The notes under the pieces: model-generated | Seen by the model: the letters and a program-made list of their open reading frames with translations, nothing else | Database searches by the model: none | Told to the model about the DNA's origin: nothing | Source of the DNA: Candidatus Tayloriibacteriota bacterium | Lineage (GTDB): Bacteria > Patescibacteriota > Minisyncoccia > Phycocordibacterales > CAIRYW01 | Direction: 5' to 3' | Length of the DNA: 64,000 nt | Assembly (NCBI GenBank): GCA_028286725.1 | Contig: JAQBQZ010000013.1 | Coordinates: 15,216 to 79,215, forward strand | Translations under genes and position numbers: made by a program | Shown: positions 1 to 64,000 of the stretch, piece by piece | Position numbering within the stretch: the first letter of the stretch is position 1 | Layout of the letters: the number at the start of each line of letters is the position of its first letter

Positions 1-4
1 CGCG

Positions 5-328
5 GTGGTCCAGGAAATACACTGTGGAGCTTCATGCTCAGTGAGTTTGCAGGTTGTCTTAAATGAAGGAAATGTGAGTGCCAAACTCGTTAAAGATAAA
101 AATTATCCTGATACATTTTCACCGGCATACGTTGCATCATCTGCCATTAAATCAGAAGTAACAAGTGTATCAATTAAAAACGGAATCATTTCCCTTACAG
201 GAAAAGGGTTGGCCTGTACAACACCTAGTTTAGAAGAAGCCTGTACTGAAGAAAAATGGAATGTAATCAAAACAGCAACTTATAAATTTGATGGATCGAA
301 TATAGTACAGCTTTCTGTTAAACCATAG
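5..328 (+). CDS. hypothetical protein, C-terminal part (probably truncated by window start)
   Basis: Open frame from the window edge; two Cys pairs suggest a secreted domain. Confidence 0.6.
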   Translation: MVQEIHCGASCSVSLQVVLNEGNVSAKLVKDKNYPDTFSPAYVASSAIKSEVTSVSIKNGIISLTGKGLACTTPSLEEACTEEKWNVIKTATYKFDGSNIVQLSVKP

Positions 329-478
329 AATAGAGACTTCAATTAGATCCTAAATTACTATAGGTCTCAATAAGCGTACTCGCGGCCCAACGGGCCACAC
401 TTATGTGTGGACCAGCCAAGAAGTTTGATGTAGTCAAATCACTACTCAAACTTTCTAAATTAAGCTACTATTGAGTAT

Positions 479-1012
479 ATGAAAACAAAACATCTGCCCC
501 TAATTATTGGAATTTCGCTGCCTGTCATATTTATCATCATCATTTCAGTCGTCGTCTTTACACCCTCACTTTACATAAAGCCGCAACACAACTTCCTGTA
601 TTCTACAGATGATAATAATTATGGATATAGTGCCACCTACAAAAACACCTATATTGCGGAGAACAATCAGCTTTCTATTCATGCTTTACCTGTACAACTT
701 AACGGTAATTATGCTTACAAAGAAGATTCGCCAACATTATATTTGTATGATGTTAAAACTAATTCATCACATCAAATTACTTTCGATGAGGCAAAAAAAT
801 ATACTATTGATTCAGGGCCATCTTCTCAAGATGGATATACGGTAAAATATGAATACAACAACGACGGTATTTTCGGCTTGTTTGGTTCAGGTCACGATGG
901 CAGTGGTTATTTTATAGAAAAGGGCAATGGTAGGAGGGAATTAACTGGACTTACTAGCAGTGATCGATATTATTATCAAGGAAACTTTAACCTAATAGGT
1001 TGGATAAAATAA
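479..1012 (+). CDS. hypothetical protein with N-terminal membrane anchor
   Basis: 177 aa; hydrophobic residues ~7-27; tightly coupled to the next gene. Confidence 0.75.
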   Translation: MKTKHLPLIIGISLPVIFIIIISVVVFTPSLYIKPQHNFLYSTDDNNYGYSATYKNTYIAENNQLSIHALPVQLNGNYAYKEDSPTLYLYDVKTNSSHQITFDEAKKYTIDSGPSSQDGYTVKYEYNNDGIFGLFGSGHDGSGYFIEKGNGRRELTGLTSSDRYYYQGNFNLIGWIK

Positions 1013-1016
1013 CTTT

Positions 1017-2033
1017 ATGGATAAACAGCAAATAATTACTTTTATTGCAGAGCAGATAGCAACAGGAAAAATTTCCAAGAGTGATCTTGTAACTCTCTGG
1101 GGTGAGGATTCAAATGTGGCTCAGCAAATTTCCTCAACAATACAACCAATTAACCCTGTCGTGGATAAAGAGGAATCATCTAATAACCTCATTAATACTT
1201 TTTATGGCATAGGTGCCATTATTGCAATCCTCGGAGTCAGTATTCTTGTGGCTCAGCATTGGGATGAGATTGGTTTTTTTGGCAGGATACTTGTGACTCT
1301 TGGAATTTCCCTTGTCGCGTACGTTGTTGCACTACTAATGAATAACCCACAACAGAAAATGATTTCTCAGGCTATGTTTACTATTGCGGCTGCTCTAGCC
1401 CCACTTGGAACATTTGTTTTGTTAAACGAGGCAAATATTAGTTTTGACTGGTCTACTCAAATTATTACTTCTTTAATATTGATGCTTATATTTGGGACAG
1501 CACTATTTATAAGCAAGAAAAATATTCTTGTGTTGATCACTGTTGGTTTTGCAACGTGGGCATATTACGCAGGAATCATGAAAATCTTCGGCTTTGATTA
1601 TTACAATAATGATTTTCTGAAATGGGCTAGTATGCTTCTTGGGGCATCGTATATTTCAATTGCATATGGATACCAATCTATTTCTCAGGCAATTGATACA
1701 GGTGACCTAAAAGAAAAAAAAGCAATTCAAAATATACTTTATGGTTTTGGTACGCTTGCTATCCTGGGTGCGGGAATTTTTGTAGGAGGAGGCTTTGATG
1801 TGTTCTATATTGCGCTTATCTTCGGTGCATTTTATGGAAGTGTATATGTAAAGAGTCGATCGATGCTTACTTTGGGTGCGTTCTTTCTCATGGCTCATAT
1901 CATTAAACTAACATCAAAATACTTTGTTAGTTCTATAGGTTGGCCAGTGGCACTTATACTTGTAGGGTTCTTGGTGATAGGTGTTGGATATTTAACTTTC
2001 TATCTCAATAGAAAATTCATCACTTTAAAGTAA
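1017..2033 (+). CDS. DUF2157-like multi-pass membrane protein
   Basis: GAIIAILGVSILVAQHWDEIGFFGR matches the DUF2157 'G...VA.NW..+' pattern; about 9-10 TM segments. Confidence 0.7.
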   Translation: MDKQQIITFIAEQIATGKISKSDLVTLWGEDSNVAQQISSTIQPINPVVDKEESSNNLINTFYGIGAIIAILGVSILVAQHWDEIGFFGRILVTLGISLVAYVVALLMNNPQQKMISQAMFTIAAALAPLGTFVLLNEANISFDWSTQIITSLILMLIFGTALFISKKNILVLITVGFATWAYYAGIMKIFGFDYYNNDFLKWASMLLGASYISIAYGYQSISQAIDTGDLKEKKAIQNILYGFGTLAILGAGIFVGGGFDVFYIALIFGAFYGSVYVKSRSMLTLGAFFLMAHIIKLTSKYFVSSIGWPVALILVGFLVIGVGYLTFYLNRKFITLK

Positions 2034-2037
2034 CCCT

Positions 2038-2565
2038 ATGGTATTTCCAGGTCATATTGCAGCAGGGTATTTAACAGCTCTTGGAGTCGTGACATTTTCA
2101 GGTATCGCACTTAGTCCAAACGAGCAAGCGCTTCTTCTCACTCTCGGTGCACTTTTAGGTGATGGGCCAGACGTGGATCTGTTTTATAGTTTCTTCAAAA
2201 AGAAAACGACAAATGTTGGAGCTTTGAAAGGGCATCGAGATCACATAACTCATATGCCACTTCTGTGGCTACTTATTGGTCTTTTTGTTTTTATACTTAC
2301 GGTTTCTAACTTCGGTAAAGTATTAGGAATTCTTCTTTGGCTTTGTCCTTGGAGTCATCTTCTTTGTGACTCATTGTTTTCGGATGTTGGGGTAGCGTGG
2401 CTTAGACCTTTTTCAAATAAAGGGTTTACATTGTTTAAGCGACCTGAGACTTTCCCGGCAAATTGGAAAGATTTGTTCCTAACACTTTTAAAGAATCCTC
2501 TCTTTTATTTAGAGATTTTTATTGCTCTTGTTGCCTTCGTTATTATTTCCATTAGAAACTTTTAA
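2038..2565 (+). CDS. membrane-bound metal-dependent hydrolase (YdjM/DUF457-like)
   Basis: Motifs GH, PDVD, HRDHITH, SHLLCD. Confidence 0.75.
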   Translation: MVFPGHIAAGYLTALGVVTFSGIALSPNEQALLLTLGALLGDGPDVDLFYSFFKKKTTNVGALKGHRDHITHMPLLWLLIGLFVFILTVSNFGKVLGILLWLCPWSHLLCDSLFSDVGVAWLRPFSNKGFTLFKRPETFPANWKDLFLTLLKNPLFYLEIFIALVAFVIISIRNF

Positions 2566-2571
2566 CTCCTT

Positions 2572-3210
2572 ATGAATTTTGATTCTCTTGGTCTCACTAA
2601 ATCAGAACTCGCCATTCTTCGTCGTCTGAATACTCCAATAAAGATCCAGAACTTCATTGATGATATTCCAACTAACTTTGAATTAGATGGGGAGACGAAC
2701 AAATCTCCTCGAAGAACACTCCGAGAAAACAAAGCGCATTGTCTTGAAGGAGCATTACTCGCAGCACTAGCGCTTTGGATAAATGGGCACAAGCCGCTCA
2801 TTATGGATATGAAATCAACGGACAATGATGTTGATCATGTGATTGCGCCATTTAAGATAAATGGATATTGGGGATGCGTGAGCAAGACCAATCATGCAAC
2901 AATCCGGTATCGTGATCCTGTATACAAAACTATCCGTGAACTTGCGATGTCATATTTTCACGAGTGGTTTATGGATGTTGATGGGACAAAGACACTTCGA
3001 AGTTTTTCAGAACCATACGATCTTCGTAAATTCAAAAAGAATTGGATCACAGAAGAAAAAGATCTTTGGGAAATATCAGAACTCCTCGATAGCTTGAAAC
3101 ATTTTAAAGTTGCCCCGGAGAAGAATATTAAAATGGTTCGCGTTGCTGATGCGATGGAGAGAAAAGCGGGGAAGATCCAGGAGTGGGGCAGAGATGGCAA
3201 GCGTCTTTAA
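2572..3210 (+). CDS. conserved hypothetical protein, transglutaminase/papain-like catalytic motifs
   Basis: AHCLEGALLAA (Cys), DHVIA (His), SKTNH, YRDPVY. Confidence 0.65.
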   Translation: MNFDSLGLTKSELAILRRLNTPIKIQNFIDDIPTNFELDGETNKSPRRTLRENKAHCLEGALLAALALWINGHKPLIMDMKSTDNDVDHVIAPFKINGYWGCVSKTNHATIRYRDPVYKTIRELAMSYFHEWFMDVDGTKTLRSFSEPYDLRKFKKNWITEEKDLWEISELLDSLKHFKVAPEKNIKMVRVADAMERKAGKIQEWGRDGKRL

Positions 3211-3256
3211 AAGGATTGAATTAATCAGATTTTCTGATATAGTATCCAAATATAGA

Positions 3257-3329
3257 GGGCGATTAGCTCAGTTGGTAGAGCAATTCATTTACACTGAAAA
3301 GGTCACAGGTTCGAGTCCTGTATCGCCCA
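3257..3329 (+). tRNA. tRNA-Val(TAC), CCA not encoded
   Basis: Acceptor gggcgat/atcgccc, D arm gctc/gagc, anticodon loop tttacac, T arm acagg-ttcgagt-cctgt. Confidence 0.95.
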
Positions 3330-3512
3330 CAAAAATACAAAAAACACTTAGAATATCTAAGTGTTTTTTGTATTTTTGTGGGCGATAGCAAGTGCGGGGC
3401 ACTTGCGTACAGGACTCGAAAACCTTTTGAGCCTAAAATTGATTTCAAGAAAATTTTAGCCAAAAGGTGTACTGCGACTGTAAGTCGAGAGTTCCTGGTA
3501 CAGGACTCAAAC
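3321..3512. repeat. tRNA-Val-linked structured element (32-bp perfect inverted repeat, anti-T-arm copies, scaffold class B)
   Basis: 3321-3352 is the exact reverse complement of 3356-3387; 3408-3420 is the reverse complement of 3310-3322; hairpin scaffold 3422-3487; further copies at 3488-3512. Confidence 0.85.
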
Positions 3513-3556
3513 ATAAAAAAACTGGGCTTGATTGTTCATCAGCCCAGTATAATAGT

Positions 3557-4039
3557 TCATTTAAAAACAACCTCAAACCAAAATATCGCGGTCCATTCGA
3601 TTGGAGTGGTCAGATCTTTTGCTTCAAATCTTTGTTCTGTGAAATTTGGTATGTAGTTGGATCTACCCTCAAAACATCTGATTCTCAAAATCTCACCATT
3701 TGGTTTGTAACGAACATTTCTGACGAGGTAGACACTTCCATAACGCACCGCTTCTTCTGCAACCTTTCTCGCTAAACTTTCATCTGTAATGTATCGGATC
3801 CTTGCAGCTCCCGCTAAGCTTTTTCTTAGCAATTTAAGATGATTCGATGAAGGTGGCAACCAATTAAGTGTGTAGCGATGGGTGGTGGGATTACCGGGGA
3901 GTAGGAGACAGTTTTCGAGCGGGACAAAAATCCTTCCCCCAATCTCGATTCGCGGTTTTCCGTCAGTTCTACCATGAAAAAAATTATTTGCTTCTAACAT
4001 AGATTCCTTTCTGTTGATTTTCTTTCGAAATATTGTCAC
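3557..4039 (-). CDS. hypothetical protein
   Basis: 160-aa ORF ending at a hairpin (actgggct/agcccagt, ~3521-3548); no recognised motif. Confidence 0.45.
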   Translation of the reverse strand: MTIFRKKINRKESMLEANNFFHGRTDGKPRIEIGGRIFVPLENCLLLPGNPTTHRYTLNWLPPSSNHLKLLRKSLAGAARIRYITDESLARKVAEEAVRYGSVYLVRNVRYKPNGEILRIRCFEGRSNYIPNFTEQRFEAKDLTTPIEWTAIFWFEVVFK

Positions 4040-4168
4040 TACTCCCTTGCATAGTCAATCTAATTTTGAATAATAAAACATAATTTATATATTTATCCTT
4101 ATTTAATATGTCTTAAATACTGTTGAAATTATTTTGACAACAAACTCTATTTTTGCTACTTTAGAATC

Positions 4169-4936
4169 ATGATCGAACAAAAACTCAAGCAAATAGGATT
4201 GTCGGATAAGGAAATATCAGTGTTTCTTTGTGTTTTGCAGTACCAAAAAATCACTCCTGCCAAGGTATCAATGATTACAAAAATAAACAGGCCAACTGTT
4301 TATAGTGTTTCAAAAGAACTTTCTTTCAAAGGATTGATTGATTTTGATGAAGCCGGATCTTCAAAGTATCTCGTATCTCTTGGTGAGGGAGCTCTCGAGA
4401 ACATCACAAAGCTACAGGAGGCGAAGATTGTGCAAATCAAAAAGGACTTGCCAACAATTGTAAAAGAACTTAAACAATTACCAAAGCAGGGTAAGTATTC
4501 GATTCCAAAAATTCGTTTTGTTGATGAATCTCGACTAAGAGAATTTCTGATCAGTGAATCTTCTAAATGGGCGGACAGTGCGGAGGCTCATGATAAAACA
4601 TGGTGGGGCTATCAGGATCACACATTGCTTGAACACTACGAGGACTGGGCAGATCACTTTTGGACAAAATTTCCAAAGGATATAGTTTTAAATCTATTGA
4701 CAAATAAAAAACCTGTTGAGACAAAGGTTATGAAGAGTAAAAAATATAAATCTCTACGAAATATTCGTTATTGGAAAGGTGTTAATGAATTCACTTCTAC
4801 ACATGTAGTGGTGGGGGATTATGTGCTTATGATTGTGACAAGGGAACATCCTCATTATCTTGTGGAGATTTATGACAAAATGATGGCAGAAAATTTACGA
4901 AACTTGTTTAAAGGCATCTGGGAACAGATATCTTAA
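4169..4936 (+). CDS. TrmB-family transcriptional regulator
   Basis: LKQIGLSDKEISVFL...KINRPTVY wHTH followed by a PLD-like effector domain. Confidence 0.85.
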   Translation: MIEQKLKQIGLSDKEISVFLCVLQYQKITPAKVSMITKINRPTVYSVSKELSFKGLIDFDEAGSSKYLVSLGEGALENITKLQEAKIVQIKKDLPTIVKELKQLPKQGKYSIPKIRFVDESRLREFLISESSKWADSAEAHDKTWWGYQDHTLLEHYEDWADHFWTKFPKDIVLNLLTNKKPVETKVMKSKKYKSLRNIRYWKGVNEFTSTHVVVGDYVLMIVTREHPHYLVEIYDKMMAENLRNLFKGIWEQIS

Positions 4937-4958
4937 TCCGTGTTATAATACTCATATT

Positions 4959-5882
4959 ATGATTACAGCATCAATTCTGACCATCTTTGGTCTCGCATTA
5001 TTCGAAATCATTTCAAGTGCCGACAACGCCATTGTTAACGCGGAGGTCCTCGAAACTATGTCTCCAAAGGGAAGAAGGTGGTTTCTTATTTATGGAATAC
5101 TCTTTGCCGTTTTTGTTATTCGAGGACTTCTTCCTTGGGTTATTATTTATGCGACAAATCCACAGCTCGGATTTATTGGTGCACTCACTGCAACATTCTC
5201 TAATGATCCAATAGTCGCAGAATCTATCCATCAATCAGCGCCGATCCTTATGGCGGGAGGTGGAGTATTTCTTGTTTTTCTTTTCTTTCACTGGCTTTTT
5301 CTTGAGAAAAAAACATATGGACTTGTAGGTGAAGCATTCTTTCATCGCCAAGGAGTTTGGTTCTTTGCTGTTGTATCAGCAATACTTGCAGCTGTCGTAT
5401 GGGAGGCTCTCAAAGTTGATCCCATGATGGCATTTGGCGCTGTTGTTGGTTCGACTGCATTTTTTATCACTCATGGATTCAAAGAGAATGCAGAAAAGGC
5501 GGAAAAAGATCTCCTTCATGGAGCATCAAATAAATCTGACTTGAGTAAGATCCTTTATCTCGAAGTTATCGATGCAACGTTTTCTATCGATGGTGTCCTT
5601 GGTGCATTCGCATTTACACTTTCTGTGCCACTCATTCTTATCGGTAATGGTATTGGCGCACTTGTACTTCGAAAGCTTACTATTTCAAATGTTGAGAATG
5701 TAAAGAAATATATATTCCTCAAAAACGGTGCGATGTACTCGATATTTTTCTTGGGAGTAATCATGCTCCTGCACGCATTCCACTACGATCTTCCTGAATG
5801 GGTTTCTCCTGTTGTGACTTTTGCTACTGTTGGATATTTCTTCCTCAAATCTCATTATCATCTCAAGGCACAAAACATTTAA
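4959..5882 (+). CDS. DUF475 / TerC-like membrane protein
   Basis: EIISSADNAIVNA and LYLEVIDATFSIDGVLGAFA motifs. Confidence 0.85.
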   Translation: MITASILTIFGLALFEIISSADNAIVNAEVLETMSPKGRRWFLIYGILFAVFVIRGLLPWVIIYATNPQLGFIGALTATFSNDPIVAESIHQSAPILMAGGGVFLVFLFFHWLFLEKKTYGLVGEAFFHRQGVWFFAVVSAILAAVVWEALKVDPMMAFGAVVGSTAFFITHGFKENAEKAEKDLLHGASNKSDLSKILYLEVIDATFSIDGVLGAFAFTLSVPLILIGNGIGALVLRKLTISNVENVKKYIFLKNGAMYSIFFLGVIMLLHAFHYDLPEWVSPVVTFATVGYFFLKSHYHLKAQNI

Positions 5883-5883
5883 G

Positions 5884-6609
5884 GTGAAAGATATTAAAAT
5901 TCTCTTCGAAGACAATGATATTGTAGCGTTGAACAAGCCTGCGGGTATTGTTGTTCACGGTGATGGCAAGATGAAAGACAAAACAATCTCTGATTGGGTA
6001 GTCAAAAAATATCCTGAAACAAAAGATGTAGGGGAGTCTATTGAGCTTGAAAGTGGAGAGATGATAGACCGACATGGGATTGTACATAGACTCGACAAAG
6101 ATACTTCGGGTGTGCTTTTGATTGCAAAAACTCAAGAGGGATATCTGCATCTCAAAGCACAATTCAAAGAACGAAAGATCAAAAAAACTTACAACGCATT
6201 TATTTATGGAAAGATGAAAGACGAGAGAGGAATTATCAATCGTCCGATCGGACGAGCGACAGGTAGTGTGCGCAAGTGGGCAACAGGCAACAAGACTCGA
6301 GGAGAGCTTCGAGAGGCTGTCACGAAGTTTAAGGTGGTGCAGAATGCGATGCCAGCGTCTCTCTTGGAGCTTTGGCCTCAGACTGGGCGAACACATCAGA
6401 TCCGTGTGCATATGCAGGCCCTGGGGCATCCAGTGGTCGCTGACTCTCTCTATGCTCCGAGTCGTGAAGCGGTGTATGGATTCAAAAGACTTGCACTTCA
6501 CGCGAGAAGACTGATATTTAATGATCTAAAAGGCGGTCTCATTGAGGTGGAGGCACCTTTTCCAAGTGACTTCAAAGACGCTATGGAGGAGATCGGGATC
6601 AAGATATAG
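5884..6609 (+). CDS. RluA-family RNA pseudouridine synthase (start likely GTG 5884)
   Basis: NKPAG, HRLDKDTSG, TGRTHQIRVH, LHA motifs. Confidence 0.93.
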   Translation: MKDIKILFEDNDIVALNKPAGIVVHGDGKMKDKTISDWVVKKYPETKDVGESIELESGEMIDRHGIVHRLDKDTSGVLLIAKTQEGYLHLKAQFKERKIKKTYNAFIYGKMKDERGIINRPIGRATGSVRKWATGNKTRGELREAVTKFKVVQNAMPASLLELWPQTGRTHQIRVHMQALGHPVVADSLYAPSREAVYGFKRLALHARRLIFNDLKGGLIEVEAPFPSDFKDAMEEIGIKI

Positions 6610-6668
6610 GCATTGCACTTGGTCAAAAACTATGATAAAGTCTCTAAATCAATTTAAGTTAAATATAT

Positions 6669-7091
6669 ATGAAAGCGACTGCAAAAACAGCAAATGTAAA
6701 CATAGAAGAGCGACGAACACAGGATATCCGACCTGGAGATGTTGTTAAAGTACACCAGAAAATTCAAGAAAAAGGTAAAACTCGAATCCAGATCTTCGAA
6801 GGTATGGTTCTTGCACGAAAGCATGGTGTAGAAGCAGGCGCTACTATCACTGTACGACGAGTTGCTAACGGATACGGAGTAGAAAAGATCTATCCTATGT
6901 ACTCACCACTTATCGAAAAGATCGAGGTTGTTAGACGAGCAAAGGTTCGAAAGGCAAAGCTCTACTATGTTCGAGACAAAGCTCAGAAAGAACTTTCAAA
7001 GCGAATGCGAGCAGAGATGATGCGAAAAGATGAAACTCCTGCAGAAGAAGTTGTGTCAGCTGATACAAACCATAACGAGTCCTCAAATTAA
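6669..7091 (+). CDS. rplS: 50S ribosomal protein L19 with C-terminal extension
   Basis: [32 protein letters not shown]. Confidence 0.97.
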
Positions 7092-7126
7092 GGATTCGTA
7101 TTTGGTATTTTCTAAAATTTCAAAAT

Positions 7127-7167
7127 AATAAAAACGAGTCCTCAATCCGGGGGCTCGTTTTTTATTT
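7127..7167 (+). terminator. intrinsic terminator after rplS
   Basis: aaaaacgagtcctc-aatcc-ggggctcgtttttt hairpin with U tract. Confidence 0.75.
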
Positions 7168-7224
7168 GTCTGAACAAATAAAAAAGCTCGTTAAACTCAA
7201 ATAAAAAAATACGTTAAACACATT

Positions 7225-7656
7225 ATGAAAATATTAAAACCTGACTTTGCAAAACGCGGCGGTGTAATTCCTGTTATCGTACAGGATGTAAATTCTGGTA
7301 TTGTGCTCATGCTTGCATACACAAACGAAGAATGTTTTCTGGAGACGATTGCGTCGGGGGATGCGGTCTATTATTCAACCTCAAGACAAGAGCGTTGGAA
7401 AAAAGGTGAAACGAGTGGAAATACTCAGCGAGTTCGCTATATGTACATTGATTGTGACAATGATGCACTCATCTATAAGGTGGAACAAAAAGGTGAGGGT
7501 GCATGCCATACTGGAGCGCTGAGTTGCTTCTTTAGAACCATTGGTGGCAATAAAGGGTATTCAGGCGGTCCAATTATGAAGTATGATGAAAGCTCGTTTT
7601 TTCAAATGCCGGTTGTGAGAATTGGCTGGCTTGTTGTAGATCAGATGTCGGTTTGA
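7225..7656 (+). CDS. hisI: phosphoribosyl-AMP cyclohydrolase
   Basis: VLMLAY, STSRQERWKKGETSGNTQ, DCDND, ACHTG..SCF. Confidence 0.93.
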   Translation: MKILKPDFAKRGGVIPVIVQDVNSGIVLMLAYTNEECFLETIASGDAVYYSTSRQERWKKGETSGNTQRVRYMYIDCDNDALIYKVEQKGEGACHTGALSCFFRTIGGNKGYSGGPIMKYDESSFFQMPVVRIGWLVVDQMSV

Positions 7657-7687
7657 GATAAAAGGCACTCTATAGAAATATAGAGTG

Positions 7688-8623
7688 CTAATTTTTATAT
7701 ACGATCTTTGTTGTGTGTTTTACTAGTTTTTCAAATTTATCAAAAAAAGTAAGACAGATTATTGCGCAGATTATATTGAAGAGAAAATGTGCGTTCACTA
7801 TTTGCTGAGTCTCGTCTGTGCTTATGATTTGGAGGAGCGACATGAATGGGTCTATAAGTGGAATGAATATTGCAACTCCAATAATATTAAAAAGTACTTG
7901 AGCTATCGCCACTTTCTTTGCTTCAAAAGCGGCACTTGTGCTTGCAATGATAGCTGTAAATGGAGAACCAATATTTGAGCCAAGCATAAATCCGATTGCG
8001 GCCGGGAGAGTGATAAGTCCCTGAGCGCCGAGAATGATTATAACTCCAGTGAACACTGAACTTGATTGAAGTATCGCTGTGATGATCGCTCCTGCGACTA
8101 TTGCCTTGTATGGATTCGACATTGCGACAAGAATGTTTTGGAAATCGACATTATCTTTAAGCGGAGAAACTATATTTGAAATAATAAAGAGCGAAAGGAA
8201 TATGATTCCAAAATAAAAGATGGCTTTGCCGTATCTTTTGAATCGAGTTTTCGTGTGAGAAATAATAAATCCAGCGATCACAATGATTGGTGCAATATAT
8301 GTCATGTTGAGAGCGATGAGTTGGGCACTGATCGATGGGCCAATATTGGCACCAATCACCACACCGAGCGCGTTTCGTGATGTGATGATACTTGCGTTTA
8401 CGAGGCCTACGAGGATAACTGTGGTAGCGGTAGATGATTGAAGGATGGTTGTGATAAGTGTGCCACTCAATGTCCCTTTGATCGGCGTATTAGTCCAATT
8501 ATTTAAAATATTTTTAAGCTTATCGCCAGCAACTCGCTGAATTTGGTGGCTGAATTTTTGAACAGCAAAGAGAAATACGATAATGAGAGAGAAGACTGTT
8601 GTAATGATCGTGCTTGTATCCAT
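7688..8623 (-). CDS. Na/Pi cotransporter family protein
   Basis: Two QSS repeats (QSSTAT, QSSSVF) with GANIG / GSNIG. Confidence 0.9.
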   Translation of the reverse strand: MDTSTIITTVFSLIIVFLFAVQKFSHQIQRVAGDKLKNILNNWTNTPIKGTLSGTLITTILQSSTATTVILVGLVNASIITSRNALGVVIGANIGPSISAQLIALNMTYIAPIIVIAGFIISHTKTRFKRYGKAIFYFGIIFLSLFIISNIVSPLKDNVDFQNILVAMSNPYKAIVAGAIITAILQSSSVFTGVIIILGAQGLITLPAAIGFMLGSNIGSPFTAIIASTSAAFEAKKVAIAQVLFNIIGVAIFIPLIDPFMSLLQIISTDETQQIVNAHFLFNIICAIICLTFFDKFEKLVKHTTKIVYKN

Positions 8624-8702
8624 GTGTGTTTTTGTTCATATTATTGTATCAGAAAAACAAAAAGTTGAAATTATCTCAAATTTTAGTAGTATAGGCTCTA
8701 AT

Positions 8703-8786
8703 GCGCGGGTGGCGAAATTGGTAGACGCACTACCTTGAGGTGGTAGCGCCCGTAAGGGTATGGAAGTTCGAGTCTTCTCTCGCGCA
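8703..8786 (+). tRNA. tRNA-Leu(GAG)
   Basis: Acceptor gcgcggg/ctcgcgc, anticodon arm ctacc-ttgaggt-ggtag, long variable arm ccc-gtaa-ggg, T loop ttcgagt. Confidence 0.95.
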
Positions 8787-9005
8787 CAAAACGGTATTTC
8801 AAAAAAGAGCCCTGCGGCTCTTTTTTGCGTTTTGTGCGAGCCGGAATATATGGCTTTGCCATAATGAGGCGGGGTCGCAAGTACTTAGTAGAATTCAAGC
8901 GAAGCGAAGAATTATACTTAGTAACTTGTGACCACAAAATATACAAAAAACTGTAAGTTTCGAGTTCTTCTCTATAAGACTGTGCCCGAGTCTTCTCTCG
9001 CGCAC
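8787..9005. repeat. tRNA-Leu-linked structured element ending in a 19-bp direct copy of the tRNA 3' end
   Basis: cgagtcttctctcgcgcac at 8769-8787 and 8987-9005; degenerate copy at 8959-8973; long hairpin ~8873-8933. Confidence 0.85.
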
Positions 9006-9188
9006 CCTTGTATTCTTTACCCATGTTGACCACAAACCTTCTCACTTTCCTGCATTTATGTCCCAATTTTCTCCCTCGCACCCCAACCTCTCCCTCCCTC
9101 GTATACTTATCCATAGGTCGCTGTATTACCAGGCTTAATTTTCTTTATATTCAAAATTTCAATTAATCTAACAAAATCAATAAAACTT

Positions 9189-9842
9189 ATGTCAAAAAAA
9201 CCTACAATAGTAACATTAACCGCCGCCATCCTTATCGTCACTAGTGCTACATTCACAGATAGAGTATTTGCCTCTACTTCTAATCCTTCAATACAAAAAG
9301 TCGAACATATTAAACATTTGGCGAAAGAGAATGGGGTGGTAGGAACTGTTGAATCCATATCAGGTAACATTCTAATAATAAAAGATAAAAATAATGTTTC
9401 TTATAATGTTGATGTGAGTAGTGCAAAATTATTTAAGGCAAAAGATGTCACAATTGCACTATCTGATATCAAGGTCGGAGAGAAAATATTTGCAGCAGGA
9501 ACTGTAACAAATAACACGGTTGTCGCTACAAAAGTATATGATGGTCAAAAAATAAAGACTCATTCTGGTACCAAGAAGGAATTCCAAGGAGTTGCGGGTG
9601 TCGTTACATCAATAAGTGGGCACAGTATTACTCTCACTGGCAAAGATAACATTGTGTATGTAGTTGATGCGACTAATGCAGCGATCAAAAAAGGCAGCGC
9701 AACAAGTACTGTTGATATCTCTCAAATTCAGAGCGGAGATAAGCTTTTTGTGAGAGGTGTTGTCACGGGCACGACTGTTGTTGCAACAAACATTGAAGAC
9801 GGACACAGGACTCACGTTAAAGGGTCAAAGAAAGTAAAATAA
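9189..9842 (+). CDS. secreted protein with two DUF5666-like OB repeats
   Basis: Signal peptide; repeated G.V.SISG..I...K....Y.VD...A ... I..G+K+FV.G. Confidence 0.75.
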   Translation: MSKKPTIVTLTAAILIVTSATFTDRVFASTSNPSIQKVEHIKHLAKENGVVGTVESISGNILIIKDKNNVSYNVDVSSAKLFKAKDVTIALSDIKVGEKIFAAGTVTNNTVVATKVYDGQKIKTHSGTKKEFQGVAGVVTSISGHSITLTGKDNIVYVVDATNAAIKKGSATSTVDISQIQSGDKLFVRGVVTGTTVVATNIEDGHRTHVKGSKKVK

Positions 9843-9913
9843 TATTTTTAGACTAAATCTCCGCACCTTTAGGTGTGGAGATTTTTATTTGTCTTTTGTG
9901 TTAAACTTATTTC

Positions 9914-10663
9914 ATGAAAAAAAGACATCTCGGAGTTTTAATACTTATAATTATTCTTGCGTTTGTTGCAGGATATTTGTGGCAGGTAACACACAAACTG
10001 GGAGAGCTCAAATCTTCCATTCAAGAAATCAGATTTGGAGGAAAGCAAGATAAATATGAGATAGATGCAGCATACCCAGTGATCGAATCAGGAGTGCCAG
10101 AAAACATAAAAAACAGCATCAATACAGAGCTTGAAAAGTGGGCAAGAGATGGGGCAGAAAAAAGCAAATCAGAATTTGAAGATCTTTTGAAGGATCCAGA
10201 GCTTGCAGGCTCTGATCTCGGGCTTATGTATTCAAGTACTGTGTCCGTCAAAAGCGATTTCAAAAAACTTCCGTACATCAATGTTTCTTTTGAAATCTAT
10301 GATTATTCTGGAGGGGCGCACGGGATCACCGCAGTTTCAACATTTGTCTATGACGCGAATACTGGAGAGAAAATAACTCTAGATAAAGTATTCTCTGGAA
10401 ATTATTTAAATACGCTTTCAACGCTCTCGCTTGCCGAGCTCAAAAAAACAGATCCAAAACTTGAGACATATAGTTTTGCGGAAGATGGGACAAAGCCTGT
10501 GGCTGACAACTTCCAAACATGGACTCTCGAACCTGATGGAATACATTTTGTGTTTAGTGATTATCAGGTTGGTCCATACTCTAGCGGAAGACCAGAGATC
10601 GTACTTTCTTATGAATCGCTAAATAGCGTTCTTAATCCAGAATTCAAGAAATCTCTTTATTAA
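9914..10663 (+). CDS. DUF3298/DUF4163 (RsiV/PdaC-like) membrane-anchored protein
   Basis: YSGGAHG, F.DYQVGPYSSG motifs; N-terminal TM. Confidence 0.85.
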   Translation: MKKRHLGVLILIIILAFVAGYLWQVTHKLGELKSSIQEIRFGGKQDKYEIDAAYPVIESGVPENIKNSINTELEKWARDGAEKSKSEFEDLLKDPELAGSDLGLMYSSTVSVKSDFKKLPYINVSFEIYDYSGGAHGITAVSTFVYDANTGEKITLDKVFSGNYLNTLSTLSLAELKKTDPKLETYSFAEDGTKPVADNFQTWTLEPDGIHFVFSDYQVGPYSSGRPEIVLSYESLNSVLNPEFKKSLY

Positions 10664-10742
10664 TAGGCTATCAAAAGAAATACTAGATTTATATTGATTT
10701 TTCTGGTATAAATTGATTACTTCATATTTTTGAAGGATGTAT

Positions 10743-10814
10743 GGCGACTATAGTTTAGTGGCAAAACTCCGGTTTGTGGAACCGGTATCGAGAGTTCGAT
10801 TCTCTCTAGCCGCC
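10743..10814 (+). tRNA. tRNA-His(GTG) with encoded G-1 and C73
   Basis: Anticodon arm ccggt-ttgtgga-accgg; T arm gagag-ttcgatt-ctctc. Confidence 0.95.
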
Positions 10815-10872
10815 CATGATTTAAAAAAGAAAACACCCTCTGCTGGGTGTTTTCTTTTTTAATCACAGCGAA

Positions 10873-11104
10873 GCTAGAGAGAATCGAATGGCGGAGGCAT
10901 ATTTTCTGAGTACAGAAAATGCCGAGCCGGTGCCCAGGACAAATACGAGCGACGGCGAGTATTTAGTCCGCGGGCGATTCTCTCTAGCCCTCGGGGACTT
11001 GCGTGAGAGAATCGAAGCCCGATTGAGCAAATTTTGAGAGTGAAGCGAATCAAAATTTCCAATCGGGATACTGGTCGTGTAACGACCGATAGCTCTCTAG
11101 CCGC
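10873..11104. repeat. two tandem tRNA-His-linked structured units (scaffold A 10873-10989, scaffold B ~10993-11104)
   Basis: Inverted T-arm copies 10873-10888 and 11005-11016; direct copies 10975-10989 and 11087-11104. Confidence 0.85.
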
Positions 11105-11129
11105 TTCCCAAATCTGCTATAATTATCTA

Positions 11130-11750
11130 ATGACCACCCTCCCAATTATCGGTATGAGCCCAGGCAATAGCTACTTTAAATATGGAGTAGTAAAAGAATT
11201 ACTTCAGAAAGTTGTAGAGAAATATGGAAAAGCTGCAATCATGATTGCCGATGTTCCAGCGATTTCAACTTATGTTGCACTTGGGTATCCTCAGAATAGA
11301 GCAAGAAGGGATAAAGCTCTTCCTCAAGGTAATGCGCTCAAAAATAAAGTTAAGAAAGCTATGGTTGAATTAGGCTACAGCGCAGATCAAGTGATAATTA
11401 TTGATTGGAAAAATCAAATTGAAAATAATTCAGAATACAAAGAAAAATATAGTTTGATAGAAGGGTTGTATCAAACCAATTCTTTGTTTCAAAACGCTGC
11501 AGACGCTACGACAAAAGGTATATTGGCTGGCGCAGGCGAGGAGATTCTTGATTTACCTGATTCAATAAAAATCGCTGCGCATTATCTCTTGGCAGAGATC
11601 GCTTTTATGGAATTTGCTCCAGACTTTTTGAAAGTAAAAAAGGCTACATATATTTACCATAGAAGCTGGCCAGTATTTGAAAGTTATATAGACGGGAAGT
11701 TTGATGATAAATCAAAAGATTATTTAGGATTTGAGATTATTGAGATTTAA
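11130..11750 (+). CDS. tRNA-dependent cyclodipeptide synthase (CDPS, NYH-type); start likely ATG 11130
   Basis: GMSPGNSYF (catalytic Ser, Asn), YLLAE (Tyr, Glu), YIYH; TGCTATAAT 6 nt before the ATG. Confidence 0.85.
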   Translation: MTTLPIIGMSPGNSYFKYGVVKELLQKVVEKYGKAAIMIADVPAISTYVALGYPQNRARRDKALPQGNALKNKVKKAMVELGYSADQVIIIDWKNQIENNSEYKEKYSLIEGLYQTNSLFQNAADATTKGILAGAGEEILDLPDSIKIAAHYLLAEIAFMEFAPDFLKVKKATYIYHRSWPVFESYIDGKFDDKSKDYLGFEIIEI

Positions 11751-11817
11751 AAGTTATGAGAGGAATTACATTTGTTCAATTCTCTCCAGCCTTATTTTTT
11801 TTGCTATACTTTAAATT

Positions 11818-12411
11818 ATGGGCGACTATAAAACTATCATAAGCATTATTGCGGTTCTTCTCGTTCTAATTGGTTATTTTTCCTATATTCGCGATATTTT
11901 TAAAACAAAAACTACTCCTCATCTTTTTACGTGGTTCATTTGGTCACTTGCTGTTAGTGTTTCTGCCGCGTTACAGATCTTGGGAGGAGCGGGGGTAGGG
12001 GCGTGGACAACCATTGTGACCGCATTGGTCTGTTGTTTTATTCTCTTTCTTTCTTTTAAATATGGAGATAAAAATTATAGTAAGAGTGATATTTTATTTT
12101 TAGCTCTCGCTTTAATTTCTTTAGCGCTTTGGGTTTTTGTAAAACAGCCAGTCTGGTCAGTTGTCCTGATCGTCGCAACTGATATTCTTGGATTTGTTCC
12201 AACAGTAAGAAAGTCTTGGGATAAACCCTATTCAGAAACACTTTCAACTTATCAAATCACGGGCCTTCGTCATGCTTTGAGTATTGTTGCTCTTGAGAAA
12301 TTAAATATTCTCACACTTCTTTATCCTGTTGCTTGGACTTTGGCTAATATCCTATTTAGTATTATGCTTATAATAAGAAGAAAAATGATTAAGAGTGGAG
12401 ATCTGCTCTAG
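11818..12411 (+). CDS. multi-pass membrane protein (PQ-loop-like, conserved in CPR)
   Basis: YIRDIFK.KT.PH.FTW.IW and PTVRKSW.KP.SET repeats. Confidence 0.7.
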   Translation: MGDYKTIISIIAVLLVLIGYFSYIRDIFKTKTTPHLFTWFIWSLAVSVSAALQILGGAGVGAWTTIVTALVCCFILFLSFKYGDKNYSKSDILFLALALISLALWVFVKQPVWSVVLIVATDILGFVPTVRKSWDKPYSETLSTYQITGLRHALSIVALEKLNILTLLYPVAWTLANILFSIMLIIRRKMIKSGDLL

Positions 12412-13258
12412 TTTTTTCGCTCAACCTATTTGCTTTTAAATACGCCAATGCACCATACAAGCCGGTTTCATCTCCTAGAGATGCTTTTATAATCGGTGGA
12501 ATTTTTGGAAAAATCGTTTCCATTTTTTTGAGATAGTCTTTAACTAGCGGTATAGAAATATGTGATTTTCCGAGCATCATCGAACCTCCTAAAATGATGA
12601 CATCTGGTGTCCAAAATACAATTACGTTGTTCAAACCTACAGCCAGATTTTGTGCTGCCTCATTCCATATTTTCGGATCTTTTATATTCTCTGCATCTCT
12701 GCCGTATCGATTTTGAAATGCTGTTCCTGAAATATAAGCTTCAAGATGTCCTTTACCTCTACATCCACAAAATAATCCTTCCGGCGCAATGATCTGATGT
12801 CCTGGCTCAAATCCAATGAGACCTTTCCCGATATTTTTATAAGCAATTCTCGCGCCTCCTACACCTGTTGATACTGTCAGATATGCGACAATGTTAAAAC
12901 GTTTTCCTTTCCCAAATACTGCTTCGCCCAAACCTGCTGCCACCGTGTCGTTTAGAATCTTAACAGGAACACCGATCGCTTTTTCTAAGGAATTTTTGAG
13001 TGGTTTCCCTGACCATTCTTTTTTGTTGGGTGAATTTATAATCTTCTCTCCCTTTTTGTCGAGAAGACCTGCAATGCATCCGACACATTTATCAATTTTT
13101 TCTCCTTTGGATAATTCTTTTGCAGTTTCTTTAAAGAGGGTGATCCCATCTTTGAAACTCTCTGGGGTACCAACTATCTTGGATCTCAAAATAGTCTTAC
13201 TGTTTTTGGATACGGCTAGTCGCATTTTGGTTCCTCCAATATCAAAAATGAGAATCAT
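12389..13258 (-). CDS. ROK family sugar kinase
   Basis: DIGGTK, ND...AGLGE, STGVGG, EPGH, C.C..GHLE. Confidence 0.92.
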   Translation of the reverse strand: MILIFDIGGTKMRLAVSKNSKTILRSKIVGTPESFKDGITLFKETAKELSKGEKIDKCVGCIAGLLDKKGEKIINSPNKKEWSGKPLKNSLEKAIGVPVKILNDTVAAGLGEAVFGKGKRFNIVAYLTVSTGVGGARIAYKNIGKGLIGFEPGHQIIAPEGLFCGCRGKGHLEAYISGTAFQNRYGRDAENIKDPKIWNEAAQNLAVGLNNVIVFWTPDVIILGGSMMLGKSHISIPLVKDYLKKMETIFPKIPPIIKASLGDETGLYGALAYLKANRLSEKTRADLHS

Positions 13259-13322
13259 AAATGCTTTGACGCATTGAAGAGAGGAATCTTACACCTTCAT
13301 TCGTTTCTGCTATACTTATCTC

Positions 13323-13691
13323 ATGAAATCCTCAACACAACCAGCGTCTCAAATCTGCTCTATTTGTCATGCGTCAATACTGCCTTCATATTATTTCTGT
13401 CCAAACTGCGGCAATAAAGTAAACACTCCACCTCTCTCAACATCAATTACAACTCAGATCGGTATCTATGCTTTTAGTATCATTCTTCCAATGATTGGTT
13501 TTATACTTGTGACTAAATGGCCCGGAGTTCAATATTTCAAATCAAAAGATGAGAAAACAAAAAAGATCGGGATCATCGCATGGTCTCTTCTTATACTTTC
13601 AACACTCATCACGATCTGGCTTGCGTATATATGGACGCTCGACACGATTCAGTCGGTAAGTCAGAGTATTAATACAGACATGGGCTTTTAA
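13323..13691 (+). CDS. zinc-ribbon membrane protein
   Basis: CSIC...FCPNCG followed by two TM helices. Confidence 0.75.
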   Translation: MKSSTQPASQICSICHASILPSYYFCPNCGNKVNTPPLSTSITTQIGIYAFSIILPMIGFILVTKWPGVQYFKSKDEKTKKIGIIAWSLLILSTLITIWLAYIWTLDTIQSVSQSINTDMGF

Positions 13692-13704
13692 TTTTTACAA
13701 TTAT

Positions 13705-15123
13705 TTAACTTAATTTTCTGATAACTCCCTTTTCCGCATCTACTTCTACCATATCACCATCTTTGAAAACCATTGTTGCAATCTTGGTGCCTATAATGCA
13801 AGGTTTATTCATTTCTCTGGCGACTATTGAAGCATGGCTCGTAATACCGCCCTCATTTGTTACAAATGCGGCAGCCATCTCCATAATAGGTACAAAATCC
13901 ACAGATGTCATACTGCTTACAAGAATGTCACCTTTCTTGAATTTCTCAAATTCTCCTCTATGAAAGACAATTTTTACTGGACCTATTACTTTACCTTTGT
14001 TAGCAACAATCCCCTTAAGTTCGAATCCCTTTGTAGAAATCTGATCAGAAGAATTATGAGATTCTTGATTAGGAAAAATATTCAAATCTTTAGCTTTAAT
14101 AAAAGACATGCTACCTTTTTTGTCTACAACTCTCCCAACCACTTTTCTTTGCATCTTAATCTTGGGTATCAGAATTTTTTTGCCTGCCATAAGGCCTTTC
14201 ATTTCATCTGGTGTAAGGTAAAAGCAATCTCGCCAATCTTCAGAACCTCCAAGTTTTGCTATTTTTAAAAACACACTTCTATATTCAAGTGATACTTTGC
14301 AAAATATATTCTTTCTAAATTCATTCAGAGTTGTGCATATTCCTAATGCATTTGCTAGATTCAAAACATGGGTATTTTTTATCTTTCTCAATAGGTCTTT
14401 TTTATTTCTTAGCTTATCTTGATGATTTTGAAGCATCTTCCTCAGGGAAGCTTCTGGATCTTTGCCGCTAATCTCTTTTAATTGTTGCAGAGCGTCAGCC
14501 ATTGTCCACGGATCTTCACAGAAATTTACAGGAATATGCTGAAATCTCTTAAGCCAGGTTCTAAGTTTCTTTTCTCTATCCAACTCTTTTAGAGATGCAA
14601 TCTTCAAGAGCTCTATCCGAGATAGTGTCAAAGGTGTATTTTTTTCTGGATAACTAACATAAGAAATAATTGAGTCTATATCGTCAATATTAAGATCTTT
14701 GAGTTTGTCACGAAGTGCTGAATAATCAACAATACCCATAACTCGCGTGATTAAAAGACCTGAACAAAATCTTGAATATTGTCTAAAGAATAGTTCAAGG
14801 TTGCGAGAGTTGGTGTTTTTATTCAATCGCTGAAGTGAAAGAAGAAACTCCTGGGCAAATTTTTTGTAGTAAGTTTGTAATGCTCTTATTTTTTTTGGAT
14901 CGTGAGACATTTTAACCAGACCTTTGCCAAAAATATCTAAAGAGTTCTTTTCATAAAAAATATCAGTCTTGGTACCATCAGATGTTATTGAACCGCTGAG
15001 TGGGGCCTGCGGAGCGCCAAAATCAATGGTATGTGTAAATCCAGCACTAAGACATTGGTGTAAAAAGGATAGATTGCGATTTACCCCTGTGGTCCATATT
15101 TTATTTTTGTACTTAATATCCAT
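13705..15123 (-). CDS. PEP-utilising enzyme mobile (phospho-His) domain protein
   Basis: C-terminal TNEGGITSHASIVAREMNKPCIIG; no N-terminal ATP-grasp seen. Confidence 0.8.
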   Translation of the reverse strand: MDIKYKNKIWTTGVNRNLSFLHQCLSAGFTHTIDFGAPQAPLSGSITSDGTKTDIFYEKNSLDIFGKGLVKMSHDPKKIRALQTYYKKFAQEFLLSLQRLNKNTNSRNLELFFRQYSRFCSGLLITRVMGIVDYSALRDKLKDLNIDDIDSIISYVSYPEKNTPLTLSRIELLKIASLKELDREKKLRTWLKRFQHIPVNFCEDPWTMADALQQLKEISGKDPEASLRKMLQNHQDKLRNKKDLLRKIKNTHVLNLANALGICTTLNEFRKNIFCKVSLEYRSVFLKIAKLGGSEDWRDCFYLTPDEMKGLMAGKKILIPKIKMQRKVVGRVVDKKGSMSFIKAKDLNIFPNQESHNSSDQISTKGFELKGIVANKGKVIGPVKIVFHRGEFEKFKKGDILVSSMTSVDFVPIMEMAAAFVTNEGGITSHASIVAREMNKPCIIGTKIATMVFKDGDMVEVDAEKGVIRKLS

Positions 15124-15229
15124 TATTTTTTTAAAAAGTAAATCTGTAGTTTGTAGCTACGATAGAGGTTTTTCAGTTATGTATTTAATAATTAGATGAG
15201 CTGCATTTCTGCTTTCACAGATATGTGAT

Positions 15230-15685
15230 TCATTTTACTAAAACCGCTGCAGGGAAGTCCTCGTGCCAGTTACCGCTTAGAAGATAATTGCCAAATACCC
15301 AATTGCCGCCAGTCCAGGAAATATATCGAACATAGAGATCTCCTTCAGGACTTCGATCTATCGTGCCCCAGAAAAATATATATTGAGCATTATCTTTTGG
15401 ACCGATCTTCCAGTTCTCAGGGATTTCATTGTGATGGTCTCTTAAATATTGCCAGATTGTTGCATTAAGTACATTTATATTCTGCTCTTTGAGATGTTCG
15501 TAGAGATCGTTGCCGCGGATCGAGCCTCCGAGTTGTACAGGATCGAGGTGGAGGTTAAGTTTTTCTTTGATATCTGCAAATACAATAACACCATCGTGCG
15601 TCCAGTTTTCAGCAATGGTCCAGAGCTCTCCATATATATGTGGGTTTTGTGTTGTATCTATAGGTGTCAGTGTCGTGTCTGTCAT
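15230..15685 (-). CDS. hypothetical protein
   Basis: 151-aa ORF with Trp-rich C-terminus FFWGTI...VR.+.W...W...PAAV. Confidence 0.65.
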   Translation of the reverse strand: MTDTTLTPIDTTQNPHIYGELWTIAENWTHDGVIVFADIKEKLNLHLDPVQLGGSIRGNDLYEHLKEQNINVLNATIWQYLRDHHNEIPENWKIGPKDNAQYIFFWGTIDRSPEGDLYVRYISWTGGNWVFGNYLLSGNWHEDFPAAVLVK

Positions 15686-15818
15686 CGCATAATAATTATA
15701 TGCCTTTCAAATTTAAAAACAAACAAAGCTTTTGGTATAAGTTATAAACAGTCCTTGTGTAAATATTTTTTTTGTTTGCTATAATAATAGGGAAGGCAAG
15801 TTGAATTATGTTTGAACA

Positions 15819-16130
15819 ATGATCCTCAATAATCTCAAAAAAATAACTTCAACAATTCTCGTTATCGCATCATTTATTTTTGGTGCGAATATTATTTATT
15901 CTTGGACTGCTCCATCAGGTACTCCTCCGACAGCTGATGCACCGACTCCTATAAACATCGGCCCTAATACTCAACTCAAGACTGGAGCGTTTGGAATAGA
16001 TGGTAATTTTTTGGTAGTAGGTAACACAGCATTCACAGGTAAAATAAAGATTGCTGACGGATCACAGGGTGCAGGGAAGTACCTAACATCAGACAAGGAC
16101 GGAAACGCTACTTGGAAGCAATTACCATAA
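15819..16130 (+). CDS. secreted WxxPxxxPP fibre-like protein (shaft only)
   Basis: Signal/TM, WTAPSGTPP, PIN..Q.K.G, KIADGSQGAGKYLTSDKDGNATW. Confidence 0.75.
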   Translation: MILNNLKKITSTILVIASFIFGANIIYSWTAPSGTPPTADAPTPINIGPNTQLKTGAFGIDGNFLVVGNTAFTGKIKIADGSQGAGKYLTSDKDGNATWKQLP

Positions 16131-16140
16131 TTTTCTTCAT

Positions 16141-16473
16141 ATGGATCTACACATACAGCAAAAATCTTTTCTCGATATCTTTCTTAAGACGCTTATTTAT
16201 CTTGTTCTCGCCTTTATTATCGTTTGGAGCAGTGTTGTTGCGTATGATGAATATGATATTTATGCAACGGTCTTTCCAGAAGTTATTCCATATACTCCTC
16301 CAGTAGCAGCACCTCTTACAGATTCTGAAAAAGCAGACATTGCAGAAAACCTCAACGCAACGACCACGGTATTTAAACCTGAAGATGCGGCACAAAAATT
16401 AAATGCTATTCCAAAACCAAAAAGCACTTTAACGGATGAAGAGAAAAATAAGATCTTGCAGGGACTAGAATAA
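16141..16473 (+). CDS. hypothetical membrane-anchored protein
   Basis: One TM; two LTD.EK..I...L repeats; in operon. Confidence 0.7.
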   Translation: MDLHIQQKSFLDIFLKTLIYLVLAFIIVWSSVVAYDEYDIYATVFPEVIPYTPPVAAPLTDSEKADIAENLNATTTVFKPEDAAQKLNAIPKPKSTLTDEEKNKILQGLE

Positions 16474-16477
16474 ATTT

Positions 16478-17068
16478 ATGAAAAGAAATATATACATCAT
16501 TTTGGCTTTAATTTTTCTCGGCGCTGGTGCCGTCAATCTTTATGCATGGAAAACACCGACTGCAACTCCACCTTCTCAAGGTGTTCAGCCACCAGTAACC
16601 GCTCTCATCAATGAACAGCTCAAAGCTGGAACACTTGGTGTAAACGGTATGTTCGCGGTATTCGGTAATGCTGTTTTGTCTGGAGGAGTTAAGATTGCTG
16701 ACGGAACACAAAAAGAATTCTATGTACTGACATCTGACAGTGCGGGTAATGCATCATGGAAATCTCTTCCTGCTAAGCCTGTAACTACACACAAGCTTGG
16801 TCTCGGGGATTGTCCAGCAGGTTCTACTAAAATGACTGATCGTGGGCTCGCATATTGTGGATACTGGGTAAACACTGGTGCGGCATCATATTGTAATAAA
16901 GGGGATCTTCGTATCGCCGCTGTTGATACAGGGACAAGCGCACACAAAGGAGGGAACCACGGTATAACACTTGCCGAGCCTAATGGATGTATCGGATGGG
17001 AAGGGCCAAGCAACTTTGGTGGCCCTGGATGTGCGGTACAATGTCGAACAACAACGGTATACCAATAA
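16478..17068 (+). CDS. secreted WxxPxxxPP fibre-like protein with Cys-rich tip
   Basis: WKTPTATPP, KIADGTQKEFYVLTSDSAGNASW, EPNGC...GGPGC. Confidence 0.75.
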   Translation: MKRNIYIILALIFLGAGAVNLYAWKTPTATPPSQGVQPPVTALINEQLKAGTLGVNGMFAVFGNAVLSGGVKIADGTQKEFYVLTSDSAGNASWKSLPAKPVTTHKLGLGDCPAGSTKMTDRGLAYCGYWVNTGAASYCNKGDLRIAAVDTGTSAHKGGNHGITLAEPNGCIGWEGPSNFGGPGCAVQCRTTTVYQ

Positions 17069-17073
17069 AATCT

Positions 17074-17703
17074 ATGAATAAAAAAATAAAAACATTAATA
17101 TTCTTGTCTACTGCGTTTGCACTCGTTGTTACTTTAAATGATGTAGTAACGTCTTGGGCTCCGCCAACATCAAGCGCTCCTGCAGGAGACACTGTGCCTC
17201 CAATAAATGAAGGATCTACTGCACAGAGAAAATTAGGTAACTTGGGTGTTGGAGGACTAGCATCATTTGGAGGCGCGACATTTACAGGTAAGGTTCAGAT
17301 CAAGAATGGTACAGAAGGCGAGGGAAGAATATTGGTCACTGATGGTGTGGGAAATACAAGATGGGTAACACCTCCTGTATATAATCCAAATGGAGCATGC
17401 CCAGACGGTACGGTGAAAAGAAGTGATGGGCAGTGCGGGTATGCATACACACTAACTAGTAGTGGATATTTTTACTGTTCTCCTGGTGATGACCGAACTT
17501 CTTGGTATGACTCAGGACAGGGACGAAATCACACTGCGGGACCACTCGAACCAAATGGTTGTTATGCATTTGAAGGAAGACACAACAACGGAGGGCCTGG
17601 CTGTACCATGACTTGTATTGGAGCTGTTAAAATGTGTATGAAGATTGTGAATGGGGATGCAGAGTGGTATCTCTCAGGTCCAGATAAGGTTTGTAATCAA
17701 TAA
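17074..17703 (+). CDS. secreted WxxPxxxPP fibre-like protein with Cys-rich tip (start likely 17074)
   Basis: WAPPTSSAP, PPIN, QIKNGTEGEGRILVTDGVGNTRW, EPNGC...GGPGC. Confidence 0.75.
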   Translation: MNKKIKTLIFLSTAFALVVTLNDVVTSWAPPTSSAPAGDTVPPINEGSTAQRKLGNLGVGGLASFGGATFTGKVQIKNGTEGEGRILVTDGVGNTRWVTPPVYNPNGACPDGTVKRSDGQCGYAYTLTSSGYFYCSPGDDRTSWYDSGQGRNHTAGPLEPNGCYAFEGRHNNGGPGCTMTCIGAVKMCMKIVNGDAEWYLSGPDKVCNQ

Positions 17704-17715
17704 CTAAAAGCAGTT

Positions 17716-19074
17716 ATGAACAAAAAATTTTCTTTATATTCAAAATTTTTTGTCACTGCTCAAACTATTGTCATACTCCTTATGGGGGCAGGACTCTCTT
17801 GGTATTTTGGGTATATCGTATATGAAAACGAAAAGAGTGCTCTTATAAATAGAGTTTATAATATTGCAACAACGTTGGATTCTGACACTATATCAGGACT
17901 CAGGGGCGATCCTACAGATCTTTCAAATCCAAATTATGTTTATCTCAAAAAGAAATTGGTGGATCTGCGAAATGTGAATACAGATGCGAGATTTTTGTAT
18001 GTGCTTGGATATCGACCTGCTGTAGAAAAATTATTCTTTTATGCCGATTCAGAGAGTCCTGATTCTGTGGATACTTATTCTCCTCCAGGTGAACTCTATA
18101 ATCAAACAACGAAGCTTGAGATCGATAATTTTTTGCGGGGCATAGCGTTTGCAGAGAATCCATATTCGGATGACTGGGGAAGATGGGTGAGCGCGTCAGC
18201 ACCAATAATCTCATCAGAGACCGGACTACCGATTGCAATGGTGGGTATTGATATTGACGCAAGCAAGCTCATTAAAGATATTGTGCTTGTGTCCCTCTTT
18301 CCATTTATTATTGCGATAATTCTCGCAATACTTTTCTTTGTATTTCATAAGATGAGAATGCGAGAAAAACTAAATGAGCTCAATAACGTAAAGCTCGAGT
18401 TCTCTTCTTTTATGTCTCATGAGATCAGGGGATTTGTAACAAAAGTAAAAGGCGGACTTCGGGCACTCGAACATGAGGATTTTGGAATACTGACTCCTGA
18501 TCAATCTTCGTATGTCAAAGATATGATAGTTCAGAGCGATGAGTTTGCTGAGCTTGTAGAAGAATTTCTTGATGTTGGTCATCTCGAACAGGATATTGAA
18601 ATGTCGCTTCTTATGGAGAACTACAATATTTTGGATATCTTGAAGAGGGTTGTGGCGGATATTGCCGATACGCTTCATCGAAAAGAAATATCTATTATCT
18701 ACGAAGGAAATATTCCTGACAAAGTATATTGTCCGTGCGATAACAACAAGATGGGACGGGTGTTCTCAAATATTCTTTTGAATGCCGCAAAATATTCTCC
18801 AGAAAAAAGCTCGATCCGAATCGGGTATGTAGATGCGAATACTTCGCATACTATTTATATCAAAGATTCTGGTATTGGTATCCCAGATTCACAAAAAGAA
18901 AGCATGTTCAAAAAATTCTTCCGTGCTAATAACGCGAGAGATATACATACATCAGGAACTGGGCTTGGGCTTTATTTCTCAAAACTCATTGTTGAGAAGC
19001 ATCGAGGAAGGATCTGGTATGAATCTGTAGAAGGGAATGGAACTACGTTTTATATCTCATTACCAAAACAGTAG
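17716..19074 (+). CDS. sensor histidine kinase
   Basis: Two TMs flanking a Cache-like domain (YSDDWGRWVSA.API), SHEIR H-box, N/G1/F/G2 boxes. Confidence 0.93.
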   Translation: MNKKFSLYSKFFVTAQTIVILLMGAGLSWYFGYIVYENEKSALINRVYNIATTLDSDTISGLRGDPTDLSNPNYVYLKKKLVDLRNVNTDARFLYVLGYRPAVEKLFFYADSESPDSVDTYSPPGELYNQTTKLEIDNFLRGIAFAENPYSDDWGRWVSASAPIISSETGLPIAMVGIDIDASKLIKDIVLVSLFPFIIAIILAILFFVFHKMRMREKLNELNNVKLEFSSFMSHEIRGFVTKVKGGLRALEHEDFGILTPDQSSYVKDMIVQSDEFAELVEEFLDVGHLEQDIEMSLLMENYNILDILKRVVADIADTLHRKEISIIYEGNIPDKVYCPCDNNKMGRVFSNILLNAAKYSPEKSSIRIGYVDANTSHTIYIKDSGIGIPDSQKESMFKKFFRANNARDIHTSGTGLGLYFSKLIVEKHRGRIWYESVEGNGTTFYISLPKQ

Positions 19075-19085
19075 GAAATTTACAC

Positions 19086-19122
19086 AAAAATCAGCCGCGC
19101 CCAAAGGGCGCGGCTGATTTTT
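19086..19122. terminator. bidirectional intrinsic terminator
   Basis: aaaaatcagccgcgccc-aaa-gggcgcggctgattttt. Confidence 0.8.
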
Positions 19123-19140
19123 ACCCAGGACACTATCCCG

Positions 19141-19295
19141 TTGACATTTCTATATTGAGGAGTATCCTATATCTTATGTTAAAAGTTACGCGAAATTTCT
19201 TTGGTTTCTATTTTTGGAACAATCCCAAACAGGATTAGTGATTTTGCGTAACCTCCAAAAACACCAATTCTGTAAAAGGGATTGGTGTTTTTTAT
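19141..19295 (+). promoter_or_regulatory. promoter plus Phe-rich leader-peptide transcription attenuator
   Basis: TTGACA 19141 / TATCCT 19163; leader ORF 19176-19238; antiterminator caggattagtgattttg pairs with caaaaacaccaattctg; terminator 19257-19293. Confidence 0.8.
19176..19238 (+). CDS. leader peptide MLKVTRNFFGFYFWNNPKQD
   Basis: Hand-translated; 4 Phe + Tyr + Trp in 7 codons; upstream of a prephenate dehydratase homologue. Confidence 0.8.
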   Translation: MLKVTRNFFGFYFWNNPKQD

Positions 19296-19402
19296 TAAAC
19301 TATTTTGTTCGCTTTCGGGATGGTGTGCTTCTACAGCGGAGCATACCTATCCGACAGGGAAAACCTAGGAATCTGATTGTTCATTTTCAAACCACATAAA
19401 TC

Positions 19403-19621
19403 ATGAAACTAAACGTAAATATTGTTACACTGGCACTGTTTTTTCAACAGCTGGCAATAATATCTTCGAATGCGAAGACAAAACCAACTGCTGTTAGTCA
19501 GCGCGGTACTGTCGCTGTCCTTGAGTTTTCAGTAGAAGCAATTGAGTCGGTGGATTTTATTACCACTACTCTTTGTTCTGCTAGTAACGGAGTGGCATGC
19601 AGTGGTGTTCAGGTGGAATGA
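19403..19621 (+). CDS. small protein, possibly ACT-like
   Basis: 72 aa with alternating beta/alpha pattern; first gene after the attenuator. Confidence 0.45.
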   Translation: MKLNVNIVTLALFFQQLAIISSNAKTKPTAVSQRGTVAVLEFSVEAIESVDFITTTLCSASNGVACSGVQVE

Positions 19622-19651
19622 CTTGATGGCAATTCGGAATTAAATCTCCGT

Positions 19652-20629
19652 CTTGCCACATTTTTAGGGAAGTAAAATTTATTTAACTTTCCTTAGATGT
19701 TTCTTACAGCTGTTCTTTACATTATGAAAACATTTTATTTGGGTCCAGACGGATCTTTTTCGGGGTTGGCCTTGAATAGGGCTATCGAACTCATGAATGT
19801 TTCTGAATCGGAGAGAATTGATGCTGGTGAAAATTCCAACATCATACCTTTGCTTCGTGACAATCATGGGTCACTCGCTGTCGCAGCGATGCATACGGAC
19901 GCAGAAGGTCGTGTAGAAGATCTCTTTCGGTCTCTTATGCGCCTCCTTGATACTGGTGCACAAATCAGTATTGGTGCAGCACTCGTTACACCAATTCAGT
20001 TTACGCTTATGGGAAGACGGGGGATAAATCTCGGTAACGCGAAGGGAGTTGTCGCACACAAAAAAGGTTTGGGTGCGTGTCCTCGCATGGTTGAAGCGCT
20101 CCTTAATTCAGAAGAGGTGACAAGTAATTCAAGAGCCGCACTCTTGGTAGCGACTGAAGAAAGGTTTGGTGATTGGCTTGCACTTGCATCTCTAGGTTGC
20201 GCGGAAAAATTTGGTCTAGAGGTTATTGCGGAGAATGTCTCTAATGAACCTGCGGTTACAACATTCTATGTCTTTGGTAACGGACTTAAACTTCCAAAGT
20301 TGAAGTCAGGATGTTGGCGACTCTTGTCATTCGTTGATCTCCTCGATGTGCCTGGATCACTCCACGAGCTAACAGGGGCTGTGAAAGAGCATAATTCGCT
20401 GTATATTCATTCCATTCACAAAGACGCCAAGAACTATCGTTTTGTGATTGAAATCGAATTTGGAGATGAAGAAACTGCTCTCGTTGCCGCGGAAAAGATT
20501 TCTCGCGCGACCCTCAAAGCCATGTCATTCGCGTTTCCGGTTTTGTCGTAATGTGACGGCGACTGCAGAACTCAACATTCTGCACTCGCCACATTTTTAG
20601 GAAAGTGAAATTTATTTGACTTTCCTTAG
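19652..20629. repeat. 45-bp direct repeats (19652-19696 and 20585-20629, 41/45 identical) flanking the PDT gene
   Basis: ctYgccacatttttaggRaagtRaaatttatttRactttccttag, with an internal dyad. Confidence 0.9.
19724..20551 (+). CDS. pheA: divergent prephenate dehydratase-like protein with ACT domain (start likely 19724)
   Basis: YLGPDGSFS, AHKKGLGAC (SHPQALAQC-like), TTF (TRF-like), DVPGSL, YRFVIE. Confidence 0.75.
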   Translation: MKTFYLGPDGSFSGLALNRAIELMNVSESERIDAGENSNIIPLLRDNHGSLAVAAMHTDAEGRVEDLFRSLMRLLDTGAQISIGAALVTPIQFTLMGRRGINLGNAKGVVAHKKGLGACPRMVEALLNSEEVTSNSRAALLVATEERFGDWLALASLGCAEKFGLEVIAENVSNEPAVTTFYVFGNGLKLPKLKSGCWRLLSFVDLLDVPGSLHELTGAVKEHNSLYIHSIHKDAKNYRFVIEIEFGDEETALVAAEKISRATLKAMSFAFPVLS

Positions 20630-20635
20630 GTGAAA

Positions 20636-20689
20636 ATGAAAAAACAAAACATACAATCAAATAATTATTATTGGCAACTTAGTCTTTGA
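20636..20689 (+). CDS. leader peptide MKKQNIQSNNYYWQLSL
   Basis: Hand-translated; tandem Tyr-Tyr-Trp; stop codon overlaps the antiterminator strand. Confidence 0.7.
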   Translation: MKKQNIQSNNYYWQLSL

Positions 20690-20760
20690 GACAAGGTGCT
20701 GATATTTACTATTTCTATTAAATAACAACACCTCGTCTCAAGGCGAGGTGTTGTTCTTTT
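20636..20760 (+). promoter_or_regulatory. Tyr/Trp leader-peptide transcription attenuator
   Basis: ttgagacaaggtg pairs with cacctcgtctcaa (antiterminator) versus terminator aacaacacctcgtc-tcaa-ggcgaggtgttgtt-ctttt 20724-20760. Confidence 0.75.
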
Positions 20761-20873
20761 AAAAGGTAAATATAATTACACCATAGCTAAAAGAAATTTT
20801 ATAATTTCTTTTAGCTATGGTGTAAAACTGACCCTAACAATTTTTCACTGCAGGGAGTGAAAATACATAACTT

Positions 20874-22037
20874 ATGAACCTCGAAGATTTATTTGCCCAA
20901 GGTTTTGGATTTGTGAGGAATGGGGATCTTAAACCATTTCCTTTTGACCATCGAACACCTGTGAGATCTGGATCTGAATTTGGTGTTACGAAGGAAAGTG
21001 TTCGGGAAATAGCTAGTGCTTGGACTCGATGGAGGAATATCGTAAAATCACTTCTCGCGAATAAAGAAGCGGACACTCTTATTAGGAATCAGGTTACTCC
21101 ATCTGATCAGATCAAAATGGAGTGGTCACATGTTACTCCGGACTATGAGCGTTATTTCGGAAATCCTTTACATGTGACAAGGATTGATTTAACGATTGAT
21201 ACCGAAGGAAAGTTAAGGATTCTTGATCCGAATGTTATGCCTTACGGTATTCCGGCGATAGTTGCGGCCGGTGAAGCTCTTGGTCTGACGTCGCATAAAC
21301 AATATCTTCAGGCACTTAAGAGTTCTGGAGTAACGTGGGTATGTGATGATTATCATGGAGGGTTGCCGACTGTTGAGTGGCTTTGTCGGTATGCGGGCAT
21401 CAGTTTTTGCCGCAGTTCAAATTTTAAGGGAGCTCATTCTGTTATTCGCCTTTCTCGGGAAGATGTCAGGGGTATGGAGTCAACGGTCGGCATCTCCGGT
21501 ATCAGGGTGTATGAAAGTCAGTTATGGCCAGCACTTATTAATCTGGGTGCAACAAAGATTTTTGGCCTCAATGTAAACGCCGCTCAACTTGAATGGTTTC
21601 GCAACATGGTGACACAAACCTATTTAGCAAAAATATCTGGAGGCAAAGCACTGGTGGCTGTGTCGATGGATACACAAGGATTCTATTGGATTCCTTTTGA
21701 GGAGTTCTGTCGGATTCATAATACATGCTCTCGTAGTATGGATAAAATTTTTGTGAAGAGGATTCATTCTTCTGGGTCTCGTTCTGTTTCATTCTGCGAT
21801 GCGACACAGGTGTCAATTCTAGAGTGCGCAGCATCAAATAAGGTGGGTATCAGGGATAACGAAATGTTTCTGATTCAGCCTGCTGTATCCTGTACCATAG
21901 GTTCTTCGAGAGTCAGGATCGCTCTTTACATAGGCTATCAAGGTCAGTGTATTGGAGCAGAGGTTCTCCGCGTTGCAGGGAGTAAGAGGATTGCTCATGG
22001 TTCGAGTGATTCCAAGGTCAGTTATTTAACCTTTTAA
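20874..22037 (+). CDS. circularly permuted ATP-grasp / glutathionylspermidine-synthase-like amide ligase (divergent)
   Basis: RIDL...LRILDPNV (R.D..E.N-like), VKRIHSSGSRSV, FLIQ, RVRI, C-terminal HGSSD. Confidence 0.6.
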   Translation: MNLEDLFAQGFGFVRNGDLKPFPFDHRTPVRSGSEFGVTKESVREIASAWTRWRNIVKSLLANKEADTLIRNQVTPSDQIKMEWSHVTPDYERYFGNPLHVTRIDLTIDTEGKLRILDPNVMPYGIPAIVAAGEALGLTSHKQYLQALKSSGVTWVCDDYHGGLPTVEWLCRYAGISFCRSSNFKGAHSVIRLSREDVRGMESTVGISGIRVYESQLWPALINLGATKIFGLNVNAAQLEWFRNMVTQTYLAKISGGKALVAVSMDTQGFYWIPFEEFCRIHNTCSRSMDKIFVKRIHSSGSRSVSFCDATQVSILECAASNKVGIRDNEMFLIQPAVSCTIGSSRVRIALYIGYQGQCIGAEVLRVAGSKRIAHGSSDSKVSYLTF

Positions 22038-22098
22038 CTTCAGCTGCCTGGCGAGCAATCGTCAGGCAGTGAATTTATATTATATAATTAAGTTTCAA

Positions 22099-23214
22099 AT
22101 GAAAAATAAAATAATTATTCTCTTAGAAGATTTGGTAAATATAGAAAGTTTTGTTGATTCTAGGTGCAATGAGATCAAATTATCTCAGTTTATTTCCGAC
22201 TGGTTTTTGACAAATATTCCAACATTGGAAAAATATGAAATCGAAGTAGAGGGTGATAGAAAAAACATGCTATTTATTTCTCCTGAAACAAAAATATTAT
22301 TTTGTTGCCATATGGACACCGTTTTGCTATCTAAAGGACAGGCAACTGGCCTTACCATTTCTCAAGATAAGCTTTTTGGTTTAGGAAGCAAAGATATGAA
22401 AGGAGGGATGGCTGCTGCGTTACTAGCAGTTTCGTCATTGGATGCAGAGGATATTTCTAAAGCAGGATTTCTTTTTTATTGTGATGAGGAATATTCACAA
22501 AAGGGAATGGAGACTATGATGAATAATTTTGCTGATATTCCAAAAAACTTGCTTTGCCTGATCAGTCCTGAGTCCTCTTTTAAAATTTCTTTTGGATGCA
22601 AAGGATACATTTCTTTTGATGTTGAGGTTGAAGGTGAGTCTGCACATAGTGCTCGTCCGTTGCTTGGTATACACGCGGGAGAAAAGCTGTTTGCTTTATA
22701 TGAAGAGATGAAAAAGGAATTCACCTTTTCTAATGAATTAGGGGTAGAAACTCTTACGATGGTGGGAAGCGAAATTGGTACCATGATCAATGGCGTTGTT
22801 CTGCCTATGTATAACAAAGTACCTGATTTTGCCCTTGGAAATTTTTCACTTCGGATTCCTTATAAATACAGCACAAAAGATTTTGAAGACAAAATTTACT
22901 CGCTTGCAGAAAAAAATAATATTAAAATTAAGAGTATGATAGTGAAGATAATAAGGCATCCAGGATCGGTAAAAGATGTAGCAATAATAGACAAGTTCAT
23001 TATTTTAGCCAAGGAAGTTGGTTTTTTAATAGAAAAAAATAATCCAAACTTATCAGGTTATAATGATGTTGCAATGCTGAGTTCAATCATTGATGTTCCA
23101 TTCTTTAACTTTGGCCCATATGGAGAACATAATCATACAAAGAATGAGTACGTCAGCTTGTCTTCAATAGAAGACACAATAGAAATATTTTCTAACTTTA
23201 TTAAAAAAATATAA
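22099..23214 (+). CDS. M20 (ArgE/DapE-family) metallopeptidase (start likely 22099)
   Basis: HMDTV, GLGSKDMKGG, DEE, GESAHSARP, H..NEYV. Confidence 0.9.
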   Translation: MKNKIIILLEDLVNIESFVDSRCNEIKLSQFISDWFLTNIPTLEKYEIEVEGDRKNMLFISPETKILFCCHMDTVLLSKGQATGLTISQDKLFGLGSKDMKGGMAAALLAVSSLDAEDISKAGFLFYCDEEYSQKGMETMMNNFADIPKNLLCLISPESSFKISFGCKGYISFDVEVEGESAHSARPLLGIHAGEKLFALYEEMKKEFTFSNELGVETLTMVGSEIGTMINGVVLPMYNKVPDFALGNFSLRIPYKYSTKDFEDKIYSLAEKNNIKIKSMIVKIIRHPGSVKDVAIIDKFIILAKEVGFLIEKNNPNLSGYNDVAMLSSIIDVPFFNFGPYGEHNHTKNEYVSLSSIEDTIEIFSNFIKKI

Positions 23215-23223
23215 TTAAACAAT

Positions 23224-23856
23224 ATGTATCTCGCACAATTTCTTACGATTGCAGTTATTCACCTCCTGGCTGTCGCAAGCCCAGGGCCTGATTTTGTTGT
23301 TGTTACTAAAAATAGTCTTTCGTATTCAAGAAGGGTGGGAGTGTACACAGCGCTCGGTGTTGCTCTCGGTATCGCAATTCACATCACATATTGTCTTTTG
23401 GGTATCGCGCTCATCATTTCACAATCAATAATCATCTTCAGTATTATTAAATATATTGGCGCTGCATATCTAATTTGGATCGGATACAAAGGTCTTCGTA
23501 CAAAGGCAAAGTCTGAAGTCGATATAGATGTGGAAAAGAATGAAAAAAAAGATCTGCCTATTTCCTCCGCGATCAAATCAGGATTTCTTGTAAATGTCCT
23601 CAATCCAAAAGCAACACTTTTCTTACTTGCTGTTTTTACTCAGGTCATAAATCCTGAGACACCGAAGTTCATTCAGACTCTTTATGGGCTCGAAATGATC
23701 GTTGCGACATTTGTATGGTTTGCTCTTGTGTCCGCAATCTTCTCGAATAAATTAATGAAACGTAAAATCACCCGACTTAGTCACTGGATCGACAGAGTGG
23801 GTGGGGCAGTGATGCTTGCTCTTGGTATTAAAGTTGCAATCTCTACTCAAAAATAG
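23224..23856 (+). CDS. LysE/RhtB family amino-acid exporter
   Basis: SPGPDF, GAAYLIWIG, NVLNPKA. Confidence 0.92.
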   Translation: MYLAQFLTIAVIHLLAVASPGPDFVVVTKNSLSYSRRVGVYTALGVALGIAIHITYCLLGIALIISQSIIIFSIIKYIGAAYLIWIGYKGLRTKAKSEVDIDVEKNEKKDLPISSAIKSGFLVNVLNPKATLFLLAVFTQVINPETPKFIQTLYGLEMIVATFVWFALVSAIFSNKLMKRKITRLSHWIDRVGGAVMLALGIKVAISTQK

Positions 23857-23896
23857 CTATTTTATACATACAGATTTCTGTGCTAAAGTTATCTCT

Positions 23897-24757
23897 ATGA
23901 TATTACTTGATGGAAAAAAACTAAATGGAGAGATTGCAGATGGACTCAAAAAAAAGATTGAGGAGAGTGGCATTAGGCCTACTCTTGCGATCATTCAGGT
24001 GGGGAATGTTGAGGAGTCTAATGCATACATAAGGCACAAGAAAAGCTACGGAGAGAGAATTGGGGCAAATGTAGTGCACATTGTCTTGGCCTCCGATATT
24101 CCTGAAACAGAACTCATAAACAAAATAAATGAGCTAAACAATGATAGTGGAGTAAATGGAATCATTGTTCAGCTTCCAATCTCAAAACATCTCGATAAAA
24201 ACAAGGTGATCGAAAGTGTTAGTCCTATGAAAGATGTGGACGGGCTTCATTCTATAAATGCAGGTAAGGTTTTCTCAGATGATCTAACAGGTGTAACTCC
24301 TGCGACTCCAAAAGGAGTGATCTCTCTTTTAAAACATTACGGTATAAAGATAGAGGGTAAGAGAGCTCTTGTAATAGGCAAGTCAATGCTTGTGGGAAAG
24401 CCTGTGGCGATGTTGTTGCTTCGAGAAGGTGCGACGGTGACTATTGCTCATAGTAAAACAGAAAATCTCAAAGATGTCGTAAAAGAAAGCGATATTGTCG
24501 TGGTAGCAGTAGGTAAAGCAGGACTTATTACAAAGGAAATGGTGCGAGAGGGGCAGGTGATCGTTGATGTGGGGACCAACAGTGTTGAAGGAGAGAAAAC
24601 TCTCGAGGAGATACCGACACGAAAACTAGTGGGGGATGTCGCGTTTGATGAAGTGAAAGATATTGTCTATGCGATATCTCCAGTACCAGGCGGGGCGGGA
24701 CCGATGACTGTCGCAAGTTTGTTTGAGAATTTAGTAGAAGTAAGTTTAAAGAAATAA
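23897..24757 (+). CDS. folD: methylenetetrahydrofolate dehydrogenase/cyclohydrolase (start likely 23897)
   Basis: LLDGK, GIIVQLP, KDVDG, PATP, VGKP, SPVPGGAGPMT. Confidence 0.95.
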   Translation: MILLDGKKLNGEIADGLKKKIEESGIRPTLAIIQVGNVEESNAYIRHKKSYGERIGANVVHIVLASDIPETELINKINELNNDSGVNGIIVQLPISKHLDKNKVIESVSPMKDVDGLHSINAGKVFSDDLTGVTPATPKGVISLLKHYGIKIEGKRALVIGKSMLVGKPVAMLLLREGATVTIAHSKTENLKDVVKESDIVVVAVGKAGLITKEMVREGQVIVDVGTNSVEGEKTLEEIPTRKLVGDVAFDEVKDIVYAISPVPGGAGPMTVASLFENLVEVSLKK

Positions 24758-24762
24758 TATAT

Positions 24763-25086
24763 ATGGAACCTAAACTTTTTGAGGGAATTCCACTAATGGA
24801 TTGGCAACAGTTTACAAGGGCGACCCATAACCTTAGAACCAGTCTTAGTGATATAGAAGGTGAAAAGATTGTTGAATTAAATGCTTCAAACCAAGTTAAT
24901 GTGGGGACTCCTGATGACCGAATTAATAAGGTTCCACCAGGATTTAGGCAACAGCTGGAAGAAGAGCTTGCTGCTTTTGAGACAGACTCTTTTAAGGCTA
25001 TGATGGCAAAACTAGAAGATGGAGGAGAAAGAAAAAAACTGGAAGATGATATAATGAGAGCTCGGACGTATTTATTAGCAATTTAA
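24763..25086 (+). CDS. hypothetical protein
   Basis: 107-aa ORF tightly spaced between genes. Confidence 0.6.
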   Translation: MEPKLFEGIPLMDWQQFTRATHNLRTSLSDIEGEKIVELNASNQVNVGTPDDRINKVPPGFRQQLEEELAAFETDSFKAMMAKLEDGGERKKLEDDIMRARTYLLAI

Positions 25087-25097
25087 TCAATAAACAT

Positions 25098-25898
25098 ATG
25101 GAAAACAACACAAATCTATTAACATCACACAGATTCAAGCAAGCTGTGCTTACGGTACTTACATTTCTTGCGGTCTTCTTGATTGCAAAGTCTATCAATG
25201 AATTCTCACACTTTGGACAGCGAAGCGCGACAGATGTTCAAGATATGATCACTGTACAGGGGAAGGGTGAAGTATTTGCAGTACCTGATATCGCAACATT
25301 CTCATTCGGAATCACTGAAACTGGCAAAGATGTTGGAGAGGCAAACAACAAGGCGTCGACAAAGAATAATGCGGCAATAAAATACCTTAAAGATGCAGGT
25401 ATTGCAGAAAAAGATATTCAAACAACTGGATACAGTGCAAATCCTCAATACGATAATACACAGGTTATGTGTGTGAAGTATCCTTGCCCAACACAGACTC
25501 CAAAAATCATTGGATATGAGGTGACAGAAAGTGTTGCGGTCAAAGTACGAAATACTGACAAGGCGGGAGATATTCTTTCTGGAGTAGGATCACTTGGAGT
25601 AACAAATATTAGTGGACTTACATTTACTATCGACGATGAGGATTCTATCCGAGCCGAAGCAAGATCAAAGGCAATCGCAGATGCGCGAGAGAAAGCGGAT
25701 GTGCTCGCAAAGGAGCTCGGAGTTCGAATTGATAAAGTATCTTCATTCTCTGAGGATGGAGGAGGTGTTGCTTATCCAGTGTTTGCAATGCAGTCAAAGG
25801 CGATGGATATGGCTGGAAATGCCGCTGTAGCACCTGAGATCGCAAAAGGGCAGAACAAGATCACCGTTGGAGTGAATGTGACTTACAGGATTAAATAA
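25098..25898 (+). CDS. SIMPL/DUF541 domain protein
   Basis: ITVQGKGEVFAVPDIA, DIQT..Y...PQY, AIADAREKA..LA. Confidence 0.9.
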   Translation: MENNTNLLTSHRFKQAVLTVLTFLAVFLIAKSINEFSHFGQRSATDVQDMITVQGKGEVFAVPDIATFSFGITETGKDVGEANNKASTKNNAAIKYLKDAGIAEKDIQTTGYSANPQYDNTQVMCVKYPCPTQTPKIIGYEVTESVAVKVRNTDKAGDILSGVGSLGVTNISGLTFTIDDEDSIRAEARSKAIADAREKADVLAKELGVRIDKVSSFSEDGGGVAYPVFAMQSKAMDMAGNAAVAPEIAKGQNKITVGVNVTYRIK

Positions 25899-25939
25899 GG
25901 AGTAAGTAAGGAGTAAGTAAGAAGTAAGTAAGAAGTAAT
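25896..25939. repeat. 4 x 11-bp tandem repeat taagRagtaag followed by terminator hairpin
   Basis: taaggagtaag x2, taagaagtaag, taagaagtaat; then atgcaccgcggc-ttt-gccgcggtgcat. Confidence 0.85.
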
Positions 25940-26081
25940 GCACCGCGGCTTTGCCGCGGTGCATTTTCTATAGACGTGCCGCTCTAATCTGGCCATTTTT
26001 TCTACATTGACTTCCTCTCCTTCGTGGTGTATTATTCTATTACCTACCCCGAGAGGGGTTTTTTAGTATAAATTCAATTCT

Positions 26082-26261
26082 ATGTCTAAAATCACTGATT
26101 ATTTTAAAGAAGTAAAGGCAGAAATGGCACATGTAACATGGCCTTCAAGAAAGCAGACGACTCTGTTTACTCTTGTGGTTATTATTATTTCTCTCGTTGT
26201 TGCAATATACCTTGGACTTTTGGATTATGTTATCCGTATTGGATTCGGTAAACTGTTTTAA
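26082..26261 (+). CDS. secE: preprotein translocase subunit SecE (59 aa, below ORF-track cutoff)
   Basis: MSKITDYFKEVKAEMAHVTWPSRKQT + TM; directly upstream of nusG. Confidence 0.95.
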   Translation: MSKITDYFKEVKAEMAHVTWPSRKQTTLFTLVVIIISLVVAIYLGLLDYVIRIGFGKLF

Positions 26262-26289
26262 TTTTATCCTTTAATTTTTAAATAATATT

Positions 26290-26832
26290 ATGTCAAAACA
26301 AGCAGAAGGAGAGCGAAACTGGTATGCGATCCACACATACGCTGGATACGAGAACGCGGTGCTTCGAAACTTGAAGCAGCGAATCGAATCTTTGGGAATG
26401 GAGGACAGAATTTTTAATGTACTTGTTCCAACAGAAAAGAAAATCAAAGTTAAAGGTGGTAAGCGAGTAGAAGATGAGGAAAAAATCTACCCAGGATACA
26501 TTCTTGTGGATATGATTGTGACTGATGACTCTTGGTATGTGGTAAGAAACACTCCTCGAGTAACAGGATTCGTTGGATCTGGAGTATATCCTGTGCCTCT
26601 TGATAAGAAAGAAGTGGAAGTGCTATTCTCACGAATGAACTCGGGTACAGCAAAGCACAATATTGATCTTGATGTAGGGGACGCGGTTATCATCTCAGAC
26701 GGACCATTCAAGGACCTTGAAGGTAAGGTTGGGGAGGTTGACAGCGAGCGAGGAAAGGTTAAGGTATTAGTATCGATGTTCGGACGAGAGACTCCGGTGG
26801 AGCTCGACTTCCTACAGATCAAGAAAATATAA
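26290..26832 (+). CDS. nusG: transcription termination/antitermination factor NusG
   Basis: WYAIHTYAGYE, PGY, VRNTPRVTGF, KOW, FGRETPVEL. Confidence 0.98.
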   Translation: MSKQAEGERNWYAIHTYAGYENAVLRNLKQRIESLGMEDRIFNVLVPTEKKIKVKGGKRVEDEEKIYPGYILVDMIVTDDSWYVVRNTPRVTGFVGSGVYPVPLDKKEVEVLFSRMNSGTAKHNIDLDVGDAVIISDGPFKDLEGKVGEVDSERGKVKVLVSMFGRETPVELDFLQIKKI

Positions 26833-26902
26833 CAACGATCCGTTTCTTGCCCGAAAGGGGCTTCTCAGGGAACAATGAAAATTAATTAAATAAATCAACA
26901 TT

Positions 26903-27325
26903 ATGGCAAAGAAAGTATTAAAGAAATTAAAGCTAGTTATTCCAGCAGGTAAAGCAACGCCTGCGCCGCCAGTAGGTCCAGCTCTCGGTCAGGCAGGTAT
27001 CAACATTGGAGACTTCGTAAAGAAGTTCAATGATGCTACAGCACAGATGCAGGGTGATATTATCCCAGTAGAAATCTCAGTATACGAAGACCGATCTTAC
27101 GATTTCGTTTTGAAGACTCCTCCAGCATCAGCTCTTGTAAAAAAGATGTTGAAGCTCGAAAGTGGTTCAGGAGAAAACCTTAAGAAGAAGGTGGGAACAA
27201 TCACAAAGGCACAGATCCGAGAAATTGCAGAAAAGAAAATGCCAGACCTAAACGCTGGATCAATCGAAGCTGCAATGAAGATCATCGAAGGAACTTGCAA
27301 ATCAATGGGCGTCGAGGTGAAATAG
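26903..27325 (+). CDS. rplK: 50S ribosomal protein L11
   Basis: [29 protein letters not shown]. Confidence 0.98.
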
Positions 27326-27328
27326 GTA

Positions 27329-27414
27329 ACTTCGACGGGTCGGAGGCTGATGAAGCCGAGACGGGCCTGCGCAACTTTTCAGCAGAAAAGTATGTGTAGG
27401 TTGAAGTGAAATAA
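27329..27414. repeat. rplK-linked structured element (scaffold A)
   Basis: acttcgacg is the inverse of the rplK end; gtcGGAGGC..GCCGAgac core; gttgaagtgaaataa copies the rplK end gtcgaggtgaaatag. Confidence 0.7.
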
Positions 27415-27517
27415 ATAGACTTAAAATAAAAATGCACGGCGCCTACGGCGCCGTGCATTTTTATTATTGTTGTGTTACGTTTATTTAAACCCGTTATTTT
27501 AGGAAGGAGGTGAAAAT

Positions 27518-27679
27518 ATGACTGAACCTGTTCCAGATTATTGGACCAAGACAAGGATGGAGTATCATGCGCGCGGAGTGATGTATGACCCGAGACGGAT
27601 GCGTTTCTGGATGCACCACTGCCAGCCAATGTTCCGACCACAACCGAAAGTCCCCGTGCAACCAGAAGTGGCACCATAA
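27518..27679 (+). CDS. small hypothetical protein, 53 aa (not in ORF track)
   Basis: Strong SD AGGAGGTG, ORF MTEPVPDYWTKTRMEYHARG...VAP, own terminator ccagcatc/gatgctgg+T. Confidence 0.55.
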   Translation: MTEPVPDYWTKTRMEYHARGVMYDPRRMRFWMHHCQPMFRPQPKVPVQPEVAP

Positions 27680-27723
27680 TGCTTCTCGGTACGAAGTCGC
27701 CAGCATCCCCGGATGCTGGTTTT

Positions 27724-28221
27724 TTATTTCAATACTTTATATTCGAGCATTATTGTTCCACCTTCTGTCTTTTCTTCTGAAATGAGTTCGAGTTTAATGT
27801 CTAGATCTTTATTAAATACTGAAATACCTGTACCAAAAAGAATTGGCTCGATCGTGAGATAGATCGTATCAACAACTCCTGCTTCGAGAAACATTGTATA
27901 GATCTGTGATCCTCCAGAGATCGCTACTTCTCTGAACCCTCGTGCTTCAAGACTTTTGATGAGTTCTGCTGGAGGAAGTGTTGTTGTCTCTGCTCCTTCA
28001 AATGTTTCTGATCTTGAATAAACGATATTTAATCTGTCTTTGAGTGGACGAGGAAAAGTTTTGAATGTCGATGCACCGAGTACCACAACACCTGCTCTTT
28101 TTGAAAGAGTTACAAATCTCTCTTTGTCCTCCTTGCTCGTCCAATTAAAAGGGGAGTGGTTTTTGTCTTTGGCGATGAAGCCGTTTGCGGTCTGTGCTGC
28201 AAGTATAAATACTTTTATCAT
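27724..28221 (-). CDS. folA: dihydrofolate reductase
   Basis: ANGFIA, W...ED..RF, VLGASTF, PLKDRLNIV, SGGSQIY; in the thyA operon. Confidence 0.85.
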   Translation of the reverse strand: MIKVFILAAQTANGFIAKDKNHSPFNWTSKEDKERFVTLSKRAGVVVLGASTFKTFPRPLKDRLNIVYSRSETFEGAETTTLPPAELIKSLEARGFREVAISGGSQIYTMFLEAGVVDTIYLTIEPILFGTGISVFNKDLDIKLELISEEKTEGGTIMLEYKVLK

Positions 28222-28280
28222 GTTGCTTTTTATTAAATTCCTAAATATTTCACCCTTTAGGGTTAAGTTTACTGCTGAAA

Positions 28281-28619
28281 TTATCTATTGTCTCCGTTAC
28301 CTAAGTGAACTCCTCGTTCGACTCTGCTTCTGAGCTTTTCAAGATTTCCTTTTGCTATTTCTTCAAGTGAAATACCTGTGTGGTTTGAAATGCAGGATAC
28401 ATACCAGAGAATATCACCAAGTTCCTTAGCAATCATTTTCTTGTCCTCATCATCCCATTTGCCTTTTTTGTGCCAATAAATCTTTTTGAATTTCTCTGAC
28501 ACTTCTCCAGCTTCTCCCGCAAGCCCAAGAACAATTGCAAAAAAATCAGGATCATTAAGATCGAGTCCAGCGGAATGGTCTGTTGTTAATGCGAGTTTTT
28601 GATATTCTTCGAATGTCAT
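28281..28619 (-). CDS. MazG-like nucleoside triphosphate pyrophosphohydrolase (start likely 28619)
   Basis: MTFEEYQ, LGLAGEAGEV, ELGDILWY, NLEKL.SR. Confidence 0.9.
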   Translation of the reverse strand: MTFEEYQKLALTTDHSAGLDLNDPDFFAIVLGLAGEAGEVSEKFKKIYWHKKGKWDDEDKKMIAKELGDILWYVSCISNHTGISLEEIAKGNLEKLRSRVERGVHLGNGDNR

Positions 28620-28623
28620 AATG

Positions 28624-29046
28624 TTATTTTCCTGTGCTTCCAAATGAGCCAGCACCTCTTTCGCTATCGGATAATTGAGTCGTTTCCTCAATTTCAACAA
28701 ATTGAACTGGCATAATAAGCATTTGGATTATTTTGTCACCTTTTTCTAAAGTATATGCTTTATCGGACAGGTTCATTATTCCTGCGTGGATTTCACCTCT
28801 ATAGCCAGCATCAATCACAAAACCAAAACTTTTAAGACCGTGTTTATGTGAGAGGCCACTTTTTTCAAGCAAGAGTCCTGCGTGACCTGCCGGTATTTCC
28901 ATTGCAAGTCCAAGAGGAATTGATTTTCTTTCTCCTGGTAAAAGAGTTACTGTTTCTGGAGTAAAAAGATCAAATCCCGCGTCGTCATTATGTGCATAAT
29001 GCGGTATTTTGGCATCCGGATGAATTTTCTTAATTTTGAGTTTCAT
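28624..29046 (-). CDS. dut: dUTP diphosphatase
   Basis: AGFDL, KSG, IDAGYRGEI, Q, RGAGSFGSTG. Confidence 0.95.
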   Translation of the reverse strand: MKLKIKKIHPDAKIPHYAHNDDAGFDLFTPETVTLLPGERKSIPLGLAMEIPAGHAGLLLEKSGLSHKHGLKSFGFVIDAGYRGEIHAGIMNLSDKAYTLEKGDKIIQMLIMPVQFVEIEETTQLSDSERGAGSFGSTGK

Positions 29047-29050
29047 AAAA

Positions 29051-29536
29051 TTACATATTTGCGTAAGTTTCCATTTCTCCTGTTAATGCGACGATCTCAA
29101 TATTTGCTTCACTGAATATTCTTTTTGATTGCTTTGTTGCGTGATAGTCCTTTTGAGCAATCACTTTCTTTATTCCTGCATTAATAAGGATCTTTGCACA
29201 AATATAACAAGGAACCATTTTACAATAAAGAGTGCTCCCATCAATTGATATTCCCATTTTTGCTGCTTGGGCTACTGCGTTTTGTTCGGCATGAATAGTA
29301 CGAACACAATGCATGTGTTCTTCGCCATTGTCGTGTATTGCTTTATGCATTTCGTGGCCAACTTCATCACAGTGAGGTAGTCCCATTGGAGAACCTACAT
29401 ATCCTGTCACCAGAATTCTTTTATCTTTTACGATTACGCATCCTGCTCGTCCACGATCGCAAGTGCCTCGACTTCCGACGAGTTCTGCAATAGACATAAA
29501 ATATTCATCCCAGCTTGGTCTCTTGTGATTTTCCAT
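29051..29536 (-). CDS. dCMP deaminase (ComEB-like)
   Basis: RPSWDEYFM, HAEQNA, PCYIC. Confidence 0.93.
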   Translation of the reverse strand: MENHKRPSWDEYFMSIAELVGSRGTCDRGRAGCVIVKDKRILVTGYVGSPMGLPHCDEVGHEMHKAIHDNGEEHMHCVRTIHAEQNAVAQAAKMGISIDGSTLYCKMVPCYICAKILINAGIKKVIAQKDYHATKQSKRIFSEANIEIVALTGEMETYANM

Positions 29537-29545
29537 ATTTTTGTA

Positions 29546-30484
29546 TTATACAGCAATAGGAGCTTTTATTGGAGGGTGAGGATCGTAGCCTACAATTTCA
29601 AAATCTTCAAATTTAAAATCAAAAAAATCTTTGACATTAGGGTTTACTTTGAGTGTTGGAGCCTCTTTCGGTTCTCGGGACAGCTGTTCATTCACTTGGT
29701 CTAGATGGTTTAGATAAAGGTGCGTGTCACCTCCAGTCCAAATGAATTCACCCGGCTCAAGTCCTGTGACTTGCGCGATCATAATAGTGAGAAGGGAATA
29801 TGATGCAACGTTAAATGGTACGCCAAGGAATGTGTCACAACTTCTTTGGTAGAGTTGGCAAGATAATTTTCCGTTTGCAACATAGAACTGGTACAGACAG
29901 TGACAAGGGGGAAGCCCAGCTTTTGCCATTTCATCAATGTCAGCAGGATTCCATGCTGAAACAATCAGCCTTCTTGAATCTGGATTTTTTTTGATTTGCT
30001 CCACTACATCTTTCAATTGGTCTATCTCTCGTCCGTCTGGAGTTCTCCAGTGTCGCCATTGGTAGCCATAAATAGGTCCGAGATTTCCATACTCTTTTGC
30101 AAATGCTTCATCCGCAACGATTTTCTGAACGAATTCTTTAAGTCCCGATTTCCATTCTTCACTTTGCGTGTTTGGAATAGGAAGATTATTTCTCTTTAAA
30201 TAATCTTTGTAAGGCCACTCGTCCCAGATATGTACATTTCTTTCTGCAAGATATTTGAGATTTGTATCTCCCTTAATAAACCACAAGAGTTCATGAATGA
30301 TGCTTTGCATTGAAACTTTTTTTGTTGTAAGGAGTGGGAATCCTTTTTGAAGATCAAATCGCATTTGGTATCCAAATACTGATAAAGTTCCTGTTCCTGT
30401 TCGGTCAGTTTTTTGAGCACCATACTCCTTGATGTGTCTTAGGAGTTTTAAGTATTCTTCGTCGTGAGGGTTTATTTGTGACAT
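29546..30484 (-). CDS. thyA: thymidylate synthase
   Basis: DRTGTGT, PLLTTKK, SRR, LPPCH, YQRSCD.FLGVPFN. Confidence 0.98.
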
Positions 30485-30677
30485 GTCAAAATTATATCAT
30501 AGGCCCTTTTTCTTCGCTAAAATACACTAGAATATAGCTTTTTCGAGCTTTTTGGCCTAATGCTATCTTTTTAATATCCTGCTATTATATAGATATAAAC
30601 ACTTAATAGAATTTTATGATCTAAATCATTAAATCTGCCAGTCTCAACATTTATTATATTATTTAATTTTCATTTTT

Positions 30678-31868
30678 ATGAAGGACACACAGATCAAGAA
30701 GCTTATCGTCGCAGAGAACAAAAGACAGAAAGGAGTAATCAATCTCATCGCATCAGAAAACTATGTCTCAAAAGATGTACTTGAGGCACTTGGAAGTATT
30801 TTTGATAACAAATACGCAGAAGGATATCCGTATGCGAGATATTATGCAGGTCAAGAAAATACAGACAAACTCGAAACACTTTGCCAGGATCGTGCACTCA
30901 AACTTTTTAAACTAAAGCGGGCAACTTCAGAAACTAGCGGCTGGGCGGTAAATGTTCAGCCTCTTTCAGGATCACCTGCAAACCTTGCAGTGTATCTCGC
31001 ACTTGTACCACAAGGAGCAAAGATCATGGGACTTCCACTTACTCTCGGAGGACACCTCACTCATGGACAAAAAGTTTCTATCACAGGAAAAGTATGGAAC
31101 CAAGTTGCGATCCCTGTTGATGTAAAAACAGAATTGATCGATTATGCAAAAATGCGAGAGATTGCAATGCAAGAAAAACCGGCGCTCATCGTAGCAGGAT
31201 TTACAGCATACCCTCGAATTGTTGACTTCAAAAAAGTACGAGAGATCGCTGACGCATGCGGAGCATTTATGATGGTTGATATGTCACACTTTGCAGGACT
31301 TGTTGCAGGTGAAGCATATCCGACTCCATTTGATTATGCGGATGTGGTGACAACGACAACTCACAAGACTCTTCGAGGTCCACGAGGCGCCATGATCTTC
31401 TCGAAAGTGGATGCAAGAGAAATAAATAAAAAAATAGACAAGGCGATTTTCCCAGGACTTCAAGGTGGTCCACACATGGGGCAGATTGCGGGTATTGCAG
31501 TGGCTCTCAAAGAAAATGATTCTACAGCATTCAAGAAATATGCAAAACAGGTGATTAAGAACGCACAGGCTATGGCAAAAGAATTGCAGCGCCTCGGATG
31601 GAGAATTGTATCAGAAGGAACAGACTCACACCTAGTACTCGTAGATACATGGATGGACGGGAAGGGAATTCCAGGCAAAGAAGCAGAAGCAAAGCTCGAA
31701 AAAGCAGGAATCATCTGCAACAAAAATACTATTCCAGGCGAGACGCGATCACCATTTGATCCATCAGGAATTCGAATAGGTTCACCAGCAGAAACAACAA
31801 GAGGTAAGAAAGAAAAAGATTTCGTTATCATCGCAAGAAAGATCGATAAGGCGCTTCGAAGCAAATAA
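30678..31868 (+). CDS. glyA: serine hydroxymethyltransferase
   Basis: LIASEN, YAEGYP, GGHLTHG, TTTHKTLRGPRG, FPGLQGGP. Confidence 0.98.
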   Translation: MKDTQIKKLIVAENKRQKGVINLIASENYVSKDVLEALGSIFDNKYAEGYPYARYYAGQENTDKLETLCQDRALKLFKLKRATSETSGWAVNVQPLSGSPANLAVYLALVPQGAKIMGLPLTLGGHLTHGQKVSITGKVWNQVAIPVDVKTELIDYAKMREIAMQEKPALIVAGFTAYPRIVDFKKVREIADACGAFMMVDMSHFAGLVAGEAYPTPFDYADVVTTTTHKTLRGPRGAMIFSKVDAREINKKIDKAIFPGLQGGPHMGQIAGIAVALKENDSTAFKKYAKQVIKNAQAMAKELQRLGWRIVSEGTDSHLVLVDTWMDGKGIPGKEAEAKLEKAGIICNKNTIPGETRSPFDPSGIRIGSPAETTRGKKEKDFVIIARKIDKALRSK

Positions 31869-32542
31869 TGTCAAAAGGAAAACTCATTGTTATAGAAGGC
31901 GCTGATGGATCAGGGAAGGCGACGCAGACAAAACTGCTCGTCGATCATTTGGTTGAAGAAAACATTTCTTATTTCACAATTGATTTTCCTCAGTATGAAA
32001 ATAATATTTTTGGTGGATTCATCAAAGAATGCCTCAAAGGTGAACATGGGGACTTTGTAGGATTTGATCCATATATAGCATCCATTCCATACGCATGCGA
32101 TCGTTTTGAATCTAAGTCAAAAATAGTTGATGCATTAGAGCGAGGGGAAACTGTGATAATGGATCGCTATGTAAGTGCCAATCAGATTCATCAAGGAGGT
32201 AAAATAAAAGATGCAGAAGCAAGAGAAAAATATTTGAAATGGATCGATAAGGTGGAGCATGAAGTGTTTGGACTTCCAAGGCCTGACCTCATCATCTATC
32301 TTGATGTGCCATACTCAATTGTAAAAAAACTCGTACAAGAAAGAATTGCAAAAGAAGGAGGGGCAAGAGATCTTGTTGAAGAGAATGCGGAGTACTTGAT
32401 CAACTCTCAAAAGGCAGCGCTTGCTATTGTTATGCAGAAAGGAAGTTGGACCAAGGTCTCCTGTGCTGACGGTGAAGCGATGATGTCTCGTGAAGCAATT
32501 CACGAAAAAATTTGGGAGAAGGTAAAAGAAATTGTGAAATAA
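31868..32542 (+). CDS. tmk: thymidylate kinase
   Basis: IEGADGSGKAT, DRY, PDLIIYLDV. Confidence 0.9.
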   Translation: MSKGKLIVIEGADGSGKATQTKLLVDHLVEENISYFTIDFPQYENNIFGGFIKECLKGEHGDFVGFDPYIASIPYACDRFESKSKIVDALERGETVIMDRYVSANQIHQGGKIKDAEAREKYLKWIDKVEHEVFGLPRPDLIIYLDVPYSIVKKLVQERIAKEGGARDLVEENAEYLINSQKAALAIVMQKGSWTKVSCADGEAMMSREAIHEKIWEKVKEIVK

Positions 32543-32594
32543 AACAAGCGCCAGTCTCGAGAGAGGCTGGCACTTTTGTTTTGGCGATTGCTCG

Positions 32595-32843
32595 CTAAAG
32601 AACGAAATGGATGGTTGCCCAGAGAGCAACTGCAATGGCGATTGTCCATTGGGTTGCGAACAGGACCGTGCTCACTACCCACGACAATGCATTCATTGTT
32701 CGAGTAAATCCAGGATCACAGCCTTCATCTTGTTTCTTTATAATGATGTCGGCAAACTTGTATTGTGCAATTTTGGTGACAATCCAAAATGTGATGAGGA
32801 ATGGGAGGATGAGGTTGAGTATGGTGTTGTCAATGGTGTTCAT
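32595..32843 (-). CDS. small membrane protein
   Basis: 82 aa, two hydrophobic segments; shares the hairpin at ~32545-32580 with tmk. Confidence 0.5.
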   Translation of the reverse strand: MNTIDNTILNLILPFLITFWIVTKIAQYKFADIIIKKQDEGCDPGFTRTMNALSWVVSTVLFATQWTIAIAVALWATIHFVL

Positions 32844-32923
32844 GCCTGTGTGGGTGGTGGTTATTGTCCGATATTTATTCTACTCTTTTTGCCACTTTGA
32901 GCAAATAATGGTTAAATGATGCT

Positions 32924-34624
32924 GTGTTTGATATATCTAACAAGATAAAGGATTTGGTAAAAAAAGCGGGGAGCAACCTCAGCTTGGATTTGGCTGTGGT
33001 CAATCTTGAACACCCAGACGATATTCAAAATGGCGATTATTCGACCAATGTAGCCTTGGCTTATGCAAAAGCTTTGGGCAAACCTCCTCGAGAAATTGCA
33101 GAACAAATCAAAAATGAAATTGTAAAATCTCTCCCAAATGAAATCTCAAAAGTGGAGGTGGCCGGGGCCGGATTTATTAACTTCTATCTTTCGAGAGAAT
33201 TCTTCGCGGAGAGTGTTGGGGAAATAATCAAAGATGAGGATTTTGGAAAAGGAAAAATACTTGAAGGCAAGACTGCATTATTTGAATATACAGATCCCAA
33301 TCCATTTAAGGCTTTTCATATTGGGCATTTGATGGCGAACGCTGTGGGTGAGACCCTTTCTCGAATCGCTGGCAACCAAGGTGCTACTGTAAAACGAATC
33401 TGCTATCAGGGAGATATTGGTCTTCATGTGGCAAAGACGGTCTGGGCAATGCAAAAGATGAAAGATGATATGCCAAAAGATACTGATTCATTTGAAGAAA
33501 AAATAAAATTCATGGGAGATGCATATGTACTCGGAACAAATACATATGATGAGGACGAAGTGGCACAAGCTGACATTAAAGTGATAAACAAAAAACTTTT
33601 TGAGAAATCTGATGCGGAACTTCAGGAACTTTATGACAAGGGGAGAGAGTGGAGTCTTCTTTATTTTGATCTCATTTATAAAAAACTGGGAACAAAGTTT
33701 GATGATTTTATCTTTGAAAGCGAAGTGGCGGATCTTGGCAAGAGAACTGTTGAGCAAAACATTCCAAATGTCTTTACAGAGAGCGAAGGAGCTGTGATAT
33801 TTAAAGGTGAGGATCACGGACTTCATACTCGAGTGTTTTTGAATTCACAGAGACTTCCGACATATGAGGCAAAGGAACTTGGTAATGCAATGGAAAAAGC
33901 TCGACGACATAAATTTGATATTTCAATTATCACTTCTGCAAGCGAGATCTCTGATTATTTTAAAGTGCTTAAATGCGTGATGGGACTTATTGATCCAGAA
34001 AATTCAGCCAAGACTCATTTTGTCGGACATGGAATGCTTCGATTTGCTGATGGTAAGATGTCATCGCGAAAGGGAAATATTATTACTGGAGAGTCTTTGA
34101 TTGATGATATCAAGGAGGTAGCAATGACCAAGATCGAAAAGGAGACAGATGATAAGGATAAAATCTCTGAAGCTGTGGCGATCGCTGCTATTAAGTATTC
34201 AATCCTTCGACAATCTCCAGGAAAAGATATTATTTTTGATCGTGAAAAGGCGCTTTCATTTGAAGGTGACTCTGGACCTTATCTTCAATATTCATTTGTA
34301 CGAACTCAATCTCTTTTGGAAAAGGCGAACAAAGCCAATCTTGAAGCTGGCATCAAAAATGTATCAGAAGATCTATTCAATATCGAAAAATTCTTGTATC
34401 GATTCCCAGAGATCACGACTCGTGCATGGGAAGAGAAGGCGCCGCAACTTATTGTTGAATATCTGACACAGCTCGCCGGATCTTTCAATAATTTCTACGC
34501 ACAAGGACTTATCATTAGTGACGCGTCCGATGCACCATATAAAGTAGCCATCACAAAAGCATTCAATATCGTAATGAAAAGAGGATTGGAACTATTGGGA
34601 ATACCGGTATTAAATAGAATGTAG
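32924..34624 (+). CDS. argS: arginine--tRNA ligase
   Basis: GDYSTNVA, PNPFKAFHIGH, KMSSRKG, FEGDSGPYLQY. Confidence 0.97.
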   Translation: MFDISNKIKDLVKKAGSNLSLDLAVVNLEHPDDIQNGDYSTNVALAYAKALGKPPREIAEQIKNEIVKSLPNEISKVEVAGAGFINFYLSREFFAESVGEIIKDEDFGKGKILEGKTALFEYTDPNPFKAFHIGHLMANAVGETLSRIAGNQGATVKRICYQGDIGLHVAKTVWAMQKMKDDMPKDTDSFEEKIKFMGDAYVLGTNTYDEDEVAQADIKVINKKLFEKSDAELQELYDKGREWSLLYFDLIYKKLGTKFDDFIFESEVADLGKRTVEQNIPNVFTESEGAVIFKGEDHGLHTRVFLNSQRLPTYEAKELGNAMEKARRHKFDISIITSASEISDYFKVLKCVMGLIDPENSAKTHFVGHGMLRFADGKMSSRKGNIITGESLIDDIKEVAMTKIEKETDDKDKISEAVAIAAIKYSILRQSPGKDIIFDREKALSFEGDSGPYLQYSFVRTQSLLEKANKANLEAGIKNVSEDLFNIEKFLYRFPEITTRAWEEKAPQLIVEYLTQLAGSFNNFYAQGLIISDASDAPYKVAITKAFNIVMKRGLELLGIPVLNRM

Positions 34625-34670
34625 AATATAGAATGAGCGACGCCCACGGCGTCGCTCATTCTATATTCTT
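34624..34670. terminator. 22-bp perfect hairpin after argS
   Basis: agaatatagaatgagcgacgcc-cac-ggcgtcgctcattctatattct. Confidence 0.75.
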
Positions 34671-34827
34671 TTACCCCGTGTTATAATTACGGGACTCAAA
34701 TTAGAGTGTTAATTATTAGCTATTAAATTCACCTGAAAAAATTTGAACTGACATATTAAGCTAAAGCTTAATGCAGAGAAAATCAAAGATTTTCTATCAG
34801 CTCAAACTTTAAAGGATAAAACTTTTT

Positions 34828-35328
34828 ATGAAAATGTCTTGCTATAAAAATAAAAGTCTCGGACTTTTGGTGCTCCGACTCTTTGTTGGAGGTATCTTTC
34901 TCGTTCACGGTATCCAAAAGCTTATGAACATGGATGGAACTATCCAGTTCTTCTCACAGATCGGCCTTAACTCATTCTGGGCATGGGTTGTTGCGTTTAC
35001 TGAAACTCTCGGAGGTACGGCTCTTGTACTCGGACTTTTCGTTCAGTACGCATCAGCACTTCTCTCAATCGTACTTCTTGTTGCGATCATTACTGTTAAG
35101 TACAAGTTTGGAGGACCAACTCTTCTTGGTAAATTCGCAGCAGGCGAGGTAGATCTTGCACTTCTTGGTGCCAATCTTGCTCTCGTATTTGCTGGAGCTG
35201 GACGATACTCACTTTCAAAGTTCTGCAAATGTCACAAAGAAGGCGGTTCTTGCAAAGTGTGCAAGGTGATGGGATGTGAGACAGGAGACTGCGCAGGGAA
35301 ATGCGAAGGTGAGTGTGGAAAGAAATAA
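34828..35328 (+). CDS. DoxX-family membrane protein with Cys-rich C-terminal tail
   Basis: LRLFVGGIFLVHGIQKL, GAGRYSL, then CKCH...CKVC..C..C..C..C. Confidence 0.9.
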   Translation: MKMSCYKNKSLGLLVLRLFVGGIFLVHGIQKLMNMDGTIQFFSQIGLNSFWAWVVAFTETLGGTALVLGLFVQYASALLSIVLLVAIITVKYKFGGPTLLGKFAAGEVDLALLGANLALVFAGAGRYSLSKFCKCHKEGGSCKVCKVMGCETGDCAGKCEGECGKK

Positions 35329-35419
35329 TATCTAGAATTGATAAATGCACCGAAGCGTAGCTTCGGTGCATTTTATTTTTTGCTTGAATTTTCGTCACTT
35401 TTCGCCTAATATACACAAT

Positions 35420-36349
35420 ATGCAAAGCGAACACACTATTATCCTTTATTATAAATACACACCAGTAGAAAACCCTGAGGCACTCATGCTCTGGCATAAA
35501 GCTGTGTGTGAATCTCTTGATCTCAAAGGGCGAATAATTATCGCCAAAGAGGGTATCAATGGAACTCTTGAAGGAACAACTGCAAATACTCTCAAATATC
35601 GAAAGATGCTTGTGGATTTGAACAAAGACCCAAAGACTCGTGGGACGGGTAATTTTTCTGATATTCAGTTTAAAGATAGTGTTGGAACAGGAAATGCGTT
35701 TCCAAAACTTAAAATAAAAGTCAGACCAGAAATCGTGTCACTCCACCTCGGAGAAGATGATGTAGATCCTCGACATATGACAGGTAAACACTTGCCACCG
35801 GCAGAACTCAAGAAATGGTACGAGAAGAATGAGGACTTCGTGGTAGTTGATATGCGTAACGATTATGAGTTTGATGTAGGTCATTTCAAAAACTCAATCA
35901 ATCCTCAGCTTGAAAACTTTCGAGATCTTCCAAAGAAGCTTAGCGAGATTGCTAATATCAAAGACAAAAAAGTACTCACTGTATGTACTGGTGGAGTGCG
36001 ATGCGAAAAAGCATCAGGTTTTCTTTTGAAAAAAGGATTCAAAGATGTCTACCAGCTTGATGGTGGAATGCACAAATATATGGAGGCTTTTCCTGGTGAA
36101 GATTTTCTCGGAACCCTTTACACATTCGATGGGCGAGTAGTGATGGATTTTGGAGGAGAAAGAGAAATTGTTGGTAAGTGCAAATTCTGTAAAGACAAAA
36201 CTGAACGGTATGAAAACTGTGCTCGAAGTGAATGTAACGCGCGAATGCTCTGCTGTGAAAAATGCCTCGATGAAGGTGGGTTGCCTTGGTGCAGTGAAAA
36301 GTGTAAAGAACTATCCGTTCACCCTGTGAGAAAACCTCAAGCTGTTTAG
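35420..36349 (+). CDS. trhO: rhodanese-domain tRNA uridine(34) hydroxylase TrhO/UPF0176 (start likely 35420)
   Basis: LYYKY, GRI..A.EGINGT, D.RN.YE..VGHF, CTGGVRCEK, FDGR. Confidence 0.9.
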   Translation: MQSEHTIILYYKYTPVENPEALMLWHKAVCESLDLKGRIIIAKEGINGTLEGTTANTLKYRKMLVDLNKDPKTRGTGNFSDIQFKDSVGTGNAFPKLKIKVRPEIVSLHLGEDDVDPRHMTGKHLPPAELKKWYEKNEDFVVVDMRNDYEFDVGHFKNSINPQLENFRDLPKKLSEIANIKDKKVLTVCTGGVRCEKASGFLLKKGFKDVYQLDGGMHKYMEAFPGEDFLGTLYTFDGRVVMDFGGEREIVGKCKFCKDKTERYENCARSECNARMLCCEKCLDEGGLPWCSEKCKELSVHPVRKPQAV

Positions 36350-36453
36350 TTTTGCTATATAATTTGTTAAGTCAAATATAATATGCAAATTGATTTTATT
36401 TTAGTGTGTAGGTTTTCTCCTAGGGCAAGAAGCTCGTGGTATAATATTTCATT

Positions 36454-37476
36454 ATGAATCATCATCAAAAACTTTCTCCATTTCGAAAGATATTCAAAAG
36501 TACGCTTGTTTTTTACAAAACCAATTGGAAAAAGATGGTCTATCTTTTTCTTCCCATTGAAGCAGTAGTTCTCATCTCTCTCATTTGTCTTGATCTCATT
36601 CCTGACTCTGATTCTGTTATTGCGGCTATTGCAGTCGGGCTATTTAGTCTCGCCACTTTTATATTTAGTTGTTTTTATAAATTCTTGGTACTTGATGCTC
36701 CAGGGATTGTAGAGAGAATAAATGAAGGTGAAAGACCTCATCCAAAAGCGTGGTACAAATCTGTGCTTAGAAAAATCATACCTCTTGCGGTTGTGATGTT
36801 TTGCGTCGGGATTCTAAACTTCATTTTTATTTTATTGACTATGATACCTGCAGGAATTGTATTTCTTGTCACCTCAATTTTAACCAAAGGATTACTTCAG
36901 GATAGTATTTCTTCAATGCTTTTCACTATCGCTCTTTCGGTTATTCTTTTGTATTTTGCGCTTCGATTTATAATAAAGTTTTTTGTCGGCGGAATATTTT
37001 CTGCATATATGTATATCTTTGAGGGGAGAAAGGGTCTCGATGCGGTCGCTTCAAGTTTCCTTCTCACTTCAAAAAGGCAGTTTCGACTCTCTTGGCGAAT
37101 GGCAATAATCTGGATTTTGAGTGCAGTACCTTTTGTTCTTGTTGCAATTGCAATTGGTCTATTTATTCCGATCAATAATCTCTCTGATATTTATAGTGCG
37201 TTTTTCCTTCATGAGGAACCGGCTCTTTTAAATCCAGGAATCTTTGCTTCTGTTGTTCTTGATGTTTTCACTTCGCTTGCCACGCTTCTGTCTGCTACTT
37301 TTTTTGTAACATTTACTTATTTTCTTTGGAAGGATGTCAAAACAACATCTCATGCATTTAATGAATCTGAATATTCAAAAACCCGAAAGCATCTTCGAAG
37401 CCTTATAATTGTCGGAATTATTGTTATTGCAGCTTTGATCGTATTTTCTCTCATATACGACACAGTTTCATACTAA
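36454..37476 (+). CDS. multi-pass membrane protein
   Basis: 340 aa, about 7 TM segments. Confidence 0.7.
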   Translation: MNHHQKLSPFRKIFKSTLVFYKTNWKKMVYLFLPIEAVVLISLICLDLIPDSDSVIAAIAVGLFSLATFIFSCFYKFLVLDAPGIVERINEGERPHPKAWYKSVLRKIIPLAVVMFCVGILNFIFILLTMIPAGIVFLVTSILTKGLLQDSISSMLFTIALSVILLYFALRFIIKFFVGGIFSAYMYIFEGRKGLDAVASSFLLTSKRQFRLSWRMAIIWILSAVPFVLVAIAIGLFIPINNLSDIYSAFFLHEEPALLNPGIFASVVLDVFTSLATLLSATFFVTFTYFLWKDVKTTSHAFNESEYSKTRKHLRSLIIVGIIVIAALIVFSLIYDTVSY

Positions 37477-37541
37477 GTCTCATTGGCTTTTGTATTATTC
37501 ATTAATTTTGAAATGGGTTCTAAAAATGCTAATATGGGCGA

Positions 37542-40500
37542 ATGGAAAACAATGAACTAAAGAAAAGTCCGCAAGCCCTTCGTGAAGAGGGAATACTTAA
37601 ATTCTGGGAAGAAAACAACATTTTTGCAAAAACACTTGAAAAGGATTCTCCAAAAGGAGAGTATGTGTTTTATGAAGGTCCTCCAACTGCCAATGGAAAG
37701 CCAGGAATTCATCATATTGAAGCTCGAGTATTTAAGGATGCAATCCCTCGTTACAAGACAATGCAGGGTTTTCGTGTACCTCGAAGAGCGGGATGGGATA
37801 CTCATGGACTCCCGGTAGAGCTTTTGGTTGAAAAAAACCTAGGACTCAAAAGCAAAAAAGAGATCGAAGAATATGGGGTAGTAGAATTCAACAAAAAATG
37901 CAAAGAGAGTGTGCTCCAATTCATCAATGAGTTTCGTAACTTCAGCGCACGAATCGGTTATTGGGCAGATTACAATAATGCGTTTTTTACTTTCAATAAT
38001 TCATACATTGAATCACTCTGGGGAGTGGTGGGCAAGATCAATGAACAGAATTTAATTTACAAAGACTATCGAATCGCACCATGGTGTCCTCGATGTGGAA
38101 CAACGCTTTCGTCTCATGAACTTGCTCAAGGATATCAGGATGTAAAAGATCTTTCGGTGACTGCTAAGTTTCATCTTGTTCCTGGACAGAAATGGGGAAG
38201 TGAATACGAGATAAAAGAGACAGCTTATATTTTGGCGTGGACAACAACTCCTTGGACACTCCCGGGAAATGTTGGTCTTGCTGTGGGGAATGATATTTCT
38301 TATACAGCTCTCCGTGTAGAAGGAATTTCTGAACTCTACATTGTTGCAAGTGCTCGAGTCGAGACTCTTTTTAAGGATCAAAAGATTGAGATTGTACATG
38401 GTGATATCAAAGGAAGTGATCTTGTAGGACTTGTATACGAGCCTCTTTATCCATATCTCATAAACAATATAACTGAAACTGAAAAACCAAAGCTCGAAAA
38501 TGCATTCAAGATATATGCTGCAGATTTTGTGACAACAACAGACGGTACTGGTGTTGTGCATACTGCGGTTATGTACGGATCTGATGACTTTGAACTTGGA
38601 ACAAAGGTTGGACTTCCAAAATTCCATACAGTAACTCCAGAAGGAAACTTCATCGACAATACTGACTTCTTATCTGGCAGATTTGTGAAAGATGAAGAGG
38701 TTGCGGTAGACATTATTAAAGATCTTGCACATAGAGGACTCCTTTTCAAAAAAGAAAAATACGAGCACTCATATCCGCATTGTTGGAGATGTAAGACTCC
38801 TCTCATCTACTACGCAAGAGATTCGTGGTACATCGGAATGTCAAAACTGCGCGATAAACTCGTGGCAGAAAATGAAAAAATAAATTGGGAACCAGAATAT
38901 ATCAAAGAAGGAAGATTTGGCGAATGGCTTCGGGAGATCAAAGACTGGGCTATTTCTCGTGAACGATATTGGGGCACACCGCTTCCAATCTGGATGTCAG
39001 AAGATGGGGAAAAGAGAGTGGTTATAGACAGTATTCAAACGCTCAAAAAATACACAAAGAAATCAGGCAACAACTACAAGCTCATGCGACACGGGAAGAC
39101 CGAGAAGAATGGTCTTGGTGTTTGGGATTTTGTATTGGAAGGAAGTGCATGTTTGAGCGATGAAGGAAAAGCAATGGTTCGAAAAGAAGCAGAGAAACTC
39201 AAAGGCGAAGAGTATAAACCTGATATTGTTTTTGTTTCACCGTACCTTCGAACAGAAGACACAATGCATATCGTGTGTGATGTACTTGGAATCGGTAAAG
39301 AAAATATTATTGATGATCCTCGACTTTCTGAGTGGAGTGTCGGAGAAGGGTGGAATGGCAAGCCGATCGATTCACTTTTTGATGCGATCTACAAAGATGC
39401 GGGCAAAGACTTTCATACATATCGAATGCCAGGCGGGGAAGCGTATGCTGATGTGGTAAAGCGAGCGGGAGAATTCATATATGAGATTGATAAAAAATAT
39501 CAAGGTAAAAGAATTCTTATCGTTAGTCATGCTTCGGTACTGAAGGCTCTTTTTGCTCTCGATAATCTTTTGGATATTTCTCAAATTGCAGAATTCCATA
39601 ATACATTTCTCAAATACAAAAATGCAGAAGTAAGAGATTTTGATTTCGTTCCGCTCCCACATAATGAAAAATATGAAATAGATCTTCATAAGCCTTTTAT
39701 TGATGATGTTGTGCTCGTTGATGAAAATGGAAAAGAATTAAAACGAGTGAAAGAAGTGATGGATGTATGGTTTGATTCAGGAGCTATGCCTTTTGCTCAG
39801 ATGGGGGAGAAGAGGGGCAAGGCAACTTTTCAAGAATATACAAAGAGTATTCCATACCCGGCTGACTTTATTTCTGAAGCTATCGATCAGACTCGCGGGT
39901 GGTTTTATACGCTTCATGCTGTTGGAGTGCTCATGAATCGCGGGAATGCTTACAAAAACGTGATCTGTCTCGGACATCTCTTGGACAAAAATGGAAAGAA
40001 AATGTCGAAGTCACTCGGCAATGTGGTAAACCCTTGGGAACAAATGGACAAGTATGGAATCGATGCGATAAGGCTTTGGATGTATTCAGTGAACCAGCCA
40101 GGAGAGAGCAAGAACTACGACGAGAAAACGGTAGATGAAATAAATAAAAAAGTATTCAATCTTATTGGAAATACATTTACATTCTATGAACTCTATCGAG
40201 ATAAAACTCTCGAGAATAATGAGATACCTCAGACAAAGAATGTAATGGATCTTTGGGTACTTGATCGATTGAATGATTTGGTGATAAATGTTACTCGGAA
40301 TATGGAGAGTTATAAACTCCTTGAACCGGTCCGAGACATTAAGGAATTCGTCGCAGATCTTTCTACATGGTACTTGCAGCTATCGAGAGACAGATTTAGA
40401 GATGGGGATACGGGCGCAAAGCAGACTCTTTATTTTGTATTGAAAACCCTTTCGACACTTTTGGCACCATTTGCACCCTTCTTTGCAGAAGATCTTTATT

Positions 40501-41072
40501 TAAAGCTTCGATTGGAAAATGACGCAGAAAGTGTGCATCTCGGAAATTGGCCAACAGCTACAATTGATGCTGGTGCAGATGATCGCGCAACACAAATGCA
40601 GTTCACTCGAGAGATTGTATCACTGGGACTTGATGCGAGAATGAAAGCTGATATCAAAGTGCGACAGCCGCTAGGAAAGTTGAAAGTCAAAAGTCTAAAG
40701 TCAAAAGTGGGGGAAGAATATTTAATTCTTGTAAAAGAACGAGTAAATATTAAAGAAGTTATTTTTGATGAGTCGGTTACTAATGAAGCTGAGCTTGATG
40801 TTACCATCACACCAGCACTCAAAGAAGAGGGAATTGTTCGAGAGATAATCCGAGCAGTTCAAGACTTGCGAAAGAAAAGCGGACTTACTCCGAGTGATCC
40901 GATTGTACTTCATATTGGCGCCAACGAATCTGGAAAAGATGTACTTGAAAAACCAGAATGGCTCATGATGATTCGAGATGCGGTGCTCGCAAAGAATATT
41001 GAAGTTAAAACTATAGGAGTTGGGGAGAAGATTGTGATTGATGATATTGAGTTTACAATTGCTTTAGCTTAA
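37542..41072 (+). CDS. ileS: isoleucine--tRNA ligase type 2 with inserted histidine-phosphatase domain
   Basis: EGPPTANG.PGIHH, GWDTHGLP, WTTTPWT, WAISRERYWG, DQTRGW, KMSKS; insert with RHG...SH at ~39070-39650. Confidence 0.95.
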   Translation: MENNELKKSPQALREEGILKFWEENNIFAKTLEKDSPKGEYVFYEGPPTANGKPGIHHIEARVFKDAIPRYKTMQGFRVPRRAGWDTHGLPVELLVEKNLGLKSKKEIEEYGVVEFNKKCKESVLQFINEFRNFSARIGYWADYNNAFFTFNNSYIESLWGVVGKINEQNLIYKDYRIAPWCPRCGTTLSSHELAQGYQDVKDLSVTAKFHLVPGQKWGSEYEIKETAYILAWTTTPWTLPGNVGLAVGNDISYTALRVEGISELYIVASARVETLFKDQKIEIVHGDIKGSDLVGLVYEPLYPYLINNITETEKPKLENAFKIYAADFVTTTDGTGVVHTAVMYGSDDFELGTKVGLPKFHTVTPEGNFIDNTDFLSGRFVKDEEVAVDIIKDLAHRGLLFKKEKYEHSYPHCWRCKTPLIYYARDSWYIGMSKLRDKLVAENEKINWEPEYIKEGRFGEWLREIKDWAISRERYWGTPLPIWMSEDGEKRVVIDSIQTLKKYTKKSGNNYKLMRHGKTEKNGLGVWDFVLEGSACLSDEGKAMVRKEAEKLKGEEYKPDIVFVSPYLRTEDTMHIVCDVLGIGKENIIDDPRLSEWSVGEGWNGKPIDSLFDAIYKDAGKDFHTYRMPGGEAYADVVKRAGEFIYEIDKKYQGKRILIVSHASVLKALFALDNLLDISQIAEFHNTFLKYKNAEVRDFDFVPLPHNEKYEIDLHKPFIDDVVLVDENGKELKRVKEVMDVWFDSGAMPFAQMGEKRGKATFQEYTKSIPYPADFISEAIDQTRGWFYTLHAVGVLMNRGNAYKNVICLGHLLDKNGKKMSKSLGNVVNPWEQMDKYGIDAIRLWMYSVNQPGESKNYDEKTVDEINKKVFNLIGNTFTFYELYRDKTLENNEIPQTKNVMDLWVLDRLNDLVINVTRNMESYKLLEPVRDIKEFVADLSTWYLQLSRDRFRDGDTGAKQTLYFVLKTLSTLLAPFAPFFAEDLYLKLRLENDAESVHLGNWPTATIDAGADDRATQMQFTREIVSLGLDARMKADIKVRQPLGKLKVKSLKSKVGEEYLILVKERVNIKEVIFDESVTNEAELDVTITPALKEEGIVREIIRAVQDLRKKSGLTPSDPIVLHIGANESGKDVLEKPEWLMMIRDAVLAKNIEVKTIGVGEKIVIDDIEFTIALA

Positions 41073-41083
41073 ATAAAAATAAT

Positions 41084-41653
41084 ATGAAAAGAGTAATACT
41101 TATTCACGGATGGGATGGGCATCCTGGAGATCATTGGAAAAAATGGTTTAAGGGAACTTTGATCGGAAAAGGAATACGAGTCATTGAGCCGCAGCTTTCT
41201 GGTGGAAGCCAGCCAGAACTTGAAGTGTGGAATAAAGAAATTGCGGAAGCTATTGGTACTCCTGATATGGATACTTGTGTTGTCGGGCATTCTTTGGGAT
41301 GTATTGCTCTTGTGCATTATCTTCGAAGTTTGAAAGATAGTGAAAAAATTGCAGGAGCTGTTTTTGTGGCAGGCTTCAGTAGTGATATCGGCATGCGGGA
41401 CGACGCTGAATCATTCATAGAAAAATTCTATCTCACACCAGAAGAGGTTGGTAAGGCAAAAAAACATTGTGATAAATTTGTCACAATTGTCTCTGATAAT
41501 GATTCTGCAGTACCTCTCGCAAAAGCTTTGGAATTCCAGAAGGAGCTCGATGCAGAACTCATTCTTGAAGAGGGAAAGGGGCATTTCTGTGAAGAGGATG
41601 GAGTGATGAGGCTTCAGTCTGCGCTCGATTCTGTGTTGAAGATTCTTGAATAG
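41084..41653 (+). CDS. RBBP9/YdeN-family alpha/beta hydrolase
   Basis: IHGW, GHSLG, SDND, GH. Confidence 0.9.
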   Translation: MKRVILIHGWDGHPGDHWKKWFKGTLIGKGIRVIEPQLSGGSQPELEVWNKEIAEAIGTPDMDTCVVGHSLGCIALVHYLRSLKDSEKIAGAVFVAGFSSDIGMRDDAESFIEKFYLTPEEVGKAKKHCDKFVTIVSDNDSAVPLAKALEFQKELDAELILEEGKGHFCEEDGVMRLQSALDSVLKILE

Positions 41654-41694
41654 CTATTTTTGATTTTCGATCTCTAATCTTTGATTTATCTTCA

Positions 41695-42267
41695 ATGCAT
41701 CACAAATATACAACTCTTGGATTTATTGTAAACACGAGAGGAAGCAAAGAGGCTGATATGCTCTACTCAATCTATACGGAGGATTTTGGAATGGTGTTTG
41801 CGAGCGCAACATCTGTACGTCTCAGTAAATCAAAACTCCGTCCGCACCTTTTTGTGGGCGTATTACTTTCTCTCACAGTCCTTAAAACAAAAACGGGATG
41901 GAAGCTTGTTGAAGCAAAACAAATGGGCGAAATGATTTCGCTTAAAAACAAAGGCTACAAAATATTTGCACGAATGCTTTCTGTACTCAAATCTCTCATT
42001 CATGGCGAAGAGAAAAATGAGTCTCTCTTTGAAGTTGTTTTAAATATGTATAAGCTTATATTAGAGAAAAAAGACACTGAGATTGGGGAGGGAATAGAGA
42101 TGTTGGGAATGATAAAGATATTGGGAAGTCTTGGATACGGGACAGATATCGGAATCTCAAAATATATCGATAAAGATTTTGACGAAGCGACTCTGGATGC
42201 GATTTTTTTGGAAAAGGCTCCGATCGTAAAAGAGATCAATAAGGCGTTGAAGGCGACAGGCTTCTAG
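41695..42267 (+). CDS. recO: DNA repair protein RecO
   Basis: EAD..YSIYTEDFG.V.A.A..VR..KSKL OB fold; LGY. Confidence 0.8.
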   Translation: MHHKYTTLGFIVNTRGSKEADMLYSIYTEDFGMVFASATSVRLSKSKLRPHLFVGVLLSLTVLKTKTGWKLVEAKQMGEMISLKNKGYKIFARMLSVLKSLIHGEEKNESLFEVVLNMYKLILEKKDTEIGEGIEMLGMIKILGSLGYGTDIGISKYIDKDFDEATLDAIFLEKAPIVKEINKALKATGF

Positions 42268-42340
42268 GTCTGCCTTCCATTTAATTTTATGCAGTGTTGT
42301 AGCTGTAGTTTTCGTGTTTTCCATTATATAATTAGATTTA

Positions 42341-44287
42341 ATGGAAAATTCTGCTGATAAAAGTAAAATAGAAAATCTTCGCAATGCTCTTTATTCAAGA
42401 AAAATAAAGATCAAGCCTAATTTCGTACTCGATCTTAATGGCCACAAAAGCGAAGTAAAAGATAATTGGGACGAAGAAAAAAAAGAACTCACAAAAAGTG
42501 TTGACTATATTCCCGCTGACCAGCCGCCAAAAAGCTTTTCAAAAAAAGTACTTTGGCTTGCGGTGATATTTTTTATTGTGTCTCTCTGTGTTGCGGGATA
42601 TGTGTATTTCAATGGAAGCAATATCATTTCTGCAAATAACATCAAGATAGAGGTTGTTGGTCCTACAACGGTAAAGGCCGGAGAAGACACATCGCTTGAT
42701 GTATCAATAACAAACAACAATGACACAACTCTCGAAGTAGCAGATCTTATCCTTGAATATCCTCAGGGTACTCGAAGCGCGACAGATTCTGTGACTCCGA
42801 TGACTCATGATCGTGTTGCTTTTGATGACATTGCACCGCACACAACTGTGCGCCGAACTATCAAGTCGGTTCTCTATGGAGAAGAGGGTGCAACTGCTCA
42901 TATTGATATGACTCTCGAATATCGCATACCAACTGCAATGAGTGTGTTTACTAAAGATACATCATATGAAGTGATGATAGGATCGGCGCCGCTTACTCTT
43001 TCTGTCGATGGTCTCAAAGAAGTAAATGCAAATCAAGACTATACACTGACACTCAACGTTGTTTCAAACAGTGATCAGGTAGTAAAAGATGTGCTCCTTA
43101 CTGCTTCATTGCCATTTGGCTATGAAGTTGCATCAACAACTCCTCTACCAATACCTAAGACCACGGTCTGGAATCTTGGAGATATTGAAGCAAATGGCAA
43201 GCGAACAATTGTGATCAAAGGCAAGATGTATGGAGATCATAATGATGAAGATAGATATTTTAAAATAAGCGTTGGAACAAAAGATGCAAAAGTCCCAACA
43301 CAAGTAAGCGGGGTTATCTCTGCAGTTACACAGCAAGTGACGATCAAAGAGCCGTTTATCGGAGTTCTACTTTCGTATGAAAGAAACAGTCCTGCAGGCG
43401 TCGACTATATTGCAAGAAGCGGAACAACATTGTCATCAAACATCAATCTTACAAACAATCTTGATGTGCCGATTTATGATGTTGAAGTTGAATCAAAAAT
43501 AACTGGACCTATTGTTGTTCCTAATACATTTAAGCCAAACGGAGGATTCTATGATTCGAACCTTGGTGTCATTAGATGGAACAAGTCTTATGATAAAAAC
43601 CTGGAGAATATATTACCTAACAATAATATAGATGAGCCTTATACATTCAGTCTCTTCAAATCATCAGTGGCTCAATCGCTCAAAATTACTCATCCCGTAT
43701 TTACAACTGACATTACTGTAAAAGCAAAAAGAAGACTTGAATCAGGTGTTCCAGAAAATATTGTTTCAACAATACATAAGGATATAAAAGTAGAAACTGA
43801 TGCACGCTTCTCTGCTCAGGTAACACACAATACAGGACCTATAGAAAATGAGGGCGATCTTCCTCCAAAGGTAGGGAAGCAGACTCAATATACAGTCACA
43901 TGGGCAATAACAAATACATTCAATGAGCTCGGCGAGGCAAAGGTGAGCGCAATACTTCCTGACTATATTACTTGGAATAATATTGTAGTTGGTCCCGGGG
44001 AGAAGGTTACATACAATCCAGATTCGCGCCAAGTGGACTGGGATGTTGGAGGCATGAATGCACAGTCGAACGGCAAGGTGGCGCTCCGACAGGTGTCATT
44101 CCAGATAGGATTTATACCAAGTCAAAGCCAGGTTCAGACTTCTCCGATCCTTGTAGGTGTTGCGAATTTCACTGCTCGTGATACATTTACAAACACTTCA
44201 CTTTCTGGAACAAATGAAGTATTAACAACACAATTGCCGACAGATCCGCTCTATACATACGATGATTCTCAGGTGCAGCCACAATAA
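42341..44287 (+). CDS. membrane-anchored protein with multiple Ig-like (DUF11-like) domains
   Basis: One TM near the N-terminus; repeated WNLGDI / YTVTW.I.N / LP motifs. Confidence 0.75.
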   Translation: MENSADKSKIENLRNALYSRKIKIKPNFVLDLNGHKSEVKDNWDEEKKELTKSVDYIPADQPPKSFSKKVLWLAVIFFIVSLCVAGYVYFNGSNIISANNIKIEVVGPTTVKAGEDTSLDVSITNNNDTTLEVADLILEYPQGTRSATDSVTPMTHDRVAFDDIAPHTTVRRTIKSVLYGEEGATAHIDMTLEYRIPTAMSVFTKDTSYEVMIGSAPLTLSVDGLKEVNANQDYTLTLNVVSNSDQVVKDVLLTASLPFGYEVASTTPLPIPKTTVWNLGDIEANGKRTIVIKGKMYGDHNDEDRYFKISVGTKDAKVPTQVSGVISAVTQQVTIKEPFIGVLLSYERNSPAGVDYIARSGTTLSSNINLTNNLDVPIYDVEVESKITGPIVVPNTFKPNGGFYDSNLGVIRWNKSYDKNLENILPNNNIDEPYTFSLFKSSVAQSLKITHPVFTTDITVKAKRRLESGVPENIVSTIHKDIKVETDARFSAQVTHNTGPIENEGDLPPKVGKQTQYTVTWAITNTFNELGEAKVSAILPDYITWNNIVVGPGEKVTYNPDSRQVDWDVGGMNAQSNGKVALRQVSFQIGFIPSQSQVQTSPILVGVANFTARDTFTNTSLSGTNEVLTTQLPTDPLYTYDDSQVQPQ

Positions 44288-44304
44288 ATAAAATTTTAAA
44301 ACAA

Positions 44305-45672
44305 ATGGAAAATAAGATGGAAAAAATAATCAGTCTCTGTAAGCGCCGCGGATTTGTATTCCAGGGTTCTGAGATCTATGGAGGACTTGCAGGTACTTGG
44401 GACTATGGACCGCTTGGTGTTGCGCTCAAGAATAATATTCAAAATCTCTGGTGGAAGAGATTCGTTCTTGATCGAGAAGATATGTACGGAATGGATGCGG
44501 CGATCCTCATGAATCAAAATGTTTGGAAGTCCTCTGGGCACGTTGCTGGATTTTCTGATCCTTTAGTTGAAGATCTTAAAACCAAAAAAAGATACAGAGC
44601 AGATCATCTTCTTGAAGATGCAGGTGTTGATCCAAAGGGGATGAAATTTCCTGATATGGATAAAGTAATAAAAGAAAAAGGACTCAAGAGTCCTGAAGGA
44701 AATCCTCTTGGCGAGGTAAGACAATTTAATATGATGCTCCAGACCTCGATTGGCGCGATCCAGGATGATTCTTCAGTTTCATACCTTCGTCCAGAAACAG
44801 CTGGGGGTATGTTTGTAAACTTTAAAAATGTACTAGACTCACTCCATCCAAAACTTCCTTTTGGTATGGCGCAGATCGGTAAAGCATTTCGAAACGAGAT
44901 CGCTCCTCGAGATTTTATTTTCCGTGTGCGAGAACTTGAACAGATGGAAATAGAATATTTTATAAAGGCGGATTCTTGGAAAGAAAATTTTGAAGCTTTC
45001 AGAAAGGAAGTCTGGGAATATACAAAAGATGTAGGACTTTCCCAAGACAAGGTTCACGAGCTTGAAGTGGCAGATGAAGATAGGGCACACTACAGCAAGC
45101 GAACAATTGATTTTGAATTTGATTTTCCGTTTGGTAAAAAGGAACTTTATGGTCTCGCGTACAGAACAGATTTTGATCTCAAGGCACATACAGTGGGATC
45201 TACAGTTGATCTCTCATATTTTGATGAAGAAACAAAAGAACGATATGTTCCGCATGTGATCGAACCTTCTTTTGGAGTGGGACGAACACTTCTTGCGGTT
45301 CTTTCTGACGCGTATACAGAAGATAATCTTGGGGGGGAAGTCAGAACATTTTTGAAACTGTCTCCGAAAGTTGCACCATTTCTTGTGGCCGTGTCTCCGC
45401 TTCTCAAAAACAAGCCAGAGCTCATGACAAAGGCGAGAGAGGTATACAATGCAATGCGAAAGGTATTTCCAGGACGAGTAATATTTGATGACAATGGAAA
45501 TATTGGAAAACGATATCGACGACAAGATGAGATTGGGACACCTTATTGTGTCGTGATCGACTTTGATACAATCGAAAAAAATACAGGAGTGACTATAAGA
45601 CACAGAGATACAGGAGAGCAGGAGAGAAAGAGTGTTGAGGAAGTAATTGAGTACATCAAAAATAATATCTAA
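44305..45672 (+). CDS. glyQS: glycine--tRNA ligase (homodimeric, eukaryote/archaea type)
   Basis: CKRRGF, YLRPETA, FRNEI.PR, REL/FEQME, IGKRYRRQDEIGTP. Confidence 0.97.
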   Translation: MENKMEKIISLCKRRGFVFQGSEIYGGLAGTWDYGPLGVALKNNIQNLWWKRFVLDREDMYGMDAAILMNQNVWKSSGHVAGFSDPLVEDLKTKKRYRADHLLEDAGVDPKGMKFPDMDKVIKEKGLKSPEGNPLGEVRQFNMMLQTSIGAIQDDSSVSYLRPETAGGMFVNFKNVLDSLHPKLPFGMAQIGKAFRNEIAPRDFIFRVRELEQMEIEYFIKADSWKENFEAFRKEVWEYTKDVGLSQDKVHELEVADEDRAHYSKRTIDFEFDFPFGKKELYGLAYRTDFDLKAHTVGSTVDLSYFDEETKERYVPHVIEPSFGVGRTLLAVLSDAYTEDNLGGEVRTFLKLSPKVAPFLVAVSPLLKNKPELMTKAREVYNAMRKVFPGRVIFDDNGNIGKRYRRQDEIGTPYCVVIDFDTIEKNTGVTIRHRDTGEQERKSVEEVIEYIKNNI

Positions 45673-45677
45673 TAAAA

Positions 45678-48600
45678 ATGCACAATCATCATCTAAGGAA
45701 TATATTAATTATTTTTATTATTTTCTTCTGTGTAAATACTGCATCTGCGCATGTCACTATTCCTGATGGTTCGACGACTTCTTGCGGGAGTCTTGATTCG
45801 ACGAATTTAACAACACATACAACAAATCAAATCGAGTCTCGTATAAGTCAGACCTCTTCAACAACAGGTCTATCTATGTATTCAAACAGGGATTTTAGTC
45901 TTGCGAGTACGACTGCACCATGGACTCCCAACCCAAACTCATGGACAAAGAAAGGTGCAAGTGCGCTCGATTTTACTGGAGTTGCCGGGTACAACTTATA
46001 TTCAAGCGGTACAGGTATTGCGCCGAATAGAATCGCAACTCTCATTTCACCTCGACACTTTCTTGCTGCGGCACACTACACACCAAATCCAGGCGAAGTA
46101 TTGGGATTTATCGATGCGAGTGGTAATAGAATAGAGAGGACTGTAACAGGCATTCAAAATATTTATGGTACTGATATTGAAATAGGGGTACTCGATTCCG
46201 ATCTTCCTGACAGTATTACTTACTATCCGCTTATTGCGTCATCAACTCTTCGAAGTTTGGTGCAGCAATATACTCCTCAAAATTTGGCTGTTCCTGTCGT
46301 GTACTTTGATCAAGAAGCAAAAGCTTTGATACACAGTATTTTTTCGATGGGAGATGCAATTACTTATAGTACATATACAAGCGGAGACTTTGCTCCATAT
46401 AGCGAAACTATTATTTCTGGAGATTCGGGTAATCCTGAATTTATTCTCATTGATAATCATCCCGTACTTCTTTCTGCTACTTATGGTGGTGGAGGGGGAT
46501 ATGCACCAAGTGCGGGAGCATATATGAGTCAGATTAATACCGCGATGACAAATCTTGGTGGAGGATACCAGGTAACACAGTATAATCCAGCCTGCTTCAT
46601 TCAGTATCCGTTCAATCGCCAGCCTGTATTTACGAGTTCACCTTCGTCTAACATAATTACATACGAACATACTGATCCTTCTTCGGCGCTGTTTACATAC
46701 CTTGCAACCGATGCTGACAGTGATCAAACTCTCACATATGCGCTTGTAAGTCTCACTACATCTACAACAACGCTCAATGCTTCAGATTATTTCAGTATAA
46801 ATCCTGCAACTGGTGTTTTACATCAGACTCATGATATGAGTATCGGTGCTTTAGGTACAAATTTGACTCTTGTGGTCTCTGCGACTGACAGCGGTACGTA
46901 TCCTTCGCAAGCAACAATATCAAATACGGTGAGTCTAAGAAGTGTGCCGCAGGCTGGACCAAAAATTATTCTCGATCCTTCTTTTACTCTAGCTACTATT
47001 TCAGGAAATACGACGTCACTTTTTGTAGACTCGAATGATAAAGTGCTTATTGGCGGTAGTTATACTTCAGTAAATGGTGTGAATCAAAACGACATTGCTC
47101 GTCTCAATTCTTCTGGGTTGCTTGATATGAATTTTGCAACCAATATAGGATCTGGTGTTTTGAACTATAGTGATCAAAATATAAATGTAAATAGGATCTT
47201 TACAGATTCACAGGGCAAGATTGTATTTATACCGGGTGACTATATTAAATTCAGCGGAGTTAATGGCTGTAATATTGGCAGGTTAAATTCAGATGGTACT
47301 TTAGATACAAATTTTGTTTGTAGTAATAGTAATGGAGGATATGGTTTTACAATCAATGGAAATAGTGGTGCAAATGTATATGCGGCAACAAAAGCAGGAG
47401 ATAAATTGCTTGTAACTGGTAATTTCAATAATTATAACGGCACTACTGTGGGTGGAGTAGCACTTCTCAATCAGGATGGAAGTCTTGATACCAATTTTAA
47501 TAGTAATTTTGGTATTGGTATAAATGGTATTTCATTGGGTGGTGCCGGCAAAGCAATTGCTTTTGATGGCGATCATAGTTTTTATGTTGGAGGAACTATG
47601 TCTGATTATGTAAATGGAAGTGGAGCCACAACAACACTACATCGTATTGCAAAATTTGATATCAATGGAACTTTTGATTCGAGCTTCGCTGTGAACAATG
47701 GTACAGGTTTTGCGTTTTCGAATATAACAGATATGAAAGTGCGTCATGATGGTAAAATTGTTGTTATTGGATTTTTCACTAGTTTTAATGGGGTTCCTGT
47801 AACTAGAATTGTATTACTGAATCCCGATGGAACCCTTGATACAAGTTTTGCTACGAATTCTGGAGCAGGATTTTCTCAGACGCCATATTCGGTATATGTT
47901 CAAGATGATGACAAGATGATCATTGGAGGAGCTTTTAGTTCATATAACAATATTGGGACAAATGGACTTGTGCGTCTTAATAAGGACGGAACACTCGATA
48001 CTGATTTTCAAAATGCATTTGGCAATGGTATTACAGGAACTGTGCTACAAGTTTCAAAAAGAAGCGACGGTGCTCTCGTGACGCTTGGTGGCTTTGATTA
48101 CAATAGTACACTTTTAAATTACAATGTGGGTGAGTTTGTAACGCAAACCCCAGCGACTCCGGTCTTTACGGCGGCTACTACGGTAGGAAGTACTAATGCG
48201 GTAATTTCTGGTACAGGTTCATCAACTGCAGTCGTGTCGGTCTTTGATAATGGAACTCTGGTCGCAACAACGACTGTTGATGGAAGTGGTTTTTGGCAAA
48301 AGACAGTGTCGCTTTATTCAGGAACACATACTTTGACAGCGATACAAACACTCTCACTTCTTACGACGGTTGCTTCATCGGTATCAAATAGTGTCATTGC
48401 GACCATTAATCTCTCTGGATCTTCTGGCGGAGGAGGTGGCGGCGGGGGAGGTGGAGGAGGATCATCGGCGCCCGTAACGACACCGGTCACAAATCCGACA
48501 AATCCAGTCACACCGAATGTTCCAAATATTTTGCCAACTATTCTACCTAATACTACTTTGCCGAAATTAGATGTGCTTGTAAATAAATCTCTTCCACCGA

Positions 48601-48932
48601 TCGAGCAAAAAAATATTGAAGCACTTCTATCAAAACTCACTATTGATATTAATCCGGCAAAACAACTCGTAGTGAATTCTGTTCCACTTGTTCTCAGTCG
48701 AAGTCTTGGATCGAAAGGTGAAGACGTGAGACAGATCCAAAAACTTTTAAATAGTCTAGGGTATACGATCTCAAATGTTGGAGCAGGTTCAATAGGTAAT
48801 GAGTCAACGACATTCGGTCCAAAGACAAAAATAGCTTTGGCCAGTTTCCAGAAGGCAAATAATATTTCACCTGCCGCGGGGTTCTTTGGCCCTTTGACCA
48901 AAGCAAGGATTGCAGCTATTTTAGGAAAGTGA
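45678..48932 (+). CDS. large secreted protein: trypsin-like protease + cadherin-like + delta-60 beta-propeller repeats + Ig-like + peptidoglycan-binding domain
   Basis: Signal peptide; AAHY/TDI/GDSG triad; ATDADSD; repeated RLN.DG.LDT.F; Gly linker; G.DV..+Q..L..FGPKT..A...FQ. Confidence 0.85.
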   Translation: MHNHHLRNILIIFIIFFCVNTASAHVTIPDGSTTSCGSLDSTNLTTHTTNQIESRISQTSSTTGLSMYSNRDFSLASTTAPWTPNPNSWTKKGASALDFTGVAGYNLYSSGTGIAPNRIATLISPRHFLAAAHYTPNPGEVLGFIDASGNRIERTVTGIQNIYGTDIEIGVLDSDLPDSITYYPLIASSTLRSLVQQYTPQNLAVPVVYFDQEAKALIHSIFSMGDAITYSTYTSGDFAPYSETIISGDSGNPEFILIDNHPVLLSATYGGGGGYAPSAGAYMSQINTAMTNLGGGYQVTQYNPACFIQYPFNRQPVFTSSPSSNIITYEHTDPSSALFTYLATDADSDQTLTYALVSLTTSTTTLNASDYFSINPATGVLHQTHDMSIGALGTNLTLVVSATDSGTYPSQATISNTVSLRSVPQAGPKIILDPSFTLATISGNTTSLFVDSNDKVLIGGSYTSVNGVNQNDIARLNSSGLLDMNFATNIGSGVLNYSDQNINVNRIFTDSQGKIVFIPGDYIKFSGVNGCNIGRLNSDGTLDTNFVCSNSNGGYGFTINGNSGANVYAATKAGDKLLVTGNFNNYNGTTVGGVALLNQDGSLDTNFNSNFGIGINGISLGGAGKAIAFDGDHSFYVGGTMSDYVNGSGATTTLHRIAKFDINGTFDSSFAVNNGTGFAFSNITDMKVRHDGKIVVIGFFTSFNGVPVTRIVLLNPDGTLDTSFATNSGAGFSQTPYSVYVQDDDKMIIGGAFSSYNNIGTNGLVRLNKDGTLDTDFQNAFGNGITGTVLQVSKRSDGALVTLGGFDYNSTLLNYNVGEFVTQTPATPVFTAATTVGSTNAVISGTGSSTAVVSVFDNGTLVATTTVDGSGFWQKTVSLYSGTHTLTAIQTLSLLTTVASSVSNSVIATINLSGSSGGGGGGGGGGGGSSAPVTTPVTNPTNPVTPNVPNILPTILPNTTLPKLDVLVNKSLPPIEQKNIEALLSKLTIDINPAKQLVVNSVPLVLSRSLGSKGEDVRQIQKLLNSLGYTISNVGAGSIGNESTTFGPKTKIALASFQKANNISPAAGFFGPLTKARIAAILGK

Positions 48933-49058
48933 TGTGTATAATAAAGTAAAGCACCGCGAAGCCTTAGGCTTCGCGGTGCTTTACTTTTGTTTAAAACCTT
49001 GTAATCTAACCCCCAGAACAAGCTCGCCAATGAGCTCAATCCACCTTAACAAACCCAA

Positions 49059-49481
49059 TTGGCTCGGGTTTCAGTCTACATCTCTATGATCCGTTCCTTC
49101 CGTCCCTTGCTAGATTTTGCCGTTGCTCATGTTGATGCCCCGCAGTTTTTCGCTGATTGGCTCGTCAGACATTTTAGCGCAATTATTACCACGCCTTGGA
49201 ATGGTAGGTATGTCACCGTCCATATTCCCGGTGTTCAAACTTACAAATTGAAGAGTGTGCCTATTATTGGCCGTCCTCCTGAAGAGTATGTCGCTATTCG
49301 AACCGACGTTCCGATCAGTCAGAGGCTGCTTCAAGAGCTTGAAGCAGCCCATGCTGTGGTCATCGGGGGTGAGGATCATTGGCGGCTACTTGATGTGAAA
49401 ACCGAACTTGGTAATTCTATCGGTTGCATCCATATTGCATATCGTGCGAATGGTCAACCGCTCGGGACTCCGGTTCTTTGA
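49059..49481 (+). CDS. hypothetical protein
   Basis: ORF between two terminators; start uncertain. Confidence 0.45.
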   Translation: MARVSVYISMIRSFRPLLDFAVAHVDAPQFFADWLVRHFSAIITTPWNGRYVTVHIPGVQTYKLKSVPIIGRPPEEYVAIRTDVPISQRLLQELEAAHAVVIGGEDHWRLLDVKTELGNSIGCIHIAYRANGQPLGTPVL

Positions 49482-49555
49482 ACTGTTCATTTTCTACCCA
49501 CACCGCCCTTGCTCATTCGCAAGGAGGTTTTTTATTTTTATGTTAAAATGCCTTT

Positions 49556-50824
49556 ATGCATACAAAAACAACACTTAAAAACGGACTTCGAGTTATTACG
49601 GTTCCACTTAAAAACACAGAGACAGTGACTGCGATGGTGCTTGTGTCTGCGGGTTCTGATTATGAAACAAAAGAGATCAACGGACTCTCACATTTCTTGG
49701 AGCATATGTGCTTTCAAGGTACAGCGAAGCGTCCAAATACTGGAGATGTTTCTCGAGAGCTTGATGAGCTCGGTGCACAATCGAACGCATTTACATCAAA
49801 AGAATACACAGGCTACTGGGCAAAAGCACACAGCAAGAATCTTCCAAAACTTATTGATATTATTTCTGACATTTATCAGAATCCAATCTTCACCGAAGAT
49901 GCGATTCAAAGAGAAAAGGGTGTTGTGATCGAAGAGATGAAAATGTATGAGGATTTGCCGCAAGCAAAAGTGGGAGAAGTATTTGAAGAACTCCTTTATG
50001 GTACAGATCAGCCAGCAGGATGGCCTATCATTGGACGAGAACAAATCGTTCGAAATCTCACGCAAAAGGATTTGATTGACTATCGTTCAAAGCATTATGT
50101 TGCGAAGGGGACAGTGGTAGTGGTTGCAGGAAAAATAAATGAAGCAAAGACAGTTCGAATGGTTACTGACGCGTTCAAAGATATTTCAAAAGCAAAGAAA
50201 GACAAAAAACAAAAGACTGTAGAGATGCAAAAAACTCCACAGATAAAAATCCATTACAAAGAAACAGATCAGGCACATATCATTATTGGGTTCCGAGCAT
50301 TTCCTTTGGGACACAAAGATCTTCATAAAGTGGGAATGCTTGAGAGTGTGCTCGGACATGGGATGAGTTCACGACTCTTTAGAAAAATGCGAGATGAGCT
50401 TGGACTTTGTTACTATGTGCGAGCAGGACACGATGCGTCACTTGATCGAGGATATTTTGCAATTGCATCAGGAGTATCAAAGGATCGAGTCAAAGAAGCG
50501 ATCGTTGCGATTCTTGCAGAGTGTAGAAAAATGAAGGAAGAGCTCGTAGGGGACACAGAACTCAAAAAGGCAAAAGAGCTTCGAACGAGCGGGCTTTATC
50601 TCGGTCTTGAAACATCAGATCAATATGCAGACTTCTATGCGTTTCCAGAACTCTTGGACCAAAAGACTCGAACTCCAGAACAAAAAGCAAAGATCATCGA
50701 GAGTGTAAAATCAAAAGACATAATGCAGGTGGCAAAAGAGATTTTCAAAAACGAAGGAATGAATCTCTCGATCGTTGGACCTTACAAAGATACTGCAGAA
50801 TTTGAAGAGATATTTAAAATATAA
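49556..50824 (+). CDS. M16 (pitrilysin) family zinc peptidase
   Basis: HFLEH inverted zinc motif, NAFT, SSRLF..+R...GL.Y. Confidence 0.95.
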   Translation: MHTKTTLKNGLRVITVPLKNTETVTAMVLVSAGSDYETKEINGLSHFLEHMCFQGTAKRPNTGDVSRELDELGAQSNAFTSKEYTGYWAKAHSKNLPKLIDIISDIYQNPIFTEDAIQREKGVVIEEMKMYEDLPQAKVGEVFEELLYGTDQPAGWPIIGREQIVRNLTQKDLIDYRSKHYVAKGTVVVVAGKINEAKTVRMVTDAFKDISKAKKDKKQKTVEMQKTPQIKIHYKETDQAHIIIGFRAFPLGHKDLHKVGMLESVLGHGMSSRLFRKMRDELGLCYYVRAGHDASLDRGYFAIASGVSKDRVKEAIVAILAECRKMKEELVGDTELKKAKELRTSGLYLGLETSDQYADFYAFPELLDQKTRTPEQKAKIIESVKSKDIMQVAKEIFKNEGMNLSIVGPYKDTAEFEEIFKI

Positions 50825-50832
50825 ATAACACT

Positions 50833-51222
50833 ATGGATGAAGCTGAAAAAAACAGATTAATTGAGCAGGCGGTTATCATTCCAGATGTGAAGAAAAAGAA
50901 AGTGGGAATACTTGGATATCACTTTACTCTTTTTTTGCTTTACACATTTCCTGCACTTGTGTTGTTTATTGTAGTTGACAGGATTAATGGTGTGTACGGA
51001 TGGAACCACAGCTTTAATTTTGCGGTTAGAAATTATTTTTCTATTGTACCACTTGTTTATTTGGGTCACCTTCTCTTAATTTTTGGACTTATGATTGCTT
51101 CCTTTTTAAAAAGGGAAAACCGAAAAGGTGTTGATTATTTATTTACTTTTTTGCTTCTGGCTATCTTTTATATCCCTGTTATGTTTATTGGCCTTCTCAG
51201 CGCTTGTTCGTCTGGTTGTTAA
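50833..51222 (+). CDS. hypothetical membrane protein
   Basis: Three TM segments. Confidence 0.6.
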   Translation: MDEAEKNRLIEQAVIIPDVKKKKVGILGYHFTLFLLYTFPALVLFIVVDRINGVYGWNHSFNFAVRNYFSIVPLVYLGHLLLIFGLMIASFLKRENRKGVDYLFTFLLLAIFYIPVMFIGLLSACSSGC

Positions 51223-51236
51223 ATATAAATATTAAA

Positions 51237-51656
51237 ATGAAATCAGAATTACCACCTTGTTGTTATAGAGTTAGTGTCAAAGCCTTGATTCTCGATGAGA
51301 CGAGAACAAAATTTTTGGTAACTCAAGGTGAGGGTGTGGGATGGGAATTGCCTGGAGGAGGATTGGAGCGAGGAGAGAAGCCGATTGATTGTTTGCTTCG
51401 AGAAATAAAAGAAGAGACAGCATTTAATGTGCTCTCTATTGATCCAAGACCTTCTTATTTTATAACTGCGCCTGCTAGAACTAAGGATTTTTATATTGTT
51501 AATGTATTTTATGAGGTAAAAATTGCCGATCTGAATTTCACTCCATCTGATGAATGTGTGGCGGTGAAGTTTATTTCATCAGAAGATGTCACCAACATGG
51601 ATGTTATGCCGACGGTCATTGAGTTTGTAAAAGTTTTTGACCCAAAGAATCATTAG
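51237..51656 (+). CDS. NUDIX hydrolase (start likely 51237)
   Basis: WELPGGGLERGE.....LLREIKEET Nudix box. Confidence 0.9.
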   Translation: MKSELPPCCYRVSVKALILDETRTKFLVTQGEGVGWELPGGGLERGEKPIDCLLREIKEETAFNVLSIDPRPSYFITAPARTKDFYIVNVFYEVKIADLNFTPSDECVAVKFISSEDVTNMDVMPTVIEFVKVFDPKNH

Positions 51657-51751
51657 AGCGGTTTATGGTTTGTAGTCATTAGTTTATAGCGAAATACACT
51701 ATAAACTATCAACTCTATACTACCGCCTGCATTTCGTGGTATTCTTATCTT

Positions 51752-52816
51752 ATGGGATTTGAGAACAAAACTATCGAAATATCAGCGGGAACAATCGTAA
51801 AAACAGGCATACTTTTGATCGTTTTTTGGATGGTCTACCTTCTTCGCGATTCTGTGCTTGCTGTTGTCGCAGCTATCGTCATCGCATCTGCGATCGATCC
51901 GGGAGTTAGATGGTTTGAGAAGCGAAAGGTTCCTCGAGTGGTGGGAGTTATCGCGATTTATCTCGCAGGATTTGCACTCGTTGGATTTATTCTTTTCTTC
52001 ATTATACCGACATTCCTTTCTGAAACATCAAACTTGGTTTCTAATATTCCTACCTACATTGATCAGATCAACAACGTGATTCCGCTTTTGGATCAGAGTA
52101 TTCTTGAAGGTTATTCACCGATTATAAAACAAGTTGCTGATACCATTTCACACGCAAGCTATGTTCAAAACTTGAGTGCTGGAGGGGTGACTGCGGCGAG
52201 TGTGCCGATTGACTCCGCAAGAGTGTTTCAAGGTATAATCAGTTTTATATTGATTGTTGTTTTGTCATTCTATTTTTCTGTAACAAAAGACGGTATTACT
52301 CATTTTCTTCGAATCGTCACTCCAATCAAAAGCGAGGACTATGTTATTAGCCTTTGGACTCGAACAAAGAACAAGATCGGTGCGTGGATGCAAGGCCAGA
52401 TATTTCTTGGTGCGCTCGTGGGTTCAATTATCTTCATGCTTCTTTCTGTACTTCATGTGAAGCATGCGCTTCCTTTAGGATTTCTTGCTGGTGTGCTTGA
52501 GATCATTCCAGTATTCGGACCGACTTTAGCTGCTGTTCCTGCAGTGATGTTTGCACTTCTTGATGGGGGAGCTGGACTTGGGTTCGCTGTGCTTTTGGTC
52601 TATGTCATCGTTCAACAATTTGAAAACCATATCTTCTACCCGCTCGTGGTTCGGAAGATGGTGGGCATTCCTCCAATCCTTGTGATCATCTCCCTTGTGG
52701 TTGGATATGAGCTTGCAGGATTCCTCGGGATACTTCTTTCAGTGCCTCTCTCGGTACTCTTGGTTGAAGTTGTTGAAGATCTCGATAAGAAAAAGACTCT
52801 CGAAAAATCACGATAA
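51752..52816 (+). CDS. AI-2E family transporter
   Basis: P.V.W+E...VPR, IPVFGP, QQFENH..YP. Confidence 0.92.
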   Translation: MGFENKTIEISAGTIVKTGILLIVFWMVYLLRDSVLAVVAAIVIASAIDPGVRWFEKRKVPRVVGVIAIYLAGFALVGFILFFIIPTFLSETSNLVSNIPTYIDQINNVIPLLDQSILEGYSPIIKQVADTISHASYVQNLSAGGVTAASVPIDSARVFQGIISFILIVVLSFYFSVTKDGITHFLRIVTPIKSEDYVISLWTRTKNKIGAWMQGQIFLGALVGSIIFMLLSVLHVKHALPLGFLAGVLEIIPVFGPTLAAVPAVMFALLDGGAGLGFAVLLVYVIVQQFENHIFYPLVVRKMVGIPPILVIISLVVGYELAGFLGILLSVPLSVLLVEVVEDLDKKKTLEKSR

Positions 52817-52819
52817 CCT

Positions 52820-54256
52820 ATGTCTAAGAATTTTTACATTACAACAACTCTGCCGTATGTTAATAATGATCCTCATATCGGATTTGCGATGGAGATCGTG
52901 CGTGCAGATGCGATCACTCGAGCAAAAAAACTTCAAGGATTTGAAGTGTTCTTTAATACTGGTACTGATGAGCACGGTCAGAAACTTTTAACTGATGCAA
53001 CAAACGCGGGGAAGGATGTCAAAGCGTACGTAGATGAATATGCGGCAAAGTTCAAAGGCCTCAAAGAACTTTTGAATATTGTAGATGATGTACATTTCAT
53101 TCGAACAACTGATGAGCATCATGTGAAAGCTGCCCAAAAGTTTTGGGAGATCTGCAATGCAAACGGATATATCTATAAGAAAAACTATCAGAGCAAATAC
53201 TGTGTGGGTTGTGAGCTCGAAAAAACTGACAGTGAGCTTGTGGATGGAAAGTGTCCGATCCATCCCAACAAAGAGATCGAGCTTCGTGATGAAGAGAATT
53301 ACTTTTTCAAATTCTCTGCATTTGGAGACAAGCTCTTGAAACTCTATGAAGAAAATCCATCGCTTGTTATTCCAGATTTCAGATTTAATGAAATAAAGAG
53401 TTTTGTAAAAAATGGCTTGGAAGATTTTAGTATTTCTCGTCTTAAGAGCAAAATGTCTTGGGGTGTGCCTGTGCCAGGGGATGATGATCATATTATGTAT
53501 GTGTGGTTTGATGCGCTCGTGAACTACATCTCGACTTTGGGATGGCCGGAAGATACTGCAAATTTTGAAAAGTTTTGGGCAGAAGGTGCACCTGTACAGT
53601 ATTGCGGAAAAGATAATCTCCGTCAGCAATCTGCGATGTGGCAGGCGATGCTTATTGCAGCAGGACTTCCACCAACAAAGAATATTATTATCAATGGATT
53701 TATAACAGGTGATGGAGGGATCAAAATGTCAAAGTCTCTCGGTAATGCGGTGAACCCGTATGATCTTGTGGCTGAATACGGCACTGATGCACTTCGGTAT
53801 TTCGTACTTCGGGAGCTGTCGCCATTTGAAGACAGTCCATTTACACCTGAGAGATTCAAAGAAACGTATAACGCTAACCTTGCTAATGGTATTGGCAATC
53901 TCACAAGTAGAATTATGAAGATGGCACAAGACAATTTAAGTGAATCTGTGGAGCTTTCAGAATGGGAAGATATGACTGAATACTATAAGTTTTTTGAAAC
54001 ATTTGAAATAAACAAAGCAATGGATTATATCTGGGCAAAGATTGCAGAACTCGATACAATAATTCAACAATCAGAACCATTCAAACTCGTAAAAACAGAC
54101 AAAGAAAAAGGGGTAGAAGTAATCAAGAGTTTAGTTGTAAAACTCTATAGCATAAGACGAATGCTTACGCCTGTAATGCCTGAAACTTCAGCAAAAATAA
54201 AGGAATGCATTAAGGCAAACAAATCCCCAGAAGCTCCAATATTCCTTCGTAAATAA
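52820..54256 (+). CDS. metG: methionine--tRNA ligase (short form)
   Basis: YITTTLPYVN..PHIG, GTDEHG, YVWFDAL, KMSKS. Confidence 0.97.
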   Translation: MSKNFYITTTLPYVNNDPHIGFAMEIVRADAITRAKKLQGFEVFFNTGTDEHGQKLLTDATNAGKDVKAYVDEYAAKFKGLKELLNIVDDVHFIRTTDEHHVKAAQKFWEICNANGYIYKKNYQSKYCVGCELEKTDSELVDGKCPIHPNKEIELRDEENYFFKFSAFGDKLLKLYEENPSLVIPDFRFNEIKSFVKNGLEDFSISRLKSKMSWGVPVPGDDDHIMYVWFDALVNYISTLGWPEDTANFEKFWAEGAPVQYCGKDNLRQQSAMWQAMLIAAGLPPTKNIIINGFITGDGGIKMSKSLGNAVNPYDLVAEYGTDALRYFVLRELSPFEDSPFTPERFKETYNANLANGIGNLTSRIMKMAQDNLSESVELSEWEDMTEYYKFFETFEINKAMDYIWAKIAELDTIIQQSEPFKLVKTDKEKGVEVIKSLVVKLYSIRRMLTPVMPETSAKIKECIKANKSPEAPIFLRK

Positions 54257-54263
54257 TTTATCC

Positions 54264-54731
54264 ATGAATCAAATCGATAACATAAATCAAAATCTAAAGT
54301 TGCACTCGCGAGTATTTACAATGTTTGTGCGTACACAAGATGTGAACTTCTGGATCCTTTTTGCATTCATTCCGACATTCATTGGTGCGCGGCTTTTGGT
54401 GTATCATTTCCCAAATCTTTTTTTGCTTGTGCGAGGCGTCCATGTACACCATCTGACATACGGCATATTCCTTCTTGCGATTGCGGGAATTCTTGCAATT
54501 AATTTCACTATGCAAAGACATAAGGTAGTTGCAGCGCTCATCTATGGAATTGGACTCGCACTTTCGTTTGATGAATTTGGCATGTGGCTTCATCTTCAGG
54601 ATAACTATTGGATCCGACAGTCGTACGATGCGATTATTATGATCTCTGCGATTCTTTTTGGTCTTGTGTACCTTCCTTCGATTGTGAAAAGTATTGCTGG
54701 TCTTTATAAACATATACTAGAGAAAAAATAA
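54264..54731 (+). CDS. conserved membrane protein
   Basis: HVHHL.YG, G.AL.FDEF.MWL.L...YW...SYDA. Confidence 0.75.
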   Translation: MNQIDNINQNLKLHSRVFTMFVRTQDVNFWILFAFIPTFIGARLLVYHFPNLFLLVRGVHVHHLTYGIFLLAIAGILAINFTMQRHKVVAALIYGIGLALSFDEFGMWLHLQDNYWIRQSYDAIIMISAILFGLVYLPSIVKSIAGLYKHILEKK

Positions 54732-54732
54732 G

Positions 54733-55575
54733 ATGAGTGATTTTAAATATATAGACAACCATTCTCATCTAAATCTAAATGCATTCAAGGATGATTATAA
54801 AAAGGTGATACAGAGGGCAACGGATGCTGGCGTCAAAATCATTAATGTAGGTACTCAACGAGATACCTCAAAGCGAGCAGTAGAGATTGGAGATGAGTGC
54901 GGCTGCTTTGCGATAGTTGGTCTTCATCCTGTGCATACGAGCAAGTCCTACCATGATATTCAGGAGTTAGGTGAAGGTGGCGAGGAATTCACATCTCGCG
55001 GAGAAGTGTTTGATTATGAATATTACAAATCACTTGCTGTGAATCCAAAGGTGGTAGGGATAGGTGAGTGCGGTCTTGATTATTTTCGGACAGAAGTGAA
55101 TACAAAAGAGATCCAAATGAAGGCTTTTGAAGAGCAGATCAAGCTTGCGATTGAAGTAGATAAGCCTTTAATGCTTCATATACGTGATAATGGAAAAGTA
55201 GAAGCATATCAGGATGTAATAGATATACTCAAAAAATATAAAGCGTCACATCCGAATCTTCGGGGAGATGTACATTTCTTTGCGGGCAACATAGATATCG
55301 TTAATCAATTTCTTGAACTTGGATTTACTTTTTCTTTCACAGGTGCAATCACATATGGCAAAAATTATGATGAAGTTATAAGACATATTCCACTTGATAG
55401 GATTCTCTCAGAGACAGATTGTCCGTTTGTGGCCCCCGTACCATATAGAGGAAAGCGCAATGAGCCTGCCTATGTAGTAGAAGTGGTTAAAAAGATTGCT
55501 GAAATAAAAGGGTTGCCTGTGGATGAGGTTGCTCCACAACTTCTAGAAAACTCAAAAAAACTCTTCAAGATATAA
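54733..55575 (+). CDS. tatD: TatD family DNase
   Basis: D.H.H, GLHP, GECGLDY, ETDCP, RNEP. Confidence 0.95.
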   Translation: MSDFKYIDNHSHLNLNAFKDDYKKVIQRATDAGVKIINVGTQRDTSKRAVEIGDECGCFAIVGLHPVHTSKSYHDIQELGEGGEEFTSRGEVFDYEYYKSLAVNPKVVGIGECGLDYFRTEVNTKEIQMKAFEEQIKLAIEVDKPLMLHIRDNGKVEAYQDVIDILKKYKASHPNLRGDVHFFAGNIDIVNQFLELGFTFSFTGAITYGKNYDEVIRHIPLDRILSETDCPFVAPVPYRGKRNEPAYVVEVVKKIAEIKGLPVDEVAPQLLENSKKLFKI

Positions 55576-55727
55576 AATTCAAAGGTATTGATTTTCCATG
55601 TTTCCGTAGTATAGTTCAGATATCTCAAGTTCTTTGAAGTGATTCATTTATAGAGGGACAATTTTCTGCTCAATCTTTGAGTGAAGAATTGTCTCTCTAT
55701 AAAACCAAAGGGGGAAACTCTAGCATT

Positions 55728-55982
55728 ATGAACCGCAAAAACGTCCGTATCTTTTTGAAAAAAAATCTCATCTACACTCTCTGGTTGGCATTGGGGATTA
55801 GCATAGGCTTCGCCGTTGTCTTTTTTGAGGGTCCTCTTCAGGTTGTCTATGGAATCTGTCTGACTCATCAGTACACTGAGTACCTCTGGGCTTTTGTCGT
55901 GCATCTGGGGGTAAGCATTTATATGATTGGTCTTTGCACTTTTGGTGCCCACGAGGTCGCTCGTGGCAGAGCGGTCTTTTAA
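55728..55982 (+). CDS. small membrane protein (start likely 55728)
   Basis: Two TM segments; G-rich SD upstream; terminator at ~56000-56033. Confidence 0.45.
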   Translation: MNRKNVRIFLKKNLIYTLWLALGISIGFAVVFFEGPLQVVYGICLTHQYTEYLWAFVVHLGVSIYMIGLCTFGAHEVARGRAVF

Positions 55983-56196
55983 AGCTCGACCTAAATCATT
56001 GTCGTCACCCTGCAATTGGGGTGGCGACTTTTTATATTGATTTACCTACAATTTTGTGTTATTCTCTCTAAATCCCTTATTTAGGGCGATTTTTATTCCA
56101 ACGAGCGAGGAGCAGGTGGATGAGTACTCTCATACACATTGTCCGAGTCGATGTTGGAGCAATCGGTATTACGATTATTATTAAATATATAAACAT

Positions 56197-56670
56197 ATGA
56201 CAAAAGAGTCATCCAAGGACAATACAAAGGTCTACGAAGTAGGCTTTCACATTGCTCCGTTTGTGGGCGAGGAAAATATTGCTCACGAGGTCTCTCATAT
56301 CAAAGATGTTCTCGATTCAATGAGAGCAGAAGTGATAAGTGAAGACTTTCCAAGGTTGCGGGCTTTAGCGTACCCAATCGCTAAGATTATCAAAGGAGAC
56401 AAGAAGATCTCAACAGAAGCATATTTCGGATGGGTTAAATTCGAACTAGCTACTGACAAGATCGAGGCTTTCAAGAAAGAAATCGAAAAGCTCGATAATG
56501 TGATTAGGTTTCTTGTTATCACTACTGTTAAAGAGAATACTCTTTACGGCGCTAAATTTGTCCAGGACAAAGAAGCAAAGAGAGTAGAGAAGACAGAAAA
56601 GAAGTCTGAAGTAAAAGAAGAAGTGAACGAGGCAGAACTCGACAAATCGATTGAAAATTTGGTGGTATAA
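56197..56670 (+). CDS. rpsF: 30S ribosomal protein S6
   Basis: YE, LAYPI.K, AYFGW, VIRFL; rpsF-ssb-rpsR synteny. Confidence 0.92.
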   Translation: MTKESSKDNTKVYEVGFHIAPFVGEENIAHEVSHIKDVLDSMRAEVISEDFPRLRALAYPIAKIIKGDKKISTEAYFGWVKFELATDKIEAFKKEIEKLDNVIRFLVITTVKENTLYGAKFVQDKEAKRVEKTEKKSEVKEEVNEAELDKSIENLVV

Positions 56671-56739
56671 TTAGGAAGTATAAAGTGGTTCAGGGTTCGT
56701 CCTTGATTCTTTCAACTTACTAACTAAACACATCAAACT

Positions 56740-57210
56740 ATGTATCTAAACAAAGCAATGCTTTACGGGAACCTTACAAAGGATCCTGAAATAAAAGCTC
56801 TTCCATCAGGTATTAAGGTTGCATCATTTGGTCTTGCAACAAACCGTTCTTACAAAGATAAAAATGGTGTAAAACAAGAGGCGACTGAGTATCACAATAT
56901 TGTTTCTTTCGGAAAGCCAGCAGAACTCATCTCACAGTATATGAAAAAGGGTAATCCTATTTTTGTAGAAGGAAGAATCCAGACACGAAGCTGGGATGAC
57001 AAAGATGGAAGTAAGAAATACCGAACAGAAATAATCGTTGAGAACTTCCAGTTCGGACCAAAGGCGATGGGTGGAGGTGGATCATACACACCTTCAGCTC
57101 CAAAAGCAGAAGAAAGTACAGGTCCAAGACACTCAACTCCAGCAGATGATATAGGATCAGAAATCCAATATCCAAATGAGGAGATTAATATAGAAGATAT
57201 TCCATTCTAG
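56740..57210 (+). CDS. ssb: single-stranded DNA-binding protein
   Basis: LNKA.L.GNLTKDPE, EGR+QTRSW, C-terminal DIPF. Confidence 0.98.
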   Translation: MYLNKAMLYGNLTKDPEIKALPSGIKVASFGLATNRSYKDKNGVKQEATEYHNIVSFGKPAELISQYMKKGNPIFVEGRIQTRSWDDKDGSKKYRTEIIVENFQFGPKAMGGGGSYTPSAPKAEESTGPRHSTPADDIGSEIQYPNEEINIEDIPF

Positions 57211-57266
57211 AATTATAACAGTAGTGTAACCCCTAAGGGTGCAAATTAAAAAATTAAATTATTATT

Positions 57267-57479
57267 ATGTCAGTCAATTCAAAACAGTGCTTTTTTAAGC
57301 AAAACCAAATCAATCATATTGATTACAAGGATATCGAAATCCTTAAGAGATTTATAAATCCGCACGGACGAATCCTAAGCAGCAAGAAAACTGGTGTTTG
57401 CGCAAAGAACCAGCGAAAGCTCGCTAACGCGATCAAGCTTGCTCGATTTATGTCTCTCATGCCGTACGTAGCTAGATAA
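57267..57479 (+). CDS. rpsR: 30S ribosomal protein S18
   Basis: IDYKD..L..FI...G+I......G..AK.QR.LA.AIK.AR...L+PY. Confidence 0.97.
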   Translation: MSVNSKQCFFKQNQINHIDYKDIEILKRFINPHGRILSSKKTGVCAKNQRKLANAIKLARFMSLMPYVAR

Positions 57480-57517
57480 TTCTAGAGTTACCTTTATTCA
57501 ATATTTGTTAAACTACG

Positions 57518-58078
57518 ATGTTAGAATATAACGAAATTAAAGAAAGAAAGTGTATTATTTTCGATAACGAACCTTACGAAGTGTTGTCTTCTCACGTGTT
57601 TCGAAAGCAAATGCGAAAGCCAGTGAATGCAACAAAGCTCCGGAATGTTATCACAGGACGAGTGATTGAACACTCATTCAGTGCTCAGGACAAAGCAGAA
57701 GAGGCAGAGATCGAGAAAAAGCAGGTTAAGTTCCTCTACACAGCTAAAGGTGAATGGTGGTTCTGCGATGTTGAGAATCCTGCAAACAGATTTAAGCTTT
57801 CTGAGACAGTGCTTGGTGAAGCTCGAAAGTTCATCAAAACAAACGCGGTCATCGAATCAAAAGTATTTGAAGAAAATGTTTTTGGTATCGATATGCCGAT
57901 CAAAGTAGAACTCAAAGTAACAGAAGCTCCGCCAGCAGTAAGAGGCGACACAGCGAAGGGCGGTAACAAAATCATCACACTTGAGACTGGGGCAACTTTG
58001 AACGCTCCAATGTTCATAAACGAAGGAGATGTTATCAGAGTAAATACTGAGACAGGAGAATACGTAGAAAGAGTCTAA
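57518..58078 (+). CDS. efp: elongation factor P
   Basis: TKLRN+.TG, PPAVRGDTA, LETG...AP.FI..GD.+.V.T..G.Y..R. Confidence 0.93.
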   Translation: MLEYNEIKERKCIIFDNEPYEVLSSHVFRKQMRKPVNATKLRNVITGRVIEHSFSAQDKAEEAEIEKKQVKFLYTAKGEWWFCDVENPANRFKLSETVLGEARKFIKTNAVIESKVFEENVFGIDMPIKVELKVTEAPPAVRGDTAKGGNKIITLETGATLNAPMFINEGDVIRVNTETGEYVERV

Positions 58079-58327
58079 TCTAAAGGTTCAAAACAAAAAG
58101 TAAACAGCGCGACGCCTATGGCGTCGCGCTGTTTACTTTTATGACTAGCTATAATAAGATAATAAGCACTAAATATGAATTATATATTTAACAATATTTG
58201 CCGACGGCCAATCACACGAGAAATCTCGAGGTTTGGTTTTTGTTGTTAATTATTTTGACTATAAAAACGGGACCCTCGAGTGAGGGTCCTTTTTTGTTGC
58301 AGGTGCAACATTGTTCTTTAACCCAAA

Positions 58328-58702
58328 ATGACACAGACCATGAGCAAAATTGTATTCGATAGAGTAGGGCTTCTTGTGTGCGGATGCTACAGGATGAGTC
58401 GGCAGATCGTTGGACAGCATAACCAAAGAGGGTGGGCGAAATATCCAGAAGGATTCTTTGGACGCTGGGTGCCTGATAGTTCAAACGCAAGAAGGTCCAT
58501 GAATCGCCCAAAGCCTGTGGTGTTTGTGGAAGGCGTTGGTTGGAAATTTTCGATCGAACTTTCGTCAGAAAAATGTTGTTTGGTAGGATGTGTTTTTGCC
58601 AGCGATAAAGGAGACGATCTGATCTCCGGAAATCTTTTGCCGGGAACCATTGGATATCTCGCAACAACATCGAGCAAACGAGTGCGCGTGAAGTTCTTGT
58701 AG
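58328..58702 (+). CDS. hypothetical protein
   Basis: 124-aa ORF bounded by hairpins. Confidence 0.45.
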   Translation: MTQTMSKIVFDRVGLLVCGCYRMSRQIVGQHNQRGWAKYPEGFFGRWVPDSSNARRSMNRPKPVVFVEGVGWKFSIELSSEKCCLVGCVFASDKGDDLISGNLLPGTIGYLATTSSKRVRVKFL

Positions 58703-58753
58703 AGTGGGGGATAATAAAAAACGTCGCGTACATTTATGTGCGCGACGATTTTT

Positions 58754-59335
58754 TTATTTCTTAATTTCTTTTATTAAACTATTGATTTCAGCTTCTATAT
58801 ATTTCTCTTGTTTTTCCCTTGAATCTTCTCGTTTATCTACCAGATTTAATGCCCACTCTTCGTCTTCGGATAATTGGAAAAGTTGCAACCCCTTTGCTTT
58901 TGCGACAATAATTTTTCTCAGATCATCTTCAGATTTGGTTACAAGCAGAGGATCCTCGGTCACCATTTTTTTAACATTATCATTAAGTATGTCGAGATCT
59001 CCTCTAATTCGATCATTGATTTCATTTCCAATTGAAAATATTTTCTCAATGTCTGCTAATTCACTGTCAATAATTGATACGAGGGGGTCATTTTCTGTTG
59101 TATAAGAAGTGCCTTGAATTGCCTCAATTTCTTCATCTCGCTGCATATCTAATGCATCTTTTATCGCATCAAGTTGTGATCTTGAATGTATTTTCTTATC
59201 TCTAATTGCTCTCGCAATGAATCCCTTTTCCAGGGTTTCGGCGTCTGCGTATGTTCTAAGTGCATTTTTGAGAGCTGGCATTGGTTCTGTTTTAGGCCTC
59301 TCTGCCTGAACTTCATCTAATCTGTGTGTATCCAT
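58754..59335 (-). CDS. hypothetical acidic helical protein
   Basis: 193-aa ORF directly downstream of recA. Confidence 0.65.
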   Translation of the reverse strand: MDTHRLDEVQAERPKTEPMPALKNALRTYADAETLEKGFIARAIRDKKIHSRSQLDAIKDALDMQRDEEIEAIQGTSYTTENDPLVSIIDSELADIEKIFSIGNEINDRIRGDLDILNDNVKKMVTEDPLLVTKSEDDLRKIIVAKAKGLQLFQLSEDEEWALNLVDKREDSREKQEKYIEAEINSLIKEIKK

Positions 59336-59344
59336 AATTATATT

Positions 59345-60436
59345 TTATTCCTCAGGCTTTTCTTCTACTAATTCATTTGGGGCAGGGACCGCATCAAATC
59401 CTTCTTCGTTCATAAACTTCTTGATCTTGCCTAGGATCTCGTCAGATATCTTTTTGTTCTCCTTCAAGAATTGTCTTGTCGCATCATAACCTCGTCCTAG
59501 AGCGATTTCCTCGCCGTTTTTAGGGGTATATTTGTATGAGTTGCCCATCTTTGAGAGAATGCCCATCTTCTCTCCTAGAGCCATTATTTCACCTTCCTTT
59601 GAGATACCTTCGTTGTACATAAGATCGAATTCTGTTTGTTTGAATGGTGCTCCCACTTTGTTCTTAACTACTTTTACTCGCACACGACCACCCATCACTT
59701 CTTCGCCTTTTTTGATCTGGGCAATTCGTCGGATATCGAGTCTGATAGACGTGTAGAATTTGAGAGCTTTTCCTCCTGGAGTAGTTTCAGGGTTACCGAA
59801 CATCACACCGATCTGCATTCGGATCTGGTTAATGAAAATGATAATTGTTTTTGATTTTGCGACAATCGCTGTAAGTTTTCGAAGTGCTTGAGCCATAAGT
59901 CGCGCCTGCTTGCCCACATGGTGCGCACCCATATCTCCTTCAATTTCATCTTTTGGCGTGAGGGCTGCAACTGAGTCTATGACAACGATATCTATCTTTC
60001 CTGTTCGAACGAGTGATTCAACAATCTCAAGCGCCTGTTCTCCTGTGTCAGGCTGAGAGATGAGAAGTTCGCTTATGTTTACTCCAATTCGTTTTGCATA
60101 TTCTGGATCGAGTGCGTGCTCCGCATCAATGAATGCGCAAACTCCGCCGAGTTTCTGCGCCTCAGCAATTGCGTGGAGCGCTAGAGTAGTCTTACCAGAT
60201 GATTCTGGTCCAAAGATCTCGAGTATTCTTCCACGAGGGAATCCTCCGATACCGAGCGCTGCATCAAGTCCCAAAGACCCGGTAGGGATGACATTGATGT
60301 CTACCTTTGGAGCTTCACCAAGTTTCATAATTGATTCTTCACCAAATTTTGTTTTGATCATTCGGATCGTTTCTTCGATTGCTGTCTTTGATCCTAATAC
60401 TACTCTTTCTTTCGCCACTTTTTCTTTTTTCTTCAT
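59345..60436 (-). CDS. recA: recombinase RecA
   Basis: [35 protein letters not shown]. Confidence 0.99.
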
Positions 60437-60458
60437 TGTAATTTGTTTTTATTAATAA

Positions 60459-60818
60459 TTATTTGACTGTTGTGCTTGCGGTATTTGAATACCAGATCTT
60501 CAGTGTCTTATCTACCTCTTTGTTAAATCTATCACGAACTGCTATCTCAATTATATTATAGCCGGGGAGGAGGAGCAATTTATCCTCAAAGTGCCCCTCA
60601 GTATCTGCAAATATTTGTCTGTCATTCAGTGTGATATAGGACACTCGTTTTACTTTTCCACTTACGGTGACGGACGGATCGGTGACTGTTGACAAGTCTT
60701 TTGGATTATCGATCACAAGCGAAGGTCCCAAAAAGAGCTTTAATGTCTCAAATCCTGCGTAGAGTACGAAGAGAAGAAAGAATATTATAATTGCGATTGT
60801 TCGGAGATTTCGTTTCAT
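60459..60818 (-). CDS. membrane-anchored Ig-like domain protein
   Basis: TM followed by V.VSG......+.+N......G.F...+.L..G.N.I. Confidence 0.75.
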   Translation of the reverse strand: MKRNLRTIAIIIFFLLFVLYAGFETLKLFLGPSLVIDNPKDLSTVTDPSVTVSGKVKRVSYITLNDRQIFADTEGHFEDKLLLLPGYNIIEIAVRDRFNKEVDKTLKIWYSNTASTTVK

Positions 60819-60871
60819 TCGGTTTTTTTATTTGTATTTACTCATTACTTACAGGTCGTCATTCATTACTT

Positions 60872-63112
60872 CTATAACATTTCTTCCACTTCGGCTCTGC
60901 CTTCGCTGTTGATCACTTCTCTCGGCTTTGATCCGTCTGCGGGCCCTATGACACCTTTTTCTTCGAGGATATCTATAAGTCTTGCTGCTCGAGCATATCC
61001 AACACGAAGCTTTCGTTGGATATATGAAGTCGAAGCTTTACCTGCCTGGATTACTATCTCTTTGGCTTCTTCATAAAGCTCATCATCGTCTGCACCTGAT
61101 TTATCATCATCAAATCCAGAATCAAAGATCGGATTCTTTTCATCCGGAGCTTTATCTCCACCAACAAGTCCGAGGTCCCCCTGAGGGATCTCATCTTTGT
61201 AGCTATCAACAAGATACTTCACCACATTCTTCACTTCAGTTTCAGAAATATATGGAGACTGGATTCGAACAGGTTCTGGAGCATCCTGAGAAGAGAAGAG
61301 CATATCTCCTTGTCCGACGAGTTTTTCTGCACCTGCCTTGTCGATGATTGTTCTTGAATCAATCTGTGACTGCACCTTGAGAGCGATTCTTGTTGGAATG
61401 TTTGCCTTGATGAGTCCTGTGATGACGTTTACTGACGGTCTTTGAGTAGAGAGGATGAGGTGGATACCAACAGCTCGTGACATCTGAGCGAGTCTGACGA
61501 TAGATGCCTCAAGCTCGCGAGGGAATGCTTGCATAAGATCGGCAAGCTCATCAATAACGATCACTATATATGGCATTGTTTCTGGAAGATCAGTCGCATC
61601 TTTGTTTTTCTTCAAAGCAGGTTCCAAAATGTTTTTGTGGTAAGAACTAATATCTCGAACAGAATGGCCTTCGAGGGTATCGTATCTTCTATCCATCTCT
61701 TTTGCTGCCCATTTGAGCGCGAGGATAGTTTTCTTCGCATCTGTGATTACAGGAGTAAGGAGGTGTGGGATCTTGTTATAGAGAGTGAGCTCAACTCGTT
61801 TTGCATCCACCATGATGAACTTCAAAAGATCGGGACCGTTTCGGTAGAGGAGCGATGTGAGGAGTGCGTGCACTGTCACTGACTTACCGGATCCTGTAGT
61901 ACCTGCGATAAGGAGGTGTGGCATTTTTGCGAGGTCGTAAAATACCGCATCACCTGACACATTTTTGCCAATCGATGTAAGGAGTGGTTTTGGAGAATTT
62001 TTGTATGCTGATTCGTTCAAAAGTGAGCCGAGTCCAACCACGGTTTTTGAAGAGTTTGGCACTTCAATACCAACGAGTGATTTACCAGGGATTGGAGCTT
62101 CCACTCGAATCGTCGGGGCAGCGAGTGCGAGTGCGAGGTTGTCTTGGAGACTTACAATTTTTGAAAGTCGGACTCCTTCTGCAGGCTTCATTGCATAACG
62201 CGATACTGTCGGACCGATAGTGATCTCATCCATCTCAACATCGATGCCGAAGTTTTGAAGAGTTCGTTTAATGAGGTTTGCATTTGCTTTCACATCACCC
62301 ACTCCCGGCTTACCTTTATCAACTTCAAGAAGTGAAAGCGGGGGAGCAACATAGGTCTTTGAAAAAGTATGTGCACGAAGTCCGCCGAGGTCGAATTCTG
62401 GAATCTCTTCTTTCTTTTCTTTTCGAGCAAAAATTCCTCCGATATTTGTTTTTGATTCCTCTGTTTCTGCGGGCGCTTTTTCTTTCTGCTTCTTCTCTTC
62501 GACTGCAACAGATTTTTCGATAGCATCATCAACGTCGCTTGTATCATTCTCATCCTGTTCGCTTTCAATTTTCTTTTTCCAGAAAAAGAGTGTAGATGTT
62601 TTTAAGTGTGTTTCAAAGATAATGAGAATTGAAATGACGATGAGTGCAAAAAGAAGGATGACTGATGAGTAGACATCAAAAAGTTGGATCAAAGGTTTAA
62701 CCATCATTTCACCAACTGCGCCTCCAGAAGTTTTGTTTGCGATCTCTATGATACCGAGTGAGGAGAAAAAAAAGACGAGTCCAAAAATAATTTTTGTGAC
62801 CGAAAATCTTTGCTCCAAAGTTTTCAAGAATGACACCCCGAGCATCGCAAAAAGAAGAGGGATAAGGAAGTAGCCGATGCCAAAAAGTTTGGAGAAAAAT
62901 TCATATACGTTCACTCCGACAAGTCCCGCTTTGCCGACAGATGCAAGAATGAAGAGGAGTGCAACAAGGAAGAAAACGATTGATAGGATGCTCTGCATTG
63001 TTTCATCTTTTACTACTTTCTTTGCTGGCATATCTGGAAGCTTTTTTGTGCGAGGTTTGTCCCCATTTTTATCTCTCGGGCGCCGTTCTATCTCAGTATT
63101 ATTTTTAGGCAT
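60872..63112 (-). CDS. ftsK: DNA translocase FtsK
   Basis: 4TM N-terminus, PHLLIAGTTGSGKS, IDELAD, TQRP, gamma domain QRKLRVGYARAARL. Confidence 0.97.
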   Translation of the reverse strand: MPKNNTEIERRPRDKNGDKPRTKKLPDMPAKKVVKDETMQSILSIVFFLVALLFILASVGKAGLVGVNVYEFFSKLFGIGYFLIPLLFAMLGVSFLKTLEQRFSVTKIIFGLVFFFSSLGIIEIANKTSGGAVGEMMVKPLIQLFDVYSSVILLFALIVISILIIFETHLKTSTLFFWKKKIESEQDENDTSDVDDAIEKSVAVEEKKQKEKAPAETEESKTNIGGIFARKEKKEEIPEFDLGGLRAHTFSKTYVAPPLSLLEVDKGKPGVGDVKANANLIKRTLQNFGIDVEMDEITIGPTVSRYAMKPAEGVRLSKIVSLQDNLALALAAPTIRVEAPIPGKSLVGIEVPNSSKTVVGLGSLLNESAYKNSPKPLLTSIGKNVSGDAVFYDLAKMPHLLIAGTTGSGKSVTVHALLTSLLYRNGPDLLKFIMVDAKRVELTLYNKIPHLLTPVITDAKKTILALKWAAKEMDRRYDTLEGHSVRDISSYHKNILEPALKKNKDATDLPETMPYIVIVIDELADLMQAFPRELEASIVRLAQMSRAVGIHLILSTQRPSVNVITGLIKANIPTRIALKVQSQIDSRTIIDKAGAEKLVGQGDMLFSSQDAPEPVRIQSPYISETEVKNVVKYLVDSYKDEIPQGDLGLVGGDKAPDEKNPIFDSGFDDDKSGADDDELYEEAKEIVIQAGKASTSYIQRKLRVGYARAARLIDILEEKGVIGPADGSKPREVINSEGRAEVEEML

Positions 63113-63430
63113 TTTTGATTTAAATTTATTTAGTTTTGTATCACAAATTATATCACAAAAACTAACTCAAAAATTACAGCAGTAGCTGATACCTGAGAAG
63201 GTGAAAATCAAAACTCAAAAATGTAAGTCAAAAGCTCGAATTTATTTGGGTGCATCGGTGTCTATGGGGCGGATTTAGATTAAAAGGTCTGAGGCTGTGT
63301 TGGGGCCTGACACTTTTGATTTTTGAGCTTTGCTTTTTGACTCAGATCCCCTTGCTATTTTCTCCTGTCTTATATATCATTGTCCTCAACAAAGAACTCG
63401 TAAAGGACTATTAAAAACTATAAAAGACAT

Positions 63431-64000
63431 ATGGAAAATAACGATAATAAAAAAGAACTCGAAGTAATGAACTTTCTCTCAAAGGGAGATAAGTTTGTCT
63501 TTTATGTATTCAAAAAGGCGTCCAAAATTTCGTATGCAATCTATGTCATAACTGATCTCATCAAGGACACAGAACCTCTCAAATGGACACTCCGAAAATC
63601 AGCAACAGAGATGTCTGCACTCCGGAATTTCTTCGATGAAAAAAGTGTCTTTAATAACCTCGAAAAGACACTCCTTGAGCTCGAAGCTTTTCTTGATCTT
63701 GCGTCGTTCGCCAAGGTGGTGTCCGAGATGAATTCGACACTCCTTCAAGACGAGATTCGGAGACTTATTTCTGACATGAGAGCGCGAGCGAAAGAGGGGT
63801 TTTATTCTCCTCAATTGGTCCCGGGTTTCTTTGATATTCCAAAGCCTGAGGCATTCAGTATTGCCCCAGTTTCACCACATACAAAACCCGAAGATTATTC
63901 TAAAGGACATAAAGGACAAGTTAAGAATTATGACTTTTATAAAAAACCAGAAAGGGCTGAAGATGTAAAAAAAGAATTCAAAACAACTCTCCCAAATATC
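63431..64000 (+). CDS. conserved hypothetical protein, runs off window end (not in ORF track)
   Basis: Open frame MENNDNKKELEV...KKASKISYAIYVITDLIKDTEPLKWTLR; helical-bundle-like. Confidence 0.7.
   Translation, partial: MENNDNKKELEVMNFLSKGDKFVFYVFKKASKISYAIYVITDLIKDTEPLKWTLRKSATEMSALRNFFDEKSVFNNLEKTLLELEAFLDLASFAKVVSEMNSTLLQDEIRRLISDMRARAKEGFYSPQLVPGFFDIPKPEAFSIAPVSPHTKPEDYSKGHKGQVKNYDFYKKPERAEDVKKEFKTTLPNI

Follow-up and report, generated by a model that had tools for sequence, protein, structure and literature searches.

A target-matched folded scaffold behind tRNA genes of a Tayloriibacteriota bacterium and its possible spread as single-stranded DNA

What kind of sequence places one and the same folded scaffold behind different tRNA genes, each time between segments that match the gene in front of it? 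The question is raised by a 64,000-nucleotide stretch of contig JAQBQZ010000013.1 (the window), where a first-pass annotation had described two such copies, one behind tRNA-Val and one behind tRNA-His. Both were found where it had placed them, and the two loci, along with a related one between them, are made up as follows.

3257..3330, + strand: tRNA-Val(TAC), the 3′ part of which (positions 54-73) is the host segment X
3321..3387, + strand: perfect 32-bp inverted repeat, comprising the acceptor 3′ strand, the terminator-like hairpin H1 and an inverted acceptor copy (3380-3386)
3388..3408, + strand: Val side hairpin with A and GT linkers, inside the inverted copy at the tRNA 65|66 junction
3409..3420, + strand: exact inverted copy of Val positions 65 to 54 (T arm)
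3421..3487, + strand: Val scaffold B, a 17-bp stem with an extrahelical A (and C), an RTACTG linker and a 5-bp hairpin with a GTA triloop
3489..3508, + strand: Val direct copy, beginning at position 57 and carrying an additional T at 59|60 (direct part 3489-3497)
8703..9005, + strand: tRNA-Leu(GAG) and a sister module of the same wider family, without the B stem
10744..10815, + strand: tRNA-His(GTG)
10820..10989, + strand: His hairpin H1, first inverted T-arm copy (10877-10888), sister module and first direct copy (10975-10989)
10993..11016, + strand: His truncated side hairpin and second exact inverted T-arm copy (11005-11016)
11017..11086, + strand: His scaffold B, with a tandem G.A apex and a GAA triloop
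11087..11104, + strand: second copy of the His 3′ end in direct orientation, changed near position 59

Architecture of the element

If X denotes the end of the host gene, the element reads X, hairpin H1, inverted X, scaffold, direct X′. Scaffold B itself consists of a big stem (3422-3468 at Val, 11018-11067 at His) and a small GTA hairpin (3475-3487 and 11074-11086, respectively). Folded as DNA, it forms a three-way junction, and both copies fold better than all 200 of their 200 shuffles (z −4.5 for Val and −4.7 for His). The His locus carries a tandem pair of modules, and the Val direct copy folds back on a third fragment, which is inverted (3500-3508), with a further GTA loop in between. The Leu sister module has a GTA hairpin at 8948-8960 and an exact 18-nt direct copy of the tRNA-Leu 3′ end at 8988-9005.

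Two details of the earlier description have to be amended. The segment GGGG(C)ACTTGCGT, taken there for a constant linker, really belongs to a separate hairpin (3388-3406), of which it forms the loop and 3′ arm; this hairpin interrupts the inverted copy at tRNA 65|66, is truncated at His and varies across the family. The extra base or bases ascribed to the sense copy are present in 19 cases and absent in 16, hence optional.

The scaffold letters are not an artefact of this assembly, since public contigs of one DNA run match 3356-8729 and 8730-11500 with 0 differences. The run may derive from the source sample, and the palindrome 3292-3356 is unbridged in its contigs. A joint of 3474 to 2900 in these contigs was considered as a circle and rejected, as it most likely represents a paralogous copy behind the upstream tRNA-Arg on the same contig. 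Among the assembled contigs of the run, no circle, capped end or empty allele was seen. The tRNAs in two RNA runs belonged to other organisms.

Covariation, host matching and turnover

The stems of the Val and His copies differ and still pair, as had been noticed, and the same holds for the family: in an alignment that was fitted to the model, 96% of 2247 cells are paired and 21 of 22 pairs are compensatory, with none of 500 shuffles as high. The extrahelical A is kept at 90 of 107 loci, while the apex is variable. The flanks were said to match the host gene, and at 63 of 107 loci they differ from their own tRNA by no more than one mismatch (after shuffling, 5.5 loci on average and 13 at most), although such a match is not found at every locus. 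Purine 57 follows the host in 68 of 69 cases.

The homologues looked for include 17 copies of scaffold B in the source genome, where 19 of 37 tRNAs carry an inverted copy, and the scaffold is present in 40 of 61 genomes of the order. None of 120 further genomes from the class and phylum matched an exact motif, and a search of viral contigs likewise gave nothing; L061 and L098 were rejected as family members, being chance matches to coding sequence from other phyla. Scanning the whole genome for palindromes proved too unspecific (402 regions), and ARAGORN with relaxed intron settings returned only noise. The T arm had been proposed as the core of a recombination site, but matching arms also occur at rplK, ftsZ and 5S rRNA ends. 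The orthologous Val and His genes of relatives are in many cases empty and in others bear different modules, so the element turns over between relatives. At L331, perfect tandem units are seen, with the encoded CCA kept in the last copy. The view that this is not a described family held up: Rfam at the gathering threshold returned tRNAs only, the sub-threshold matches being generic hairpins, none overlapping the B core, and a search of the literature (main texts) found no description of the element and no counterpart whose inverted and direct targeting arms are both rewritten for each new target.

Taken together, the covarying fold, the fixed junctions described below and the turnover lead to the reading that we favour, by a narrow margin over its being wrong: scaffold B belongs, as one of its modules, to an insertion element that has no genes, copies its target and acts in the form of folded single-stranded DNA. 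That the fold is one of single-stranded DNA, as first proposed, is probable, because the loops are small: apex loops measure 2-3 nt in 42 of 62 cases, and GNA triloops occur 13 times, GNRA and UNCG loops twice each. G.T pairs number 30 of 2157 in the scaffold versus 17 of 430 in tRNA stems, a scarcity that can also stem from palindrome perfection.

The loops, being of the DNA type rather than GNRA or UNCG, also speak against the strongest alternative, namely a selected RNA trailer. In a read-through transcript, the inverted copy would pair first with the 3′ half of the tRNA and then with the direct copy, thereby tuning termination or 3′ processing; such a trailer would spread by host recombination between T arms, with the arms corrected by template switching. 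It would account for the fact that, at most tRNA loci, the element lies downstream and in one orientation (73 of 135 matches), for the presence of the element at the ends of highly expressed genes, for its retention at rplK in five genomes (which may be one old insertion) and for L351 and L377, where the direct arm does not match the host tRNA. However, a terminator-like hairpin with a T run lies before the inverted copy, many orthologues lack the element, and copies upstream of tRNAs or in reverse orientation also occur. We regard this explanation as unlikely.

The abundance of inverted copies among the tRNAs of the source genome might alternatively reflect a host shield, a cruciform that hides the tRNA 3′ end from integrases and homing nucleases or acts as a decoy for them. 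The inverted copy does span positions 54-72, the stretch used by islands and, according to PMC2330249, read by SegB. Nevertheless, islands have integrated at tRNA-Ala in front of such an element, and the copies at protein-gene ends require another reason, which makes a shield very improbable.

Junction geometry and a possible route of insertion

The inverted arm stops at tRNA position 54 in all 69 of 69 cases, and the direct arm opens with the host’s own positions 56-58 in 51 of 69. Junctions at 54 and 56 correspond to those of a break that has a 2-nt 3′ overhang and is closed by a hairpin cap. At five rplK loci and one ftsZ locus, the two unpaired bases (2 or 3 there, judged by eye) follow the host gene. 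At tRNAs, the two A’s opposite T54/T55 may be scaffold-borne, because they also appear in copies behind another module; moreover, the small hairpin ends with T at position 55 in 48 of 69 cases, which blurs the top-strand junction.

These junctions suggest how the preferred element might insert. A nuclease acting in trans would break the target between 55 and 56 on the tRNA top strand and between 53 and 54 on the bottom strand, leaving the 2-nt 3′ overhang. The scaffold would then cap the downstream end, with position 56 joined to its 3′ end and the 3′ end of the bottom strand to its 5′ end, while the upstream end would be extended on the target, so that the gene end is rebuilt and closed by a second hairpin, H1. 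It would follow from the capping and extension steps that the arms are written from the target at every insertion, not brought from a donor. Further modules would enter later at fixed points: the scaffold junctions, 65|66 in the inverted copy and 59|60 in the direct copy.

It is conceivable, with chances somewhat below even, that a new minimal class of mobile DNA is represented here, in which structured single-stranded caps are joined to staggered gene-end breaks by a trans-acting nuclease-ligase, the arms arise by fold-back synthesis, one scaffold reprogrammes itself harmlessly to any tRNA, rRNA or protein-gene end, and modules nest recursively. If insertion does proceed in this way, it would be a new DNA insertion route with a defined cut geometry, testable with short oligonucleotides and 80-residue candidate nucleases. 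It would also explain why ornate trailers follow roughly every second tRNA gene of these streamlined genomes, as well as the assembly breaks there, and might offer a compact scarless insertion tool.

Candidate movers and known systems

The window holds no tyrosine, serine, IS110, Y1 or RT gene, in agreement with the earlier reading of a non-autonomous element. The source genome likewise has no Y1, RT or IS110 gene; it does encode one Xer-like and three serine recombinases, and serine recombinases leave 2-nt 3′ overhangs. These enzymes could serve an attC- or CTXphi-like folded site, whereby a unit is excised as a dumbbell circle and integrated at a matching tRNA by the host Xer or an island serine recombinase. 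The folded arms would restore a double-stranded T arm, and the frequent extrahelical A and the tandem units would fit. However, the change of arms between targets is left unexplained, the rplK and ftsZ ends are not att sites, and the tRNA-Ala island has its right junction in the acceptor stem and has displaced the existing element by 8 kb. The likeness to attC sites, as characterized in PMC5027507, lies in the folded single strand, the conserved structure with drifting sequence and the extrahelical bases. In contrast, the RYYYAAC/GTTRRRY box pair of that definition is absent from the ends of all 17 own-genome copies, the fold, although it has the extrahelical A and a variable apex, branches into a three-way junction where attC forms one hairpin, the arms are target-copied, and neither cassette arrays nor IntI were seen; the sole tyrosine recombinase scores 129.7 versus a cut-off of 265 for the integron integrase model TIGR02249. 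The earlier comparison with attC is thus not supported, and a folded site of this kind is improbable.

In the T-loop class of tRNA-targeting integrative elements, an attL/attR duplication arises: the tRNA is rebuilt, and the original 3′ end is displaced as a direct repeat from the T loop. The present element also shows a rebuilt tRNA and a displaced direct 3′ fragment, but it has no integrase or cargo, only about 100-250 non-coding bases between the repeats, an inverted copy in addition, and the same scaffold at many tRNAs and protein genes.

The IS110 bridge RNA is a scaffold with segments matching both target strands, and scaffold B, being constant and flanked on both sides by variable target-matched segments, shares this feature. 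A programmable guide or bridge-like RNA serving a trans-acting recombinase or nuclease had accordingly been suggested. In scaffold B, however, the two segments are local and mutually complementary, which leaves neither of them free; they match nothing but the adjacent gene, and no IS110 or RT gene is present. Of the explanations considered, this one is the hardest to credit.

REP/BIME/REPIN sequences with RAYT, as described in PMC3733652, resemble our element as small non-autonomous palindromic modules at gene ends, with mosaic arrays and a mover in trans. Scaffold B differs in its low copy number, strict junctions in structured genes and inverted plus direct target copies, and in the lack of a Y1 transposase in the genome; the element consensus shows neither GTAG nor CGTC, the tags that stand at the foot of REP palindromes of 20-40 bp.

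As a first guess, doubtful as it is, the putative mover of the preferred element would be a small stand-alone GIY-YIG nuclease. Phage T4 SegB, a GIY-YIG homing endonuclease, is described in PMC2330249 as reading a conserved T-arm motif of many tRNA genes and producing 2-nt 3′ ends, features that the envisaged mover would share. Unlike the mover envisaged, SegB cuts near the CCA end and not at 54-56, is autonomous, homes by recombination and leaves no hairpin cap. The genes neighbouring the element are host genes, and no nuclease or recombinase recurs among the 367 ORFs within 500 bases. When 152 element and tRNA loci were screened for a GIY motif, only two spurious rows came back, and model R1 gave no significant match at 60 GIY-YIG and Y1 loci, the 30 Y1 loci included. 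Across 22 genomes, copy number correlates neither with the small GIY-YIG count (rho 0.19, p 0.40) nor with the Y1 count (rho 0.24, p 0.29); G006 and G025, with 14 and 8 copies, both lack a small GIY-YIG gene. In relatives, small GIY-YIG genes are flanked by duplicated tRNA 5′ ends, the displaced copy containing a hairpin.

Scaffold B at two tRNA genes and across the order

Both copies of scaffold B, a hairpin module, lie in the window where the first-pass annotation placed them, each behind a tRNA gene:

3257-3330, tRNA-Val(TAC), host of the first copy
10744-10815, tRNA-His(GTG), host of the second copy

In each, tRNA positions 65 to 54 recur first as an exact inverted copy; next come a 17-bp stem bearing an extrahelical A, an RTACTG linker, a 5-bp hairpin capped by a GTA loop, and a direct tRNA copy starting in the T loop. 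Folded as DNA, the two copies give a three-way junction and, on both strands, score better than all 200 shuffles; their letters are unchanged in contigs from a public DNA run, possibly the source sample. An Rfam search returns tRNAs only. A cyclodipeptide synthase gene (PF16715; 11130-11750) lies directly behind the His element.

The genome itself (G000; 906 kb, 14 contigs, 37 tRNAs) carries an inverted copy of the tRNA's own T arm, with at most one mismatch, at 19 of the 37 tRNAs (exact at 16), and at 18 of these 19 no other tRNA matches equally well. Further homologues were recovered: a model built from 15 own copies finds 17 in this genome, and across the order 40 of 61 genomes have matches, with 1 to 34 in each. 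The literal motif is present in 25 of 41 relatives (reversed control, 0) and in none of 120 genomes from elsewhere in the class and phylum, where diverged forms would escape it. Viral contigs gave 0 matches. The genome collection holds at least 122 matching stretches, and among the matches listed most titles carry Parcubacteria, Paceibacterota or other Patescibacteria labels, as deposited. The family is real and widespread in one order. It is apparently undescribed: no description of the element was found in the literature, and the accessible part of 10.64898/2026.09.22.753630 does not mention Patescibacteria.

Fold and relation to known systems

The proposed stem covariation holds, with compensatory changes at 16 of 22 pairs among the 15 own copies and at 21 of 22 among 107 model matches, in an alignment fitted to the model; in that same fitted alignment 96% of paired cells pair, versus 39-59% in slid controls. 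The extrahelical A is kept in 90 of the 107, and 62 have at the apex a tiny stem resting on tandem G.A pairs, its loop being a GNA triloop (13), another triloop (21), two bases (8), GNRA (2), UNCG (2) or other (16). G.T pairs number 30 of 2157 in scaffold stems versus 17 of 430 in tRNA stems. GNA mini-hairpins are much more stable in DNA than in RNA (PMC13037366, in part), but their stability varies with the closing pair (PMC3201870, in part), and the small hairpin is mostly closed by T-A (102/107, a count biased by the search pattern). A scaffold that would fold as DNA is the favoured reading. Multi-branch single-stranded DNA motifs are expected to be rare, according to the available part of PMC5737381.

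Scaffold B works like folded-DNA mobile sites. Two identities had been suggested for it, and neither is supported. An attC-like site would have box pairs (as defined in the accessible section of PMC5027507), which occur in 0 of the 17 own copies. Against a guide- or bridge-like RNA stand a negative bridge-RNA test and a genome that encodes no IS110 or RT gene. The REP/RAYT test (PMC3733652, in part) was also negative, and the genome has no Y1 gene. The likeliest reading, held with moderate confidence, is that scaffold B is a DNA cap element that has no genes and copies its target.

Arms and junctions

Among 253 distinct tRNA loci, a set enriched for scaffold B by the way of collection, 107 have it within 420 bases of the tRNA. 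The arm before it is within one mismatch of the tRNA's own T arm at 63 (shuffled mean 5.5, maximum 13), as predicted for flanks that track the adjacent gene; the other 44 have an intervening module or diverged arms. Wobble positions, judged by eye, make the inverted copy a true complement of the 3' strand and not a 5'-strand copy. An inverted T arm is present at 112 loci: in 67 a hairpin interrupts the copy exactly at 65|66, in 3 the copy is contiguous, and in 42 no acceptor copy is recognisable. The 63 direct copies are exact (16), carry 1-3 extra bases at 59|60 (19), differ otherwise (5) or are not alignable (23); two loci (L021, L328) carry a 14-base mini-hairpin at 59|60.

Of 135 distinct motif matches, 73 lie behind a tRNA, 4 ahead of one, 22 close to a locus end and 36 without a tRNA. 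Other targets, named here by reading the translations and without a family scan, include 5S rRNA, rplK ends (5 loci, which may reflect one event) and an ftsZ end accompanied by a direct repeat of 35 bases. At L035 (near 1400-1530) the scaffold stands behind an apparent glmS 3' end, the region targeted by Tn7. A second scaffold B element (G000:C10:4365-4565) lies upstream of tRNA-Asn; the acceptor end of its first tRNA fragment is foreign, while its direct copy matches tRNA-Asn.

The abutting inverted arm stops at position 54 in 69 of 69 cases, and the direct arm opens with the host's own 56-58 in 51, starting at 57 in another 13. Base 57 follows the host in 68 of 69, positions 51-52 are not tracked by the small hairpin, and new, model-selected loci agree. 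At the rplK and ftsZ loci the two bases left unpaired match the host gene. Such junctions would be expected if a cap had been joined across a DNA end bearing a 2-nt 3' overhang; the two A's at tRNA junctions, where assignment of position 55 is ambiguous, may be scaffold-borne.

Candidate movers and turnover

The window contains no recombinase, as first observed; the genome's one Xer-like recombinase, three serine recombinases and three small GIY-YIG genes all lie outside it. GIY-YIG enzymes produce 2-nt 3' ends (PMC2761285, in part), and a T-arm motif is recognised by SegB (PMC2330249, in part). Against such a mover, the model has no significant match in 60 GIY-YIG and Y1 loci, and scaffold copy number correlates with the counts of neither family. 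In relatives, small GIY-YIG genes occur before start codons, in 16S and RNase P genes, and following duplicated 5' ends of tRNAs, where the displaced copy contains a palindrome:

L234, L275, L276, L287: GIY-YIG gene between a duplicated tRNA 5' fragment (with GC palindrome) and the intact tRNA
L290, L308, L310, L318: the same arrangement

L222, L315 and L307 have such genes in 16S rRNA genes (two) and an apparent RNase P RNA gene. Two near-identical ones in G000 (L380, C12:62599-62799; L381, C6:11719-11925) have imperfect terminal inverted repeats at their borders and each lie immediately ahead of a host start codon, a design repeated in relatives (L277-L279, L282-L284, L286, L293, L294).

Across 14 genomes of the family, judged by eye, tRNA-Val(TAC) carries scaffold B in 4, probably also in 1 at a contig end, only sister modules (which lack its stem) in 4, nothing in 4, and is cut off in 1; tRNA-His has modules in 6 of 18 cases (by eye). 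In L331 two near-perfect units stand in tandem, and since the last direct copy retains the encoded CCA, it is the distal copy that represents the host's original end. Modules are nested within one another and present in duplicated tRNA 5' halves. An 8-kb island in tRNA-Ala (G000:C9:87021-95250), which encodes a large serine recombinase and probably a primase-polymerase, has displaced a hairpin element by 8 kb. The assembly breaks inside perfect post-tRNA hairpins at contig ends C3/C13 and C6/C14, which overlap in sequence.

At L029 and L103 (near 1500), tRNA-Asn 3' halves not called by ARAGORN probably follow an anticodon-loop intron. On G000:C14, tRNA-Ser(ACT) (21623-21710) and tRNA-Ile(TAT) (47260-47334) have anticodons unusual in bacteria.

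Follow-up and report, generated by a model that had tools for sequence, protein, structure and literature searches.

Organization of the tRNA-His locus

The window (the whole stretch of DNA analysed, 64,000 nucleotides) is part of a 906-kb genome that consists of 14 contigs and is rated 100% complete. The small genome and the lineages in which its CDPS homologs occur suggest that it belongs to the Patescibacteria (CPR). Behind its tRNA-His gene there are two short units bounded by copies of the tRNA end, a cyclodipeptide synthase (CDPS) gene and further copies of the tRNA end, and the features are as follows (X, direct copy; X', antisense copy).

10744..10815, + strand: tRNA-His(GTG) gene; its 3' 22 nt (10794-10815) are the template X, and CCA is not encoded
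10817..10865, + strand: hp1, a long, near-perfect, terminator-like palindrome, continuous with the tRNA/X' stem
10866..10888, + strand: antisense arm X' of unit A, which extends to tRNA position 54 and comprises a decayed anti-acceptor, the anti-T-stem and the anti-T-loop
10889..10974, + strand: core A, a two-hairpin junction (AGTA and GACG loops) of a core family common to other tRNAs
10975..10989, + strand: direct copy X of unit A, tRNA positions 56-70
10990..11004, + strand: right half of hp2, the hairpin that normally lies between anti-acceptor and anti-T, from comparison with the list of hp2 sequences
11005..11016, + strand: antisense arm X' of unit B, anti-T, 12 nt
11017..11092, + strand: core B, a covarying two-stem module with a T[GTA]A loop and a 92% match at a different locus in the relative G010
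11093..11104, + strand: direct copy X of unit B, 12 nt, tRNA positions 61-72
11115..11750, + strand: extended -10 promoter (11115-11123) and CDPS gene (11130-11750), 206 aa
11758..11771, + strand: weak motif, X'-like or promoter-upstream, also at 13279
11774..11791, + strand: direct copy of the tRNA-His end, displaced, 16/18; its start is in the T-loop and it is island-end-like
11810..11828, + strand: antisense copy of the tRNA end and trailer start, 17/19

The two units had been described in a first-pass annotation as empty units of an integron-like array, and we found that they are structured tRNA trailers, which are made up of a palindrome, an antisense copy of the tRNA 3' end, a folded core and a direct copy. 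Both units fold far better than shuffled sequences (unit A z -9.0, unit B z -4.8), and unit B appears to have lost hp1 and its anti-acceptor. The Rfam scan of window positions 8-16 kb gave nothing above the cut-offs except the tRNAs.

The copies of the tRNA-His end that had been placed at 10873-10888 (X'), 10975-10989 (X), 11005-11016 (X') and 11774-11791 (X, 16/18) were confirmed; the X of unit B, which had been given as 11087-11104 (18 nt), is a match of 12 nt (11093-11104). The 18-mer 10794-10811 has four matches with two or fewer mismatches in the 906-kb genome, and every one of them is in the tRNA-His locus. An order-3 Markov null expects 6e-5 such matches in 3 kb, so the copy at 11774-11791 is beyond chance. 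The first-pass annotation had also joined 11758-11791 into a minimal hairpin, but this fold was not significant (11755-11795, z -1.5; 16/200 shuffles). As an X' partner of 11774 the 11758 motif is only weakly non-random: by chance, an antisense match at one edit would be found 40 nt or less from X in about 0.6-2% of cases. Its 10-mer has eight exact occurrences in the genome. The look-alike reported at 13279 is present, and a stretch of 13-15 nt common to both places was found nowhere else in the genome, which is a post hoc pattern. The two motifs each lie upstream of a TGCTATACT promoter, so the 11758 stretch may be promoter sequence instead of X'.

The antisense copy at 11810-11828 is a possible relic of an older trailer. 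It overlaps the start of a gene for a 197-aa membrane protein, whose homologs often begin with MDY or MDI, so the match is partly explained by conserved codons and is only suggestive. The 11774 copy, perhaps with this relic, reads best as a displaced tRNA end and an old trailer.

The 197-aa membrane protein itself (window 11818-12411) had no Pfam or NCBIfam match. It has five paralogs in the genome, with paralogs at G000 C5:19117-19686, C3:5916-6482, C10:35306-35875 and C7:11725-12288, and four are within approximately 1 kb of a tRNA gene; homologs were found in 49 of 300 genomes of the class. Farther downstream (window 15819-17703), three tandem small secreted-looking paralogs are followed by a histidine kinase, and these are kept in the relatives G008 and G012.

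The CDPS gene

Identification of the gene as a CDPS was borne out (PF16715, E 1e-28; TIGR04539 above cut-off), and so was its own promoter, which is TGCTATAAT at 11115-11123. The SPGN and YH motifs are invariant in 36 aligned homologs, the PDB matches are YvmC, BtCDPS and AlbC-type, and the protein, a predicted enzyme, is an ordinary new member of the family. The gene was absent from the 20 family genomes searched, and a class-wide search gave two weak hits in 400 genomes.

Alignment search gave 71 CDPS homolog loci. CDPS homologs adjoin Ser, Gly, Leu, Gln, Arg, Thr or His tRNAs in 9/73 loci, and with these varied tRNAs and the PDB matches above, a tie of the CDPS to tRNA-His through use of His-tRNA was dropped. 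None of the 73 loci matched the trailers of this genome, save one weak hit to the flank of a spurious tRNA, and this test is a weak one as most of the loci are from other lineages; in a motif-free test, none of seven tRNA-adjacent CDPS loci had a direct or inverted copy of the tRNA end. In five other lineages (L057, L071, L079, L096 and L122) the CDPS homolog starts about 100 nt or less from the tRNA 3' end, and no repeats are found there.

The CDPS is most likely an ordinary passenger and not an integron cassette. It would have entered separately, by ordinary horizontal insertion at the tRNA-His hot spot, and the displaced tRNA end at 11774 would be the trace of that event; as in tRNA-targeted islands, a displaced tRNA 3' end (11774-11791) lies beyond the cargo. 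There is no recombinase gene among the ORFs at 9-16 kb, and the serine recombinase genes of the genome are on contigs C9 and C2.

Trailers behind tRNA genes of the genome and its relatives

We collected 281 tRNAs from the genome and eight relatives of the same family (up to 30 best Rfam loci per relative); 27 with less than 200 nt of downstream DNA were left out and one tRNA was skipped, and 254 were analysed. An antisense copy of the tRNA's own T-loop and T-stem was found within 260 nt downstream in 102 of the 254, while the upstream control gave 1/254; the nine genomes are kin, so these counts show prevalence and are not independent tests. The trailers sit immediately behind the tRNA genes, which is the position of TLRs (tRNA-linked repeats). 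The source genome has such trailers behind 20 of 34 tRNAs, and this recurrence of the layout, like the antisense copy at 11810-11828, had been missed at first pass. The alternating orientation of the copies, which the first-pass annotation had contrasted with ordinary tRNA islands, is not specific to this locus and is a genome-wide trailer design that the E. coli TLRs also have.

The arms are specific to the tRNA behind which they lie. Of 115 high-scoring regions, 99 matched the resident tRNA strictly better than any other; of the remaining 16, at least seven (Cys/Leu-TAA, Arg-TCG/Gly) are accounted for by the trailer of a neighbouring tRNA. Antisense arms also track variants of the T-stem and T-loop, tRNA-His orthologs included, and 10 of the 102 loci have two or three antisense arms, that is, tandem units.

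Several other observations were made on tRNA genes and trailer-like modules. Two related structured modules with a trailer-type hairpin (G000 C4:19600-20100 and C12:40900-41400) lie away from called tRNAs, and at G000 C2:62700-63250 (minus strand) and C10:4363 there are trailer cores with tRNA-like direct copies and no full tRNA called upstream, which are possibly displaced trailers or split tRNA genes. ARAGORN gave the anticodons Ser(ACT), Ile(TAT) and 'Stop'(TTA) at G000 C14:21623 and 47260 and for tRNAs in G010, G015 and G017, several of them with trailers, and these are unusual anticodons or miscalled intron-bearing genes. Within one genus (G000, G006, G008, G010, G012-G015), a given isoacceptor, for example Arg-GCG or His, can have strongly divergent T-stem and acceptor sequences, which suggests frequent replacement of tRNA genes or their 3' ends. 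A viral collection gave 24 pattern matches, none of them with a tRNA call or a true core.

Anatomy of the units

The order in a full unit is hp1 palindrome, antisense acceptor strand, hp2, antisense T-stem and T-loop, core of 70-95 nt and direct copy. hp1 is a perfect palindrome of 16-25 bp that runs from the tRNA end and continues the anti-acceptor in 36/62 units. hp2 is at the position of the acceptor/T-stem junction (65/66); among the 78 units with both arms it is 20-26 nt long in 67 and missing in nine. Perfect arms (n=72) end at tRNA position 54 in 54 cases and continue in 18, and this 25% is the share expected by chance; the arm boundary at T54 is sharp. Direct copies, which are 15 and 12 nt long at tRNA-His, are 10-23 nt (one 50 nt) in the 47 units measured and reach position 74 or beyond (past N73) in 18 of them. 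Mismatches between arm and tRNA showed no wobble preference (G.T 16 vs A.C 13; 13 vs 11), as expected of copying followed by decay.

Cores move between tRNAs

For 74/78 cores the nearest neighbour sits at a different tRNA, and two cores that follow the same tRNA in different genomes are no more alike than a random pair (0.59 vs 0.57); since only about 3% of core pairs share a tRNA, the equal means weigh more than the 74/78. Cores are common to different tRNAs and genomes, while the arms stay matched to the resident tRNA. The strict core-B pattern occurred 10 times in the source genome and in none of 300 other genomes of the phylum, and it is too narrow, since four or more other families of the order also have cores similar to core B.

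The cores covary strongly, with 98% paired (0/500 shuffles) and, for 23 stem variants, 95% vs 40% in shuffled sequences. The commonest core loop is T[GTA]A (33 cases), which is a GNA triloop, typical of stable DNA hairpins. Cores fold better on the tRNA strand in 74/78 cases with RNA parameters, and one core pair is G.T in 43/50. DNA parameters favour the same strand in 77/78, and with this and the loop type the folded form may be RNA or single-stranded DNA.

Turnover at tRNA-His in relatives

Among 17 relatives, five have adjacent units at tRNA-His, three have a gene for a large serine recombinase (PF00239/PF07508/PF13408) that ends at it, and nine have neither. The units of the five have different cores, and their arms follow the local T-stem variant (one wobble mismatch). 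The closest relative, G008, shares hp1 (near-identical) and X' with the source genome and has another core at the position of core A and four other genes in the tRNA-His interval. An identical 166-bp X-to-X tandem was found in G032. The first-pass idea of serial acquisition is supported for the units, which are gained, lost, swapped and tandemly duplicated in relatives with boundaries in X, but not for gene capture through the hairpins.

In the relatives, large-serine-recombinase islands are the vehicle by which cargo reaches tRNA-His. One such island, 17.5 kb long, lies in G012 between tRNA-His and its hp1 and X', and in G008 a second His-specific trailer relic was found 1.6 kb downstream, after the sequence that ends the G012 island. 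In the source genome, trailers are displaced from tRNA-Ala by 8.3 kb and from tRNA-Ser(TGA) by 2.4 kb; displaced trailers were accepted by reading the sequence by eye, and regular-expression scans for core modules were noisy. The G012 island also has a reverse transcriptase gene and a bAvd-like gene (L033:3290-4736), a DGR-like pair.

The integron-like cassette array that had been proposed for this locus takes the X'/X hairpins as attC-like sites by which genes such as the CDPS are captured singly. It draws on the wholly different genes that G008 has between tRNA-His and the zinc-ribbon gene, on the second relic in G008, on the weakly non-random 11758 motif and on a leader of about 70 nt with a promoter, which stands before two different G008 genes (L032:9363 and 10133) and a third gene in G010 (L195:1577) behind tRNA-His and may be a hint of serial single-gene gain. 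However, the sequence before the G008 relic is the one found at the end of the G012 serine-recombinase island, the CDPS has its own promoter, and CDPS homolog loci have no trailer-type flanks (0/73 and 0/7). The units contain no RYYYAAC or GTTRRRY core sites (four segments, both strands), and there is no integron integrase: the sole PF00589 gene scored 129.7 bits on TIGR02249 (cut-off 265), and this only tyrosine recombinase of the genome is Xer-like (best XerD/XerC/XerA). Circular or skipping joints were not seen in a possible source run, which was searched as contigs that hide rare forms, and one low-support joint (side 20) was seen in another run. The integron reading is largely refuted, and we consider it very improbable.

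How the trailers could arise and act

The probable reading of the locus is that it is a short tandem array of TLR-type trailer units with one passenger gene. The results above show how the units are laid out, that their arms are specific and sharply bounded, that cores are exchanged, that units come and go in tandem and that there is a strand bias; serial entry at the tRNA end, fold-back copying of the arm and processing of a trailer RNA are what we infer. A unit would enter at the tRNA 3' end and duplicate that end, and its antisense arm would be copied from the resident tRNA gene by fold-back (template-switch) synthesis. Later units would push the older ones downstream, where these would decay (unit B may be such a case), and recombination between direct copies could expand or delete units. 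If hp1 is read through, the unit would be transcribed as a tRNA 3' trailer, in which antisense and direct copies would close a helix like that of the acceptor and T-stem and so mark the unit for processing, and the core could be freed as a small structured RNA, which PMC8144298 reports for E. coli TLRs.

Against the model, no reverse transcriptase gene (12/20 relatives have one) and no Y1 HUH gene was found in the source genome. GIY-YIG genes are present in 21/21 genomes and lie inside a unit in 0/30 loci, and three are upstream of a tRNA.

Full-length folding predicts that on read-through the antisense arm disrupts the tRNA cloverleaf, so a role of the trailer RNA would have to tolerate pairing of the arm with the tRNA. 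The pairing could also be the function itself, in a cis-acting switch of tRNA maturation where a ligand or protein on the core would decide whether X' is paired with the tRNA (blocked state) or with the X downstream of it (released state); the arms would be kept matched by selection and the cores would move solely through gene conversion. This agrees with the stability of both alternative pairings, with arm boundaries at landmarks of the tRNA fold and with conservation of the cores on the transcript strand. But selection on pairing is hard to reconcile with arm mismatches that have no G.U preference, the core type is unrelated to tRNA identity, trailers are absent at the same tRNA in close relatives, and some were shifted by kilobases while the tRNA was kept, so we hold such a switch to be quite unlikely.

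The folds could instead serve a DNA-binding enzyme of a selfish single-stranded DNA element, with RNA being incidental. Excision would turn the X-to-X unit into a closed rod, capped by hp1 and by the core, with hp2 extruded from the X/X' duplex. This rod would rebuild the double-stranded tRNA site on one strand, and a host recombinase or nuclease would reinsert it. Unit-length tandem duplication in G032, patchy presence at orthologous tRNAs (5/17 His loci), direct copies that pass N73 in 18/47 units and the preference of DNA parameters for the top strand in 77/78 are in line with this, and so are the GNA-type triloops and tandem GA pairs of the cores, both of which would be expected to stabilize folded DNA. 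However, a circle would bring the arms of its donor tRNA and foreign arms were essentially unseen, no candidate enzyme was found, and the search for circular or skipping joints gave only the one low-support joint outside the possible source run. We regard this element as unlikely.

A tentative extension is that TLRs as a class are mobile and generate their ends from the target, namely an antisense copy of the new tRNA's 3' strand and a duplication of the sense end. The template switch might then take place where the folded tRNA has its landmarks, at T54 and where the acceptor meets the T-stem, and we put both parts forward as possible rather than probable. If true, one mechanism would account for the E. 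coli repeats, unexplained since 1978, and for the trailers of Patescibacteria, and it would imply a fold-guided, target-templated insertion activity. About 100 natural variants with exact boundaries in nine genomes, in which cores move and arms stay matched to each tRNA, open two questions to testing, the writing of the arms and the action of the released RNA or DNA. It is odd that genomes of less than 1 Mb retain trailers on up to 60% of their tRNAs.

Comparison with known systems

Like integron attC cassettes, the trailers are tandem hairpin-forming units bounded by inverted arms, and folding of one strand could restore a duplex site from which an element is extruded; they differ in having no attC core motifs or IntI, and in arms that are copied from tRNAs, occur genome-wide and nearly always come without genes. 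tRNA 3'-end islands of large serine recombinases share the tRNA-His hot spot and leave a displaced tRNA end after their cargo as at 11774, but what remains after such an island is a single short direct fragment, with the trailer shifted away from the tRNA. Antisense arms and cores are not accounted for in this way, and the tRNA-His locus here is free of recombinase genes. REP/BIME and MITE-type repeats (GTAG and CGTC families; PMC3733652, in the part available) are likewise modular hairpin mosaics with purine-rich tips and loops containing GACG or GTAG, whereas the trailers are fixed behind tRNAs and have locus-specific arms, and the genome has no Y1/RAYT gene; the same part of PMC3733652 does not link REPs to tRNA gene ends. 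Membership in the CGTC/GTAG REPs, considered from the loop motifs, was not supported, and TRIP1 repeats are unrelated, as judged from passages of PMC10888264.

By layout, the known class that the trailers most closely resemble is that of the E. coli tRNA-linked repeats (RtT and kin). RtT/rttR of tyrT-tyrV (RF00391) and related repeats are also non-coding units behind tRNAs, in tandem and ending in a copy of the gene end. The available text of PMC8144298, which cites Egan and Landy 1978 and Rudd 1999 on TLRs, lists 22 E. coli TLRs at ten loci. A locus has one to five of them, the last 18-19 bp of every TLR repeat the end of the upstream gene, and only this direct copy is named as the hallmark. 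PMC8144298 describes TLRs as having no known function, or none assigned since their first description, and reports that three TLRs at rRNA operons (rrA/rrB/rrF) are transcribed and processed; the mode of action of RtT is called unknown in the preprint 10.1101/2024.07.17.603846. For trailers of this kind in Patescibacteria we found no description in the literature searched, which was mostly without subscription papers, Rudd 1999 among them.

The order of antisense arm, core and direct copy is common to E. coli TLRs and the trailers, and Rudd 1999 may already mention the antisense arm. In MG1655, antisense matches of 9-13 nt are paired with the direct copy at tyrV, lysQ, lysT and argV; at argQ and proK no 10-mer test was passed and shorter antisense matches were seen by eye. 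A core is common to the Tyr, Lys, Arg and Pro loci, with a terminator-like hairpin at lysQ and proK. Also, the X-to-X spacing of unit A equals the period of E. coli tyrT (178 nt), possibly by chance. The trailers appear to fit the TLR class by layout and not as members of RF00391, which gave no hit in the window and in 0/31 genomes (the E. coli control was positive), and trailer cores scored at best 29-31 locally against those of E. coli, with maxima of 26-31 for shuffled sequences, which shows no clear homology.

The trailers differ from the E. coli TLRs in an antisense arm that spans the acceptor, T-stem and whole T-loop to T54 with a hairpin at 65/66, in a perfect hp1 palindrome that runs into the tRNA, in a direct copy that is often shorter (10-23 nt) and without CCA, and in having several unrelated core families. 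They are also more widespread, with 20/34 tRNAs in the source genome compared with the ten E. coli loci of PMC8144298. We regard the trailers as a much expanded, new variant of this old and unexplained class.

Follow-up and report, generated by a model that had tools for sequence, protein, structure and literature searches.

Why does the gene for ribosomal protein L11 carry its own 3′ end twice? In the window analysed here, which is the whole stretch of 64,000 nucleotides taken from contig JAQBQZ010000013.1 of a Candidatus Tayloriibacteriota bacterium, rplK is followed by an inverse copy of its last bases, two hairpins and a second, in-frame copy of the gene end. We propose that this unit is a copy of a widespread, gene-less, self-folding repeat of Patescibacteria that is likely to have entered by recombination in the last 15-30 bases of rplK, and we put the probability of this reading at about 0.5. 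The case adds a protein-coding host gene to the picture, which is valuable because such a host has synonymous markers, absent from tRNA hosts, that tell an imported from a resident gene end and would thus indicate the direction of insertion.

The unit behind rplK

The genes secE, nusG and rplK follow one another in this order, with rplK as the last of the three and no rplA behind it. The unit and its surroundings comprise the following features.

26082-26261, + strand: secE (ORF list)
26290-26832, + strand: nusG (ORF list)
26903..27325, + strand: rplK, the host gene, encoding ribosomal protein L11 (ORF list; Pfam Ribosomal_L11_N and Ribosomal_L11)
27310..27325, + strand: X1, the gene-attached copy of the gene end (cgtcgaggtgaaatag, VEVK*; sequence, RNA and DNA folds)
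27329..27337, + strand: X′, the inverse copy of the gene end (acttcgacg; sequence, RNA and DNA folds)
27339..27362, + strand: hairpin P2, gtc-GGA-GGC(t)-gatga-(a)GCC-GA-gac (sequence, covariation)
27366..27400, + strand: hairpin P3, cctgcgca-acttttc-agca-gaaaagt-A-tgtgtagg (sequence, folds, covariation)
27400..27414, + strand: X2, the second in-frame copy of the gene end (gttgaagtgaaataa, VEVK*; sequence)
27433..27462, + strand: intrinsic terminator, an 11-bp G+C-rich stem followed by TTTTT (sequence, RNA fold)
27518-27679, + strand: 53-codon ORF with a strong ribosome-binding site, between two terminators (no Pfam or NCBIfam match)

The rplK product has both L11 domains, N- and C-terminal, by Pfam, and the 3′ end of the gene reads gtcgaggtgaaatag, with the stop codon at 27323-27325. 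Read from the sequence, the order behind the gene is X1-loop-X′-P2-P3-X2, then a separate terminator; the gene end, inverse copy, core, second arm and VEVK* duplicate that an earlier note on this DNA had described are all where it had placed them. X1 (cgtcgaggt-gaaatag) supplies the 5′ arm of a hairpin, P0, and some of its loop; in both the RNA and the DNA folds it pairs with 27329-27337. Three bases separate X1 from X′, and the pairing of acttcgacg with cgtcgaggt (27310-27318) takes in nine positions, eight of them Watson–Crick and one G:T. X′ has two possible partners, namely X1, giving hairpin P0, or X2, giving a closing stem, P1. P2 is made up of a base (gtc/gac), an internal loop (GGA/GA) and a stem (GGCt/aGCC), with C-GGA...GA-G kept across the family described below, while P3 is a long arm with the loop AGCA; the conserved bulges of the unit are a G in P2 and an A in P3. 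X2 differs from the gene end at three positions, all three synonymous.

The terminator at 27433-27462 closes the rplK operon behind the unit and lies outside the repeat. The same terminator stands 3′ of rplK in three relatives (L002, L004, L005), and in what is likely the source metagenome its depth is about 4.5 times that of the neighbouring sequence, with loose ends on both sides. The recurrence behind rplK and the raised depth together mark the terminator as a repeated module too.

The pattern GGAGGC-N(4-30)-GCCGA occurs twice in the window against 0.08 expected, and none of 100 shuffles reaches two. A wider-spaced version of the pattern has eight matches genome-wide, and by eye only two of these, the rplK and His units, enclose a hairpin. 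Folding of 27300-27470 as RNA gives a z-score of -9.3, with exactly the named hairpins formed; as DNA, the sense strand folds at -20.4 kcal/mol (z -5.0) versus -13.3 kcal/mol (z -3.2) for the opposite strand. Known RNA classes do not account for these folds. With Rfam 15 at the gathering score, only the three tRNAs match in the window, and a search with permissive filters over 27200-27520 and 10700-11150 returned nothing at threshold. The match to the L20 leader reached 24.4 bits against a threshold of 58.7 and fell mostly on the terminator. There is no T run directly behind P3 or X2, which sets the unit apart from an intrinsic terminator. In annotation, such units should not be named leaders, terminators or pseudo-tRNAs.

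Family, hosts and turnover

We built a covariance model, R1, on nine rplK-linked units. R1 finds five copies in the window’s own genome (G000) and matches in 21 of 21 family genomes, with 3-16 copies each; at E ≤ 1e-5 it matches 84 of the 151 genomes of the order, with up to 28 copies per genome. The type that it describes, here called scaffold A, has a patchy spread and a variable copy number. Among the nine rplK-linked units, 94.3% of the cells are paired and 12 of 29 pairs change on both sides, a result equalled in none of 500 shuffles. For 43 family hits from 33 sources, in an alignment that was fitted to the covariance model and hence leans towards it, 95.5% of the cells pair, and changes on both sides are seen in 26 of 29 pairs. 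All four pairs of the P2 upper stem show two-sided changes, both in the nine units and in the 43 hits. In P3, the 43 hits have 55 G:T cells and no A:C cells, with G:T pairs on the sense strand only, so that it is this strand, be it RNA or single-stranded DNA, that folds.

The upstream neighbours of 41 classified hits were rplK (8), rplL (3, assigned from the tail AGGKVTLK* alone), other protein genes (3) and tRNA 3′ ends (14); of the other classified hits, a few lie beside 5′ tRNA half-copies, and the remainder are nested in a second unit type, scaffold B, or are orphans. The tRNA hosts of scaffold A are Val, Ser, Leu, Ile, Arg, Glu and Tyr. Since hits lie behind protein genes as well as tRNAs, the design of gene end, inverse copy, core and gene end is not restricted to tRNA genes, as the earlier note had maintained. 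In shuffle tests of the flanks of the 41 hits, p ≤ 0.01 was reached for X′ in 12, for X2 in 13 and for both in 5, and many family copies are without a matching flank in these tests; both kinds of flank test (ungapped against other loci, and shuffles) have low power because targets are common to several loci and G+C-rich 16-mers pair easily. The earlier note had asked whether the motif might be an already described leader or terminator, or occur widely with no flank matching its neighbour. Rfam offers no family, leader or terminator that matches it, and most copies at gene ends have matching flanks, while a sizeable minority (nested and orphan copies) has none.

Comparing rplK 3′ regions in relatives for empty sites, as that note had proposed, yielded both states of the site. 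Of 30 rplK loci, taken from 38 relatives with a match, 16 run straight to the terminator and 14 are occupied by scaffold A, scaffold B, both or remnants. Scaffold A stands behind rplK in G000, G005, G012, G029 and G019 and as a tandem pair in G017; in G009 and G011 it is preceded by a unit of scaffold B. Seven loci have scaffold B (CTTTTGAG...CCAAAAGGTGTACTG..CCTGTAAGG) behind rplK, and remnants are present in G007. The rplK-linked scaffold-A units form a sequence subtype of their own, present in at least five genera. Identity between the units of G000 and G005 is 80% right through; the unit thus looks inherited within the genus, which leaves room for long residence and for a function in the transcript.

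Two tRNA-linked copies in the window bear on how the units are put together.

10878..10987, + strand: tRNA-His unit 1, a sister variant that shares P2 and the layout and differs in the second hairpin (14.3 bits)
8827..8946, + strand: scaffold-A-like copy behind tRNA-Leu(gag) (31.8 bits)

The tRNA-His unit reaches its score against R1 over the full model in an unfiltered search, and the filtered whole-genome search misses it. Compared with 103 bits for the rplK unit, this makes it a sister variant of shared modules on a different scaffold. The earlier note had placed both units on one scaffold, and this stands for three shared features, namely the C-GGA-stem-GA-G of the first hairpin, the layout of the junction and the A bulge; it does not stand for the second hairpin, which in the tRNA-His unit differs and has the loop GAGCGACGGCGA. 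The same loop is found in a relative’s rplL-linked unit together with P2, and as a separate small hairpin elsewhere (four sequences with this loop entered the comparison). The elements look modular: P2, either of two P3 types, the B hairpins and various first hairpins occur in differing combinations. Among loci L015, L035, L046 and L060, some scaffold-A copies lie inside scaffold B, at the same point each time (after CCAAAAGGT), and open with a hairpin of their own with the loop GAAYACTTRR. A further scaffold-A subtype opens with a hairpin that has a GGGTTGGGGCCC-like loop.

Behind tRNA-Leu(gag), the last five bases of the tRNA form the base of a long hairpin that bears the terminator at its tip; the inverse copy makes up the 3′ half of this hairpin. 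The orthologous locus (window 8788-9005; loci L069-L073) has six layouts in six genomes of the genus, one of them empty; the trailers consist of nothing, an A variant, B plus A, B plus a His-type unit, or B only, and the terminator hairpin is among the parts combined. By eye, an intrinsic terminator lies between the tRNA and X′ in at least 7 of the 14 tRNA-linked copies. This places the core behind a terminator and counts against a purely RNA-level role. Direct repeats of 18/18 nt, from the T loop to the tRNA 3′ end, are present in L050, L053 and L054 (tRNA-Leu, tRNA-Tyr). In searches of the open-access literature on tRNA-gene repeats in Patescibacteria and the Candidate Phyla Radiation, such elements were not found described, which is not proof of their absence from it.

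Probable imported and resident gene ends

If a unit carries a gene end with it, X′ should tell from which gene end it came. In seven of the eight rplK-linked copies scored, X′ matches the copy directly upstream by 9-12 nt within the first 18 nt, and G029 agrees by eye; five different gene-end sequences are present, each matched by its own X′. The tandem pair in G017 is the most informative arrangement. Here the gene end (gtgcgttag) is followed by unit 1, a middle copy (gtaagataa), unit 2 and a further copy; the X′ of unit 2 matches the middle copy, and the middle copy is the gene end of the sister genome G019. Gene end and middle copy in G017 both read VEVR*, with different arginine codons. 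From this arrangement, a new unit seems to enter beside the gene and to bring a new gene end with it.

The window’s own genome offers a similar view. Between G000 and its closest relative, G007, rplK is 87-100% identical in thirteen 30-nt windows and 60% identical in the last, where a serine codon belongs to the other codon family. The last 27 nt of rplK in G000 are closest (81%) to G012, which belongs to another genus and has the unit, and P3 and X2 of G000 are 95% and 93% identical to those of G029, which belongs to another GTDB family and whose rplK protein is 69% identical. A downstream copy of the gene end with an in-register stop within 200 nt occurs at 13 of the 30 rplK loci, all of them occupied, and at none of the 16 loci without a unit. 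These downstream copies (VEVK*, VEVR*, VDVK*, FEVI*, VDMI*, VDIA*) contain a stop codon in each case and resemble natural L11 tails. Taken together, the sequence comparison suggests that X1 and X′ were imported and that X2 is the displaced resident end. The earlier proposal, that a synonymous duplicate is the trace of an element that restores the end of its target, fits these comparative data.

Some details do not follow this scheme so closely. In G011, X′ matches neither adjacent copy and matches the G029 allele instead, which a simple crossover within X does not predict. In the window’s unit, two variable positions of X′ are those of X1 and the third is that of X2, which are too few markers to place a crossover. 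The excess of TAG stops at occupied rplK sites is weak, at 7 of 14 versus 3 of 16 (counted by eye, in related genomes that are not independent). Separately, a search for 12-nt gene-end copies without the stop condition gave 45 hits, 15 of them with a stop; these are mostly chance matches, which makes a count of synonymous and non-synonymous differences among them meaningless, and we rejected it.

Candidate mechanisms and rival readings

In the scheme that we favour, an imported gene end X1, its mirror X′ and the two hairpins would cap rplK, and the resident end X2 would be pushed downstream. The unit would pass between genomes together with the gene end, with homology provided on one side by the conserved gene and on the other by the duplicated gene end. 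It could be donated as a single strand in folded form, as happens with integron cassettes and CTX-type phages, or as DNA taken up in transformation. New units would enter at the gene-proximal copy and thereby build arrays, and recombination of X1 with X2 would remove a unit and leave the gene intact, which would explain why frame and stop are kept in the downstream copies. The layout X1-loop-X′-core-X2 would also result if a folded circle of single-stranded DNA, with a stem that mimics the double-stranded target, were joined to that target by exchange of one strand. A crossover about 30 nt upstream of the stop codon, as G000 appears to have, would favour the homology-driven route.

Candidate agents would be the single Xer-type recombinase, homologous recombination of the RecA type, or recombinases acting in trans. 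The genome has one tyrosine recombinase, of the XerD/XerC/XerA type, which scores 129.7 bits against an integron-integrase cut-off of 265 (TIGR02249). Its serine recombinases number three, and one of these (544 aa) overlaps the 3′ end of a tRNA-Ala about 0.1 kb from a scaffold-A copy. Serine recombinases are present in 18 of the 21 family genomes, some of them 1-7 kb from a copy; this closeness is anecdotal, as recombinases and copies both cluster at tRNA genes. In G017, with 6 copies and 91% completeness, a serine recombinase was not found. Profile searches of the window’s genome gave no matches for Y1 transposase (PF01797), IS110 or reverse transcriptase. Among the DNA contigs there was no joint that skips the unit; an odd joint within rplK, from 27094 to 27272 (depth 4.4, 7 mismatches), seems to stem from a different organism.

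Three other explanations can be set against insertion by recombination. The unit could be a cis-acting RNA structure in a 3′ UTR or trailer that acts in stability, 3′ processing or protein binding, was spread by duplication and was kept because it is useful, which we hold to be possible though on balance unlikely. Covariation and G:U pairs on the transcribed strand speak for it, as do the covariation of the P0 stem with the gene end across genera, the coherence of the rplK-linked subtype in at least five genera and the fact that the hosts are highly expressed genes; moreover, the rplK unit lies ahead of its terminator and would thus be co-transcribed. It is harder to reconcile with the core lying behind the terminator in at least 7 of 14 tRNA-linked copies, with scaffolds A and B swapping or stacking at one site, with the unit being missing from 16 of 30 rplK loci and 67 of 151 genomes, or with six layouts at one tRNA locus within one genus. 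A trailer that pairs with the T arm would also hinder the folding of the tRNA, and an RNA function leaves the second gene-end copy, with its kept frame and stop, unexplained. In RNA data, two metatranscriptome runs from the study of the likely source sample had no match to the stretch, and a third RNA run yielded two contigs from relatives, which cover rplK only. It is considerably less probable that the units are decayed scars of integrase islands, similar to CIMEs, in which gene-end-specific integrases of the tyrosine or serine type would have left X1 and X2 as attL and attR, with the core as a remnant of the island. The direct repeats of 18/18 nt in L050, L053 and L054 would suit such scars, and so would the three serine recombinases, the one at tRNA-Ala included, and their presence in 18 of 21 family genomes, in some within 1-7 kb of a copy. 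Tandem arrays, too, resemble accretion at attR (PMC5704250). Against this, the core is a conserved, covarying structure in hundreds of copies, unlike random remains, and the inverse copy X′ belongs to neither attL nor attR. Serine integrases leave only a very short repeat, which also argues against such scars; further, the sole tyrosine recombinase of the genome is Xer-type, and G017 carries its copies with no serine recombinase found.

The remaining explanation, that the unit derives from the site at which L1 binds to autoregulate the L11-L1 operon, or is a variant of that site, is close to refuted. Its appeal lay in the position directly behind rplK, where rplA would come, and in the internal loop of the GGAGGC...GCCGAGA hairpin, which may resemble the L1 site on mRNA and 23S rRNA. 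The earlier note’s remark that rplA does not follow rplK is true, and beyond that locus ribosomal protein L1 (Ribosomal_L1, PF00687) is unmatched in the whole genome (906 kb; completeness given as 100). PF00687 was found in none of 41 genomes of an order sample, 36 of them at least 90% complete, while the same search matched 14 of 14 control genomes; loss of L1 has reportedly occurred in part of the Candidate Phyla Radiation. With L1 undetected in 41 genomes, any likeness to an L1 site is moot. In addition, the same hairpin stands behind tRNAs and other genes, scaffold B takes the place of the unit in other genomes, and no Rfam leader reaches the gathering score. We thus dropped the identification as an L1 leader.

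Returning to insertion by recombination at the gene end, the closest parallels lie among known mobile elements. Integron cassettes (PMC5027507) consist of a core site, optional cargo, an inverse core site, an imperfect hairpin with unpaired bases and a core site. The present order is similar: X1 is followed by a loop, in some cases with a terminator in it, then by X′, by P2-P3 with their bulged G and A, and by X2. For integrons, the folding strand of attC is described as richer in G:T pairs, new cassettes as entering at the first position, and insertion as an exchange of one strand between the double-stranded target and the cassette, a single-stranded circle in folded form (PMC5027507). The unit is like attC in being a single-strand hairpin with unpaired bases and G:T pairs on one strand only, and its arrays would likewise grow from the gene-proximal copy. 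In contrast to the conserved GTTRRRY/RYYYAAC boxes given for attC (PMC5027507), the repeated box here is 8-19 nt of the end of the host gene (rplK, rplL or tRNA). Furthermore, the unit folds into a three-way junction whereas attC is a single hairpin, its folding strand is the sense strand of the host gene, most units are without a gene, and the genome is without an integron integrase. Gene-end-restoring integrative elements and CIMEs form tandem arrays at the displaced end (PMC5704250). As in a CIME, a duplicated gene end flanks the insert (X1/X2; 18/18 nt at tRNA-Leu and tRNA-Tyr) and the gene is intact; unlike a CIME, the insert is about 90 nt long with no decayed genes, has a conserved folded core and an inverse copy of the target, and exists in hundreds of copies on many different targets.

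The single Xer-type recombinase of the genome brings to mind CTX-type phages, which integrate through host Xer recombinases. In these phages (IMEX), a hairpin of single-stranded DNA imitates the double-stranded target and the host Xer makes a single strand exchange; they imitate one fixed dif site, whereas here the imitated sequence varies with the host gene. REP/BIME, REPIN and Correia elements are short, multicopy, folded and gene-less and lie at gene ends near terminators. They do not copy their neighbours, whereas the outer stems of the present units repeat the host gene end, once in mirror form and once directly; and unlike in the REP/RAYT system, no Y1 transposase of the RAYT type was found in the genome (PF01797, 0 matches).

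A more ambitious extension, which we advance tentatively and consider doubtful at present, is an integron-like platform without an integron integrase. Folded single-strand modules would use conserved gene ends (tRNAs, L11, L7/L12) as a programmable attachment site, re-cap the genes, stack, and carry terminators or genes, moved by the lone Xer or by transformation-driven recombination. Such modules, if this is true, would constitute mobile elements of a new class, through which organisms nearly devoid of classical mobile DNA could exchange genes. If the narrower reading is true, the ends of the most conserved genes of these reduced genomes would be hot spots at which small structured modules come in, stack and leave without damage to the gene. 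The puzzling tRNA-like fragments and duplicated gene ends of Patescibacteria assemblies would then have an explanation, and there would be a handle on DNA exchange among lineages with few transposases or plasmids. The reading may also point to recombination of folded single strands whose target sequences are defined by the host.

The tRNA-Ala locus on contig C9 combines several of these parts. At 86792-87048 (locus L066, 2291-2549), 26 nt copied from the 5′ part of tRNA-Ala precede a hairpin, the core of a scaffold-A unit and a copy of the anticodon arm; then come a copy of the rplK end with its flank and an intact tRNA-Ala. A 15-nt exact copy of X2 with a similar flank adjoins the scaffold-A copy there, and the 3′ part of tRNA-Ala is overlapped antisense by the end of the gene for the 544-aa large serine recombinase (L066 2522-4156, - strand). 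Downstream of rplK itself, the 53-codon ORF is followed by a convergent DHFR-like gene. Other small ORFs take the place of the 53-codon ORF in relatives, and the spacer up to the DHFR-like gene ranges from about 0.2 to about 1 kb among them.
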